Shown here one piece after another: positions 1 to 49,475 of a DNA stretch of 49,475 bases (position 1 is the stretch's first letter; every line of letters begins with the position of its first letter). This stretch comes from a virus (taxonomy: Duplodnaviria; Caudoviricetes). A program made the translations under genes and the position numbers. Under the pieces are notes generated by a model. It was not told where the DNA came from and ran no database searches. It was given only the letters and a program-made list of their open reading frames with translations. Where the stretch lies: the IMG/VR virus record IMGVR_UViG_3300017700_000528, positions 1 to 49,475 of that record. The stretch is one strand, 5' to 3'.

Positions 1-123
1 CGCAAGCATATGCTGGTGCTGGCGGCGGTGTACGCGGTCGGATCGGTGACGCGCTCCCAGACTTGATGGTGCCGGATATTTTCGCGGCGCCAGGAAGATC
101 CGCCAACACGGTCGAACTGAACC
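1..123. repeat. Terminal direct repeat, left copy (circular assembly overlap)
   Basis: 1-123 is identical to 49353-49475. Confidence 0.97.
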
Positions 124-500
124 AAATCCTGAGTGCTGAATCCATTCAGGCCATGTCACAGGCGCTGAAGGGAGCGACGACCGATAAGGAAATGGGTGAG
201 TTCAAGCGGATCATGGCTGACCCGAATATCTCGGTAGAGGTCAAGCAGCGCAACCTTGATCGGATGTTGGCGAAGGCTGAAGCTAAGCGGGTCTCTCTGG
301 AGGGTCGCGTTCGCCAGATGCGTGAGGGCACGTTCTTCCGTCCTGGCGGTGGCGTCACCGGGACACCTGGCGGCCAGCAGCGCCAAGCCACAACGGCAAC
401 GGCCGGCGAAAGCAGCCCGCCAATAGCCGGTGCGCGCAAGGCTCCTGACGGGAATTGGTACGTTGAGCGCGATGGCCAGTTCTATAGGGTCGAACAATGA
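3..500 (+). CDS. C-terminal part of the putative DNA ejection protein that starts at 48599 and wraps the origin (about 417 aa)
   Basis: Frame is continuous across the terminal overlap (...ELVPQAYAGAGGG...); lies between the gp7-like and gp16-like genes. Confidence 0.7.
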   Translation, partial: QAYAGAGGGVRGRIGDALPDLMVPDIFAAPGRSANTVELNQILSAESIQAMSQALKGATTDKEMGEFKRIMADPNISVEVKQRNLDRMLAKAEAKRVSLEGRVRQMREGTFFRPGGGVTGTPGGQQRQATTATAGESSPPIAGARKAPDGNWYVERDGQFYRVEQ

Positions 501-2491
501 AGCTGACGCCCGTCGAGTCCAATCCTTTTGAGGCCAGCGCCGGCCCGCGGCTCGTTGCCGTCGAGGGAAACCCGTTCAAGGACTCGGAAGGCAACAGCAA
601 GGACAAGAAGACGAAGAAATCCGGACCTTATGGTGACGGTGCGCTGCAAACCATGAGCGACGCGACGCTCGGCATCGGGCAGGGCGTTACGATGGGCTGG
701 GGTGATGAATTGGTCGCTCTCGGCCTGACGCCGATTGAAATGGCAGTTGGTGGCTTCGAGGGCGCCCATGAGCGGGCTCTGGGGAAAGTGCGGGGTCTCA
801 ATAAGGAGGCCAAGGAGCGATCACCTGTTGCGTTCGGTACGGGTGAGGTGGTCGGCAATACGATGGTTCCGCTTGGGGCCGCTGGCGGGGCGACGCTCCC
901 CGGACGCATGGCGCGGGGCGCTGGGATTGGTGCTGGAGTTGGCGCCGTTACGGGTGCAGGCGAGGGTGAAACGCTACAGGAGCGCGGCGCTGGCGCTCTG
1001 ACCGGCGGTGCGATCGGTGCCGGTGTTGGCGTTGCTGCCCCAGCCTTGATTGAAGGTGCGATGCGCGTCGGGCAAACTGTTGCTGGCCCGATTGCCAGTG
1101 GCATTCGCGGTGCCATCAACCCGGAACAGGAAGCTGCTCGCCGGGTGGCCACTGCGCTTGAGCGTGATGTTCGCGCGGACCCCAATGCGGTTGGTCGGCT
1201 GACGCCACAAGAGTTCGCGGCGAATGCGCAGACAGGCGGGCCAGCCGTCAATATGGATTTGGGCGGGGAGTCTACCCGCGCGCTTGCTCGCTCGGCGGCT
1301 AATACGTCCCCGGAAGGCCGGGGGATGCTCAACGAGACGATCAACAATCGTTTCGAGGGGCAGGCGGCCCGCGTAACAGGATGGTTCAATAACGTCTTCA
1401 ATTACCCGAACGCCAATGCTCGACAGATTGCTATCCAGCAGGCCGCGCAACCCATCAACGCGGGTCTGTACGGCCGCGCGATGACTCAGGGCCGGTCTGG
1501 CGTTTGGAATGACGAACTTGCGGAAATGTCGAATGCGCCTGCAATGCAGGATGCCGTTCGCGCCGCAACACGGCAAGCGCAGAACCGATCGGCCCCAGAT
1601 GTCTCGCAGGGCACGCAAGCCGTTGCTGAGCGGTGGATGTCTCCAAACGGAACGCCGACGCTTGAGTTCTGGGATTTGGTCAAGAGACAGATCGATCAGG
1701 AGATAAACGTTGCCCGCCGCGCTGGTCGCAACGTTGATGTGTCCGAGTTGAGCGCGATTAAAAATCGACTTGTTCAAAACCTTGATGCGGCCGTTCCTTC
1801 CTATCAGGTAGCTCGTGGCACGGCGGCTGGCTTCTTCCAGGCAGAGAACGCCCTGGAGGCTGGCCAGAATTTCGTGATGCAGAAATTCTCCAACCGGGAG
1901 GCTCGTCAGCAACTCGCGCGGATGACCCCGGAAGAACGCCGTCTGTTTCAGGATGGTTTTGTTGACCGCTACATCCAGACGCTTGACCGCGTTGGGGATC
2001 GCCGCAGCATCATCAATAAGATTGCTGAGACTCCCGAGGCCCGCGAGAAACTGGAAATCGCACTCGGCCCGCAACGCGCTCGCGATCTTGAACTTGGCCT
2101 TCGCGTCGAAGGTATCATGGATATGGCCCGACAGGCCGTGCAGGGAAATTCAACGACGGCGCGGCAGTTAGCCGAGCTTGGGCTTGCCGGCGGTACTGGA
2201 ACTCTCGGGGCTTACGGAGCCTATAGCCTTGACCCCGCTCAGATGACCACTGCTGCCGTCATGGGTGCCGCCCTCGCGGGGCGGCGTAACATCGATCAGC
2301 GTGTCGCCCAGCGTGTCGCTCAGCTCCTCACGTCCAACGACCCGGCCCTTGTAACCCGCGGCTTCCAACTCATCGCGAATAACCGTCGCCTCGCGGACAA
2401 CCTGCGGGCCACTGACCGGCGCATCCTCGCCACGACCAGCCAGCAACTCGCCGGGCAACCGAACCAAGATCCCGTACAGCAAGAGCGCTGA
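497..2491 (+). CDS. Large internal virion/DNA ejection protein (P22 gp16 position)
   Basis: 664 aa, Ala/Gly-rich with GAxxGA hydrophobic stretches; last of three such genes after the gp10-like gene. Confidence 0.7.
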   Translation: MKLTPVESNPFEASAGPRLVAVEGNPFKDSEGNSKDKKTKKSGPYGDGALQTMSDATLGIGQGVTMGWGDELVALGLTPIEMAVGGFEGAHERALGKVRGLNKEAKERSPVAFGTGEVVGNTMVPLGAAGGATLPGRMARGAGIGAGVGAVTGAGEGETLQERGAGALTGGAIGAGVGVAAPALIEGAMRVGQTVAGPIASGIRGAINPEQEAARRVATALERDVRADPNAVGRLTPQEFAANAQTGGPAVNMDLGGESTRALARSAANTSPEGRGMLNETINNRFEGQAARVTGWFNNVFNYPNANARQIAIQQAAQPINAGLYGRAMTQGRSGVWNDELAEMSNAPAMQDAVRAATRQAQNRSAPDVSQGTQAVAERWMSPNGTPTLEFWDLVKRQIDQEINVARRAGRNVDVSELSAIKNRLVQNLDAAVPSYQVARGTAAGFFQAENALEAGQNFVMQKFSNREARQQLARMTPEERRLFQDGFVDRYIQTLDRVGDRRSIINKIAETPEAREKLEIALGPQRARDLELGLRVEGIMDMARQAVQGNSTTARQLAELGLAGGTGTLGAYGAYSLDPAQMTTAAVMGAALAGRRNIDQRVAQRVAQLLTSNDPALVTRGFQLIANNRRLADNLRATDRRILATTSQQLAGQPNQDPVQQER

Positions 2492-2620
2492 AACCCAGAA
2501 CCACAATCCAAATCCAAGGATAAGAAATGTCGGGATCAGCGCGCAAATGAAGATAGCAACGAACGGCGCCATTCGCCCGAATATCGGTTCTTTGCGCGGT
2601 GGCTCTATGAGCTTCGGCAT
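2168..2620 (-). CDS. Antisense membrane protein, possible superinfection-exclusion moron
   Basis: AAGGA upstream of ATG; hydrophobic N-terminal segment; 3' part overlaps the ejection gene. Confidence 0.45.
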   Translation of the reverse strand: MPKLIEPPRKEPIFGRMAPFVAIFICALIPTFLILGFGLWFWVSALLLYGILVRLPGELLAGRGEDAPVSGPQVVREATVIRDELEAAGYKGRVVGREELSDTLGDTLIDVTPPREGGTHDGSSGHLSGVKAIGSVSPESSSTAGKPKLG

Positions 2621-2658
2621 CCGTCCTTAGTACCCCTGCCCACCAAAAGGTTCAAACG

Positions 2659-2686
2659 ACCCGCCCGGTTTGGCGGGTTTTTCTTT
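2659..2686 (+). terminator. Rho-independent terminator
   Basis: ACCCGCC-cggttt-GGCGGGT stem followed by TTTTCTTT. Confidence 0.75.
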
Positions 2687-2696
2687 GGGAAAATCA

Positions 2697-4139
2697 ATGA
2701 CGAATAGGTTCCAACACCCGCGACCGCAATTTATGAACTCAACGCCAACGGTCTATTCTGGCGGGACGTTGAATTTCTACATCACCGGGACCAGCACCCC
2801 GAAGAACGTCTATTCCGACGCGGCCCTGTCCACGTCGATCGGCGCGGAGCTGACGCTGAACTCGGCCGGCTACTACGCGGGGGAAATCTTCCTCGCGATC
2901 GATGCCGCCTACAAGGTCGTCCTTGAGGACTCTGCCGGCAGCGTCGTGTGGACGGCCGACCCCGTTTCAGCTTCCGGCTTTTCGGACAGCGCGCAGTTCC
3001 TGACCTACGCCGGCAATCCGAATGGAAATGTCGCTGGCACAGCAGGCTCTGGAACGATCCAGTCGGATGTCCTCTGGGATCGCACCAACGATATCCTGTA
3101 CGTCTGTACGACCTCCGGCGCTGCCGCCGATGCGGTATGGACTGCCGTCAATGCCAGCGCGACGACGCCTGCCGTCCCCATTCCGCAAGGCCGACTGACC
3201 ATGACCAGCGCGACGCCGGTTCTCGCGGCCGACGTATCGGCCGGAACGGCGGTCTACTACGCGCTCTATAACGGAAACCTCGTCCCGATCTACAACGGGA
3301 CAACGATGGTCCCGACCGAGTTCACGGAACTTACGCTGACCCTCGTAGCCTCGCACGCCGCCAACCAACTATACGATGTGTTCGTGTTCTCGAACTCTGG
3401 CGTGCTGACGCTCGCGACGGGACCAGCCTGGGGAACGGCTACGGCGGGAAGCGGGGCGCGCGGTACGGGGGCGGGGACGACAGAGCTGGAGCGCGTCAAG
3501 GGCCTGTGGGTCAACAAGGTTCAAATCACGGGCCGCAATGGATCGACGACCTACACCATTGCAGCTAACCGCGCGACCTATCTTGGCTCAATCGCAATGG
3601 ACGGCACGAATGGGCAACTGACTTGCCATGTCTCTTGGGGGTCAGCGCGGAAGGGAGGTGTTTGGAACGCCTATAACCGCGTTCCGATCACATTGAAGGC
3701 AGGAGACTCGACTGCTTCTTGGACCTACGACACGAACACAATACGCGCATCGAATGGTTCATCAGATAACAAAGCAACAACGCTTTGCGGACTTGCGGAA
3801 GAAATTATCGAATGCGTCTTTGAGCAGAACGTCGATATCGGAAGTCCAGCAGCAACGACGGCCGTTCAACAGCAATCAAAGAACGGCATCGGCGTGAACT
3901 CAACGACAGCGCAAAGCGGTCGCATGGGAGTCGGACGATCTTATGGCACTACCAGTGCGGGCGGCAATTTGGGTTATCAGAACGGCCAGTGTTTGATCGC
4001 TCGGCATCACGTTGCACCGTCAATCGGCATCCAGAATATCCAGGCGCTGGAAACAACCACTGTCGATCAGGCCAACCATAACACAACTTGGTACGGCGGC
4101 GAAGACGACATGATGCTGATGGTGAAGTGGAACGGCTGA
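2697..4139 (+). CDS. Tail fibre/spike protein with head-binding-like N-terminus
   Basis: N-terminal PQF..SGGTLNFYITGTSTPKNVYSD..LNSAG..YKVVLEDSAG pattern typical of podoviral spike anchors; Thr/Gly/Ala-rich; ATG 2697 preferred. Confidence 0.75.
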   Translation: MTNRFQHPRPQFMNSTPTVYSGGTLNFYITGTSTPKNVYSDAALSTSIGAELTLNSAGYYAGEIFLAIDAAYKVVLEDSAGSVVWTADPVSASGFSDSAQFLTYAGNPNGNVAGTAGSGTIQSDVLWDRTNDILYVCTTSGAAADAVWTAVNASATTPAVPIPQGRLTMTSATPVLAADVSAGTAVYYALYNGNLVPIYNGTTMVPTEFTELTLTLVASHAANQLYDVFVFSNSGVLTLATGPAWGTATAGSGARGTGAGTTELERVKGLWVNKVQITGRNGSTTYTIAANRATYLGSIAMDGTNGQLTCHVSWGSARKGGVWNAYNRVPITLKAGDSTASWTYDTNTIRASNGSSDNKATTLCGLAEEIIECVFEQNVDIGSPAATTAVQQQSKNGIGVNSTTAQSGRMGVGRSYGTTSAGGNLGYQNGQCLIARHHVAPSIGIQNIQALETTTVDQANHNTTWYGGEDDMMLMVKWNG

Positions 4140-4143
4140 CCAC

Positions 4144-4431
4144 ATGCCCATCCTAGCACTAATCGCCTTCCTGTTGTCAGGGGGTCTAACCGCTCACGCC
4201 CATGAGGCCGTCACAGGATGGGCGTATCCCACGGCATGTTGTTCTGACGGCGATTGTGCACATGCAACGGCAGCAATCCGCAATCCTGACGGCTCTCTGA
4301 CCGTCACCACGAAGCACGGCACGGCAACCTTCCCGGCATCGTTCAAGCATGAGGACAGCCCTGATGGGCTTATCCATGCGTGCTTCACGCCGTCGAAATT
4401 GTACTGCCTCTATCTCGGAACTGGAATCTAA
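4144..4431 (+). CDS. Small secreted Cys-rich protein
   Basis: Signal peptide ending AHA; GWAYPTACCSDGDC and HACF...YCLY motifs. Confidence 0.7.
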   Translation: MPILALIAFLLSGGLTAHAHEAVTGWAYPTACCSDGDCAHATAAIRNPDGSLTVTTKHGTATFPASFKHEDSPDGLIHACFTPSKLYCLYLGTGI

Positions 4432-4434
4432 ACG

Positions 4435-5721
4435 ATGGCGAAATGGCCGCGTGACAATCAAGCCGACTTGATCAAGTTCTACGGTGATCCGGGCTCTGGC
4501 TCGATGGCGCTGAACTTGGTGAAGGTCACGCCGCCGTTCCGCATGACCTATGAGGGGAAGCCGGTCGCCGCCCTGACGTTCCACAAGTTGGCAGCACCAG
4601 CGCTTGAGCGCGCCCTGAACCGCGTCTGGGACTACTACGGCCGCGACCAGAAGAAGATCGACGCGCTCGGCATCTCCAAGACCGCCGGAACCTATAACCC
4701 GCGCTTCATTCGGGGCAGCACGTCTAAATGGTCGAACCACGCCTATGGCGCGGCGATCGACATCAACGCTGAGGAAAACGGCTTCAACGTCGCGGGCAAT
4801 ATCCCGGTCGCGATGATTGCGGCCTTCAAGGCCGAGGGAGCCCGCTGGGGCGGCGATTACAAGGGCCGCACCGATCCCATGCATTTCGAGTTCTGCGAGT
4901 CCGGCGAGCCTGTGCGGACGTTTGAGCAATGGCTGGAGTTCTACGGCCACAAGGGGGGCGGGACGGCACCGGCTACGCTCCCGGCGCCCAAGCCAGTCAC
5001 CGCCGACATGCGCAAGCGGATGGCAAAGAAGATCATCAAATTCGAGGGGCGGTTTGTGAACGGCAAACTGGCCGTCTACAGCCCACCGGCCAATGACGGG
5101 GGCGGGGCCTACGAGGTTGCCGGCATCAACGTCACCTATCACCCGGCGATGGCCGCGCGGCTCCGCGATCTGATCAATGCGGGGAAGGCTGACCAGGCAG
5201 AGAATGAAGCGGCGGACTACCTGATCGACTACACCAAGGCCGCCGCCGGCTGGACGCCCTACGCCGGGCCTGAGTTCTATCTGCGTGACAGCATCTTCAA
5301 CCGTGGGCCGACAGGCGCCGCGAAAATCTTGCAACGCTCGATCGGCGCTGTCTCAGACGGCGAGATAGGCCCCCAGACCCGCGCCGCGATGGCGAAGCTC
5401 ACGCCCGACCAGCTTCTGACCATGCTCCGCGCCGGACGCGAGGACTACGAGCGCAACGTCGTCGGCTATCGCGCCAACTTCTGGAAAGGCTTGGTCAGCC
5501 GCTGGGACAAGGCGCTGGTTGCCGCGCGTGAGTTCCAGAAGGAGCAGGACAGCACATTCCCGGTCAAGACAACCATCGGAGTCGGCGCGGGCGGTGCCGC
5601 TGCTGTGGTCGCCTACACCTTCTGGGACTGGATCACGTCGCACATCATTCCGTCCGTCATCATCGCGGGCGGCGTTCTTGCCCTTGTCATTCTCATCATC
5701 CGAAAGATCAGAGGAAGCTAA
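4435..5721 (+). CDS. Endolysin: M15 peptidase + GH108-like/PG-binding domain + C-terminal TM segments
   Basis: R..SNHAYGAAIDIN and DPMHFE (M15); FEG..DGGG..GI, D..FNRGP..LQR..DGEIGPQT and FWKGLVSRW (GH108-like); hydrophobic tail. Confidence 0.85.
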   Translation: MAKWPRDNQADLIKFYGDPGSGSMALNLVKVTPPFRMTYEGKPVAALTFHKLAAPALERALNRVWDYYGRDQKKIDALGISKTAGTYNPRFIRGSTSKWSNHAYGAAIDINAEENGFNVAGNIPVAMIAAFKAEGARWGGDYKGRTDPMHFEFCESGEPVRTFEQWLEFYGHKGGGTAPATLPAPKPVTADMRKRMAKKIIKFEGRFVNGKLAVYSPPANDGGGAYEVAGINVTYHPAMAARLRDLINAGKADQAENEAADYLIDYTKAAAGWTPYAGPEFYLRDSIFNRGPTGAAKILQRSIGAVSDGEIGPQTRAAMAKLTPDQLLTMLRAGREDYERNVVGYRANFWKGLVSRWDKALVAAREFQKEQDSTFPVKTTIGVGAGGAAAVVAYTFWDWITSHIIPSVIIAGGVLALVILIIRKIRGS

Positions 5722-5840
5722 TGGAAACGCTCAAGTCAATCGGTAACGGCGTTGTTTCAGCAGTTCGATCATACCCGAAGGGTGCGTTGATTTTGTGGGG
5801 CGTATCGCTCGTCGTTGTCATTATCGGAATGTGGGGCTGA
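5721..5840 (+). CDS. 39-aa membrane peptide
   Basis: METLKSIG...LWGVSLVVVIIGMWG; TAATG overlap with the endolysin stop. Confidence 0.6.
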   Translation: METLKSIGNGVVSAVRSYPKGALILWGVSLVVVIIGMWG

Positions 5841-5843
5841 CGC

Positions 5844-6344
5844 ATGGAGATCGTCGTCGGCCTTCTAGTCTTCATCTCGCTTGTCTCAATCTACGCTGTC
5901 CTGATCCGGCCGTGGCTGCGTAAAAAGGAATGGGCTCAAGGGTTCTTCGCCAACCCCGTGGTCGAGTGGATGGAAATCCATTTCTGGCGGAAGTCAGAAA
6001 CCGTCCTTGTCGCGCGGGCCTTCCAGTTGGTGGGGGTCATCGGTGCCACCGCCGGCTATCTCGGCGGCATCGATTACTCGATCTTCGCGCTGATCGTTCC
6101 CGAGGCGTGGCAACCGTTCCTCCCACTGCTCCCGACCCTATTCAATGCGTTGGGCGCAATGATGTCCGCGCTTCGCCGGGACACCACCTTGCCGCTTGAG
6201 GTCGTCGAGCTACCGCAGGTCGTCTCGCAAAAGGTCGCCGTCGCCATCGAGAAACTGGACGAGGCAAAGCACGAGGCCGTGGCCGCCGTTCAGAAGGAGA
6301 CCGACCGCGATAGCGTTCTGACCCCGACAAGGGAGCAGCCTTGA
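5844..6344 (+). CDS. Multi-TM protein, holin candidate
   Basis: About 3 hydrophobic segments and a charged C-terminus; lysis cassette. Confidence 0.6.
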   Translation: MEIVVGLLVFISLVSIYAVLIRPWLRKKEWAQGFFANPVVEWMEIHFWRKSETVLVARAFQLVGVIGATAGYLGGIDYSIFALIVPEAWQPFLPLLPTLFNALGAMMSALRRDTTLPLEVVELPQVVSQKVAVAIEKLDEAKHEAVAAVQKETDRDSVLTPTREQP

Positions 6345-6445
6345 TGGAGGTCGTCTTTATCATTCTCGGCATCTTGATCGCGCTCGCGGTGATTGCCGTG
6401 TTTGCCTTCATTCGTTTCATCAAGAATCCAGCATCGGGGCGATAA
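6344..6445 (+). CDS. 33-aa membrane peptide
   Basis: MEVVFIILGILIALAVIAVFAFIRFIKNPASGR; GGGAG RBS, TGATG overlap. Confidence 0.6.
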   Translation: MEVVFIILGILIALAVIAVFAFIRFIKNPASGR

Positions 6446-6447
6446 CA

Positions 6448-6747
6448 ATGCTTGATTGGCTCGGCATCCCGGCAATGTGGGATCAGGTCGTTGACTTCTT
6501 CACGATCTCGGCGTTCTGGCTCTACCTGCTGTATGCGATCGGGATCGGCGCTGGCCTGATCTTCCTTGGCTGGGTATTCCCGCCGCTGCGCACGTTCGCG
6601 GGCGCGATCGTCATCGCCATGGGCGTCGGCCTGTTCGGCTATCGCAGGGGCGAGAAAGATGCAGAGGCCCGACAGAAGGCCAAGGAGGCGCGCGAGCGTC
6701 AACGCCAAGCCAGGCCCACGTCAGACCCATGGACGTGGCGATGGTGA
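6448..6747 (+). CDS. Two-TM membrane protein
   Basis: Two hydrophobic segments and a basic C-terminus. Confidence 0.65.
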   Translation: MLDWLGIPAMWDQVVDFFTISAFWLYLLYAIGIGAGLIFLGWVFPPLRTFAGAIVIAMGVGLFGYRRGEKDAEARQKAKEARERQRQARPTSDPWTWRW

Positions 6748-7184
6748 GCAGCAACGACGGTAACGATCCATCCTTCGGCAAGGCGCAAGAGCGCTACGGC
6801 GCAGCCATTATCGGCATCATCCTCGGCATCTTCACGATCCTCTGTATCGTCGAGGCTCGTGGAGAATCCGGCATCGCATCGGTCTACACCACCAAGCACG
6901 GGATCAAGACCGCCAGCGGGAGGCGATTGAACGACGGCGCATTCACGGCGGCGCATAAGACCCTGCCTTTCGGCACCATGGTCCGCGTCACCAACAAGCG
7001 GAATGGCCGGTCTGTCGTCGTGACGATTACGGATCGCGGGCCGTACAAGCCGGGACGCATTATCGATCTGACGATGGCCGGCGCCAATGCGATCGGCATG
7101 GGATACGGGATCGCCCCGGTTGTCGTTGAACTGGTGGGGTGTGAGAAGCCGCGCGTTACGGGCGCCGCCTTAGTGGGCTGCTGA
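6729..7184 (+). CDS. rlpA: RlpA-like lytic transglycosylase (DPBB domain) with N-terminal TM
   Basis: GIASVY, TASG, TAAHKTLPFGT, VVVTITDRGPY and IIDLT motifs; start may be 6741. Confidence 0.88.
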   Translation: MDVAMVSSNDGNDPSFGKAQERYGAAIIGIILGIFTILCIVEARGESGIASVYTTKHGIKTASGRRLNDGAFTAAHKTLPFGTMVRVTNKRNGRSVVVTITDRGPYKPGRIIDLTMAGANAIGMGYGIAPVVVELVGCEKPRVTGAALVGC

Positions 7185-7185
7185 C

Positions 7186-7563
7186 GTGGCCGATAGCGTT
7201 CCGCTCCGGGAGTATTTCGAGGCGCTGCGATCGGCCGACGATCGACGCTATGCCGAGGTTGCTGCCGAGCGCGAGAAGGCGCTGAAGATCAAGGAGACTG
7301 CGGACGAAAAGGCGCTTGATCTGGCCCGCATAATCCAGACTTACAAGGACGAGAAGGCCAACGAGCTGCGCGAGCAGATCAACAGCGAGCGTGGCTCGTA
7401 TGTCACCAACAAGGATTTTGAGGTCGTCAAGTCTTACATGGCCAGCCAGACCGGCCGTTCAACCGGCATCGGGTCGGTTGGCGCGGTTGTTCTTGGCGTG
7501 TGCGTTGCGTTGTCAACTCTCGTATCCGCTACGTCGCTGTTCGTCGCGCTGACCCGCCAGTAA
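7186..7563 (+). CDS. Coiled-coil protein with C-terminal TM
   Basis: Charged helical body and hydrophobic tail; lysis region. Confidence 0.65.
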   Translation: MADSVPLREYFEALRSADDRRYAEVAAEREKALKIKETADEKALDLARIIQTYKDEKANELREQINSERGSYVTNKDFEVVKSYMASQTGRSTGIGSVGAVVLGVCVALSTLVSATSLFVALTRQ

Positions 7564-7582
7564 ACCAACGATAGGAAACGCC

Positions 7583-7786
7583 ATGCCTAGTCTGATCATC
7601 AATATCATCATCATCATGCTTGTGTGCGGATTCATCTACTGGGTCTATCTCAAGCTGATCCCGCTCGCACCAATCGCAGAGCCGTTCAAGTCGATCATGA
7701 ACGTCCTTGTGGTGATCCTGATCGGCGCGATTATCCTGTTCTACGCGATCATTCCACTGCTGAAAGCGCTGCCCAGACTGCTTTAG
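7583..7786 (+). CDS. Small two-TM protein
   Basis: AGGA RBS; highly hydrophobic 67 aa. Confidence 0.7.
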   Translation: MPSLIINIIIIMLVCGFIYWVYLKLIPLAPIAEPFKSIMNVLVVILIGAIILFYAIIPLLKALPRLL

Positions 7787-7961
7787 CGACGCCGCCCGCG
7801 CAGCCACCATCCGAGCAGTATCGCGACGATGATGGTTGCGCCCCACAGGGCGACGTACTCGGCCGGAATGGTGCTTGTGAACGTCATGACCCCCTCCCCA
7901 GAGTTTCACCCCATGATGCTATCCCGCGCGATGAACGGCGCCAACCCCCGGAAGACCGCAA

Positions 7962-8312
7962 ATGATCTTGGCGCAAGTGAGCGGTATGAACTTCTCCTGG
8001 GACTTTAACACCGCGACACTGTTGGGGATTGGGACGCAAATCGTCATCCTCATCGTGTTTCTTGTGAAGACGAACGGCAAAGCGAACGAAGCGCTTAAAT
8101 GCGCTGAAGCGGCCCAAGTCGATATCGAAAAGCTCGCTACGCAGGTTGCCGCTCTGACCGGGAACCTATCTCTGCTCCGGGAACAGGTTGCCCGCGAGCA
8201 CCCTGACCACGACGCCTTGGCAGCCATGGAAAAGAGACTAACCCGCGAAATTCACCGACTTGCGGACCGCCTCGACAAGCCAGCGCGCAAATCCACGGAC
8301 GATGATGACTGA
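7962..8312 (+). CDS. N-terminal TM + coiled-coil protein (holin/spanin-like)
   Basis: Single TM then heptad-like region; last rightward gene. Confidence 0.6.
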   Translation: MILAQVSGMNFSWDFNTATLLGIGTQIVILIVFLVKTNGKANEALKCAEAAQVDIEKLATQVAALTGNLSLLREQVAREHPDHDALAAMEKRLTREIHRLADRLDKPARKSTDDDD

Positions 8313-8383
8313 AATCAGCCTAAAATGATGTTCAATTTTGAACACTCTGGCGGCGTTACCATTCGCTTATCAGTATCGCTTTT

Positions 8384-8695
8384 TCAGAACGGAATGTCGT
8401 CATCAACCGCGGCGGCCTTTCGGCGGCGCCAGGACAAGCGCAGGCCATAAAGCCACTCGCGAAAGCGGTTCCAAGGCCGCTGATGTTCGGCCTCCCATTC
8501 ATGGTACCGGCGGTGACGCTCGATCTCGGCCTCGATCTCTGCCGGGCTTTGCCACCAAGAATATCCGCACATGCTGCAACTGGCGCGGCCGGTGAGGATG
8601 TCGGAATCGTAGTCCTCGTGGTCGCATTCATCTTCCCGGTCGTCGTCCATGCAACTGCATTCTTGGGCCGTCGCGCAGCAATCGTTCGGGAACAT
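8384..8695 (-). CDS. Hypothetical Cys-rich protein
   Basis: CxH and CxxC motifs; DDDIPF C-terminus. Confidence 0.55.
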   Translation of the reverse strand: MFPNDCCATAQECSCMDDDREDECDHEDYDSDILTGRASCSMCGYSWWQSPAEIEAEIERHRRYHEWEAEHQRPWNRFREWLYGLRLSWRRRKAAAVDDDIPF

Positions 8696-8896
8696 CTATC
8701 TCTCCTTCGGACGTGCTAACTGCTCATTAGCGATGCTTTCCAAATCGGCATCCAGCCGCTGGGCCATCCGCTTTATCAATTCCCCCAACGCCTGAGCCCC
8801 GTCAGGATTCCATGTCGCGTTCATGCCAAGTTTGCTCGCAAGTTCACACTTGGCGATAATAGGCGCAACAATTTCGGACCACGTCGGCTCTGGCAT
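8696..8896 (-). CDS. Hypothetical protein
   Basis: Tightly packed leftward ORF chain. Confidence 0.55.
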   Translation of the reverse strand: MPEPTWSEIVAPIIAKCELASKLGMNATWNPDGAQALGELIKRMAQRLDADLESIANEQLARPKER

Positions 8897-8902
8897 GGCT
8901 GT

Positions 8903-9136
8903 TCAGGTATCCATGCCGCCGGTGTCCGCATCCTTCAGGGCGCGGGCGGCAAGCTCGGCCCAGAAGTACGCCATCGGCGTGCTCAGGAACCGCTCGTCGT
9001 CCATCCATTTTGCCCAGATAATGCGAGCAACCGCCGCCACTTCGTCATCCTGCTCCATTGTGGGAGTCTTGTCGCGCCGACGAAGCGGGGTGGCCTTGAT
9101 GACCCGTTCCCAGCGGGTGAAAAAGCTCTCAACCAT
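8903..9136 (-). CDS. Hypothetical protein
   Basis: GGAGG RBS; overlaps the upstream stop. Confidence 0.6.
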   Translation of the reverse strand: MVESFFTRWERVIKATPLRRRDKTPTMEQDDEVAAVARIIWAKWMDDERFLSTPMAYFWAELAARALKDADTGGMDT

Positions 9137-9353
9137 CTTTGCCTCCTGGTGCTACTAACTCACCGTCTGTAATGGCGTCTTCCCAGTTGATATCCGCGAT
9201 GTAACTCATCGCCGCGGCGAAGGCGAAGTCGATCTGTTCCATGGTGTAGATGCGATCCCGCCGCGCCGCCTTCTTGGCCTTGCGTTCCAGTTCGGACAGG
9301 TCTTGCAGCCGCCTGTATGCGGCGATCTCCATTTGGCGGTCACACATAGTCAT
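9129..9353 (-). CDS. Hypothetical protein
   Basis: AGGAG RBS before ATG 9353. Confidence 0.6.
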   Translation of the reverse strand: MTMCDRQMEIAAYRRLQDLSELERKAKKAARRDRIYTMEQIDFAFAAAMSYIADINWEDAITDGELVAPGGKDG

Positions 9354-9521
9354 CGTCAACGTCTCCTGTCGCAAATGGTGCAGTAGGTGACGGGCGTCAC
9401 GTCACTGATCGGGCTGTCAGCCTCGGGGCTCGGATAGAAAACCTTCCAGACGTGCCCCAGAAGCCAGCACCAGTTCCTTCGTTCAAACATGATCGCCTCC
9501 TCGGCATCCAATATTTGATAT

Positions 9522-9728
9522 CTATGCTGCCGTTTTGAGTGCGAACCCCGCCCACTCGATGGCGATGGCGCACGGGATCAGCTTCGCTGCTTCCTCGATG
9601 CTGTCGGCCAGCACGTAGACGAGCCCTCCCTCCGCATCGAAATACTCGTCGTTCATCGTGAAGCTGTCGCCGGACGAGTTCGTGGTGTGGACCCGTGCTC
9701 GGTAGCAATGGGTAGAGCCTTGGTTCAT
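9522..9728 (-). CDS. Hypothetical protein
   Basis: GAGG RBS. Confidence 0.6.
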   Translation of the reverse strand: MNQGSTHCYRARVHTTNSSGDSFTMNDEYFDAEGGLVYVLADSIEEAAKLIPCAIAIEWAGFALKTAA

Positions 9729-9746
9729 GGCATTACCTCTGTGATG

Positions 9747-10040
9747 TCACTGATGCTTTTCCGCGTATCTCAGGACTTCCGCCGCGCTAGGTGGAAGCAC
9801 GGTGACGATTGTGTTGAACTCGTCGCTGTAGACGACGGGGATGCGCACCCAGTCCAAGGTCGTCACGAAGAGCTTCCGCCCCTTTCGCTTGGAGCGCCGC
9901 TGGATCGGGCGGCCCAGGCCCATTCGTATGATGACGTTGAGCGCGCCAATATCTTCCGGGGTTAGAAGAATCCCCCATCGCTCACGCGCCCTTCTGGCGG
10001 CGTGCCTTTTCATCCTCATTCTTTCTTGGCGGCCTGGCAT
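9747..10040 (-). CDS. Basic protein, possibly RelE/BECR-fold nuclease-like
   Basis: HA..RARER near the N-terminus and IVTVLP near the C-terminus. Confidence 0.5.
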   Translation of the reverse strand: MPGRQERMRMKRHAARRARERWGILLTPEDIGALNVIIRMGLGRPIQRRSKRKGRKLFVTTLDWVRIPVVYSDEFNTIVTVLPPSAAEVLRYAEKHQ

Positions 10041-10250
10041 CTATCGAGCAACCTTACGAATGCGCAATTTCCACTCAGGCTCTGCCCACGCAATTCGCGC
10101 TAGGGCAATTTGAGCTAGTTCTGGGTCCCTCACGCTGGCGACCCTGCGCCATGACGGCTTGCCGTCCGTAAGGCCGATGAACCTCTGCACAAGATAGCGG
10201 GTGCGCGTCGTCTTTGCCGCCCTGAATGCCCGCTGCAATCCATCGCCCAT
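10041..10250 (-). CDS. Hypothetical basic protein
   Basis: GGAGG RBS. Confidence 0.6.
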   Translation of the reverse strand: MGDGLQRAFRAAKTTRTRYLVQRFIGLTDGKPSWRRVASVRDPELAQIALARIAWAEPEWKLRIRKVAR

Positions 10251-10264
10251 GACGGCCTCCCCAA

Positions 10265-10462
10265 CTACTGATCTGTGCTGCTGACGACTTCACGGTCAGC
10301 CTCGTCTCGCGCTGCCTCGAAGGCAGCAACCCGTGTACGTAGCCGCTCGATCTCCCCAAGGAGCGCGGACGCCTCCGGTTTGGTTAGTCGCTGATTGCTC
10401 GGCCCCATCCGTGCAGCGTCGCGCAATTTGCAAAGAATCCACTCAATCGACGGTGGGGCCAT
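10265..10462 (-). CDS. Hypothetical protein
   Basis: TGATG coupling to the upstream peptide gene. Confidence 0.55.
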   Translation of the reverse strand: MAPPSIEWILCKLRDAARMGPSNQRLTKPEASALLGEIERLRTRVAAFEAARDEADREVVSSTDQ

Positions 10463-10551
10463 CAGGGCCACCATCCAACATAGTGGCCGGCCGTGGAAAC
10501 GATAAAGCCAACAACGGCTATTGCGACAACCAAGTCCCGCATACGTTCCAT
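10462..10551 (-). CDS. 29-aa membrane peptide
   Basis: MERMRDLVVAIAVVGFIVSTAGHYVGWWP; GGAGAGG RBS. Confidence 0.55.
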   Translation of the reverse strand: MERMRDLVVAIAVVGFIVSTAGHYVGWWP

Positions 10552-10575
10552 TGTGCCTCTCCCAGTGCTAACTGA

Positions 10576-10788
10576 CTATAAGTAGGGCCGCTCACGCTCG
10601 ATGCACTCAAGCCAGCCGGCGATCTGCGTCGTCGGTTTCCAATACGGCTTGCCAAGGATCACCGCCTCTAAGGCGCCGTCGATCGATGCGCAGTGGTTCT
10701 TGACGGTCCTGCTCTGGCGCTTCGCCCAATGAGCGAGGCAGTGCCTGACATCATCGATCTCGAAGGCTAATTCCATTGCGTCGGTCAT
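10576..10788 (-). CDS. Hypothetical protein
   Basis: GGGAG RBS. Confidence 0.6.
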   Translation of the reverse strand: MTDAMELAFEIDDVRHCLAHWAKRQSRTVKNHCASIDGALEAVILGKPYWKPTTQIAGWLECIERERPYL

Positions 10789-10821
10789 CGGTGCTGCTCC
10801 CTGATCGGACCGTGAACAGAG

Positions 10822-11043
10822 TCCACGGATTTTCCACGGATCGGTGCGTCGTGTTCGCGTGGTGTTCTGCTTGAAACTGCCGGGTCGCTATCGTCGCAAT
10901 TGAAAAAATACGGCGATATGCGGGGCTTCCTGGTGCTGCCGGACAGGATTGAACTGTCGACCTCTCCCTTACCAAGGGAGTGCGCATCATTGTTTTTATT
11001 GTGCATTTTCGACTTCCTTGGCGTTTTCCACGGATTCTCCACC
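10822..11043. promoter_or_regulatory. attP region with putative integrase arm-type repeats
   Basis: TCCACGGA at 10822, 10833 and 11027, plus partial TCCACC at 11038; 11-bp spaced pairs on both sides of the core. Confidence 0.65.
10931..10983 (-). other. attP core: 3' half of tRNA-Thr(GGT)
   Basis: Reverse complement reads GCACTCCC-TTGGTAA-GGGAG-AGGTC-GACAG-TTCAATC-CTGTC-CGGCAGC-ACCA (anticodon arm, T arm, CCA); no D arm or 5' acceptor strand. Confidence 0.9.
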
Positions 11044-11322
11044 AAGGGCGCCATCGATCATCGCCCGCCACCACGCGACGTTAGATGAGTACGAATCCAT
11101 GTGTTTGATCGCACCATCCCACATGGCTGCCGTAGGCGTCCGCATCACTTCGATAGCGGCGCGGGCGCACGCCATGGAGTGGTTGACTTGTCCGGCCACG
11201 CTCTCCACCCATCCCTGGTCCAGCCTCTCCCCCGCCGCCTGTCGTTGGTGGATTTCCGCCAGGGCGACGAATGCCCACGGGTTGATGGCTCGGGCCACCT
11301 TTTCAATGGGAATTATATACAT
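10996..11322 (-). CDS. Phage protein interrupted near its start by the IS; possibly rescued by an ATG within the TIR
   Basis: Removing the IS and one TSD copy gives MTMIEKVARAINPW..., coupled by ATGA to the integrase stop. Confidence 0.6.
   Translation of the reverse strand: MYIIPIEKVARAINPWAFVALAEIHQRQAAGERLDQGWVESVAGQVNHSMACARAAIEVMRTPTAAMWDGAIKHMDSYSSNVAWWRAMIDGALGGESVENAKEVENAQ
11300..11307. repeat. 8-bp target-site duplication, left (TTTTCAAT)
   Basis: Identical to 13286-13293. Confidence 0.92.
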
Positions 11323-11340
11323 GACTCCCTTTTCCACAGT

Positions 11341-12168
11341 TCATACGCCACACGCCGCGCCGCATTCGTGGTCGAACAAATCCGCGCTCGCGACGGCAAG
11401 CGACAGGTCCGCCTCGGCGAGCGGAACGCGGCTGTGATGGAGGAACATTTCGCCATGGAATCGGGCGACTTGGGCGGGCTCTCTAAGCCAGCCATCAAAC
11501 TCGACGGTTTCAGCCCATTCGTCAGGGCTTTCCGACAGGTCGCGCCATCCGGCGTTACCTTGGAACGGGCAGTATTTGCAGCGCGACTTCGGTGGCCGTC
11601 GATACTGCCGTTCTTCAAGCCATGTGTAGCAGTTCTGACGGCTCATCCGCGCTTCAATCAAGATGTGCCGGTTGTGAATGAAGCGGCATCCGCTGGGCTT
11701 AATGCGCACGATCTCGTCAGTCGAAATTCCAACCCAACTTTCAACGCTGTCTGGCGCGACGTAGCCCCGCATACTGACGCCAAGAAGCTCGCGTATCTTT
11801 CGCCGGATCGGGCGAATCTTCCAATTGCGGGTACAGTTCCGGCCGCCCATTCCGCCCGGCCCAACGTGCCAGGGAATGCGCGCTGCATCGTCACCGGCCT
11901 TCAATGCACTGCGCAGCGAGCGCATCGGGTGGACGACGTGGATTGGGAACGGCAGTACGCCTGGGGAGCTGAGCCAAGCGAGATGTTCGTATACGGCCGC
12001 CGGTTCGTCTCCGGTGTCCGCGAAGATGGCGCAATCTGGCGCTTCGATCTCGCCTCGTGCCGCCATCAGCGCCAACGTTGTCGATTGGACGCCTGCACCC
12101 AGGCTCAGTACCCGCAATTTAGGCTTTGCCAGCGGGCGAGACAAACCGTCATGCCGAAGCTCAATCAC
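11341..12168 (-). CDS. PAPS-reductase-like (PP-loop) protein, IS cargo
   Basis: SLGAGVQS PP-loop, FADTGDE, CTRNWKI, GISTDE, KSRCKYCPF and terminal CGAACGV; GTG 12168 has a GGAGAAGG RBS. Confidence 0.8.
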   Translation of the reverse strand: MIELRHDGLSRPLAKPKLRVLSLGAGVQSTTLALMAARGEIEAPDCAIFADTGDEPAAVYEHLAWLSSPGVLPFPIHVVHPMRSLRSALKAGDDAARIPWHVGPGGMGGRNCTRNWKIRPIRRKIRELLGVSMRGYVAPDSVESWVGISTDEIVRIKPSGCRFIHNRHILIEARMSRQNCYTWLEERQYRRPPKSRCKYCPFQGNAGWRDLSESPDEWAETVEFDGWLREPAQVARFHGEMFLHHSRVPLAEADLSLAVASADLFDHECGAACGV

Positions 12169-12295
12169 GCGCCTTCTCCATTTTACGTTTGGCGCGTCTT
12201 CGTTTCTTTGCGGCAACGGAAATCGGCTTCGGCCTGTAGCGCAGCACCACATCCGCGATTGCGTTCAGAACCTTCGGCGGCTTGGGCTTCTTCAT
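12161..12295 (-). CDS. 44-aa basic protein, IS cargo
   Basis: MKKPKPPKVLNAIADVVLRYRPKPISVAAKKRRRAKRKMEKARD; overlaps the transposase stop (ATGA) and the cargo start. Confidence 0.65.
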   Translation of the reverse strand: MKKPKPPKVLNAIADVVLRYRPKPISVAAKKRRRAKRKMEKARD

Positions 12296-13215
12296 GCGAT
12301 CAGCGCCTTGTAGGTCAGGCGCTTGCCAGCAACGCCACTCACGAAGCTATCCAGCCGTTCCAGCGTGTGCCGAGCCACGTTGCCGTCATTGAGCCGGAAC
12401 GCAAATTCATCGACGTAGCGGCCAAGATGCTTCGCGCTGGCGTGATGGTAGACGCCGATCAACCCGCGCTTGAGAACGGCGAACACGGACTCGATGCTGT
12501 TCGTTGTGACGCCATCGCGGACGTATTCGCCGTCGCTGTGGTTCACACTTTCGTGGTCGAAGAACAGACCGCCCATCGCATGATATACGGCGGCTTCGTC
12601 GGTGTGCAGCATCGAACCGACCTCGACGTTCTGAACGATAACGTCTTGGATCGTCTGCGCGTCGGTACTGGCGAGCTTGACCGCCTTAACCCGCCCGCCT
12701 TTGCCGCGCTCTTTCATGCCGAGCACGGCGGTCTTGCCGACCGTGCCGCGACCTTGCTTGAGCTTCTTCGACTCGTGCTTGTTGGCCTCGATCCCGCCGA
12801 CATAGGTTTCGTCGATCTCGATCAACCCTTGCAGTTTGGTCAGGTCTTTGCCGCAAGCCTCGCGGAGCCGGTGCAGCATGAACCAAGCCGACTTTTGGGT
12901 AACGCCGATCTGCTTCGACAGTTGCAGGCTAGAGATACCCTTGCGGGCCGTCACAAGCAGGTACATCGCGTAAATCCACTTGTGCAGTGGAACGTGGCTC
13001 CGCTCGAAAATCGTCCCGGTGCGCACCGTAAAGTCTTCCTTGCACTGGTTGCAGCGATAGAAGCCGCCCGCCCGCGCCGTGATCCGCTCACCCAATCCGC
13101 AGACCGGGCAACGCGGGCCTTCCGGCCACAGCCGCCCCTCAAGATACGTCCGGGCCGTCTCTTGGTCCGGGAACATCTCGAAAAGCTGAAACGTCGAAAT
13201 AGTGCTCTTACTCAT
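12292..13215 (-). CDS. IS1595-family DDE transposase
   Basis: Zn ribbon CPVC..CNQC, GISSLQL HTH, EIDETYVGG, LHTDE, VNHS, TNSIES and YVDEFAFRLN. Confidence 0.95.
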   Translation of the reverse strand: MSKSTISTFQLFEMFPDQETARTYLEGRLWPEGPRCPVCGLGERITARAGGFYRCNQCKEDFTVRTGTIFERSHVPLHKWIYAMYLLVTARKGISSLQLSKQIGVTQKSAWFMLHRLREACGKDLTKLQGLIEIDETYVGGIEANKHESKKLKQGRGTVGKTAVLGMKERGKGGRVKAVKLASTDAQTIQDVIVQNVEVGSMLHTDEAAVYHAMGGLFFDHESVNHSDGEYVRDGVTTNSIESVFAVLKRGLIGVYHHASAKHLGRYVDEFAFRLNDGNVARHTLERLDSFVSGVAGKRLTYKALIA

Positions 13216-13243
13216 GACCAACAACCCCTTTGTTTATGGACAA

Positions 13244-13272
13244 AACATGCCCAAAACGTCCGAGGGAGTCAA
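13244..13272 (-). promoter_or_regulatory. Putative transposase promoter with -35 inside the TIR
   Basis: TTGACT-17 bp-CATGTT, then AAAGGGG 9 nt before ATG. Confidence 0.5.
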
Positions 13273-13285
13273 GTATATAATTCCC

Positions 13286-13293
13286 TTTTCAAT
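13286..13293. repeat. 8-bp target-site duplication, right (TTTTCAAT)
   Basis: Identical to 11300-11307. Confidence 0.92.
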
Positions 13294-13298
13294 CATCG

Positions 13299-14279
13299 TC
13301 ATGCCTTCCTCGCCTTCGGTGTGGGCAGCATCGCCGCCCGTTTGCTTTCCTCACTCACGACAGAATGCACGTAGCGATCGACCGACTTCCGGTCCCTCCA
13401 TGCGCCAGTCGCAATCAGGGTCGCGCTGTCGGCGCCTGCGAACCGCCTCATCCACGTCGCGTATGTGTGACGAAAGATGTGGAATGCGGATCGCCCGGGA
13501 AGGTTGACGCCGGCTTTGAATGAGCATGTCTTGAGAAGCGAATAGAGATGGCCGCCCTTGGCGAAGCCTAATACTCGACCTTCATCTCCTGCCAAGTTTC
13601 CCAGCGCAGCCACGGCCACCGGCGGGAGAAAGACAGCTCGCGGTTCGTCGTTTTTCGTGTCCGGTATATAGGCGTATCCATCAGCGAGCCTCACGTTGTC
13701 CCATGTCAAATTCAACGCTTCACTGAGGCGCAAACCAGTATAGCACAGCACAATCAGTAGCGCCTCGAACTCTTTGTCGATCTTCCCAGCTTCTTCAAAG
13801 ATCGCTTCGGTTTGTTCAGGCCAGAGCCAGGCCGTTGCACGGTTACCGCTGCTCCCTCGGGGTCGACGTAGCTCAAGTCGATGTCCAGCATGACGCAGCA
13901 CTGCACTAACCGGAGTGTACACCTGTCGATTTCTCGTAGCAGCGCTGGCGCTCGGGTAGAGCGAAACTGCTGCCTTATCGAGGGCGTCTTGGTCGAACTC
14001 TTTGAGCGGCTTGTCACCGAAATGCTCCAATAGCTTTTTCAGAAACCGGCGATCCCCGCCCAGGTTTATGTAACTGACTGCGACACTCGCGAACGTCTCG
14101 TCTGTCGGGCTGGCATAGGAACCACGTTCGATTTCCTGCTCCCACTTTCGGAGGATCTGGACGGCGACGGTTCGCTTGCCAACCTTAGTGCTTCGGTCAA
14201 CGCGGACCCCGATGTACGTCCCCTTGACGGACCAGAACGGCGATTTCCCTTTACGCGGCGGGATGAGCTTAAGCGGCAT
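13299..14279 (-). CDS. int: Tyrosine integrase
   Basis: TGLRLSEAL, TKN, HIFRHTYATW, GAW and RY catalytic motifs. Confidence 0.93.
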   Translation of the reverse strand: MPLKLIPPRKGKSPFWSVKGTYIGVRVDRSTKVGKRTVAVQILRKWEQEIERGSYASPTDETFASVAVSYINLGGDRRFLKKLLEHFGDKPLKEFDQDALDKAAVSLYPSASAATRNRQVYTPVSAVLRHAGHRLELRRPRGSSGNRATAWLWPEQTEAIFEEAGKIDKEFEALLIVLCYTGLRLSEALNLTWDNVRLADGYAYIPDTKNDEPRAVFLPPVAVAALGNLAGDEGRVLGFAKGGHLYSLLKTCSFKAGVNLPGRSAFHIFRHTYATWMRRFAGADSATLIATGAWRDRKSVDRYVHSVVSEESKRAAMLPTPKARKA

Positions 14280-14470
14280 CGTTCGTCCTCTCTTGCCTGC
14301 GCTCGGATGCGCTCAAGGTCATTGTCGTCGAAGGTCTTGGTCCGTCCAAGGGGGCTGTAGAAAGGTTTGCCAGCGGGGTCGAGCGGATGGCCCTGCAACC
14401 AATCCTGTAGCCAGCGACGGCTCTTGCGGAGCTTCGCGGCGGCCTCGTCCATGGTCAGCAGTTCGGTCAT
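14066..14470 (-). CDS. xis: Excisionase-like HTH protein
   Basis: LLTMDEAAAKLRKSRRWL HTH immediately upstream of, and overlapping, int. Confidence 0.75.
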   Translation of the reverse strand: MTELLTMDEAAAKLRKSRRWLQDWLQGHPLDPAGKPFYSPLGRTKTFDDNDLERIRAQAREDERCRLSSSRRVKGNRRSGPSRGRTSGSALTEALRLASEPSPSRSSESGSRKSNVVPMPARQTRRSRVSQSVT

Positions 14471-14474
14471 GGTG

Positions 14475-14621
14475 CTACTTATTTGGCGTCTGTGTAGCTT
14501 TGCGGGCGTTGGCCAGCGCCGCTGCGATCAGCGCATCAGGCCGCGCCATCGGACGCGGCCATGGGCCGACGTATTCGTACCAACCTGGCCGTCCGGGTAT
14601 TTCCCGCCAGTTGTCGTTCAT
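14475..14621 (-). CDS. 48-aa hypothetical protein
   Basis: Fills the gap; ATGA overlap with the methyltransferase stop. Confidence 0.5.
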   Translation of the reverse strand: MNDNWREIPGRPGWYEYVGPWPRPMARPDALIAAALANARKATQTPNK

Positions 14622-15163
14622 GCGGCCATCTCCAATTGCTGCTCGGTTTTCCGATAGACCGCATAGAGCCGGATCCGCTTCTGCGGCCCGTTCATGACCC
14701 CCACGACGCCCCAGAGCTTCACGGGGATCCGCTTTGACGGTGGGATGAACTCGTGGAGCAGGCCGATCTTGCCGCCGGTTTTGGTCACGCGCGCCAGTTC
14801 AGCCAGGATTTTGGTGGCCGAGACGTAGGGCAGGCCGTACCGCTCAGAGTCCTTGGGCGAGTATGGAGGATCCGCAAATGCGGCATCGAAGGACTGATCG
14901 GCGAAGGGCAGGCTGGCCCCCAGCGCCACCACAGACGGCCGCGTGGTCGCGTTGCCGTCTACGGTGATAATCCCGTCCTCGGGCGGCATGGTCCCGCTGA
15001 ACCAATGCACCATGGATCCGTAGGGCCGCAGCAGTTGCTTGGCGCGTGGCCAGAACCCCTGCGGGAAGGATCCGTAATACTTCTTCATTGGCCGCCCACA
15101 GAACCACGTTCCATGGACCCAGCCATTTTCCAGCACAGTGTAGGGGGGTAGCGGTGCGTTCAT
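14618..15163 (-). CDS. Small SAM-dependent (N6A/N4C-type) methyltransferase
   Basis: YYGSFP, HWFSG, LPFADQSFDAAFADPPY and ARVTKTGG. Confidence 0.75.
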   Translation of the reverse strand: MNAPLPPYTVLENGWVHGTWFCGRPMKKYYGSFPQGFWPRAKQLLRPYGSMVHWFSGTMPPEDGIITVDGNATTRPSVVALGASLPFADQSFDAAFADPPYSPKDSERYGLPYVSATKILAELARVTKTGGKIGLLHEFIPPSKRIPVKLWGVVGVMNGPQKRIRLYAVYRKTEQQLEMAA

Positions 15164-15222
15164 GGTTCCTCAAAAAGCATCACTGTGCAGAAGTTAACGT
15201 GGTCGCTCGGTGGGTAATGGCG

Positions 15223-15414
15223 TTACCAGAGTCCGATCCATCGACCGCCATCAAACAGCAGTGCGCCAAACCCAAACAGGGTGACGGCGCCGAGTGCGGC
15301 CAGCACGTAAGCCCACCATGGAGCCCTCTCCGCTGCGGCCACACATTCGCTGTAGGCGTACTTCTGCGGGCACGGCCGCGGTGGGTTGTCGTCTGGATGG
15401 CATGTGCATTTCAT
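15223..15414 (-). CDS. Small Cys/His protein with TM
   Basis: MKCTCHPDDNPPRPCPQKYAYSEC plus a hydrophobic tail. Confidence 0.55.
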   Translation of the reverse strand: MKCTCHPDDNPPRPCPQKYAYSECVAAAERAPWWAYVLAALGAVTLFGFGALLFDGGRWIGLW

Positions 15415-15508
15415 CGCGTCGTGTCCCCTGGAATTGCCTGAACGATTAGATACAGTCCGAACAGGAAACAAACCGCCAGAAACACCAAGCCGCCAAATTC
15501 TCCGATGT

Positions 15509-15652
15509 TCATCCCTCAAGCCTCCGCATTTGGGTACGCAGCCGATCGGCCTCTGCCTCAAGGCATTTGACCAACTCCTCCCCGCTGATGCCGGGCTCTT
15601 TGGAGTAGTCGCCGATAAACTCGCGGAGTTGTTCGAGAAAATCCTGGTTCAT
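15509..15652 (-). CDS. Hypothetical protein
   Basis: AAGGA RBS. Confidence 0.5.
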   Translation of the reverse strand: MNQDFLEQLREFIGDYSKEPGISGEELVKCLEAEADRLRTQMRRLEG

Positions 15653-15750
15653 TGTCGTGTCCTTTCCGCACATGCCTTGATCTCTGCACCTTGGGTCCAA
15701 CGCGCCATCAACCTCGCAACAGCATTCCATCGTTAATCTCCATCCCATTG

Positions 15751-16062
15751 CTAAGCAGAAGAACGTGTAGCTTTGCGTTTCGCGCGCGTCTGGCGGTCGG
15801 CGACGTTCTGGCAAGGACAGAAGTCATCCGCGCCGCCGCAGGGGCAGCGCTGGGCTTGCGCCTTTTGTTCGTCGCGGCTCAGGCAGGGCTCGTCGTCCCG
15901 ATCTTCCATCTCGACGGGCGCCGCCCGTCCTGCGACCCAGCCCGATCCATGGCACTCAGCGCACGGGATCACGTCGCAGTAGAACGGGTCATCCCAGAAG
16001 GGATGAGGCTGCTCTCGGCTGCCTTCGCCGCCACACTCGTGGCATGTGGTCAGGTCGGTCAT
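15751..16062 (-). CDS. Zn-finger protein (CxxCxGxG repeats)
   Basis: CHECGGEG, CAECHGSG and CPC..CPC. Confidence 0.6.
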   Translation of the reverse strand: MTDLTTCHECGGEGSREQPHPFWDDPFYCDVIPCAECHGSGWVAGRAAPVEMEDRDDEPCLSRDEQKAQAQRCPCGGADDFCPCQNVADRQTRAKRKATRSSA

Positions 16063-16092
16063 GGTATCACTTACCGCTTGTCTGGGATGCCA

Positions 16093-16368
16093 TCAGTCGT
16101 AGCCCCACGACTTGGCGATCCTTTTGAAATTCTCGTATCCAGGTTTCCCCGGCTGACCTGACAATTCGGAAATCGGCGTTCCGATCTGCCCGTCCAGACT
16201 CTTGGGCGCCGGGCCGATCGCTACGTCATCATCATGCGACCGATCGACCTCGTGCTCGCCTACGGCCAAGTCGCAGGCGTCGCAGTACCAGCCGCCACAA
16301 ATGCCGACCGACCAGTCGTCCGGCTCGTAGCTGTCGCTAATGTCGGCGTCACACTTTGGACAGTTCAT
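16093..16368 (-). CDS. Zn-ribbon protein
   Basis: CPKC..CDAC. Confidence 0.6.
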   Translation of the reverse strand: MNCPKCDADISDSYEPDDWSVGICGGWYCDACDLAVGEHEVDRSHDDDVAIGPAPKSLDGQIGTPISELSGQPGKPGYENFKRIAKSWGYD

Positions 16369-17005
16369 CTTGCGCCCCTTCTCTGCGTTTGAGCGGGTCC
16401 TGCCCGCCGAGTTCTTCGATAATGTCCAGAGCCTGGCTGACGGCATGATTGATGCCGCGGCCGAAGTCGTCGTATTCGGTGACGGTCCCGCCAAGGGCGT
16501 TGATCTTTCCCCACGCGGTATCGAGCGGCATTACATACGTCGGCTCACTACTGGCGATGGTCTCGATCGGTAGACCGCAAAAATCGCAACAGCGTCGGCC
16601 TTCCGACGAGTGCGTGCTGCCCTGGTGGCCGCTGTCTCCGAAGCAGTCGCACAGTTTCTCCACCGCCCCCGTGCCGTCTTGCGGGGAGAGGAGGGCGGCG
16701 GCAACACGCTCTAGAAATTCGCTCAGTGGCTCACCGCCGTCTGCGGGCTTGAGTGTCGGAAGGTACTGTTCGATTAGACGAGACGATGCTGCGCGATGGT
16801 GGCATTCGGCCGCCAATTCTGTAAACGCTGGCATCGATGACGCCCTGTCGGTGGTGCCGAGAGCGGCGATGGCTTCTTCCGCGATCTTGCGCAAAATCTC
16901 ATGGCCGATGTGTTCTGACAGCGGCTGAGGCAGCGAGTTGACTATACCACAGCGCCGCGCCGTGATGGCACTGATGCGCTCAACGATCTTCTCTGTGGGT
17001 GTCAT
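16349..17005 (-). CDS. Hypothetical protein
   Basis: GGAG RBS, ATGA overlap, Cys cluster. Confidence 0.6.
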   Translation of the reverse strand: MTPTEKIVERISAITARRCGIVNSLPQPLSEHIGHEILRKIAEEAIAALGTTDRASSMPAFTELAAECHHRAASSRLIEQYLPTLKPADGGEPLSEFLERVAAALLSPQDGTGAVEKLCDCFGDSGHQGSTHSSEGRRCCDFCGLPIETIASSEPTYVMPLDTAWGKINALGGTVTEYDDFGRGINHAVSQALDIIEELGGQDPLKRREGAQDELSKV

Positions 17006-17337
17006 CGGGTGGCTCCGGTCGCATTGGCGAGGGCCTCTTTGATGATGGCCAGCGTTCGCTCGATCATCTCTTTCGGGGTCGGGTGAACGAGCCTGCCGCC
17101 GTCCGGGTGCAGGGCGTCCAAGGCGTGCGCTGCGCATTCCAGTGCAACGAGCATGATTGGCGCGGCAGCGATCAATCGGGCGTTGGCCTCGGTAGGCCCA
17201 TCGCTCGTCATGAAGCAAATCCGCATGTTCGGGTCGTTGGCTTGCCTCACATGGATGTTGTGAGGCGGCCCGTCATACGACCAAGGCGCGGGCGAGTGCG
17301 AAAGCGTCATGTAGGTGTCGTCATGGATGCTTTTCAT
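17002..17337 (-). CDS. Phage protein with HTPGPW/ANARLIAAAP-type motifs
   Basis: HSPAPW and ANARLIAAAP motifs common in small early phage genes. Confidence 0.7.
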   Translation of the reverse strand: MKSIHDDTYMTLSHSPAPWSYDGPPHNIHVRQANDPNMRICFMTSDGPTEANARLIAAAPIMLVALECAAHALDALHPDGGRLVHPTPKEMIERTLAIIKEALANATGATR

Positions 17338-17528
17338 GGCGTTGTCCGATCTTTGCGCCAGTCGTCGAATGCTGCTTGGCATAGGGCGGCAGCGCCAGGG
17401 TCGCTCGGGCACCGCCTGTGCATCTCGTAGAGTGAGATGATCTGCTCCGCCTTCTTGTTGCCTTGGAAGGTGTCGTACTCGATGTCTGAGACATAAGGGC
17501 GTAGCGTGGCTGAAAGCGATGGTGTCAT
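17334..17528 (-). CDS. Hypothetical protein
   Basis: Coupled ORF chain. Confidence 0.5.
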   Translation of the reverse strand: MTPSLSATLRPYVSDIEYDTFQGNKKAEQIISLYEMHRRCPSDPGAAALCQAAFDDWRKDRTTP

Positions 17529-17532
17529 GGGG

Positions 17533-17694
17533 TTAGTGCTGGAATGTCTTGGCGAGTGGCCAGATGGTGAAAAGCGCACCGACCGCAATGAGCGCGGCGC
17601 CTGGCCCCCACTGCATCCAGCAACCCGCCGCCAGCGCAATGATGCCGGCAAGCCACACGAACAACTCGAATAGCTCATAACTTTTGTCGTTCAT
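17533..17694 (-). CDS. Small two-TM protein
   Basis: GGAGGG RBS; hydrophobic. Confidence 0.6.
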   Translation of the reverse strand: MNDKSYELFELFVWLAGIIALAAGCWMQWGPGAALIAVGALFTIWPLAKTFQH

Positions 17695-17738
17695 CTTCCC
17701 CTCCAAAAACCTGTACTTCTCTCTCAATGGTGTGGCCG

Positions 17739-18059
17739 TTACGCCGCAGCGCGCAGGTCACGGCCGGCGCTTTTTGATGCGGCACCTTCAAGCCTCCCGC
17801 ACCATTCGGCATATTCGGTTTGGACCGACTCGCTCTTTTGGCAGTCCTGAATGCCGAGACTGGCGATCTGGTCCACTCGAAACGTGGCTTCGCCGGACTC
17901 GTCGGTAACAGTGACCGTCTCAGTCCGATCATTTTTGAACGCGCGATAGTTTTCCATCGCGGTCTTGAGAGCCGCATAGGCGTTCTTTGCTGCGGGATCG
18001 CTGCTGAAAAGGAACTTCTGAGACGACCCCATAACGAACATCACTTGAATTACGTGCAC
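17739..18059 (-). CDS. Hypothetical protein
   Basis: AGGAGG RBS. Confidence 0.6.
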   Translation of the reverse strand: MHVIQVMFVMGSSQKFLFSSDPAAKNAYAALKTAMENYRAFKNDRTETVTVTDESGEATFRVDQIASLGIQDCQKSESVQTEYAEWCGRLEGAASKSAGRDLRAAA

Positions 18060-18116
18060 TCATCCCTCCTGTTGCAAAAATGCGGCATCACATACGCGCG
18101 TCGGCAGTAGTGTCTC

Positions 18117-18326
18117 CTAACCACCGCCGCTTTTGAACGACGTGTTCCTCGGCTTCCATTGCGACTGCGGGACCTCCACGAAAATCCCCTCCTGGTTCAG
18201 CCAGGCCGCGAGCATTTCGTTGCTGCTGACCTGGAAACCGCGCGCCGCAAGGCGTTGGATCACGTCAGGCAATCGCGGCTTGGTGCCGGCGAATTGCGAG
18301 ACTTCCGTTCGGAGCTTGGTGATCAT
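18117..18326 (-). CDS. Hypothetical protein
   Basis: GGAGG RBS, ATGA overlap. Confidence 0.55.
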   Translation of the reverse strand: MITKLRTEVSQFAGTKPRLPDVIQRLAARGFQVSSNEMLAAWLNQEGIFVEVPQSQWKPRNTSFKSGGG

Positions 18327-18673
18327 CGTCTCACGACCTCCCCGCCGATTTTCTTCTTGAATGGGTCATCCTTGCCGTAGCCCCATCGGTGATGGCTGGT
18401 CTTCTTGATGCCCAAGTGCTTGGCGCGCACGCGATCTGACTTCGCTTTCACTGGCGCCTCGGCGGATGTCTTCTTCCGCGCGCAACCTTCGTGTGCAGGC
18501 CCCATGTTCCGTTCGTCGTCGGCGCCGCCAAGCCACAGCGGCTTGATGTGCTCGACAATCCATTTGTCCCCGAGCGCGGCATTGATCTTTGTGTAGCAAA
18601 GGCAACAGGTGCCTTGCGCATTGTCGAAGATGCGAACGCGGGCGAGGCGGGAGAGTTTCTTTCGTTCAGACAT
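18323..18673 (-). CDS. HNH endonuclease
   Basis: CCLC..EHIKPLWLGGADDERN..H..C..KT. Confidence 0.85.
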   Translation of the reverse strand: MSERKKLSRLARVRIFDNAQGTCCLCYTKINAALGDKWIVEHIKPLWLGGADDERNMGPAHEGCARKKTSAEAPVKAKSDRVRAKHLGIKKTSHHRWGYGKDDPFKKKIGGEVVRR

Positions 18674-19166
18674 GGCGCCATATCTTCCTAGCCTTGATCC
18701 TGCCGATGAGCGCCTTATTGACGCTGTAGGCATCGGCAATGATCCTGTGGAGTCTGGTGTCTAAGCGAATGTCGATAATGTCACGCTCAGTGAGCTTGGC
18801 TTTCTTGTGCGCGGAGCCGCGCTGGCGGCGAAGGTCATCACCTCCGGTGAACTGCCCGCGGGTTCGCCCCTTGGCGTGCCGGTCCGCGGTGTTGTCCCAG
18901 TTCGTCCCGATAAACAGATGACCCGGGTTGACGCAGATGGTGTTGTCGCAGCGGTGGCACACAAACATATTCGGCGGGATGGGGCCGCGCGCCAGTTGGT
19001 ACGAGTATCGGTGAGCGCCCATTTCTTTCCCATCGATCTTTACTCGGCCGTATCCGGTGCTGGCGACGTTGCCGAGCCACCGCCAGCATTCATCGGCTTC
19101 TCCGGTTTTGACGAAGGACCAGAAATCATCCTTCTTTGGCCGGAAACTGCGTCGCCGCTTTGCCAT
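18666..19166 (-). CDS. HNH homing-type endonuclease
   Basis: CWRW, GYG, AHRYSY, CHRCDNTICVNPGHL, GT..DN and C-terminal HTH. Confidence 0.88.
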   Translation of the reverse strand: MAKRRRSFRPKKDDFWSFVKTGEADECWRWLGNVASTGYGRVKIDGKEMGAHRYSYQLARGPIPPNMFVCHRCDNTICVNPGHLFIGTNWDNTADRHAKGRTRGQFTGGDDLRRQRGSAHKKAKLTERDIIDIRLDTRLHRIIADAYSVNKALIGRIKARKIWRHV

Positions 19167-19681
19167 CACGCTGCCTTCCCTACATTCGCCGCCGCCTCGC
19201 GCGCATCCACGCCGCAGAGACCCCAAGCAAGATCGAGAACCTTGTCCTTGCTCTCCTGAAAGACCTTCTTGCCCATCGCGCGCATCGACTGGCTCTTGGC
19301 CGTGTAGACGGTGACCAGCCCTTCGGTGACGGTCACGATTGCGAAGTCATCCATTGGCTTCACGAATGCGGCGATGCGCTGGGCCTCGGCCTTGGACGAA
19401 CAGGCGATTGACCGTTCGTCGCGATAGCCGGCGCGGATCAGGCAGTATTTGCGGAGGTGATCGGTCGTCGGAAATTGCTGCGCGGCTTCCTCGGGGAGGT
19501 TGTCATGCGCCTCATTGAGCGAGCCGAAATAGTGCTTGTGGCTCGCGGCCGACCGCTGCTCACATGGCGCCAGCGCGTATTTCTCCCCGACCACGAAATG
19601 CTTGTCGGCAAGTCGCGGGTGAACCGGAATCATGGCTTCGCCGTCATAGGCGAAAACGAGCGGAGGGATGCGATCGCTCAT
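19166..19681 (-). CDS. NinB/DUF1367-like recombination accessory protein
   Basis: RS..SH.HYF and KSQS..AMG..F..SK motifs; follows the exonuclease. Confidence 0.6.
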   Translation of the reverse strand: MSDRIPPLVFAYDGEAMIPVHPRLADKHFVVGEKYALAPCEQRSAASHKHYFGSLNEAHDNLPEEAAQQFPTTDHLRKYCLIRAGYRDERSIACSSKAEAQRIAAFVKPMDDFAIVTVTEGLVTVYTAKSQSMRAMGKKVFQESKDKVLDLAWGLCGVDAREAAANVGKAA

Positions 19682-19682
19682 A

Positions 19683-20321
19683 TCATCCTGCCTGTAGGAT
19701 GTTGTCGGGCTCGCAGAGCCGCTTGAGTTCGCTGACCTTCTTCGCGACTTCGGCAAGGAAGGCGGTGACTTCCTTTTCCAGTTCAGCAATCGCCAAGTCG
19801 TCGCGCTGGATGCGACGAACGAACAGGCGCATCGAGTCCGGCAGGCGGGGGTCAAAGGAAACGAAGTCGCACCACTGCCGCCCGGTGCAGGCAAGCTGCC
19901 ACATGATTTGCGTGACGTACTTGCCGGGCACGTTCTGACCGAGCAGGGTGTCAATGTGCGTGGCGGTGTTGGGGCACTTGACCTCGACCAGCCCGTCAGC
20001 GCCAACCAAACCGTCAGGGCTCGCGCCCGACATGCTGACCTTTGGATGCGGGACGAACGCCACGCGCTCAATCTCGGCGTTGGTTAGAAACTCATAGGCC
20101 GCCAGCGCGTCGGGTTCCTTCTTGGTGCCCCACTGCATCGCCTCGTTGGTGAAGGTCTCGCCCCTGTTGCCGGTCAGCCGCTCGGCCACCAACTCGGCCA
20201 TATAGTTGGCGCGCGAGGCGCTATATCCGCTCTTGGTCTTGGCAACGACATCGGCAATGCGCGAGGCGGTTGCCTTGCCGAGGCGCATTGCAATCCACTC
20301 GTCCGATCCCTGGTCCATCAC
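19683..20321 (-). CDS. Lambda exonuclease/YqaJ-family nuclease
   Basis: QGSDEW..RLG..TAS, MQWG..EP, GASPDG, EVKCP and Q..WQ. Confidence 0.93.
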   Translation of the reverse strand: MMDQGSDEWIAMRLGKATASRIADVVAKTKSGYSASRANYMAELVAERLTGNRGETFTNEAMQWGTKKEPDALAAYEFLTNAEIERVAFVPHPKVSMSGASPDGLVGADGLVEVKCPNTATHIDTLLGQNVPGKYVTQIMWQLACTGRQWCDFVSFDPRLPDSMRLFVRRIQRDDLAIAELEKEVTAFLAEVAKKVSELKRLCEPDNILQAG

Positions 20322-21124
20322 TTCTGTTCCTTCTGTGCGGCCTCGCGCTCGGCGCGCTTCTTGGCGGTTTCGTTGATCAGCGTTTTGGCCGCCTCGAATT
20401 TGTCCACGCCGATTTGCGTCAGGCTTTCGAGCTTGATGGTCTTGAGGAACAGGACGAGGTTTGATTTGGTGGCGGTCAGCAGATCGCTGAGTTCTCTTAC
20501 CTGTTCGTCGGAGATCGTCGCGCCATGGTTGCTGGCGCCGTTGCCGTCATCGTCCTGCCCAACAGCGAGGTTAAAAATCATCAGCAGCAGATAGCGTCTG
20601 CCGTAGGTGATCGCCGCGCCCGTCGCGTGGGTCTTGGTCATGACATCACCACCCTTGGCGCCCTTGCCATCGGCTGGCATGTCGATGTGATAGTGACGGG
20701 TGAAGCCGCCGTTCGATACGGAACACGCTACGCGCACATGATCGGCGGGAGCGCCTTCACCCGTGTTGAAGCTCAGGCCAAAGCCATGCTTGGTGTAGAT
20801 CGGACGAATGGTGCGATCCAAGGCGGCATAGGAGGCGTACCGGCTCTTGGTCTGAGGGTTGTTGCTGTCCGTTGCGATGCGCAGCATTTCGGATTGCGCG
20901 TTCTTCATCGCATCGTTGAAAAGCTGTTCCGCTTGGCGCGTGGTGATCTGCTCGTGCATCGCCATGAGCCGTTCCAGCTTGTCGATGTTTACGGTCGGAT
21001 CGCTGGCGGCGCGTGAGATAACGGCCATAAGGCTTTCGGCATCGTTGCGGACGGCGGGCAAGGATGCCTGCGCCTCAACCACGATTTCCTGCGTCGGCCG
21101 CTCGCGTGTCGCTGTACTCATCAC
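20318..21124 (-). CDS. erf: ERF-family ssDNA annealing protein
   Basis: N..TKSRYASY, GAAITYGRRY and DDDGN. Confidence 0.9.
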   Translation of the reverse strand: MMSTATRERPTQEIVVEAQASLPAVRNDAESLMAVISRAASDPTVNIDKLERLMAMHEQITTRQAEQLFNDAMKNAQSEMLRIATDSNNPQTKSRYASYAALDRTIRPIYTKHGFGLSFNTGEGAPADHVRVACSVSNGGFTRHYHIDMPADGKGAKGGDVMTKTHATGAAITYGRRYLLLMIFNLAVGQDDDGNGASNHGATISDEQVRELSDLLTATKSNLVLFLKTIKLESLTQIGVDKFEAAKTLINETAKKRAEREAAQKEQK

Positions 21125-21439
21125 TCAAACTCCCTGTTTAATTTTCCAGACGATGGCCGAACTACCGGACGGGCTTGGCCTTCGCTCTCCGCTGTCAACG
21201 ATGAGGCCCGCGTCACGAAGCTCTCCGCGCCGCTTGCCAAGTGAGGTCTGCAAACCTCCGAGACGCGCTGCCAGTTCGTGGTCCGTATGGCCGCCATGTT
21301 CGCGTAGTGCTGCCAGGACATTTTCGTGAACCTCTCGCGGGCGAAACTTGTTGGCTGCGGCGTGTGACGTGTCAGGATCGGAGCGACGAGCGCCCGGCCC
21401 CTTCCACGTCAGCAGCGATAGTTGGTCGGTAGCGGTCAC
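21125..21439 (-). CDS. Winged-helix protein
   Basis: ARRSDPDTSHAAA, T..ELA, RR.EL...GLI and SG....VW. Confidence 0.7.
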   Translation of the reverse strand: MTATDQLSLLTWKGPGARRSDPDTSHAAANKFRPREVHENVLAALREHGGHTDHELAARLGGLQTSLGKRRGELRDAGLIVDSGERRPSPSGSSAIVWKIKQGV

Positions 21440-21510
21440 GGCTCGAACACCACCAAGCAGAGGATCGAAAGTACGAGGAAGCCGACAACGATTGCGCCGA
21501 GGATTGCCAT
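21436..21510 (-). CDS. 24-aa membrane peptide
   Basis: MAILGAIVVGFLVLSILCLVVFEP; GGAG RBS. Confidence 0.45.
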   Translation of the reverse strand: MAILGAIVVGFLVLSILCLVVFEP

Positions 21511-21515
21511 GTCCG

Positions 21516-21758
21516 TTACTCCGCAGCCGGGTTTTTGTGCGCCCAGAAGCGCGCCGCATTGAGCGTTGCGAATGATTTGATGTACTTCTCGCGAAGGTAG
21601 ATGGACCAACGATTGCGACTGCCGTGAATGCAGTAGGCTCCGCAACGATAGAAACCCGCGCGCACCTTCTCGAAAGACTGAGCCACCGTTCGCACCTGCT
21701 TTTCGAGGTGCGCCAGCATCCGCTCTTGATGTTCGAGTGAGACGTTGGTGCGCATCAC
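21516..21758 (-). CDS. Hypothetical protein
   Basis: Coupled to the upstream gene. Confidence 0.55.
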   Translation of the reverse strand: MMRTNVSLEHQERMLAHLEKQVRTVAQSFEKVRAGFYRCGAYCIHGSRNRWSIYLREKYIKSFATLNAARFWAHKNPAAE

Positions 21759-22066
21759 GCCACCTCGGCATACAGGCGAACCTCGTTCGCAATGTCGAAC
21801 CCGGCGTGGCGCTCGATGAACTCGATGGCGTCGGTCGTGATGACCTCGCCTCTGGAGTTGTTCGCCAGTTCGCGGGCCGCATCCTCAGTCACGTCCCTGC
21901 ACCAACCCTCGACAGGGTTAAACGACAGGACGGAAACCGGATGGGTCACGTTGCCCGACATGATCAGGGCAACCGCTTGTGCGAACGTCAGGCCCGGCTC
22001 GACTTCCGCGAAATACAGGGTGCCGTCGTTGGCGCGGGCCTCGATGAGGTGGCTGTCGATGTCCAT
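21755..22066 (-). CDS. First gene of the leftward early operon
   Basis: AAGGGGA RBS just downstream of OL. Confidence 0.65.
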   Translation of the reverse strand: MDIDSHLIEARANDGTLYFAEVEPGLTFAQAVALIMSGNVTHPVSVLSFNPVEGWCRDVTEDAARELANNSRGEVITTDAIEFIERHAGFDIANEVRLYAEVA

Positions 22067-22092
22067 GTCGTTCCCCTTGTTCGATGGGGGAC

Positions 22093-22187
22093 GTTACCAT
22101 AATGGAAACCAGACGCAAGAGAAAAGTTGCCTTAGTGGAAACTATTTTGATACGCCAATGGCGTCAGTGAGTTACCACTGTTGCGAC
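22093..22187. promoter_or_regulatory. Left operators (three 17-bp sites) and PL
   Basis: GTTACCATAATGGAAAC 22093, GTTGCCTTAGTGGAAAC 22126, GTTACCACTGTTGCGAC 22171; TTGCGT..TAACGT on the minus strand. Confidence 0.8.
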
Positions 22188-22538
22188 TCAGCGAGCGCGG
22201 CGGGCTTTGGCGGTGGCGGCGAGGAAATCGAGGGTCGCCTCGTGGACCCCTTCACCCATTTGCCCCGCAATCGCGTCCAGGCTGGGCAGGGCGGGCTTAT
22301 CCTTCGGCGGGGGCAATCGGTACAGATCGGCCACAGGGCGCTCTATGGCCTCTGCGTAAGCCGCTATGACGCCAAGGGTGAGGTGGCCAGGCTTGGCGTT
22401 CTCCCACCGGGAGACCGTCCCCTTGTCCACAGGGGGCTCAAACCGCCCCCCGAGCTGTTCAAGGGTCAAGTCCTTCCAATCCCGCCACTCGGCGAGAAAG
22501 ACACGAACGGGGCGTCTGGGTCCGATTCTAGGCGGCAT
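22188..22538 (-). CDS. CI-like XRE repressor (no peptidase domain)
   Basis: LAEWR...LTLEQL...KGTVSRWEN HTH; divergent from cro. Confidence 0.85.
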   Translation of the reverse strand: MPPRIGPRRPVRVFLAEWRDWKDLTLEQLGGRFEPPVDKGTVSRWENAKPGHLTLGVIAAYAEAIERPVADLYRLPPPKDKPALPSLDAIAGQMGEGVHEATLDFLAATAKARRAR

Positions 22539-22623
22539 TGCCAGTATGGTAACTGGTCATGGGCCATAAATCGTCTGCCAAAGTGGAAACTTCCCCTTGC
22601 GCCATGGTTTCCATTATGGTAAC
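22537..22623. promoter_or_regulatory. Right operators (three 17-bp sites) and PR
   Basis: ATTGCCAGTATGGTAAC 22537, TCTGCCAAAGTGGAAAC 22574, GTTTCCATTATGGTAAC 22607; TTGCGC-17-TAACCA. Confidence 0.8.
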
Positions 22624-22631
22624 CATCGGAA

Positions 22632-22844
22632 ATGGACGCTACCCACCCACTCAAGCAGTACCGCGAAAGCAGGAACCTCACGCTTGAGGAGCTTGCCAAA
22701 CAGATCGGCGTTCCGGCGCCAACCATCTCGCGCTGGGAGAACTACAAGCGCGCCCCGCGTAGGGGCGCAATCGATCTCATCGTTGAGAAAACGGGCCTGT
22801 CGAAGGCCGAGGCGGCTGGTTTTCAACGGGAGCCCGCCGAATGA
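22632..22844 (+). CDS. cro: Cro-like HTH protein
   Basis: LTLEELAKQIGVPAPTISRWEN. Confidence 0.85.
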   Translation: MDATHPLKQYRESRNLTLEELAKQIGVPAPTISRWENYKRAPRRGAIDLIVEKTGLSKAEAAGFQREPAE

Positions 22845-23188
22845 GAAACCCGCCTCGTCGCGACGTGGATTCCTCGGGCGGCATGACGCTTGCCAGCGGT
22901 AAGACACTGCGGATGGCCCGCGCGCTTCACGGCCACCACGAGCCGACAAGCGCGGAGCTTCGGATGGCTCGTCACATGGCGCAGGACGGCAAGAGTTGGG
23001 CCGAAATTCACGCTGCGATGGGCTGGCGCTGCCAGATGCAAACTACCATCAATCGGCTCAAGAAGTTCAACATTTTCTCGCGCGTCGGAACCAAGACGCA
23101 ACTGGCCTCCAAGTTCGGCGGCAACACGCGGTTCAACCAATCCAACACCTGCAACTTCAGCGTCTGGAAGCCGCGGGTGTTGGCATGA
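22841..23188 (+). CDS. Hypothetical HTH-like protein
   Basis: ATGA overlap with cro; GKSWAEIHAAMG. Confidence 0.55.
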   Translation: MRNPPRRDVDSSGGMTLASGKTLRMARALHGHHEPTSAELRMARHMAQDGKSWAEIHAAMGWRCQMQTTINRLKKFNIFSRVGTKTQLASKFGGNTRFNQSNTCNFSVWKPRVLA

Positions 23189-23190
23189 CC

Positions 23191-23460
23191 TCAGTGCACA
23201 AAGCTTGCGATGGTGGCGAGGCCGTCCTTTGCGCGCCGCGTCAGGTGCGTGGCAAACGCCGCCATCATCTGCGCTGCGATGCTCGGCACCGCGCTCATCG
23301 GCGTAATCACCTTCACGACGACGACGCGCTCGCCCTGGTGCTGCCGAACGGAAACCCAGCAGACGTTGTGCTCCATGATCTGGATGTCCCCCAGATCGTC
23401 GGCGTAAATCTCCGGTGCTATTCCGGTGTCGATCGGGGACTTGGCGGTCAGTTCGTCCAT
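23191..23460 (-). CDS. Antisense hypothetical protein
   Basis: GGGAG RBS before ATG 23460; fills the gap in the rightward operon. Confidence 0.65.
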   Translation of the reverse strand: MDELTAKSPIDTGIAPEIYADDLGDIQIMEHNVCWVSVRQHQGERVVVVKVITPMSAVPSIAAQMMAAFATHLTRRAKDGLATIASFVH

Positions 23461-23579
23461 GATGAAGCTCCCGGCAGTGTGGTTTTTTTTGATCACACGC
23501 AACTATGCCGGGACTCCCGCAAAAGAAATGGTCGATTTTATACAGATTTAAGACGCTATCCTCACGTTCAAACCCACCC

Positions 23580-23588
23580 TGTGGATAA
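23580..23588 (-). promoter_or_regulatory. Consensus DnaA box
   Basis: TGTGGATAA = TTATCCACA in an AT-richer intergenic stretch. Confidence 0.35.
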
Positions 23589-23657
23589 CGTTGAAAAGTA
23601 CGTATGTGACATCTTGCCTTCGGAACAATCATCGGTCGTTGCGCCGGTAAGCGTTCA

Positions 23658-23756
23658 TCAGCCCATCAGGGCTCGGTATAGCCCATACACGATCAGCACC
23701 ACTGCGAAGGCGCAGGCCAAAACGAGTGTGATCTTCGCATCATGCCGTAGGTGCAT
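23658..23756 (-). CDS. 32-aa antisense membrane peptide
   Basis: MHLRHDAKITLVLACAFAVVLIVYGLYRALMG; AGGAG 9 nt upstream. Confidence 0.55.
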   Translation of the reverse strand: MHLRHDAKITLVLACAFAVVLIVYGLYRALMG

Positions 23757-23852
23757 TCTAACCATCTCCTATCCTCAGAAGATTTTGGGACAACTGCCGG
23801 CGCGTTGCGCGGCGCATTCACGTTTAGTGCCCAACGATTTGGTGGCGCTGCG

Positions 23853-24161
23853 ATGAGCAAGCAGCTCACGTTCACAACACTCGGCGGTGAGGTCGTCACG
23901 GCGCAACAGCGCGGCAAACACTACGTCGAACCGCGTGGCTATTTCTATCATCCCGGCACCGGCCCTGAGGGTGAGACGTGCGGCTCCTGCAAGCACATGA
24001 TCCGCAAGCGCATGGGCGGCACGTATCTCAAGTGCCTCCTCAGTCGTGCGCGCTGGACCGGAGGTCGCGGCTCTGACGTTCTCGCGAAAGCGCCGGCCTG
24101 CAAATATTGGGAAGCCCTCACAGCGACCATCTCCACATCCGATAGCGGTTCGGGCGCATGA
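23853..24161 (+). CDS. Cys-rich hypothetical protein
   Basis: PGTGPEGETCGSCKH, KC and ACKYWE. Confidence 0.7.
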   Translation: MSKQLTFTTLGGEVVTAQQRGKHYVEPRGYFYHPGTGPEGETCGSCKHMIRKRMGGTYLKCLLSRARWTGGRGSDVLAKAPACKYWEALTATISTSDSGSGA

Positions 24162-24400
24162 CAACAACGACGCCCCAAGACCTCGACGCCGTGTGCCTGC
24201 CAAGGGCGGACCCTCCCTCCGCTTGCGCTTCTCTGAGCGCGTCGCACGGCGTCGAGACCAACACTGATCCAGTCACGGAAGGCAAGCTTGCCGCGCTCGA
24301 CTGGTTCCTCGGATACGGCGAAAGGCCCACCGATCCCGAACGCACAACAGTGGCAATCGGTGAGCCCACGTCCCGCACGGGAACAGGGAGGGCAGCATGA
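24158..24400 (+). CDS. Hypothetical protein
   Basis: ATGA overlaps at both ends. Confidence 0.5.
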   Translation: MTTTTPQDLDAVCLPRADPPSACASLSASHGVETNTDPVTEGKLAALDWFLGYGERPTDPERTTVAIGEPTSRTGTGRAA

Positions 24401-24477
24401 GCAACGTCGGATCTGCCTTTGCAGGTATCGCCATTGCTCTGCTGTTGCTGGGGATCGTTCTGTTGTTTGGGGCTTAG
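24397..24477 (+). CDS. 26-aa membrane peptide
   Basis: MSNVGSAFAGIAIALLLLGIVLLFGA; GGGAGG RBS. Confidence 0.55.
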   Translation: MSNVGSAFAGIAIALLLLGIVLLFGA

Positions 24478-24541
24478 TTTTTCGACGACGGCGCGGGCTG
24501 CGTCGCCAATGTGTAGCCAATGTGAGTGCGGGGGGTTCGAC

Positions 24542-24898
24542 ATGCACGGGAGTCTAAGCGGTGAGGAAATTGCAGCAACAAACGGCGCGGCAGGATCAAG
24601 CCCCGATAATCCAAGGGCAAGTGATCGCGGCAACATCTTGCCGCAACACGATTTCGCGTTGTTTGCCAATGACGTGTGGACGGTCAAAGCGCCGGCTGCT
24701 GTCGAGCAATACACAGGGCGGCCTAGTCGGACCTGTCGTTCGTGGTGCGCCGACATCGAGGCGCCGTCATCCGCTGTGTTTGCGATCCTCCGCGACAAGG
24801 AGGGCTATCGCTATCTCAAGCGGGTCATGCGCGACGACCCACCGGAATGGTGGGCGAACTTCCAGCTCGCGCTACAGGCATTGGAGTCGATGAAATGA
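24542..24898 (+). CDS. Possible CII-like regulator
   Basis: HTH-like AVEQYTGRPSRTCRSW; position before replication genes. Confidence 0.5.
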   Translation: MHGSLSGEEIAATNGAAGSSPDNPRASDRGNILPQHDFALFANDVWTVKAPAAVEQYTGRPSRTCRSWCADIEAPSSAVFAILRDKEGYRYLKRVMRDDPPEWWANFQLALQALESMK

Positions 24899-25107
24899 GC
24901 AAGGAAATTACACTTGATGAAGTCCGCGCCGCCATCGGCACAGACACACTAAAGGCCATGCACAAGATGGCCGAGGCCATCGCCTGTCAGGCTGAGACCA
25001 CTGCGATGATCGTCCCTGACGGGATGTCAGCAGAGCAAGCTCTGCGAGACTTTGCAGCGGCCATACGCAACACCAACGACGCGATGTTCCAACACCTGAA
25101 AAACTAA
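24895..25107 (+). CDS. Hypothetical protein
   Basis: GGAG RBS, ATGA overlap. Confidence 0.6.
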   Translation: MSKEITLDEVRAAIGTDTLKAMHKMAEAIACQAETTAMIVPDGMSAEQALRDFAAAIRNTNDAMFQHLKN

Positions 25108-25166
25108 TCGGGGAGACCACTAATGTCGTTGCATGAGTGCAGAACAGCAGAACAAAGGGGAGCGTC

Positions 25167-25751
25167 ATGGACGGTTTGCGTAGCGCAGTGTTGAGGGCGA
25201 AGTTTGCGAGTCATACGCCAGTTGCGGTCCACCACCCTCCGCGGCTGATCGAGGTCATCCGTGAGGTAGAGGTCGCGCCTCCGCCGCCTACCGAAAAGAA
25301 ACCTGTGGAAGTTACGGCCGACGAGTTGTTGGCTCTAACCGAGCGTTTCTGTGCTCTTGAGCGCAAGATTTCCAAAATTATGCACATCGTCGGTTTGCAT
25401 GATGAGAGCCCAATAGTGGGGCCAAGGTTCGTCATGCTGGCCGACATCCGGCGCGAGGTCCGGGAATACTACGGCGTCACGGACGCAGAACTTGACCAGC
25501 CGACGAAGGGGAGGGCGTCCGTCTACACGGCGCGGCAGATCGCGTTCTTTCTGTGTCGCAAGCTGACATCACGATCCTGGCCGGCGATCGGCCAAGCTTT
25601 TCACCGCGACCATACCTCGGCAATGCATGGGGTGGAGAAGATCAGGGCACGGATGCTCACGGATGAGCAGATGAGCGCCGACATTGCGAAGATCGAAGAA
25701 AACCTAGGCGCGCTCCTTCGCCGCCGGCAGGAGGCAGCGCAAGCCGAATGA
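25167..25751 (+). CDS. Protein with DnaA C-terminal (domain IV) HTH
   Basis: V..YYGV...L, ARQIAFFLCRKLT..S...IGQAF.RDHTSAMHG..KI. Confidence 0.85.
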   Translation: MDGLRSAVLRAKFASHTPVAVHHPPRLIEVIREVEVAPPPPTEKKPVEVTADELLALTERFCALERKISKIMHIVGLHDESPIVGPRFVMLADIRREVREYYGVTDAELDQPTKGRASVYTARQIAFFLCRKLTSRSWPAIGQAFHRDHTSAMHGVEKIRARMLTDEQMSADIAKIEENLGALLRRRQEAAQAE

Positions 25752-26095
25752 CCGTCGCCTTCACACTTCCTCTGCCGCCGAGCGCGAACAACCTTTTCCC
25801 AACAGGGAAGGGCGGGCGCCGGTTCATCTCGCCTGAGTACAAGGCATGGCGAATGGAGGCGGGGTGGGAGCTGAACGCGCAACGCGCAAGGCCGATGAAG
25901 GGCCGCGTGAAAGTCGATATCGCGGTGAGCGAGGCGTGCCGTAACGACCTTGACAACAATACCAAGCCGATCGTGGACCTTTTAGTCGCCCATAAGATCA
26001 TCGAGGGCGACAGCAAGAAGCACGTCCGAGCGATCAACCTGAGCTGGGAGCCGTCCATACGTGCGGTGAACGTGACGATCTATCCCTGTTTGTAA
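25748..26095 (+). CDS. rusA: RusA-family Holliday junction resolvase
   Basis: LPLPPSANN, DLDN..K...D.L and I.GDS..V. Confidence 0.88.
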   Translation: MTVAFTLPLPPSANNLFPTGKGGRRFISPEYKAWRMEAGWELNAQRARPMKGRVKVDIAVSEACRNDLDNNTKPIVDLLVAHKIIEGDSKKHVRAINLSWEPSIRAVNVTIYPCL

Positions 26096-26147
26096 GCGTT
26101 TGTAGCGTCCTGCGTGAGAACAAAAACCATGACCAGGAGCGCACGCC

Positions 26148-27029
26148 GTGAGCCGTTGGTTTCGCCATTACGCCGGGATGTCGCGCGACGATAAGCTCGT
26201 CAGCGCGGCCTTGCGAGCGAAGCAGCCCGTTGAGCGGGTGATTTGGGTATGGGGCGCCATCCTTGAGAGCGCCGCGGAGATAAATGATGAAGGAAAATAT
26301 AATCTGGACGCCGCCGAGGTCGCCTACTTTCTTCGAGCGGACGAGGCTGACATTCGGAGCATTGTGGACGGCCTTGTCGAACTTGGCCGGGTTCACGATG
26401 GTCGTGTGGCGAAGTGGGGTGACCGTCAGTTCAAGTCGGATCGATCAGCAGAGCGAGTACGTGCGTATCGAGAGCGCCAACGGGACGACGGTAACGCTGG
26501 AGATGACGGCGGGAGCGTTACACCTGATGGATGTAACGACGCTGTAACGTTACAGCAACGTCACGGTAACTCACCAGAGACAGAGACAGATACAAAGACA
26601 GATACAAAGACAGAAAAGATTAGTGGTGGTGGTAGGCGCGCGGGCTCGATTTCGCCAAAGGCTTTCGAGATAGCGACCGAGCTTGGCGTCATCTGCGGAC
26701 ACCCCACGCTAGACCACTGGCCTCCCGGTTGGTGCGGATCTCCGTTGTGGGTCCAAAAGTGCCTGAACGAGGGCTGGCTTCCCGAGGTCATGATCGCGGA
26801 GACGCGCGCTGTTGCGATGAAGCGCGACGGCCCGATCGAACATTTCAAATACCTTGAAAAGCCCCTTGCTCGCGCTCAAGCGCAGCATCAGGCCCCGCTA
26901 CCGAAAGTCGAAACACCGCAGCAGGAGACGATCAATGGCGAACATCGGCAACGCCGCGATGCGCGTTCTGGAGGTGGCAAAGGCTTCGCAGCCTTCGCCT
27001 TCCAACGTTCCGGCCAAACGGGGGGCTGA
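26148..27029 (+). CDS. Replication initiator (lambda O-like position)
   Basis: WFRHY...DDK N-terminus, SAERVRAYRER, ETETDT linker and internal repeats. Confidence 0.75.
   Translation: MSRWFRHYAGMSRDDKLVSAALRAKQPVERVIWVWGAILESAAEINDEGKYNLDAAEVAYFLRADEADIRSIVDGLVELGRVHDGRVAKWGDRQFKSDRSAERVRAYRERQRDDGNAGDDGGSVTPDGCNDAVTLQQRHGNSPETETDTKTDTKTEKISGGGRRAGSISPKAFEIATELGVICGHPTLDHWPPGWCGSPLWVQKCLNEGWLPEVMIAETRAVAMKRDGPIEHFKYLEKPLARAQAQHQAPLPKVETPQQETINGEHRQRRDARSGGGKGFAAFAFQRSGQTGG
26491..26618. repeat. Putative origin: GTAACG/CGTTAC iterons and A-rich tandem repeats
   Basis: GTAACG 26491, CGTTACA 26516, TGTAACG 26532, palindrome GCTGTAACGTTACAGC 26541-26556; (GACAGATACAAA)x2 further on. Confidence 0.6.
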
Positions 27030-27690
27030 AATTGCGCCGGCATGGTTCGATCGGGAGACTGATGTTGAAATGCCGAACCGACTGTTCAGCGCATGGCAAT
27101 CGGCGCTTGGGCCGAGACAGGTTCGTCGCGCTTTGACCGTGAGCGAGCGGGGAAAACTGGAGGCGAGGGCGGCTGCGCTGTCGGCCGGCTTGATCCCGTT
27201 CAGCCGCGATCAGGAGGGACTTGTGGACGCTGAAATTGCGGCCATGTTCAATGGGTTCCGCTCGATGCGCCAGCAGGGCGAGGACGTTGCCTTCACCGTC
27301 GAGGTGACGCGGCGGGTGCTTCGTGAGTTTCCGCTGTGGGCAATCGCGGAAGGCTGCATGGCGATAGCGCAGCGGAGGGCTGTGACGAATCCGCCGCTCG
27401 ATGCGCGCTGGCCCCCGAACGACGGGCAGATATTCGAGGTCGTGGCCGGTGTCGTGAAGCACCATCGGAAAGCCCTGAGCACGGTAACGGCACTGCTTGA
27501 GGCAACAGTGGAGCCGCCAGCGCCGCCGCGCCAGGAACCACCAGAGCAGGGCGAACAATATCCACAGTGGATGCGCGCTGCTGATCTCGGGCCGCTGGAG
27601 AACATGGCCCCGCCGGACGGCAAACACGCGCAGCGCGTCATGGCGGATATTGAGGCACGTAAGGCGCAACGCACGGCGGCAGAAGGATAA
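26935..27690 (+). CDS. Replication accessory protein
   Basis: AGGAG RBS; L..FPLWAI..GC...WPP motif; follows the initiator. Confidence 0.6.
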   Translation: MANIGNAAMRVLEVAKASQPSPSNVPAKRGAEIAPAWFDRETDVEMPNRLFSAWQSALGPRQVRRALTVSERGKLEARAAALSAGLIPFSRDQEGLVDAEIAAMFNGFRSMRQQGEDVAFTVEVTRRVLREFPLWAIAEGCMAIAQRRAVTNPPLDARWPPNDGQIFEVVAGVVKHHRKALSTVTALLEATVEPPAPPRQEPPEQGEQYPQWMRAADLGPLENMAPPDGKHAQRVMADIEARKAQRTAAEG

Positions 27691-27695
27691 CCACC

Positions 27696-28331
27696 ATGCA
27701 CAGCACTGGGGTAGGAATGGTGACGAAAACACAGCGGCCGCTCACCTATGGCCGAATGACCAACTTCCTGCGCCAGGCAGAGCTTGGATCGGGAACAGGG
27801 GCGACGGGCGCCACCGTCGTCAAGCAATCGCACAGCCCGTTGATGCAGCTCATGTTCGAGTCCGCGCAATGGGAACGCGGCGTTAAGGGCGCCAAGAAAC
27901 CCGTGGACGGTGAGAAGTTTGGTAGCCATGAGCTGGAAGCCTCACAGGAGATCGAGGCTGCGTTCTTTGCGATCTCGGGCGGGATGATGTTCAAGCCGAT
28001 GAACTACGAGCGCACGGACCCCGGAAAGCCCTCGGACTGGCCAGAGGCGCTGGCGCTCAAGGTTCGACGCTATCAGGCATGGGCGTGTCACTGGTCCATG
28101 ATGGCGAAGCGATTTGACCCTACGTTGCAGATCGTGATTGCTGCCGTGATCGATCAGCGCCCCTTCCGGGAGACCGCCTCAGACCTTGGCTTCGGCCATG
28201 AGCGGATCAGGAATGCGACCGTCCGCGGCCTTCGGGACTATGCTGCAAGGGCAGGGTGGGCTCATGGCAGGGATGGGGATCGGTGGCGGTTGAACGCTGG
28301 AATGACGTTCAGGAGGGCGGCCGTCGCATGA
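27696..28331 (+). CDS. Putative late-gene regulator (Q position)
   Basis: C-terminal HTH-like segment; precedes the late promoter. Confidence 0.5.
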   Translation: MHSTGVGMVTKTQRPLTYGRMTNFLRQAELGSGTGATGATVVKQSHSPLMQLMFESAQWERGVKGAKKPVDGEKFGSHELEASQEIEAAFFAISGGMMFKPMNYERTDPGKPSDWPEALALKVRRYQAWACHWSMMAKRFDPTLQIVIAAVIDQRPFRETASDLGFGHERIRNATVRGLRDYAARAGWAHGRDGDRWRLNAGMTFRRAAVA

Positions 28332-28537
28332 CCTACGGGAAAACCATGGGGCGCCTGACCGTAACAGTGAGCCGCGATGGTGCGAAGATGCACGACTACG
28401 GCCACGGGTGCGAGGTGTCCTGCGTGGCCGGGTGGAATGATAGTTGCCCGGTCGTGTCGCACACCATGTCGGTCGAGGAATTGCGCGATCTTCGCTATTT
28501 GCTGGACCGCGCTATCGCTGCGGCTGATTCGGAGTGA
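28328..28537 (+). CDS. Hypothetical protein
   Basis: AGGAGG RBS, ATGA overlap. Confidence 0.55.
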   Translation: MTYGKTMGRLTVTVSRDGAKMHDYGHGCEVSCVAGWNDSCPVVSHTMSVEELRDLRYLLDRAIAAADSE

Positions 28538-28557
28538 ACACGATTTAACCCCTCAAT

Positions 28558-28587
28558 TTGACAAGCGGGCCGCTATTTGCGTAAATT
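28558..28587 (+). promoter_or_regulatory. Late promoter (pR'-like)
   Basis: TTGACA-18 bp-TAAATT upstream of the morphogenesis operon. Confidence 0.7.
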
Positions 28588-28606
28588 GTTCCCAGAGTGA
28601 TTTGCT

Positions 28607-28645
28607 GCGCCCGCACGGAACCCCCGTCGCGGGCGCTTTGCATTT
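28607..28645 (+). terminator. tR'-like hairpin
   Basis: GCGCCCGC...GCGGGCGC followed by TTTGCATTT. Confidence 0.55.
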
Positions 28646-28844
28646 CCGGCGCCAGCCCTCCTCCTCCCCGTCGTGCCGCGCTGGACGGGCCGCTCTCTTA
28701 GCATTCTGTCCCCCGACTCCCGGATGTGGGAGGGCGGCCCACCCCCTTAGTTTGGTTCACGATAGAACCCCGTAACCGTTCCGTCAGTGCGGTCACCCAA
28801 CGTCAGCGTATGCGCCTCCCCGAAACCCCCTAGAGGAAGAACCG

Positions 28845-29180
28845 ATGAAACACGATGAACAGGCTATCGAGAAAGAAATTCAGGCCAAGAACCTCAACGC
28901 GCCGCGCCTCAACCCGCAGCACATCGACGACCAGATCGTCGCTGAATACAGCGGGCGCGCATCCGTGATGTTCAAGGACTGCCCCGGCGCCGATGCGCTT
29001 TCGACGCTGACCATCTGCGTCCTTCGGCTGAAGAACGGCTTCCTGTTGGTTGGCGAGAGTGCGTGCGCCAGCCCTGAGAACTACGACGAGGCGATCGGCC
29101 ACAAGATCGCCCGCGACAATGCACGCAGCAAGATTTGGGCGCTCGAAGGCTACGCGCTCCGCTCCAAGCTCGCCGCCTAG
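28845..29180 (+). CDS. Gp49-family phage protein
   Basis: APRL, LTICVL.LKNGF...GESACASPENYD..IG.KIA..NA..KIW.LEGY.L. Confidence 0.85.
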   Translation: MKHDEQAIEKEIQAKNLNAPRLNPQHIDDQIVAEYSGRASVMFKDCPGADALSTLTICVLRLKNGFLLVGESACASPENYDEAIGHKIARDNARSKIWALEGYALRSKLAA

Positions 29181-29249
29181 TTGGGCTAATGGGGCTTCCC
29201 GATGACCGCTACTGACGGAAGCCCCGACCTCCAACCCATCGTGAATTGA

Positions 29250-29342
29250 ATGACCTCCACCATCAACACCCTCAAACGCAAGCCCACCAAGACCATCAAG
29301 GTAAAGGCCAAGGCAAAGCGGAAGAAGTGCAAGAAGTGCTGA
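29250..29342 (+). CDS. 30-aa Lys-rich peptide
   Basis: MTSTINTLKRKPTKTIKVKAKAKRKKCKKC; no clear RBS. Confidence 0.35.
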   Translation: MTSTINTLKRKPTKTIKVKAKAKRKKCKKC

Positions 29343-29364
29343 CCAACAACCAGAGGAGACGACA

Positions 29365-29667
29365 ATGCAAACCGGAACGGTAATTACGGCATACGGTCTC
29401 CGCTCGTCCCCTTCCGGGGATCATACTGAACAACCGCTCAATATCGGCGATCAGGTGGAGATCATTGGCTGCGACGCCGGCTGGATGTGGGTGCGAACCT
29501 CGCGCTACGCAGGTTTCGTTCCCAGCAACAAGATCAAGGTCGAGCCGGATAAGGCTGATGAGCCGGCCGCCCCAGAACCACAGCCACCGGCTGCCACTGT
29601 CCATAAGCCCGCCGACAAACCAGCGCTTCACAAGGCTCCCGCCAAGCGGCCCACACATCATCGCTGA
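29365..29667 (+). CDS. SH3b-like domain protein
   Basis: LRSSPS..L..GDQVEII....GW..V.....GFVP; GAGGAG RBS. Confidence 0.7.
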   Translation: MQTGTVITAYGLRSSPSGDHTEQPLNIGDQVEIIGCDAGWMWVRTSRYAGFVPSNKIKVEPDKADEPAAPEPQPPAATVHKPADKPALHKAPAKRPTHHR

Positions 29668-30260
29668 TGCCCGTTCTCAGCAATCCCCGTCACGAGCGCT
29701 TCGCTCAGGAACTGGCTAAGGGCACCTCAGCATCAGAGGCCTATGAGCTTGCGGGTTACAAACCAAACCGCGGCAACGCGACAACACTAAAGCAGGACCA
29801 AAGCATTTCAATCCGAGTGGCTGAACTACTCCAGGAGCGTGAACAGATACACGCCCAAGCCACAGCGGAGGCTGTAGAGCGCGCTGGGCTGACTAAGGAG
29901 TGGGTTATTGAGCGGCTGACAACGGTCGCTGAGCGGGCGCTGCAAGCCAAGCCAGTGCTTAACCGCAAGGGTGAGCCTGTGATGGTTGAAACTCCTGCCG
30001 GAATGATGGCGCCGGCTTTTGTGTTTGACAGCTCGGGCGCAAACCGCAGTCTCGAACTGCTCGGCAAGGAGCTGGGCATGTTTGTGGATAGGTCAGAGGA
30101 TGTTACTTCCAAGCGACATATCGACCAGATTGACGCCCGCATTAATCAGCTCCTTGGCGATCGAGGAGAAGGAAGAGCTGCTGAGCCTTCTGGAGGAACG
30201 GGAACAGGTTCTCAAGGAGACGAAGCTATTCCAACTGTACCCGGCCACGGGACCGCTTAG
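29667..30260 (+). CDS. terS: Terminase small subunit
   Basis: L.NPRHERFAQ..AKG....AY..AGY and ANRSLELLGKELGMF. Confidence 0.88.
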   Translation: MPVLSNPRHERFAQELAKGTSASEAYELAGYKPNRGNATTLKQDQSISIRVAELLQEREQIHAQATAEAVERAGLTKEWVIERLTTVAERALQAKPVLNRKGEPVMVETPAGMMAPAFVFDSSGANRSLELLGKELGMFVDRSEDVTSKRHIDQIDARINQLLGDRGEGRAAEPSGGTGTGSQGDEAIPTVPGHGTA

Positions 30261-30855
30261 GCGTGAGCTATACGCTAAGCATCTGGCTTTTTTTCGTGCT
30301 GGCTCCACGTACATGGAGCGGGCTTGCATCGCAGCAAACCGCGTCGGCAAAACTTGGGGCATAGGCGGTTACGAGACCACGCTGCACCTGACGGGTGAGT
30401 ATCCCGATTGGTGGGATGGGCGGCGGTTCGATAGCCCGATTGAGGCATGGGCTGCTGGCGACACGTCGGAAACGACGCGAGATATCGTCCAGCAGGCTTT
30501 GATGGGGCCGCTTGGTGACCTTGGGACTGGGTTGCTACCGGCGGCGAATATAATCGGTGAACCGACCAAGCGCGCTGGTGTTGCCGGGGCAATGGACACG
30601 GGGCGCATCCGGCACAAGTCGGGCGGCGTCTCACTGGTTGGGTTCAAGTCATACGATCAGGGGCGGAAGAAGTTCCAGGGCACCGCGAAGCATGTTTGCT
30701 GGTGCGACGAGGAGCCGCCGGCTGATGTTTACGACGAGATGATGCTGCGGCTGATGACGACGGACGGGATCATGCTCGGGACGTTCACGCCATTGAGTGG
30801 CCTGTCGCAGATCGTGTTGCGGTTCCTGCCTGAGATGGCACCGGAGGTTTCGTGA
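30100..30855 (+). CDS. terL: Terminase large subunit, ATPase part
   Basis: AANRVGKT Walker A, FKSYDQGR, WCDEEP Walker B and TFTP motif III; start uncertain. Confidence 0.88.
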   Translation: MLLPSDISTRLTPALISSLAIEEKEELLSLLEEREQVLKETKLFQLYPATGPLRRELYAKHLAFFRAGSTYMERACIAANRVGKTWGIGGYETTLHLTGEYPDWWDGRRFDSPIEAWAAGDTSETTRDIVQQALMGPLGDLGTGLLPAANIIGEPTKRAGVAGAMDTGRIRHKSGGVSLVGFKSYDQGRKKFQGTAKHVCWCDEEPPADVYDEMMLRLMTTDGIMLGTFTPLSGLSQIVLRFLPEMAPEVS

Positions 30856-31589
30856 GCCGATACGCCCAGCAAATCGAGTGGGACGACGTTCCGCACCTCT
30901 CGAAGGACCAGAAGGACAAGCTCCTTGACTCAATCCCTCCACACCAGAGGGACGCTCGCACAAAGGGCATCCCGGTTCTGGGCGCGGGTCAAATCTACCC
31001 GGTGGCTGAATCGGCCGTCATCGTTGACCCGTTTCAGATCCCCCAGTTCTGGCCGCGTGCTTACGGTCTTGACGTTGGATGGAACAGAACAGCGGGTATC
31101 TGGGGTGCATGGGACCGTGATAGCGATACGGTCTATCTCTACTCCGAGCACTACGCCGGCCAGCAGCCCCCCAGCGTCCATGCTGATGCGATTAAGGCGC
31201 GGGGCGATTGGATGTCAGGTGCGATCGATCCTGCAAGCGCAGGGGCGAACCAGAAAGACGGTACGACTCTCATCGGCGAGTACCAGGCGCTAGGGCTCAA
31301 TCTGCACCCGGCCGACAACTCGGTCGAGGCGGGGCTCATGGCCTGCTACCAGCGCTTGGCATCTGGCCGCCTCAAGATATTCAAGACGCTCCGCAATACG
31401 ATCACGGAACTGCGCATCTACCGCAGGGACGAGAACGGCAAGATTGTCAAAGAGAACGACCACGCGATGGACGCCATGCGCTACCTGATCATGACCGGGA
31501 TGATGCTGGCGAGCGTTGAGCCTGCGGCCATGGAAGAACTGGAAGACCGCTTGCAGCAGCGCGGCCGTTCAAGCGTGACGGGGTATTGA
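30852..31589 (+). CDS. terL: Terminase large subunit, nuclease part
   Basis: WDDVPHL, GLDVGW, IDP and NDHAMDAMRY; own GGAGG RBS. Confidence 0.88.
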   Translation: MSRYAQQIEWDDVPHLSKDQKDKLLDSIPPHQRDARTKGIPVLGAGQIYPVAESAVIVDPFQIPQFWPRAYGLDVGWNRTAGIWGAWDRDSDTVYLYSEHYAGQQPPSVHADAIKARGDWMSGAIDPASAGANQKDGTTLIGEYQALGLNLHPADNSVEAGLMACYQRLASGRLKIFKTLRNTITELRIYRRDENGKIVKENDHAMDAMRYLIMTGMMLASVEPAAMEELEDRLQQRGRSSVTGY

Positions 31590-31771
31590 TGCTCTCTTGG
31601 TCAGCCAACAAAGATTTTGGCGTGTGGTGGCTCGGCATTGGCCGATGGCGGCTGATCCTGAGGGCGCCATGGGATGAGCCGCTGTTCTCCGAGTGTTACG
31701 GCCACGCCTCGACGCTGCCCCTTGGCTTTGGCTGGCGTATACAATCGCGCCTTGTGCCGGTCTGGAACTAG
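31589..31771 (+). CDS. Small Trp-rich hypothetical protein
   Basis: TGATG coupling; fills the terL-portal gap. Confidence 0.5.
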   Translation: MLSWSANKDFGVWWLGIGRWRLILRAPWDEPLFSECYGHASTLPLGFGWRIQSRLVPVWN

Positions 31772-31774
31772 TCA

Positions 31775-34018
31775 ATGGCCTACGGTTATCCCGCGCCTGC
31801 CAGATCATCGGATGGCAAGCGAACGAGGACGCCTGCGCTCGCCAGTACGCTGACCAAGCTGCTGGAGTTCGAGACATCGCCCAACATCGCGGAAGACCTT
31901 GAAGATTCCGAACTGGAGAAGATCGGCCAGGACGTAGAGCGCGAATACAAGATCGACAAGAAATCCCGTGAGGAATGGGAACAGTCGGCCGAGCGGGCCA
32001 TGGACATCGCGCTCCAGGTCAGGAAGCCCAAGAACTACCCGTTCGAGGGTGCAGCCAACATCAAATACCCGCTGGTCACAGTCGCGGCCCTTCAGTTCGG
32101 GGCGCGTGCCTATCCTGCGATTGTGGACGGTAATCGCGTCGTCAAAGCCCAGGTGATGGGCAACGACAACGGCATACCGCTTCCACAACCCGGCATTACG
32201 CCGCCTGCTATGGGTGGGCCGGGTCAAATGATGGGCTCGACGGCCATGACGCCGCCGGGCATGGGCGGTCAGCCACAGGAAGGCCAAGTCCCGCCTGAGA
32301 TGGCTGGGCAGATGCAGCCCGGAATGGAAGGGCAGCCGCCGCAACAGCAATGGCAAGTTCAGCCCGGCGCCAAGCGCGCCAAGGCCGATCGCGTATCGGC
32401 GCACATGAGCTATCAGCTCCTGTGCGAGATGGAGGAATGGGAGGAGGACACCGACGTTCTGCTGCACCACTTGCCAATCGTTGGCTGCGCCTTCCGCAAG
32501 GTCTGGCGCTCGGAGGAACTTGGTCGGAACAAGGCCGAGATGGTCACGGCCATCCACCTTGTCGTCAACAACAAGGTCCGCAGCCTTGAAGAGGCGCCGC
32601 GCGTCACTCATGAGATTTTCCTGTACCCGCAGGAGATCGAGGAGCGCAAGCGTAGCGGCACGTTCTGCGAGCATGACTATGAGGCGCCAGCCAGTGAAGG
32701 CGATGGCGACGAGGACGCGCCGCATTGCTTCCTGGAGCAGCACAAGTTCCTTGATCTGGATGGGGATGGCTACAAAGAGCCGTACATCGTCACGGTCCAT
32801 AAGGACGACTGCAAGGTCGCCAGGATCGTCGCGAACTACCGCGTCGAGGACATCAAGGACGACGGCAAGAAGATCACCCGCATTCCCAAGGGCCACTACT
32901 TCGTCAAATACTCGTTCATCCCCGATCCGAAGGGCGGGTTCTACGACATCGGCTTCGGAAAGCTCCTGGAGAGCATCGGCGAGTCGATCGACACCACGAT
33001 CAACCAGATGCTCGACGCCGGCCACCTCCAGAACGCGGGCGGTGGGTTCATCGGCTCTGGCGTCAGACTGAAGAAGAACAACATCAAGGTTCGGCCCGGC
33101 CACTACGAACAGGTTGCGACCAACGGAGATCTGCGAGCCCAAATCTATAACCACCAGTTCCAAGGTCCGTCCGCCGTCCTGTTCAATCTTCTTGGGATGC
33201 TGATCGAGTCCGCCCGTGACATTACGGCGGTCAAGGACATCCTGACCGGGGATACCGGCGACAAGGGTGTCCAGACCGCGACCACGACCCTTGCCATGAT
33301 CGAGCAGGGGCTGAAGGTCTTCACCGCGATCTACAAGCGCGTCTATCGCGCCATGCGGGATGAGTTCAAACTGCTGTTCAAGCTGAATGCCCAGCACATC
33401 AACGATCAGGAGTATTTCACCTTCCACGACCAGCAGCAGGCCGTTGCGAAGTCGGACTACGACATCGCATCCATGGACATCATGCCCGTAGCCGACCCGA
33501 AGATGGTGACGGACATGCAGCGGACGGCGCGGGCTAACGTGCTGCTCCAAATCGCGGCCAGCCCTCTAGGCGCCGCCCAGGACCCGCAGGAGGCGCTGAA
33601 GCGCGTCTACGACTCGCTGGGCATCGAAGAGCCCCAGAAGCTGCTGGCGAAGCAGGCGGGCCCGCCGCCTGATCTGATGGCCAAGGTCGAGAAGGATATG
33701 TCAACGGCCGACCTGAACAAGGCCAAGGCTGACGAGACGCGCGCCAAGACCGACCTTCTTGACGACGACGCGCAGCACGCCGCCATGATGAAAGAGGCTG
33801 ACCTGACGTTGCGAGCCGACGATCAGCAGCACAAACAGGTAATGGACAAGGCCGGATTGGAGCTTGAGGTGGTGGGTGCCGCAGATCAGGCACAGCGCGC
33901 CGATCGTCAGCAGGATATCGACGCCACGTTTGAGGCCGGACATCTGCAAGAGGCGGCCAGGAACAACGAGCGGAAGTTTGAGAGCGACAAGGCGAAGGTT
34001 AAGCAGGCAACCAAGTGA
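31775..34018 (+). CDS. Portal protein
   Basis: 747 aa after terL; D..SREEW, G..FRKV and GFY..GFG motifs; helical C-terminal barrel region. Confidence 0.88.
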   Translation: MAYGYPAPARSSDGKRTRTPALASTLTKLLEFETSPNIAEDLEDSELEKIGQDVEREYKIDKKSREEWEQSAERAMDIALQVRKPKNYPFEGAANIKYPLVTVAALQFGARAYPAIVDGNRVVKAQVMGNDNGIPLPQPGITPPAMGGPGQMMGSTAMTPPGMGGQPQEGQVPPEMAGQMQPGMEGQPPQQQWQVQPGAKRAKADRVSAHMSYQLLCEMEEWEEDTDVLLHHLPIVGCAFRKVWRSEELGRNKAEMVTAIHLVVNNKVRSLEEAPRVTHEIFLYPQEIEERKRSGTFCEHDYEAPASEGDGDEDAPHCFLEQHKFLDLDGDGYKEPYIVTVHKDDCKVARIVANYRVEDIKDDGKKITRIPKGHYFVKYSFIPDPKGGFYDIGFGKLLESIGESIDTTINQMLDAGHLQNAGGGFIGSGVRLKKNNIKVRPGHYEQVATNGDLRAQIYNHQFQGPSAVLFNLLGMLIESARDITAVKDILTGDTGDKGVQTATTTLAMIEQGLKVFTAIYKRVYRAMRDEFKLLFKLNAQHINDQEYFTFHDQQQAVAKSDYDIASMDIMPVADPKMVTDMQRTARANVLLQIAASPLGAAQDPQEALKRVYDSLGIEEPQKLLAKQAGPPPDLMAKVEKDMSTADLNKAKADETRAKTDLLDDDAQHAAMMKEADLTLRADDQQHKQVMDKAGLELEVVGAADQAQRADRQQDIDATFEAGHLQEAARNNERKFESDKAKVKQATK

Positions 34019-34470
34019 GCGACGTTTACGGCCGCCTGAAGAGCTATCTGCCGCAGCAGCAACCACCGGCGACCATGATGCCGGGCTCGCAAGGTGGGAT
34101 GCTTGGATACCTCGTTCGCCAGAAACTCTATGGTGGAGAGCAATCATATTTCCAGCAGAACCCAAATGTCGCTGGCATGGCATCCGAGTCTGGTCATGTT
34201 GTGCTCAATCCGCACTCGCCACCGGACGTTAATCGTGATGCGGTTGCAAGGAATGAGGCGCTTCGTCTTCTAATCCGCGACCGTGCTGTTACCCCCGGTT
34301 TCGGCGTTACGCCACAGCAGCGAGCGGCCTTCCAAGGTACGCCATACGAGAACAATGAAGGCGCGATGCGCGAGACAATCGCGGCCCGCGCCTATTCAGG
34401 CGACCCAAGTATTACGCCAACGCCAGAGCAGACAAACTGGCTGCAATGGCTCTTGCGGCAGAAGCGATGA
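34015..34470 (+). CDS. Hypothetical protein, possible degenerate zincin fold
   Basis: VAGMA...VVLNP...AVARNEALR and downstream RETIAAR. Confidence 0.6.
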   Translation: MSDVYGRLKSYLPQQQPPATMMPGSQGGMLGYLVRQKLYGGEQSYFQQNPNVAGMASESGHVVLNPHSPPDVNRDAVARNEALRLLIRDRAVTPGFGVTPQQRAAFQGTPYENNEGAMRETIAARAYSGDPSITPTPEQTNWLQWLLRQKR

Positions 34471-34697
34471 AATTTGAGCAGGAAGACTTCGACCAGTGGT
34501 TGGCTCACCCCGTCACTGAACAGATGATCCATGCGCTCAAGAGACTGAGCGAAGAGACCAAAGCGAAATGGTTGGCCGTGTCATGGGAAGGGGGCAACCC
34601 CGATCCCTTGCTATTGGCCGACCTCCGAGCCCGAGCACAGGTCACTAGCGACCTGGCAGATTTGAAACTTGAGGACATCAATGACGAAGACGAATGA
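34467..34697 (+). CDS. Small head-associated protein
   Basis: F..W..HPVT motif; between portal and GroES. Confidence 0.65.
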   Translation: MKFEQEDFDQWLAHPVTEQMIHALKRLSEETKAKWLAVSWEGGNPDPLLLADLRARAQVTSDLADLKLEDINDEDE

Positions 34698-35016
34698 GAC
34701 TGGAATTTTGCCAACCGAGTTCAAGGTTTTGATAGCCCCGAAGGAAGTTGGCGACAAGATCGGCAGCATCTACCTGCCGGACTCGACCAAGGAGCGCGAC
34801 CAGTTTGCCCAGATGGAGGGCACGTTGGTGGCGGTCTCGCCGCTCGCCTTCACCTACGCGAAGCAGGAGGAATGGGAGGCGGCCGGCGCTGCCCCGCCAA
34901 CTGTTGGGGACCGCGTGTTGTTTGCCAAATATGCCGGCGCCGTCGTCAAGAGCCTGAAGGACGGCAAGGACTACCGCCTAGTGAACGACAAGGACATTGC
35001 GGCGGTGCTGTCATGA
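34681..35016 (+). CDS. groES: GroES-like co-chaperonin
   Basis: P...KVLI, GSIYLPD, G.LVAV, VGDRVLFAKYAG and D.DI.AVL. Confidence 0.88.
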   Translation: MTKTNETGILPTEFKVLIAPKEVGDKIGSIYLPDSTKERDQFAQMEGTLVAVSPLAFTYAKQEEWEAAGAAPPTVGDRVLFAKYAGAVVKSLKDGKDYRLVNDKDIAAVLS

Positions 35017-35957
35017 CCGACACCACGCAGGGCGATCAGGGCGCCGAACACCAAGACGCAGGTGAAGACGCCCCGGAGACCGTAGCTCTCGCCCGTGAGA
35101 TGGGCTGGAAGCCGGAGGCTGAATGGAAGGGTGATCCGCCGAAGGGTGGGTTCCATTCCGCAACTGAATTTCTGCGCCGCGGCGAGAAGATACTCCCGAT
35201 CGTGCGCGCCGACGCCAAGAAGGCAAAGGAAGAGGCTGCCGCGCTCCGCTCCGAAATGGAGCAGATGCGCAATGACCACCGCGACACCATCAAGCGCATC
35301 GAGCGCATGTCGAATGTGGCGCTCGAACAGCAGCGATTGCAGATCACGAACCAGTACACGGCCGCTAAAGAGGCGGCGGTTGAGGTTGGCGACAAGGTTG
35401 CCTACCGCGAGGCGGACAAGGCTGAGCGCGAGTCCCTGAAGGCGATTGACGACCGCCTGAAGGAAAACGACGCCGACAGTGGCGGCAAAAAGGACGAACG
35501 CAAGACCGCCGAGATGCCCCGCGAGGTCAAGGAAGTCCTTGACGGGTGGCTGGCTGAAAACACCTGGTTCAACAGCGATGAGGAACTGAACGCGGTTGCC
35601 CAGGCCCGGCACATGAAGCTGCTGCGGGAGAAGAAGGGGCTGACGCTGCGTCAGAACCTCGATGAGGTCCGCGAATACGTCAAGAAGCGGTTCCCCGAGC
35701 ACTTTGCTGATGAAGGGGATGAGCAGGACGAGGATGATCCTCCGCGCCGCAAGGGCTCTCCTGTAGAGGGCGGCTCGCGTCTGGGCGGTGGGAATGGTGG
35801 CTCCAAGTTCTCGAAGCTTCCGGCGGAGGCCAAGGCCGCGGCCGACAAGTTCATCAAAGAGGACAAGCTGTTCCTCGACGCTGGCGAAACGCCCGAAAAG
35901 AATTTGGCTCAGGCCCGTGAGCGCTACGCCACGCAGTATTTTGGAGACATGAAATGA
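35013..35957 (+). CDS. Scaffolding protein
   Basis: Acidic N-terminus, coiled coil, W..EN.WF motif; upstream of capsid genes. Confidence 0.75.
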   Translation: MTDTTQGDQGAEHQDAGEDAPETVALAREMGWKPEAEWKGDPPKGGFHSATEFLRRGEKILPIVRADAKKAKEEAAALRSEMEQMRNDHRDTIKRIERMSNVALEQQRLQITNQYTAAKEAAVEVGDKVAYREADKAERESLKAIDDRLKENDADSGGKKDERKTAEMPREVKEVLDGWLAENTWFNSDEELNAVAQARHMKLLREKKGLTLRQNLDEVREYVKKRFPEHFADEGDEQDEDDPPRRKGSPVEGGSRLGGGNGGSKFSKLPAEAKAAADKFIKEDKLFLDAGETPEKNLAQARERYATQYFGDMK

Positions 35958-36472
35958 GCGACACCTACACCCCTGAGCCCCGCAAGCCGGGTCGGCCAAC
36001 TAATGCCGAACGGGACGCGCGGGCGGCAGCAGAGACCCCCAATCCCCGCCAAGCGGAGGTGCAACAGACGCGCCGCCGCCGTGAGGGCATGGGGCCAGAG
36101 CGAAACCTGAAGCTCCACATTCCTGAGCAGATGAAAGACCCGAACTTTGAATATCGCTGGGTCAACGATCGGCCCGGCCGCGTTCACAGCCTCACCAAGC
36201 TCGATGACTGGGACCCTGCGCCCGGCATGGATGGTGTTGGCCTGGGGCAAAGCGTTTCAGAGCGAGCAGTCGATTCCTATACCGGCGAACGCGCCGTTCT
36301 TCTGAGGAAGCCGAAGGAATACTACGACGCCGATCAGATGGAAAAGAAGAAAGCCCTGGACGAGCGCGACGAAGCGATGCGTCGCGGTCCTTTGCCGAGC
36401 CCCGAGGGGATCGGTGGCGAAGCTGACAAAAGCTATACGCCGGGCGGCAGGAACATCGTGAACGGTCGCTAA
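35954..36472 (+). CDS. Head module protein
   Basis: YRWVND..GR motif; ATGA overlap. Confidence 0.7.
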   Translation: MSDTYTPEPRKPGRPTNAERDARAAAETPNPRQAEVQQTRRRREGMGPERNLKLHIPEQMKDPNFEYRWVNDRPGRVHSLTKLDDWDPAPGMDGVGLGQSVSERAVDSYTGERAVLLRKPKEYYDADQMEKKKALDERDEAMRRGPLPSPEGIGGEADKSYTPGGRNIVNGR

Positions 36473-36516
36473 GGCGACCTCACCCCTAGTTTCAACCATT
36501 CAGGAGGGCCAACTTC

Positions 36517-37131
36517 ATGGCCAATTCTAACGCGCCCTTTGGGTTGCGTCCTGTCCGACATAAGGACGGACGAGCCTATAACGGGGCTGTCAACTTCTAC
36601 TTCGCGACCGGCGCCACGGGCGTCATTGCCCCTGGCGATCCGGTCATCAACAACGGTGCCACCAACACCACGGAAATCTCCGGCTTCCAAGCCGGCGCGC
36701 TTCCGGGGTGCCAGATCGCATTGCCCGGCGCGGGCGATCCGATCACTGGCGTTTGCGTCGCCGTGCTCCCGACCAACCGTGACAGCCTCACCTACCGTGA
36801 GACCTCCACGGATCGGGTCATCGCCGTCGCGGACGATCCCGGCCTCGTCTTTGAGGTTCAGGAGGATGCCGGCGGCACCGCTCTGGCGGGCACCGATGTC
36901 GGTCAGCTTGTCAATCTTGGATCGGGCACGGCCTCGACCGTCACCGGCCGCTCGACCTGGGTGATCGATACTGCAACGGCCCCGAACACCACGGCGACGT
37001 TCCAGTGCTACCTCAACCGACTTTCCCCGAAGCCGAACAATGCCATCGGCACCTACGCGGTTTGGGAAGTCACCATCAACAACCACCAGCTCGGCAACGT
37101 GACCGACGCCGGCAACGTAACCCCGGTTTAA
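36517..37131 (+). CDS. Capsid decoration/minor head protein
   Basis: MAN.NAPFGLRPV and DDP..VFEVQ; AGGAGG RBS. Confidence 0.65.
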   Translation: MANSNAPFGLRPVRHKDGRAYNGAVNFYFATGATGVIAPGDPVINNGATNTTEISGFQAGALPGCQIALPGAGDPITGVCVAVLPTNRDSLTYRETSTDRVIAVADDPGLVFEVQEDAGGTALAGTDVGQLVNLGSGTASTVTGRSTWVIDTATAPNTTATFQCYLNRLSPKPNNAIGTYAVWEVTINNHQLGNVTDAGNVTPV

Positions 37132-37143
37132 GGAGGTCACACC

Positions 37144-38043
37144 ATGGCTGGAGTCATCACTACCGGCAACCACCCCAAAGCACTTTGGGAGGGGATGCAC
37201 GCGTTCTTCGGCGCTCAGTACAAGGAGCACCCGGAGGAGTTCCGCGAAATCTACGAGATCGAGAAATCCTCGAAGAACTACGAAGAGGACACGAAGGTTA
37301 CGGGCTTTGGGCTCGCTCCGCTCAAGTCCGAGGGTCAGCCCGTCAACTACGATTCCGAGTCGCAGGGGTACACCAAGCGGTACACCCACAACGTCTGGGG
37401 CTCGGGCTACATCGTCACGCAGGAAGAGATGGAGGACAATCTCTATGAGATCGTCAGCCGTCGCCGCATCAAGCGGCTTGCGTTCTCGATGCGGCAGACC
37501 AAGGAGACGGTATCTGCCAACGTCCTGAACCGCGCGTTCACCTCCGGCTATACCGGCGGCGACGGCAAGGTTCTGGTCGCGAGCGATCACCCGACCCTGA
37601 GCGGAGATCAGTCGAACCTCTTGACCGCGGCGGACTTCTCCGAAGCGGCGCTGGAGGACATGGTTATTCAGATCGGCCAGGCCAAGAACGACCGCGGCCT
37701 GCTCATCAATCTGAAGCCCATGAAGCTGATCCACCCCGTCAACATCCAGTTCGATGTGGCGCGGGTGCTCAAGTCCGAGCTGACGCCGGGAACGGCGAAC
37801 AACGCTGTCAATGCGGTGCGGTTGGTCGGCGTCAAGCCGGTCTGCAACCACTACCTCACGGACACCGACGCTTGGTTCGTCAAGACCGACTGCCCGAACG
37901 GCCTCACCATGTTCGAGCGTCGCGCCCTTGAGTTCACCCGCGACAACGACTTCGACACCGAGAACGCGAAGGCGAAGGCCACGATGCGTTTCTCGGTGGG
38001 CTGGACTGACTGGCTGACCCTGTTCGGGTCGGCTGGCGTCTAA
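37144..38043 (+). CDS. Major capsid protein
   Basis: 299 aa, AAGGAGG RBS, strong codon bias, terminator downstream; G.GLAP.K.EG. Confidence 0.85.
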   Translation: MAGVITTGNHPKALWEGMHAFFGAQYKEHPEEFREIYEIEKSSKNYEEDTKVTGFGLAPLKSEGQPVNYDSESQGYTKRYTHNVWGSGYIVTQEEMEDNLYEIVSRRRIKRLAFSMRQTKETVSANVLNRAFTSGYTGGDGKVLVASDHPTLSGDQSNLLTAADFSEAALEDMVIQIGQAKNDRGLLINLKPMKLIHPVNIQFDVARVLKSELTPGTANNAVNAVRLVGVKPVCNHYLTDTDAWFVKTDCPNGLTMFERRALEFTRDNDFDTENAKAKATMRFSVGWTDWLTLFGSAGV

Positions 38044-38084
38044 ATCCTCCCGTCTGCGGCTTGTTAGGAGACGCAGAACACCTG

Positions 38085-38112
38085 GGGCGGTCAGCAATGG
38101 CCGCCCTTTTTC
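38085..38112 (+). terminator. Rho-independent terminator
   Basis: GGGCGGTCA-GCAA-TGGCCGCCC followed by T6. Confidence 0.88.
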
Positions 38113-38168
38113 ATTCCTCACCTTCGGAAATCCAAACAAGGCCCTAACGGGTCGAAGCGGAGGCCATC

Positions 38169-39107
38169 ATGGCTCTTAATCAGCTCTCAAGCTATCCTAG
38201 CGGTTTCGGCCCCGGCGTTATGATCGGTGGCCGTCCCGTGCTCGCGGACTTCGCGGGCAATGTCTACTGGGTCAACTCAGTCACCGGCTCGAACGGCAAC
38301 AAGGGCACGCGCGATAAGCCCTTTGCGACGATTGACTATGCGATCGGCCGCTGTACGGCGAGTCAGGGCGACGTGATCTATTGTATGCCCGGCCATACCG
38401 AGGCCGTCACCGTATCGAGCATCGCGTGTGATGTCGCCGGGGTGTCGATCATCGGCCTTGGCGATGGCTCGAACAAGCCAACGCTTACCTTCGGGGCGAC
38501 CGACTCCCGTATCAACGTCACGGCCGCCAACTGCAAATGGCAGAACTTCCGCTGGACGGCGGGCATTGGCGATGTCGTCACTGCGGTTCTGCACGCGACT
38601 GCGGCCCAGAACTCGATGTATCTCGATATTGAGTTCCGCGCTTCCTCGACGTTCAACTTCATCAATGGCTACACCCTCGGCGCCGCGAATATCTCGGACG
38701 GCTGTCGGTGGGAGCGCAACTATCTGCGCACCGCAGATGCCGGTCAGCTTGCGCTGTGTGTCACCGCGGCGGCCCACAACGACCTGAAGTTCTACAACAA
38801 CTATGTTGTCCACGCTGCGGCTGCTGCCGGACTTCTGACGGCTGGTGCCGCGGAACTCCTGGGCATCGATGTTCGCGGAAACTTCGTCCAAACGGGCCAG
38901 ACCGATGGTTCCGTTGGCGTCCTCGTGATCACGACCGGAACCGCATCGAGCGGCAGCATCGTCGGAAATGACATGAAGACCGCCGACGCCGCGGCGAACG
39001 TCGCCATCCCGATTGCGTCGAAGGTCTACGCTGCCAAGAACTACATTGCCGGCGCCGATGAGGTCGGCACTGTCATCGCGGTCGGTACGCTGTTCGACAA
39101 CACCTAA
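38169..39107 (+). CDS. Beta-helix-like virion protein
   Basis: YWVNS...G....PFATIDYAI.....GDVI...PG pectin-lyase-type N-terminus. Confidence 0.65.
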   Translation: MALNQLSSYPSGFGPGVMIGGRPVLADFAGNVYWVNSVTGSNGNKGTRDKPFATIDYAIGRCTASQGDVIYCMPGHTEAVTVSSIACDVAGVSIIGLGDGSNKPTLTFGATDSRINVTAANCKWQNFRWTAGIGDVVTAVLHATAAQNSMYLDIEFRASSTFNFINGYTLGAANISDGCRWERNYLRTADAGQLALCVTAAAHNDLKFYNNYVVHAAAAAGLLTAGAAELLGIDVRGNFVQTGQTDGSVGVLVITTGTASSGSIVGNDMKTADAAANVAIPIASKVYAAKNYIAGADEVGTVIAVGTLFDNT

Positions 39108-39114
39108 GCTGAGA

Positions 39115-39163
39115 TTTGGTATTTCGTCGCCGGGCTTCGGCTCGGCGGCGAGACCAAACTTTT
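39115..39163 (+). terminator. Long hairpin with cUUCGg loop; probable terminator
   Basis: TCGTCGCCGGGC-TTCG-GCTCGGCGGCGA with outer TTTGGT/ACCAAA, then TTTT. Confidence 0.6.
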
Positions 39164-39186
39164 GCACATGACGAAAAGAGGCCGCT

Positions 39187-39828
39187 ATGCGCTTCAAGGA
39201 ATTTGACATTGACCCGGCAAACGTCAGCTTGACGGGCTTCGCCTCCAACGTCACGGGCGCCGCGTTCACGCTGACCGCGAACAGCTCCGGTGATGGGCTG
39301 GCGCACCAGGTCAGCATTCGGAATGACTCCGTTACGGATCATGCTGGAAAGACCGTGACGCTGGTTGGCACCGACCCGGATGGGTTCGCCCAAACTGAGG
39401 TAGTGACCGGGCCAGGAACGTCCGCAACCGTCGAGTCAACCAAGTATTTTCTCACGCTCACCAGCGCAACTCCGTCTGAGACAATCGGCGCCGATACGTT
39501 CGATATCGGCTGGGTTGATGAAGTCTCGTCAAAAACTATTCCACTGGAAAGCGTATCGCTGGCCGGCGCGACGCTCAATGTGGACGTTACCGGAACCATC
39601 AACTTTACGGTTCAGCAGACATTCGATGACGTGTTCCGGTCGGGCCTTGCCGCGCAGTCCGCGCACCAAAACGTGCAATGGCTGGATATAACGGCGCTGG
39701 CGTCAAAGACCGCTGACACAACTTCCGTATCGACGGTCGGTGCAACGGCAATCCGCCTCATTGTCAACAGTTACACCGATACGGCCGAACTCCAGATGAA
39801 CGTCAACCAACCATATGGTTCGACCTGA
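39187..39828 (+). CDS. Virion structural protein
   Basis: Thr/Ser/Val-rich beta protein; GAGG RBS. Confidence 0.65.
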   Translation: MRFKEFDIDPANVSLTGFASNVTGAAFTLTANSSGDGLAHQVSIRNDSVTDHAGKTVTLVGTDPDGFAQTEVVTGPGTSATVESTKYFLTLTSATPSETIGADTFDIGWVDEVSSKTIPLESVSLAGATLNVDVTGTINFTVQQTFDDVFRSGLAAQSAHQNVQWLDITALASKTADTTSVSTVGATAIRLIVNSYTDTAELQMNVNQPYGST

Positions 39829-39830
39829 CG

Positions 39831-39998
39831 ATGCCTGACTACACACGACGCTCCTTATATCGAAAAGGAGCAACGTCTGGCGTGTCCTCGGTGTGGCTTG
39901 GCTCACGTTCGACCGACAGCATTCCAGAAGATGCGATCCTGACTGAGGACGGCGAGCCAATCATGACCGAATACGGCGATATTCTGGTGATCGAATAA
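39831..39998 (+). CDS. 55-aa protein preceding the tailspike
   Basis: ILTEDGEPIMTEYGDILVIE repeat motif; TAATG coupling. Confidence 0.6.
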   Translation: MPDYTRRSLYRKGATSGVSSVWLGSRSTDSIPEDAILTEDGEPIMTEYGDILVIE

Positions 39999-42865
39999 TG
40001 CCGAAGATTTCCGCCCTTCCGTCAGAAGCGACGCTGGACGGGACCGAGCTGGTTCCGATTGTCCAGAGTGGTGTGACTGAGCGGGCGACGACGCAGTTGG
40101 TTGCTCGGACGATAAACCCGCAAACGTTGACCGAGAAAGTTATTCCGCACGACGATGACCTTCTCATCCTCGCTGATAGTGAAGCATCGAACGTCCTAAA
40201 AAAGGTTAAGGCTGTAAACATAGCCACCCGTGGCTATGTAACGCCACAGCAGTACGGGGCTGTTGCGGACGGCGTAACGGACGACTACCAAGCTTTTGCG
40301 GATGCCTACACTGCGGCCGTTGCTGCTGGTCACAATACGATCATCTGCCCGCCAGGCTCAGACTATGCCATAGGGCAGGACTTCAACATCCTTGCCAACA
40401 ATTTCACCCTTATGGGTTTCTCGCGTCGGAACACGACGATCAGGGCGCTGTCCGGCGCGACGCTGACCAACCTGCTGCGGATCGGCCCGGCCACGGGGAC
40501 CGATACGATAAGCGGGGCCGTGGTCCGTGGCATCACGTTTGATGGCGGCAACACCTGCTCTGATGCGGTTGTCAAGCTTCGAAACCATACCCGCTGCGAC
40601 ATCTCCGACATCCGCTGCACCAACGGTTCGGCCGATGGTCTCAAGACCGATACCGCCACGACCGTCATCAACACCAAGGCGATCTGGAACACGTATATCG
40701 CGATCGAGTGCGACAACAACGACGCCAATGGGATGCGGTTCATTGGTGAGAAGGAAACCTTCTACGACCAGCTTTGGGGCCACATCAACGGCGATTGCGG
40801 CATCATCTTCCGTGCCTTCGAGTACGATGGCGGAAACCTAACCGAGACGACGCAGTGTACCGCAGGAACTGTCCACGCCGACGACAATACCAACGACGGC
40901 ATCGTGTTCGATGGTGTGGAGAAATACACATTCGCCGTCTGCGAGGCGACGCAGAACTTTGGCTGGGGTATTCGGTTCCGGTCCACAGATACTTCGGCTT
41001 CCGGTGTAGCCAACAACAACGTCAATATCGGCTGCGCCACCATGCGCGGCAACGTGGACGGCGGCATCAGATGCGGTGACAGTGCGCAGATGAATGGCGC
41101 GCACTTCGGCACCGTTACGATCATTGGCGGTGGCGGGCAGGCTGGCGAGACTGGTATCCACCTGGAGGGCGTGAGCAACGTCCAGTTCGGTTCGGTCATC
41201 ATTTCGCTGATGGCGGGGCCTGGCATTCGCATTCTGGACGGCACGCCGCTTGGTGGGGCGTTGGCTTCATCGGCCATTCAATTCGGCTCGGTGCGTCTGA
41301 ACTTCAATGGTCAGGTCAATACCGGGGCCGTTCACAGCCTCTCGATCGAGGGGAGCACGTCCGAGGTCAGCATTTTAAGCCTGATCAGCGGCGGGCAGAA
41401 CACATCGGGGACAAACTACGAGGTAAGCGTCGGCGGCTCTGCTAGTGACGTTGTTATCGGTCACGCATCGCTGACATCCGCGAGCGGCAGCAACGGCGTT
41501 ACAGGAACTGTCACGTTTACCGGACGCTATGAATTGGAGGGTGTAGAGCAGACGATTAGCGGGGCTGGCACAATCGACGGAGCTGTCGGCCTGACGGATG
41601 GTGGTCTCCCCCGTGCCGACGGCACTGGTGGAGTTACATTGCAGGCGTCTGGCTGGCAAATCAACGACAGCGACGCTCTGAGCCCCAAGACGAACGATGC
41701 GGGCGCGATCGGGACGACGGCGTTAGGTGTTTCGGACCTGTTCTTTGCGACTGGCGCTGTCATCAATTACAACAACGGCGCTGAGACGATCACTAACGCT
41801 GCGGATACGATGTCATATGCTGGCATCACGACGTTCAACTATTCGCAGGATGGCGCCGCCCTCGCCAAGAACATTGAATCCTTCAATGCGGTTGGCGCTA
41901 GCACATCGGCGCAGATCACCCTCACAAGAGGCAGGGGGACCAAGGCATCCCCAGTAGCGCTTTCCAGCGGTGATCGGATCGGCTCCTACTTCTTTTCCGG
42001 TCAGATTGACACGACGGTCGGCAACATTGCCAACGCAGCCGCGCTGATTGGCGTTGCGGCGGAGAACTTCGGCACCGGAACGACGGGTGCTTATTTCACG
42101 CTCCAGGCTACGCCGGCAGGAAGCGGAACTCGGGCGGAGCAACTCAGGGTCGCCGGCAGTGCTATCTACGCTCCTGGCGCCGGCACCACGGCCTCGGCGG
42201 CGAATGCGTTTCTGGACAGCGGGTCAACGCCGGCTAACCAGCTACTGCGGTCCACCTCGTCGCTGCGCTACAAGCGCGACATCGAGGACATGGACATTGC
42301 GGCTGCTGAGAAGATCGTCGATCAGGTGCGGCCGATCTTCTACCGCTCTGCTATTGAGCGCGATCGGCAGGACTGGTCGCACTATGGCATCGCCGCCGAG
42401 GAATTGGCGCTGATCGACCCGCGCTTGGTGCAATTTGGCTACCCCGAGGATGCTTGGGAAACTGAGACGGTTCAGGAGCCGGATCAGGTCATTCCCGCCC
42501 GTATCGATCGCGTTCCAGTCATGGAGCCACTCGAAGAGCCGCTCTTTGAACTTGTCCCGACGAAGGGCGGGTTTGAGCGTAAGCGCATCACACACCGGCA
42601 GGCGATGACGCTGATGCCGGTGTGGGACGAAGACGGTAATGGTATCGACGCCCTCGAAATTCCGCTGTTCGATGAGGTCGAGGTCGAGCCGGAACGCATC
42701 GTCCCCGGCGATCGGATGGCCGTTAAGAAACTGAAAAAGGACGCCGAGATGGTCCCAGACGGGGTGGCTTACGAGCGCGTTGTCGTCCCGTTGCTGATGT
42801 GCGTCCGCGATCTTCGTGGCCGCGTTGATGCGTTGGAGGCGCCTAGGAGTACGGGCCGTGTTTAA
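39998..42865 (+). CDS. Tailspike: pectin-lyase-like beta helix + C-terminal S74 intramolecular chaperone
   Basis: KISALP N-terminus, YGAVADGVTDD..AF, SSLRYKRDI, GIAAEE and V.YERVVVPL. Confidence 0.88.
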   Translation: MPKISALPSEATLDGTELVPIVQSGVTERATTQLVARTINPQTLTEKVIPHDDDLLILADSEASNVLKKVKAVNIATRGYVTPQQYGAVADGVTDDYQAFADAYTAAVAAGHNTIICPPGSDYAIGQDFNILANNFTLMGFSRRNTTIRALSGATLTNLLRIGPATGTDTISGAVVRGITFDGGNTCSDAVVKLRNHTRCDISDIRCTNGSADGLKTDTATTVINTKAIWNTYIAIECDNNDANGMRFIGEKETFYDQLWGHINGDCGIIFRAFEYDGGNLTETTQCTAGTVHADDNTNDGIVFDGVEKYTFAVCEATQNFGWGIRFRSTDTSASGVANNNVNIGCATMRGNVDGGIRCGDSAQMNGAHFGTVTIIGGGGQAGETGIHLEGVSNVQFGSVIISLMAGPGIRILDGTPLGGALASSAIQFGSVRLNFNGQVNTGAVHSLSIEGSTSEVSILSLISGGQNTSGTNYEVSVGGSASDVVIGHASLTSASGSNGVTGTVTFTGRYELEGVEQTISGAGTIDGAVGLTDGGLPRADGTGGVTLQASGWQINDSDALSPKTNDAGAIGTTALGVSDLFFATGAVINYNNGAETITNAADTMSYAGITTFNYSQDGAALAKNIESFNAVGASTSAQITLTRGRGTKASPVALSSGDRIGSYFFSGQIDTTVGNIANAAALIGVAAENFGTGTTGAYFTLQATPAGSGTRAEQLRVAGSAIYAPGAGTTASAANAFLDSGSTPANQLLRSTSSLRYKRDIEDMDIAAAEKIVDQVRPIFYRSAIERDRQDWSHYGIAAEELALIDPRLVQFGYPEDAWETETVQEPDQVIPARIDRVPVMEPLEEPLFELVPTKGGFERKRITHRQAMTLMPVWDEDGNGIDALEIPLFDEVEVEPERIVPGDRMAVKKLKKDAEMVPDGVAYERVVVPLLMCVRDLRGRVDALEAPRSTGRV

Positions 42866-44147
42866 TCGCAGTGTAGAGCGTCTGCTGAATCGCAATCGCC
42901 AATAGGATGGACGCCAGCAAGGCCTGGTTTCTGGCCTGCGGAACGACTTCGCGGCACATCATGCCAAGCATGACGATTAGCGGCGGCAGGACTGCAAAGG
43001 CGGTTCGCCAATAGGGCACGCCTGTTGTTGCATAGAAGGCAAACGTGACAACGGCCGCAATGAGCGCGCCGCAGACAGTGGTCATGGCTTCCTTGCTGAG
43101 CCCACGGTTCAGGTAGATCAGGATCGCAGTTGGTGCTGCTAGCGCGGACAGTTGGACCAGCAGCGGGCCGATGTAGCCCACGACGATAGTGTTGAATGCG
43201 GTAGCAATGAATTTGCCTTCCGCCAGTGATTTGCCAATCCAGATGAGTTGGCCGAAAGCCAGTTCGCCAGAGTAGAAACTGCCGACCTTGAGCATGACGA
43301 ATCCGAACCATGCCAAGGGTGGGATGGTCGTTGCAGCCAAGACGGCTGCGGTGTCGGTGGCCGCTGTGCGGAGGTCAATCCGGTTCACGGCCCATGCGAC
43401 AGCGGCGGCGATGGCCAAACAAACGGGAACGATAACGAACAGGGGGTAGGCGGTCATTCCAAGGCCGCTGAGCGCCCCGACGAGAACGGCGTATCTGACG
43501 GTTGTCGCGCCAGCTAACTTTTCGGCGGCCACTAGTGTCGCAAGCAGCGGCGCAATGATGTTGTAAAGCTGAACGTGCGGGCTCCAGAAGAAGACCTTGA
43601 CGATATCGTTCGCGACCAGGAGATAGCCGACTGAGGTGACGGCAATCAGGGTGGCTGGCGTCGCGTCGATCGGGACTTTGACGATCCGCAAATAGAGCCA
43701 GAACGTGAGCCACAGTAGCAAGACATTGAACGTCGCGTAGGCGAGGAACGAAGGAAGCCCGTTCGCCAGCATCTCGGGGACGAACCGCTGGAAATACTCG
43801 TGCATCTTATCGGCCCGGTGGATACCAAGCCACTCTGGCGCCTTCTGAAACGGCAGGAACAGCGGACGCAGCAGGAACGCGGGGATGACCATCCCCGGTC
43901 TTGATTGCCTGAAGCTGCCCTTGTCGAGCAGTCGGTTTGGATACTGAGCGAGCTGAAGTAGCGCGATCGAGTCGCAGTTCAATGAAATGCCGAAGGGCTT
44001 AGGCCCAACGAGATTGACGAAGCAGCCCCTGGCATCGAGTTCGACCGGGGCTCTTGGTCCAATGAGCAACGATACCAGGAACACGGCCGTAACGGCGACG
44101 ACACCAATCCAGATCGCTCGGCGGGTTCGGCGCTCGGAGAGGGTCAT
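42843..44147 (-). CDS. Polytopic membrane protein (GT-C/Gtr-like moron candidate)
   Basis: 434 aa with about 10 hydrophobic segments; antisense within the late operon; N.D after TM1, RP motif. Confidence 0.65.
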   Translation of the reverse strand: MTLSERRTRRAIWIGVVAVTAVFLVSLLIGPRAPVELDARGCFVNLVGPKPFGISLNCDSIALLQLAQYPNRLLDKGSFRQSRPGMVIPAFLLRPLFLPFQKAPEWLGIHRADKMHEYFQRFVPEMLANGLPSFLAYATFNVLLLWLTFWLYLRIVKVPIDATPATLIAVTSVGYLLVANDIVKVFFWSPHVQLYNIIAPLLATLVAAEKLAGATTVRYAVLVGALSGLGMTAYPLFVIVPVCLAIAAAVAWAVNRIDLRTAATDTAAVLAATTIPPLAWFGFVMLKVGSFYSGELAFGQLIWIGKSLAEGKFIATAFNTIVVGYIGPLLVQLSALAAPTAILIYLNRGLSKEAMTTVCGALIAAVVTFAFYATTGVPYWRTAFAVLPPLIVMLGMMCREVVPQARNQALLASILLAIAIQQTLYTAIKHGPYS

Positions 44148-44205
44148 GGCCGGTCATTTAATAGGCGACAACTAGTGGATGCAACCCAGTGAGGCAGCCC
44201 AATTA

Positions 44206-44661
44206 ATGGCCTATATCCCCGGAGACCACTGGCGCATCTGCGATAGGTCGGGGCGCAAGGTCCGCGCGAGCCAGACTGTGAAGCAGTGGGACGGACTGAT
44301 CGTTGCTATTGACGAATACGAGGATCGTCACCCGCAAGACTTCGTGCGGGGCCGCAAGGACCGGCAGAACGTTCCCGATGCGCGTCCTGAGAGTGTGGAT
44401 AGCTTTCTAGGCCCGCTGCAAACAGTGACAACTGCCGCCGCGGTTGCTGGAGCAGCGGCGCTGACGGTTGAAACAACGGCCCGCTTTGAAGGCAACGACG
44501 ATATCGGCGTGACCCTTTCAAACGGAGATGTGGCGCGAATGCGGATCGATACCGTCGCCTCATCCGTGAGCCTGACGCTGACAACTGGATTGCCCGGCGC
44601 CGTGTCCTCTGGCGCGCTTGTCATCGACTATGACGCGGTAGCAGAAGCGGATATCGGCTGA
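44206..44661 (+). CDS. Neck/head-completion protein
   Basis: ICDRSG..W.GL.V......HPQ N-terminal motif plus beta domain. Confidence 0.7.
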   Translation: MAYIPGDHWRICDRSGRKVRASQTVKQWDGLIVAIDEYEDRHPQDFVRGRKDRQNVPDARPESVDSFLGPLQTVTTAAAVAGAAALTVETTARFEGNDDIGVTLSNGDVARMRIDTVASSVSLTLTTGLPGAVSSGALVIDYDAVAEADIG

Positions 44662-45614
44662 TGACGACTTCTGGAACGTATACCTTCGGCCGCAATCGCG
44701 ACCAGATCATCAAGGCGGCTCTGATCAAGGTCGGCGCTGTTGAGGCTGGTGACACTCCATCGTCCGATGACGTGACCGACGCCGCCGTGTCTCTGAATGC
44801 AATGGTCAAGCATTGGCAGGGCACTGGCGTCCACATCTGGACCGTAGGCGAGGCGACGCTGTTCCTCCAACTCGATCAGGTTCAATACTCGCTCGGATCG
44901 GCCTCGTCCGACCATGCTTCCGAAACTGTGGTGCAAACCGAATTGACGGCCGATGCGATCAGCGGCGCAACTACGATCACCGTGGACTCGATTACCGGAA
45001 TTTCCGCAAGCGATAACGTCGCGGTTCAGGTGGATGACGGGACGCTGCACTGGACCACGGTGAGCGGCGCTCCGTCCGGCTCAACTGTGACGTTGGCAAC
45101 CGGACTGGACGACAGCGCCTCGGACGGCGCGCTGGTGTTTGTCTACACCACGAAACTGATCAGGCCACTCAAGATACTATCGGCACGCCGACACAACTAC
45201 GTATCAAGCCTCGATACGCCGATGGATGAGCAGGACCGCATCGAATACCAGGAGATGCCGAACAAGGCGACCGAGGCGACGCCAACCTCGTTCTTCTATG
45301 ACCGGCGCGGCGGGGCTAATGCGCTCGGCCGCATCCACGTATGGCCGGAACCAGCAAGCGTCGAGGATGCGGTAAAATTCACGTTCGCCCGCCCCATTCA
45401 GGATTTCACGGTTGCCGGCGACGATCCAGACCTTCCCCAAGAGTGGATCGACTGCATGATCTACAACTTGGCTCTCCGCATGGCCGACGACTACGATGTG
45501 CCGGACAGCAAGTACACCCGCATTGAAAAGATGGCCGCTCGGCTTCTTGCTGAAATGCAGTGGCACGAGATGGAGCTTGGAACCATATCGTTTGCGCCGG
45601 ACATGCGACGCTGA
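44661..45614 (+). CDS. Head-tail adaptor (P22 gp4 position)
   Basis: II..AL..VG, LNAM...W and DLPQEW.....YNLA.R. Confidence 0.75.
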   Translation: MTTSGTYTFGRNRDQIIKAALIKVGAVEAGDTPSSDDVTDAAVSLNAMVKHWQGTGVHIWTVGEATLFLQLDQVQYSLGSASSDHASETVVQTELTADAISGATTITVDSITGISASDNVAVQVDDGTLHWTTVSGAPSGSTVTLATGLDDSASDGALVFVYTTKLIRPLKILSARRHNYVSSLDTPMDEQDRIEYQEMPNKATEATPTSFFYDRRGGANALGRIHVWPEPASVEDAVKFTFARPIQDFTVAGDDPDLPQEWIDCMIYNLALRMADDYDVPDSKYTRIEKMAARLLAEMQWHEMELGTISFAPDMRR

Positions 45615-47029
45615 TGGCGGTTATCCAGTTTGCCAGCCGGTCATATTTCCACCCGTCGCTCCCGATCTCAGCTCAGCACGCCGTCAATATGTTCGCGGAG
45701 AAGCAGCCGCCGGACGCCAAGACTCCGGTAGCGCTACTGGGATGCCCAGGTCTTATCGAGTTCGCCAACCTTGCCGGGAGTCGCGTGCGTGGCTTTACGG
45801 TCATGGGCGGTGTTCTCTACGCGGTGGGGGATACGACGCTCTATAGCGTATCGTCGGCCGGCGTGGTGACCGCACTAGGCGGTGCCGTTTCTGGCACCGA
45901 CCCCGTCTCGATGGACAACAACGGAACGCAGATTTCCATCGTCAACGGGACGAACGGCTACATCTACAGCGTAGCCGCCGGCTTCACACTTATCTCTGAC
46001 GCCGACTTTGAGGCCGCTAAAACCGTCCGGTTCTTCAATCAGCGGTTCGTGTTCGATGAAACCGGGACTGGACGCATCCGCATCTCGGATTCGCTGGACG
46101 GTACCTCGCACCAGGCGTTGGCATTCAGTACGGCTGAGTCACGCCCCGACAATGTGATGGCGGTCGAGGTTCTCGGCCAAATCCTTTACGTGCTGGGAGA
46201 AAAGACCATCGAGCTTTACCACGACGTAGGGGCGCCTAACTTCCCGTTCGAGCGCATCCCCGGTGCCGTGGTCGAGCGCGGGATTGCTTCATCGCTCTGC
46301 GTCGCGAAAGAGGACAACGCGATCTTCACGCTTGGCGATGACAAGCAATTCTATCGTGTCTCCGGTCAGCAGATGCAGCGGGCCAGCGATCACGGCGCGG
46401 AATGGTCATGGGAAGGCTACGCCGCGATATCTGATGCCTTTGCGTTCGGCTGGACGTTCTCTGGTCATAAGTTCGTCACCGTGACGTTCCCGACAGCCAA
46501 TAAAACTTGGACCTTGGATATATCGACCGGCATCTGGCACGAGCGCGAGTCACACGACAGCAACGGTAATTCGCTCGGCCGGTGGCGGGCCAACTGCTAC
46601 GCCGAGTGCTACGGCAAGAAGCTGGTCGGTGACGCCTTCTCCGGCAAGATCGGCTACATGGACGAGGACACGTTTACCGAGTTCGGCAATCAGATGATCG
46701 GGCTGGCCGCGGCCCCGCCGATCCACTCCGACCGCTCGCGCGTGTTTCATCGTCGCATTGAACTGGACGTTGAAAGCGGTGTCGGCATTGAAGGCTCGGG
46801 GCAGGGCTCCGATCCGCAAATCATGCTGGACTACTCGGACGATGGCGGGCGGACCTATTCCAGCCGCCAAATGTGGCGTTCGATGGGGCGATCAGGTCAG
46901 TACCGCAAGCGCCTGCGCTGGCTGCGGATGGGGCAGTCTCGCAATCGCATCTATCGGGTGTCTGTTTCCGATCCTGTGCGCCGGACTATTGTTGCCGCTC
47001 ACGTTGACGCCAAGCCCGGCCTGTCATGA
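45614..47029 (+). CDS. P22 gp10-like DNA stabilization/tail hub protein
   Basis: AES.PD, G..TIE, TW..D..T..WHER, S.DGG.T, G.Y..R..W.R.G and VSDPV. Confidence 0.85.
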   Translation: MAVIQFASRSYFHPSLPISAQHAVNMFAEKQPPDAKTPVALLGCPGLIEFANLAGSRVRGFTVMGGVLYAVGDTTLYSVSSAGVVTALGGAVSGTDPVSMDNNGTQISIVNGTNGYIYSVAAGFTLISDADFEAAKTVRFFNQRFVFDETGTGRIRISDSLDGTSHQALAFSTAESRPDNVMAVEVLGQILYVLGEKTIELYHDVGAPNFPFERIPGAVVERGIASSLCVAKEDNAIFTLGDDKQFYRVSGQQMQRASDHGAEWSWEGYAAISDAFAFGWTFSGHKFVTVTFPTANKTWTLDISTGIWHERESHDSNGNSLGRWRANCYAECYGKKLVGDAFSGKIGYMDEDTFTEFGNQMIGLAAAPPIHSDRSRVFHRRIELDVESGVGIEGSGQGSDPQIMLDYSDDGGRTYSSRQMWRSMGRSGQYRKRLRWLRMGQSRNRIYRVSVSDPVRRTIVAAHVDAKPGLS

Positions 47030-47466
47030 CGATCACGGCAGCCGCTACCGGGACCCCGATCGCAAAGCCGAGCGGGGCGCTGCGGTTCGTTGACGAAAAT
47101 GGGATGCTGACCGACCACGGCCTGCAACTGTTGACGGGCTGGCGCGAGTTCATCGTTGGGACGAACCGGATCATTCCGTGCAATGCGTCTGGGACCAACG
47201 TCATAACATTGACGCCGCTCACGAGTGGGCCGCTGATTGAGAAGTACGTTGATTATGAGGCGTTCGCATTCACGGCCGCCAACAACTCGTCGGGCGACGT
47301 GACGGCAACCGTCGTTCCTCGCAAGGGCACCTTAGCGACGCTCAAGGTCTACAAAACTGACGGAGCTGCGCAGGCAACGACCGGCGATGTGGTGGCCAAC
47401 AGCGTTTACCTCGCTTTGTACGCCGACCATCTGGACGGTGGGGCAGGCGGGTTCGTGCTAAAATGA
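47026..47466 (+). CDS. Tail accessory protein
   Basis: VDENG.LT..G...L motif; follows gp10-like gene. Confidence 0.65.
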   Translation: MTITAAATGTPIAKPSGALRFVDENGMLTDHGLQLLTGWREFIVGTNRIIPCNASGTNVITLTPLTSGPLIEKYVDYEAFAFTAANNSSGDVTATVVPRKGTLATLKVYKTDGAAQATTGDVVANSVYLALYADHLDGGAGGFVLK

Positions 47467-47933
47467 ACTACGCAGTCACGGTGACGGCTGCGATCGATAT
47501 CCCGCAGCCTTCCATGCGCAAGAAGGTCAACCTCCTTGAAGGTGAGATGCGGAAGCACGAGCCGGTAGAGATCCCGGTGAAGCACCATTTCTCGCAAGGC
47601 GTCTATGCGAGAGAGATCACGATCCCGGCCGGCACGTTGCTGACTGGCAAGATTCACAAGTTCGAGCAACTGAACATTCTTTCGGCCGGCGAAATCTCGG
47701 TTCTGACCGAGGACGGCATCAAGCGGGTGAGCGCTCCGTTCACGGTCGTCTCGCCGCCAGGAACGAAGCGGATTGCCTACGCGCACACTGAATGCGTCTG
47801 GACAACGATCCACGGCACCACAGAGACAGACCTAGAGAAGATCGAAAGCCATTTCATTGCGCAATCAGATGCTGATTACCAAGCGTTCATCGAGAGCACG
47901 CAAGTCAAGGAGATCGCCCAATGTCATGGGTAG
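47463..47933 (+). CDS. Cupin-like protein
   Basis: HHFSQGVYAREITIPAG..L.GKIH and PG.KR. Confidence 0.7.
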   Translation: MNYAVTVTAAIDIPQPSMRKKVNLLEGEMRKHEPVEIPVKHHFSQGVYAREITIPAGTLLTGKIHKFEQLNILSAGEISVLTEDGIKRVSAPFTVVSPPGTKRIAYAHTECVWTTIHGTTETDLEKIESHFIAQSDADYQAFIESTQVKEIAQCHG

Positions 47934-48598
47934 CGGTTGCGATTGGCGGTAGCGCCCTCATCGGGGGCGGCGCCTCCCTATTGGCGGCAGACAAACAATC
48001 GGACGCGGCTGGGCAGGCTCTGGCCTTCCAGAAACAGACCGATGCTCGGAACCAGCAGAACTTCGAGCCCTATCTCGGCATCGGCAAGGACGCCACCAAC
48101 AAGCTCAGCGGCATCATGTCTGGAGACATGACCAACTTTTTCGCCTCGCCGGACTACCAATTTCGGTTTGGCGAAGGGATGCGCGGACTGGAGAACTCGG
48201 CCGCAGCGCGCGGCGGGCTGCTGTCCGGCAACTTCCTCCGCGGCGCGACCGACTACGGCCAGAAAGCCGCATCGCAGGAGTTCGGCAATTACTGGAACCG
48301 GCTCCAGGAGACGGCTCGGCTCGGACAGAACAGCGCGGCGGGCTCTGGCGCGCTTGGTGTGCAGTCGGCCGGCCAGATCGGCAATACTACGATGGCACAG
48401 GGTGCGGCCGACGCATCGGGCTACGTCGGCGCCGCTAATGCGGTCACGGGCGGCGCACAGAACTACCTTTTCATGAACGCCATGCAGAACCGCCCCGGCT
48501 CTGTCTATTCCGGCTCCTCTGCGATCGGCGGCGGCTATGGCAATTCGGCGGGCCAGTACAATCCGAACGTGCCCGGCGGCTTCCTGGGGTATTCGTAA
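47921..48598 (+). CDS. DNA ejection protein (P22 gp7-like)
   Basis: Gly/Ala-rich N-terminus; SPDYQF and AAARGGLLSG. Confidence 0.78.
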   Translation: MSWVAVAIGGSALIGGGASLLAADKQSDAAGQALAFQKQTDARNQQNFEPYLGIGKDATNKLSGIMSGDMTNFFASPDYQFRFGEGMRGLENSAAARGGLLSGNFLRGATDYGQKAASQEFGNYWNRLQETARLGQNSAAGSGALGVQSAGQIGNTTMAQGAADASGYVGAANAVTGGAQNYLFMNAMQNRPGSVYSGSSAIGGGYGNSAGQYNPNVPGGFLGYS

Positions 48599-49475
48599 AT
48601 GGCTGAGAACCTCCTAGCCCTCGCCGTCAAACCGCTGGACGTTGCCACACCAATTCTACAGGCGCGGCGCGCTCAGAGTATGGAAGCTGAGACGCAACAG
48701 AACCAATTTAAGTTGCGTCAGGAAGAGATGGGCGCCGAGTTTCGTGGGCTGGCCCCTTATGCCAACTCCCCCGAGTTCGGCGCAAAGTGGACCGAATCTA
48801 TGGACCGCCTCGCACAGCGAGGTATCCTTGATCCGCAGCGCCACGCCCAAATTCGCAACACGCCATCCCCCCTGCTGTTGCAGCAAGGCTTGGCGATGAC
48901 GACTTCGCCAGACCTTCAGTTCCGGCAGAGTGAAGCCACGCGAGCGCAGGGCAATACCGATCGCGAGTTCTCGGAAGGCCGCAGGCGTTTCGACGTGACC
49001 GCATCGCGCCAAGCCCCGGCGATGTGGGAGCCGGCCCCAGATGGCGGCGGCGTTCGCCCCGTTCCCGGCGGCACGGCCGATCCGAAATACATCGCAACTG
49101 TGCAGGGCGCGCAGGCAGAACGCGCTGGCGAGACGGTCAACCAGCAGGTCGTGGCGCGCGAGCAGCAGGCCAGGAGGCTCAATCTTGACCTTAATGACAC
49201 GCAGGTGCGCGGATGGATTCTCACTGGTAAGCAGCCCCCCGAAAAGCCCCCGCTCACTGCCGGCGATCACAAGGTCATCATTGATGCGGAAACCGAAGTC
49301 ACCAGTCTAGATGACGTGCTGAAGAACCTCCGCCGCGCCAAGGAACTGGTCCCGCAAGCATATGCTGGTGCTGGCGGCGGTGTACGCGGTCGGATCGGTG
49401 ACGCGCTCCCAGACTTGATGGTGCCGGATATTTTCGCGGCGCCAGGAAGATCCGCCAACACGGTCGAACTGAACC
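48599..49475 (+). CDS. N-terminal part of the origin-spanning ejection protein (continues to 500)
   Basis: ATG right after the previous TAA; open to the end of the window and in frame with 63..500. Confidence 0.75.
   Translation, partial: MAENLLALAVKPLDVATPILQARRAQSMEAETQQNQFKLRQEEMGAEFRGLAPYANSPEFGAKWTESMDRLAQRGILDPQRHAQIRNTPSPLLLQQGLAMTTSPDLQFRQSEATRAQGNTDREFSEGRRRFDVTASRQAPAMWEPAPDGGGVRPVPGGTADPKYIATVQGAQAERAGETVNQQVVAREQQARRLNLDLNDTQVRGWILTGKQPPEKPPLTAGDHKVIIDAETEVTSLDDVLKNLRRAKELVPQAYAGAGGGVRGRIGDALPDLMVPDIFAAPGRSANTVELN
49353..49475. repeat. Terminal direct repeat, right copy
   Basis: Identical to 1-123. Confidence 0.97.

Follow-up and report, generated by a model that had tools for sequence, protein, structure and literature searches.

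The window analysed here, a stretch of 49,475 nucleotides that constitutes one complete circular phage genome of ~49 kb with a 123-bp terminal repeat, carries an intact insertion sequence of the IS1595 family with a passenger gene inside its ends. We consider it probable, with a likelihood of roughly six in ten, that this transporter IS joins a two-gene transposition core, formed by a DDE transposase and a 44-aa basic protein, to a swappable passenger that is likely to act in DNA modification. Passenger-carrying IS1595 elements, or 'transporter IS', are a known kind already; what is likely to be new is found at the level of the family, namely a probable second transposition gene and a slot-wise capture of phage genes biased to DNA modification.

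The element and its insertion site

The element occupies positions 11308-13285 (1,978 bp), between inverted ends (11308-11330 and 13263-13285) that are identical at 22 of 23 positions. Its components and its immediate surroundings in the phage are the following:

about 10931..10981, minus strand: 3' fragment resembling tRNA-Thr(GGT), probably the attP core (context)
10996..11307, minus strand: small phage gene interrupted just past its start codons, which are stranded at 13302 and 13296; homologue in locus L463 with 40% identity
11300..11307, no strand: right copy of the target-site duplication TTTTCAAT, an exact 8-bp match
11308..11330, plus strand: right terminal inverted repeat, in which a single difference abolishes the inward −35 and creates an outward ATG at 11322
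11341..12168, minus strand: passenger, a 275-aa PP-loop PAPS-reductase-like protein (phrog_424, E 9e-37) with seven invariant Cys and a GTG start that overlaps the stop of the accessory gene
12161..12295, minus strand: 44-aa basic accessory protein, with an amphipathic helix (conserved L10, D15, V17, L18, Y20, P22) and a basic tail; predicted partner of the transposase
12292..13215, minus strand: IS1595-family DDE transposase of 307 aa, with Zn ribbon, HTH region and D135/D206/E242
13244..13249, minus strand: predicted −10 hexamer, CATGTT, spaced 17 bp from the −35 of the left repeat; likely the operon promoter
13263..13285, minus strand: left terminal inverted repeat, containing the −35-like hexamer TTGACT at 13272-13267
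13286..13293, no strand: left copy of the target-site duplication TTTTCAAT, identical to 11300-11307
13299..14279, minus strand: tyrosine integrase, neighbour of the element (context)

The three minus-strand genes overlap one another, the 44-aa ORF and the stop of the transposase sharing 4 nt. The sequence-only reading had described an intact IS1595 element with such ends, an exact duplication and three overlapping genes, situated between integrase and attP, and both the structure and the placement were confirmed: the element lies 6 bp beyond the stop codon of the integrase (13299) and ~320 bp from the tRNA-Thr(GGT)-like fragment. GC content is 0.59 both within the element and outside it, and an Rfam search gave 0 matches at E 0.1. 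A plus-strand ORF of 757 codons across the element was discarded as a shadow frame, given that 64 of 97 relatives likewise keep this frame open along the transposase.

Assignment to IS1595 relies on several features found together; within the family, the element may belong to the ISNwi1 group (ISNwi-type). The transposase matched PF12762 (E 5e-44), PF12760 (E 3e-9) and NF033547 (202 bits against a cut-off of 75), with DDE residues D135, D206 and E242 invariant across 77 rows and Zn-ribbon residues C36, C39, C55 and C58 invariant in the alignment. Besides this DDE_Tnp_IS1595 domain with its intact motif, the element has inverted ends with an 8-bp duplication and the N-terminal Zn ribbon, given as a family trait in every IS1595 group but IS1016 (PMC8101967). 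As to the single transposition gene of the family, the element has one transposase gene, but also a conserved second gene that tracks it and is predicted to bind it. A sequence search found no solved relatives of the transposase or of the 44-aa protein, nor any complex like that of the two, the nearest solved folds to the transposase model being retroviral integrases and ISCth4 (TM about 0.3), and among 50,697 records of cultured phages the transposase was matched in 4, none of them above 37%.

The two ends differ in a manner that recurs among the relatives. The −35-like hexamer was present in the left ends of 70 of 97 elements versus the right ends of 24 of 97, and the −10 signature (A at position 2, T at position 6, 17-bp spacing) in 51 left ends versus 2 right ends of the same 97, so that the single mismatch between the ends reflects a family trait and not decay. 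A strict consensus promoter scan did not call the left-end promoter. We infer from these signatures that a promoter with its −35 in the left repeat likely drives all three genes; given that location, transposase occupying the left repeat would reduce its own production.

The phage functions that PHROGs recognised in the window comprise terminase, portal and capsid, an endolysin, an integrase and an annealing protein of the Erf type. In silico excision of the element together with one copy of the duplication restored an ORF of 104 aa whose start agrees with that of its homologue in L463, and the insertion therefore fell just after the start codons of this small gene. From the ATG inside the right repeat, the frame of the interrupted gene stays open. 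Rescue of interrupted genes by a right-end ATG was considered as a family trait and rejected, since a run of at least 80 codons was seen in 3 of 24 such ends, and the two alternative frames gave 5 and 3. A tRNA-Thr(GGT)-like fragment also stood 54-175 nt behind the integrase match in 4 of the 13 integrase relatives examined, and it is therefore likely to represent the attP core; matches directly behind the integrase in L447-L450 reached 86-96%, and ARAGORN found no whole tRNA at the fragment.

The insertion had been thought recent, and a search for empty-site relatives had been proposed. That search yielded none: 16 integrase relatives (23-68% identity) and one homologue of the interrupted gene, all too distant, gave no empty site; a 24-nt flank pattern run across metagenome contigs gave a single match, to a contig as long as the window (L464), and no empty-site relative; and the contigs of one DNA run that contains the region and may be its source, an assembly form that drops rare variants, showed no element-removing joint. 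Searches for an RNA dataset containing the element region and for a second copy of the window element found none. The insertion cannot be dated, and recency was abandoned as a claim: relatives usually have exact duplications, and the mismatch between the ends is likewise characteristic of the family. The pairing of transposase and passenger looks old (see below).

The family and its cargo slots

The transposase search returned 182 viral relatives, the best 80 of which (62-90% identity) were taken. Both ends were present in 65 of the resulting 81 transposase loci (80 relatives and the window), and 47 of these 65 carried an exact 8-bp duplication. Random pairings of flanks matched in 0.46% of cases, a level within what draws from the same element explain, and the high rate of exact duplications is therefore not due to chance. 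The exact end pattern was estimated to occur in 400 stretches of viral contigs and in ~370 stretches of bacterial and archaeal genomes totalling 596 Gb; the genomic stretches bear titles that cover at least eight phyla, mostly MAGs. Viral density would be ~4-fold the genomic one even if the 2.9 million viral contigs had a mean of 50 kb, habitat and assembly biases being uncontrolled in this comparison.

Searching by ends and transposase, as had been suggested, delimited 157 elements by their ends (103 viral and 54 genomic, 110 in all with exact duplications), which formed 150 clusters at 95% identity, and their cargo was tabulated by slot. These elements bore out the expectation that relatives share the ends, the transposase and the basic ORF with highly variable cargo. 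Autonomous copies measured 1,275-3,477 bp (76 elements), and the target duplications were 83% A+T. The element in the window is one ordinary member of this family; the transposase tree, built by a quick search, is read here for neighbour relations only. Evidence for the mobility of the window element itself consists of its duplication and of a single relative, L083, which is diverged and cut by the end of its contig. One cluster, a cargo-bearing sister (L019/L020/L021/L237), was found at four different targets, and has moved as a unit to each of them.

Chromosomal copies could have been residents of prophages, an option that was rejected since their flanks were mostly devoid of phage structural genes: 104 flanking ORFs from 28 genomic loci (the longest ORFs, some possibly in wrong frames) gave 4 integrases and one endolysin-labelled match in PHROGs, and no capsid, portal or terminase. 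The notion of a transposon travelling from phage to phage is too narrow, as the ~370 stretches in bacterial genomes, with most sampled flanks of this composition, place the family outside phages as well.

Cargo was found in three slots, upstream of the transposase, between the transposase and the small gene, and behind the small gene. Backbones that are 88-97% identical diverge abruptly at the ATG of the transposase, at its stop or at the leader, in what appear as cargo swaps. A total of 225 cargo ORFs were predicted, and the longer 119 were sent to Pfam, where 41 obtained a family and 78 did not. Methyltransferase, Mom, PTPS or PAPS families accounted for 26 of the 41, and PHROGs applied to 79 cargo ORFs added 4 more PAPS-like ones (phrog_424). 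Counted per element, methyltransferase, Mom or PAPS-like cargo occupied the downstream slot in 12 of 22 viral cases versus 1 of 43 for the viral upstream slot; the genomic elements gave 0 of 14 for the downstream slot and 6 of 8 where the small gene was fused or missing. The modification bias is restricted to one slot of the viral copies. Four PAPS-like subfamilies with a mutual identity of 20-33% occupy one slot, and this divergence points to separate captures.

The proposal that the transposon shuttles modification genes was accordingly retained in part: the sister at four targets and the 12 of 22 viral downstream slots speak for it, but most cargo overall consists of small genes with no assigned function. 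Within these bounds, the family offers uncultured phages a way of passing on methyltransferase, Mom-like and PAPS-reductase-like genes to one another.

The 44-aa accessory protein

To judge by its distribution, the basic ORF is not cargo. The small gene was present in 71 of 80 intact autonomous elements versus 1 of 33 transposase-less cassettes (autonomous: 52/55 viral and 19/25 genomic; transposase-less: 1/16 viral and 0/17 genomic), as counted in elements whose duplication was 7/8 or better and with a profile for which 10 of them served as seed. The gene is retained where cargo intervenes between it and the transposase, and it is often the last gene of the element, with no cargo behind. Its codon-position entropy was 1.09/0.98/1.62 (78 copies), a pattern that indicates selection at the protein level. 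The profile gave 177 matches in 470 loci, 154 of them within 1.5 kb behind a transposase and 6 not so placed; for the other 17 the locus was too short to decide. No small gene was detectable in 9 of the 80 autonomous elements, and in several elements it is fused to cargo and its basic tail is missing. The profile had no match in six IS1595 loci from plasmids that are only distantly related, their transposases being 37-45% identical.

The complex of the 44-aa protein with the transposase was modelled with a score of 0.84, versus 0.00 for the best of 3 controls. The mark set for this score is reached by 116 of 157 solved pairs versus 2 of 215 mismatched ones, a calibration roughly valid for our own alignments; the score expresses model confidence only, and according to the tool's own text, the mark was passed as well by 7 of 44 neighbours that had been picked blindly. 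Helix residues 9-22 of the small protein were placed on transposase residues 24-29, 58-72, 81-89 and 116-121, with at least 79% of contacts agreeing between runs and a partner pLDDT of at least 75. The 44-aa protein is thus predicted to bind the N-terminal domain of the transposase, and its gene makes better sense as a second gene for transposition than as cargo. Searches in Pfam, PHROG, NCBIfam and the PDB gave no family for it, and an Atlas search returned unnamed clusters only. Among the longer matches to the small protein, 19 of 24 bore a Zn ribbon. Fusions of the small protein to the transposase N-terminus were examined as Rosetta-stone support and set aside, as those examined resemble in-frame deletions of ordinary elements.

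As to its function, a helper of end or target binding is modestly favoured over an inhibitor. The helix of the small protein would fill a hydrophobic groove of the Zn-ribbon/HTH domain of the transposase, to which the protein would add a basic, DNA-binding tail. If a small bound cofactor of this kind is real, it would change the view of assembly and regulation in this IS1595/Merlin branch. The opposite role, that of a transposition inhibitor which, by binding the N-terminal domain and perhaps by competing with one of the transposase's own helices, would spare the phage some damage, appears doubtful. It would agree with the predicted binding of the small protein to the predicted DNA-binding domain, with the transposase pLDDT of 69-70 in the modelled complex as compared with 79-80 with unrelated partners, and with the position of the best small-protein profile match on the transposase, the C-terminal helix 286-295. 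However, with a probability of 0.4% and E 0.16 this match lacks significance, and mimicry of that helix was rejected on this ground; the pLDDT shift is no evidence of displacement, and the basic tail suits DNA binding at least equally.

It is unlikely that we are dealing with an ordinary transporter IS in which the small ORF is only a translation-coupling leader, or an old fixed passenger, and the cargo a neutral sample of common genes from phage accessory regions. In seven elements (L069, L080, L320, L333, L339, L361 and L364) the cargo protein begins with the helix of the small ORF, and neutral sampling would be in line with the predominance of unassigned small genes in the cargo and with the free occurrence of the passenger's homologues described below. 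A leader would nevertheless hardly be so often the last gene or be lost from cargo-only cassettes, nor would it be expected to conserve its helix residue by residue and to dock on the transposase in the model; the four unrelated PAPS-like subfamilies in one slot likewise argue against this reading.

The passenger and known systems

The two-gene core being the preferred reading, there remains the nature of its cargo in the window. The passenger most likely starts at GTG 12168 (275 aa), the point from which the alignment with its closest homologues begins, and not at ATG 12252. Seven Cys were invariant across 56 rows of its alignment. Neither Pfam nor NCBIfam, PF01507 and equivalogs included, gave a match. 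The AlphaFold2 model (pLDDT 90) shows a PP-loop, adenine-nucleotide alpha-hydrolase-like fold, for which Foldseek gave E about 1e-4, TM about 0.42 and 13-17% identity to CysH; its similarity to LarE, CysH, GMP synthetase and tRNA thiolases is about equal (TM about 0.4, weak), and the predicted fold is no nearer to PAPS reductase than to sulfur transferases.

Ends and transposase were absent from 79 of 80 loci with passenger homologues, and the passenger is therefore normally a free phage gene; only L083 has the element. Relative to the L083 homologue, the passenger showed dN 0.17 and dS 1.29, indicative of purifying selection, and the transposase, with dN 0.19 and dS 1.05, has diverged about equally. 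The pairing of both genes looks old, since L083 shares it at a dS of about 1.0-1.3. Direct comparison with PDB 21fy, 'PptA', gave E 0.14, and the passenger therefore belongs to another subfamily; sister cargos matched PptA at E 1e-31 (L003) and E 3e-58 (L341), and the passenger profile matched L341 with 95% probability (E 2e-8), an indirect link to PptA. A literature search, largely confined to sources other than subscription journals, found no paper on PptA, on the small gene or on the clade to which the element belongs.

Published views on such genes diverge. In Vibrio phage p0018, a fusion of a PAPS domain and a methylase, together with a neighbouring gene, is reported to allow escape from Dnd defence (10.1101/2021.05.05.442762). 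We regard DNA modification or counter-defence as the probable role of the passenger. That it is a true sulfonucleotide reductase, a CysH-like auxiliary metabolic gene feeding host sulfur assimilation, is suggested by the phrog_424 annotation, the CysH chains among the top Foldseek matches and an argument for phage PAPS reductases as true metabolic genes (PMC13369170), but this role in sulfur metabolism seems very improbable given the missing match to PF01507 or NCBIfam, the equal similarity to LarE, GMP synthetase and tRNA thiolases, the methyltransferases and Mom that are the slot's other occupants, and sources that read such genes as DndC/SspD homologues (PMC13551039) or leave their role open, beyond sulfur metabolism (PMC11437467). 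The company of modification genes bears on this very debate, in which phage 'PAPS reductases' are taken either as metabolic or as DNA-modifying counter-defence enzymes.

More tentatively, the whole could be understood as a widespread, phage-enriched clade with a two-subunit transposase, in which a DDE enzyme acts with a previously undescribed DNA-binding cofactor of 40-50 aa. Its elements would serve as expression cassettes that take up entire phage genes at codon boundaries, DNA-modifying counter-defence enzymes time and again, and spread them across phages and bacterial phyla. In the preferred reading, passengers would likely be acquired in the accessory regions of phages, through recombination where start, stop or ribosome sites show short similarities, and would be retained when expressed, which fits the points at which the backbones diverge. 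The present passenger would likely adenylate and sulfurate DNA, or mark it otherwise, with the effect that the phage passes host restriction.

For the transporter IS (tIS) of the IS1595 family, PMC5704250 and PMC8101967 cite Siguier, Gagnevin and Chandler (2009). A tIS is defined by a passenger gene inside an IS-like structure with a single transposase gene (10.1101/2021.05.26.445724), and the 275-aa gene within the ends is such a passenger, its homologues occurring free in phages. The window element resembles these elements in its single DDE transposase with N-terminal Zn ribbon, its short ends starting with GG, its 8-bp duplication and its internal passenger. In contrast to them, its family has a second, small gene that is conserved and whose product is predicted to bind the transposase. 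Cargo sits in three slots and turns over nearly one to one, the elements are frequent in uncultured phages, and cassettes without transposase have the same ends. MTnSag1 and tISCpe8 combine an IS1595 transposase with inverted ends of about 25 bp, an 8-bp duplication and a passenger; both belong to Firmicutes and are mobilised by conjugation, and a title cited in the same source describes tISCpe8 as conferring lincomycin resistance (PMC5704250). Transposase family, inverted ends, 8-bp duplication and passenger are common to both and to the window element, which differs from them in residing in a phage and in carrying an enzyme as cargo, without a resistance gene. On the side of the passenger, the anti-Dnd protein of Vibrio phage p0018 and PptA share with it the phrog_424 label or the fold class, the p0018 protein carrying a methylase domain that the passenger lacks. 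CysH, LarE and NcsA/TtuA resemble it in their predicted PP-loop fold and their richness in Cys, but stand apart at 12-19% identity, a TM of about 0.4 and family cut-offs that the passenger does not reach.

Cargo of related elements

Restriction-modification-like operons are carried by one branch of the related loci (L069, L333, L361; L320, L339, L364), in which the helix of the small protein is fused to the N-terminus of the methyltransferase. The cargo of L069, L333 and L361 combines this methyltransferase with Vsr and/or a gene of no known function. A second, mostly chromosomal branch (L014, L228, L319, L323, L342, L350, L375, L386, L390) carries proteins of 240-390 aa that look membrane-bound, belong to no family in Pfam or PHROG and are candidate defence proteins.

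Transposase-less and reduced forms

In transposase-less cassettes (L170, L181, L191, L215, L234, L322, L341, L352 and others), the cargo gene starts at an ATG within the end repeat, so that the cargo takes its start codon from the end itself, and the encoded proteins begin with MTP. Two transposase-less elements hold, between ends of this IS1595 family, the following genes:

L325:1327-2562, TnpB/Cas12f-like gene
L384:4862-5983, TnpB/Cas12f-like gene

Among the longer protein matches to the small protein (P0002-P0023), many look like in-frame deletion forms without the DDE domain, joining the DNA-binding N-terminus of the transposase to the small protein; they could act as repressors or could be dead ends. 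A contig of sequencing run X1 joins 11330 to 13264, that is, both inverted ends with a single base between them, the sides of the joint being only 22 nt; this joint is possibly a 46-bp minimal element of a different organism in the same sample.

Other genes of the phage

The large terminase of the window is encoded by two overlapping ORFs; the gene might be naturally split, might contain a frameshift site or might have been misassembled:

30019-30855 (+), ORF 1, ATPase half (Terminase_6N)
30852-31589 (+), ORF 2, nuclease half (Terminase_6C)

Besides the passenger of the element, the window has a second modification-type gene, which adjoins the excisionase-like and integrase genes on their upstream side:

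14618-15163 (-), DNA methyltransferase (PHROG match, phrog_3816)
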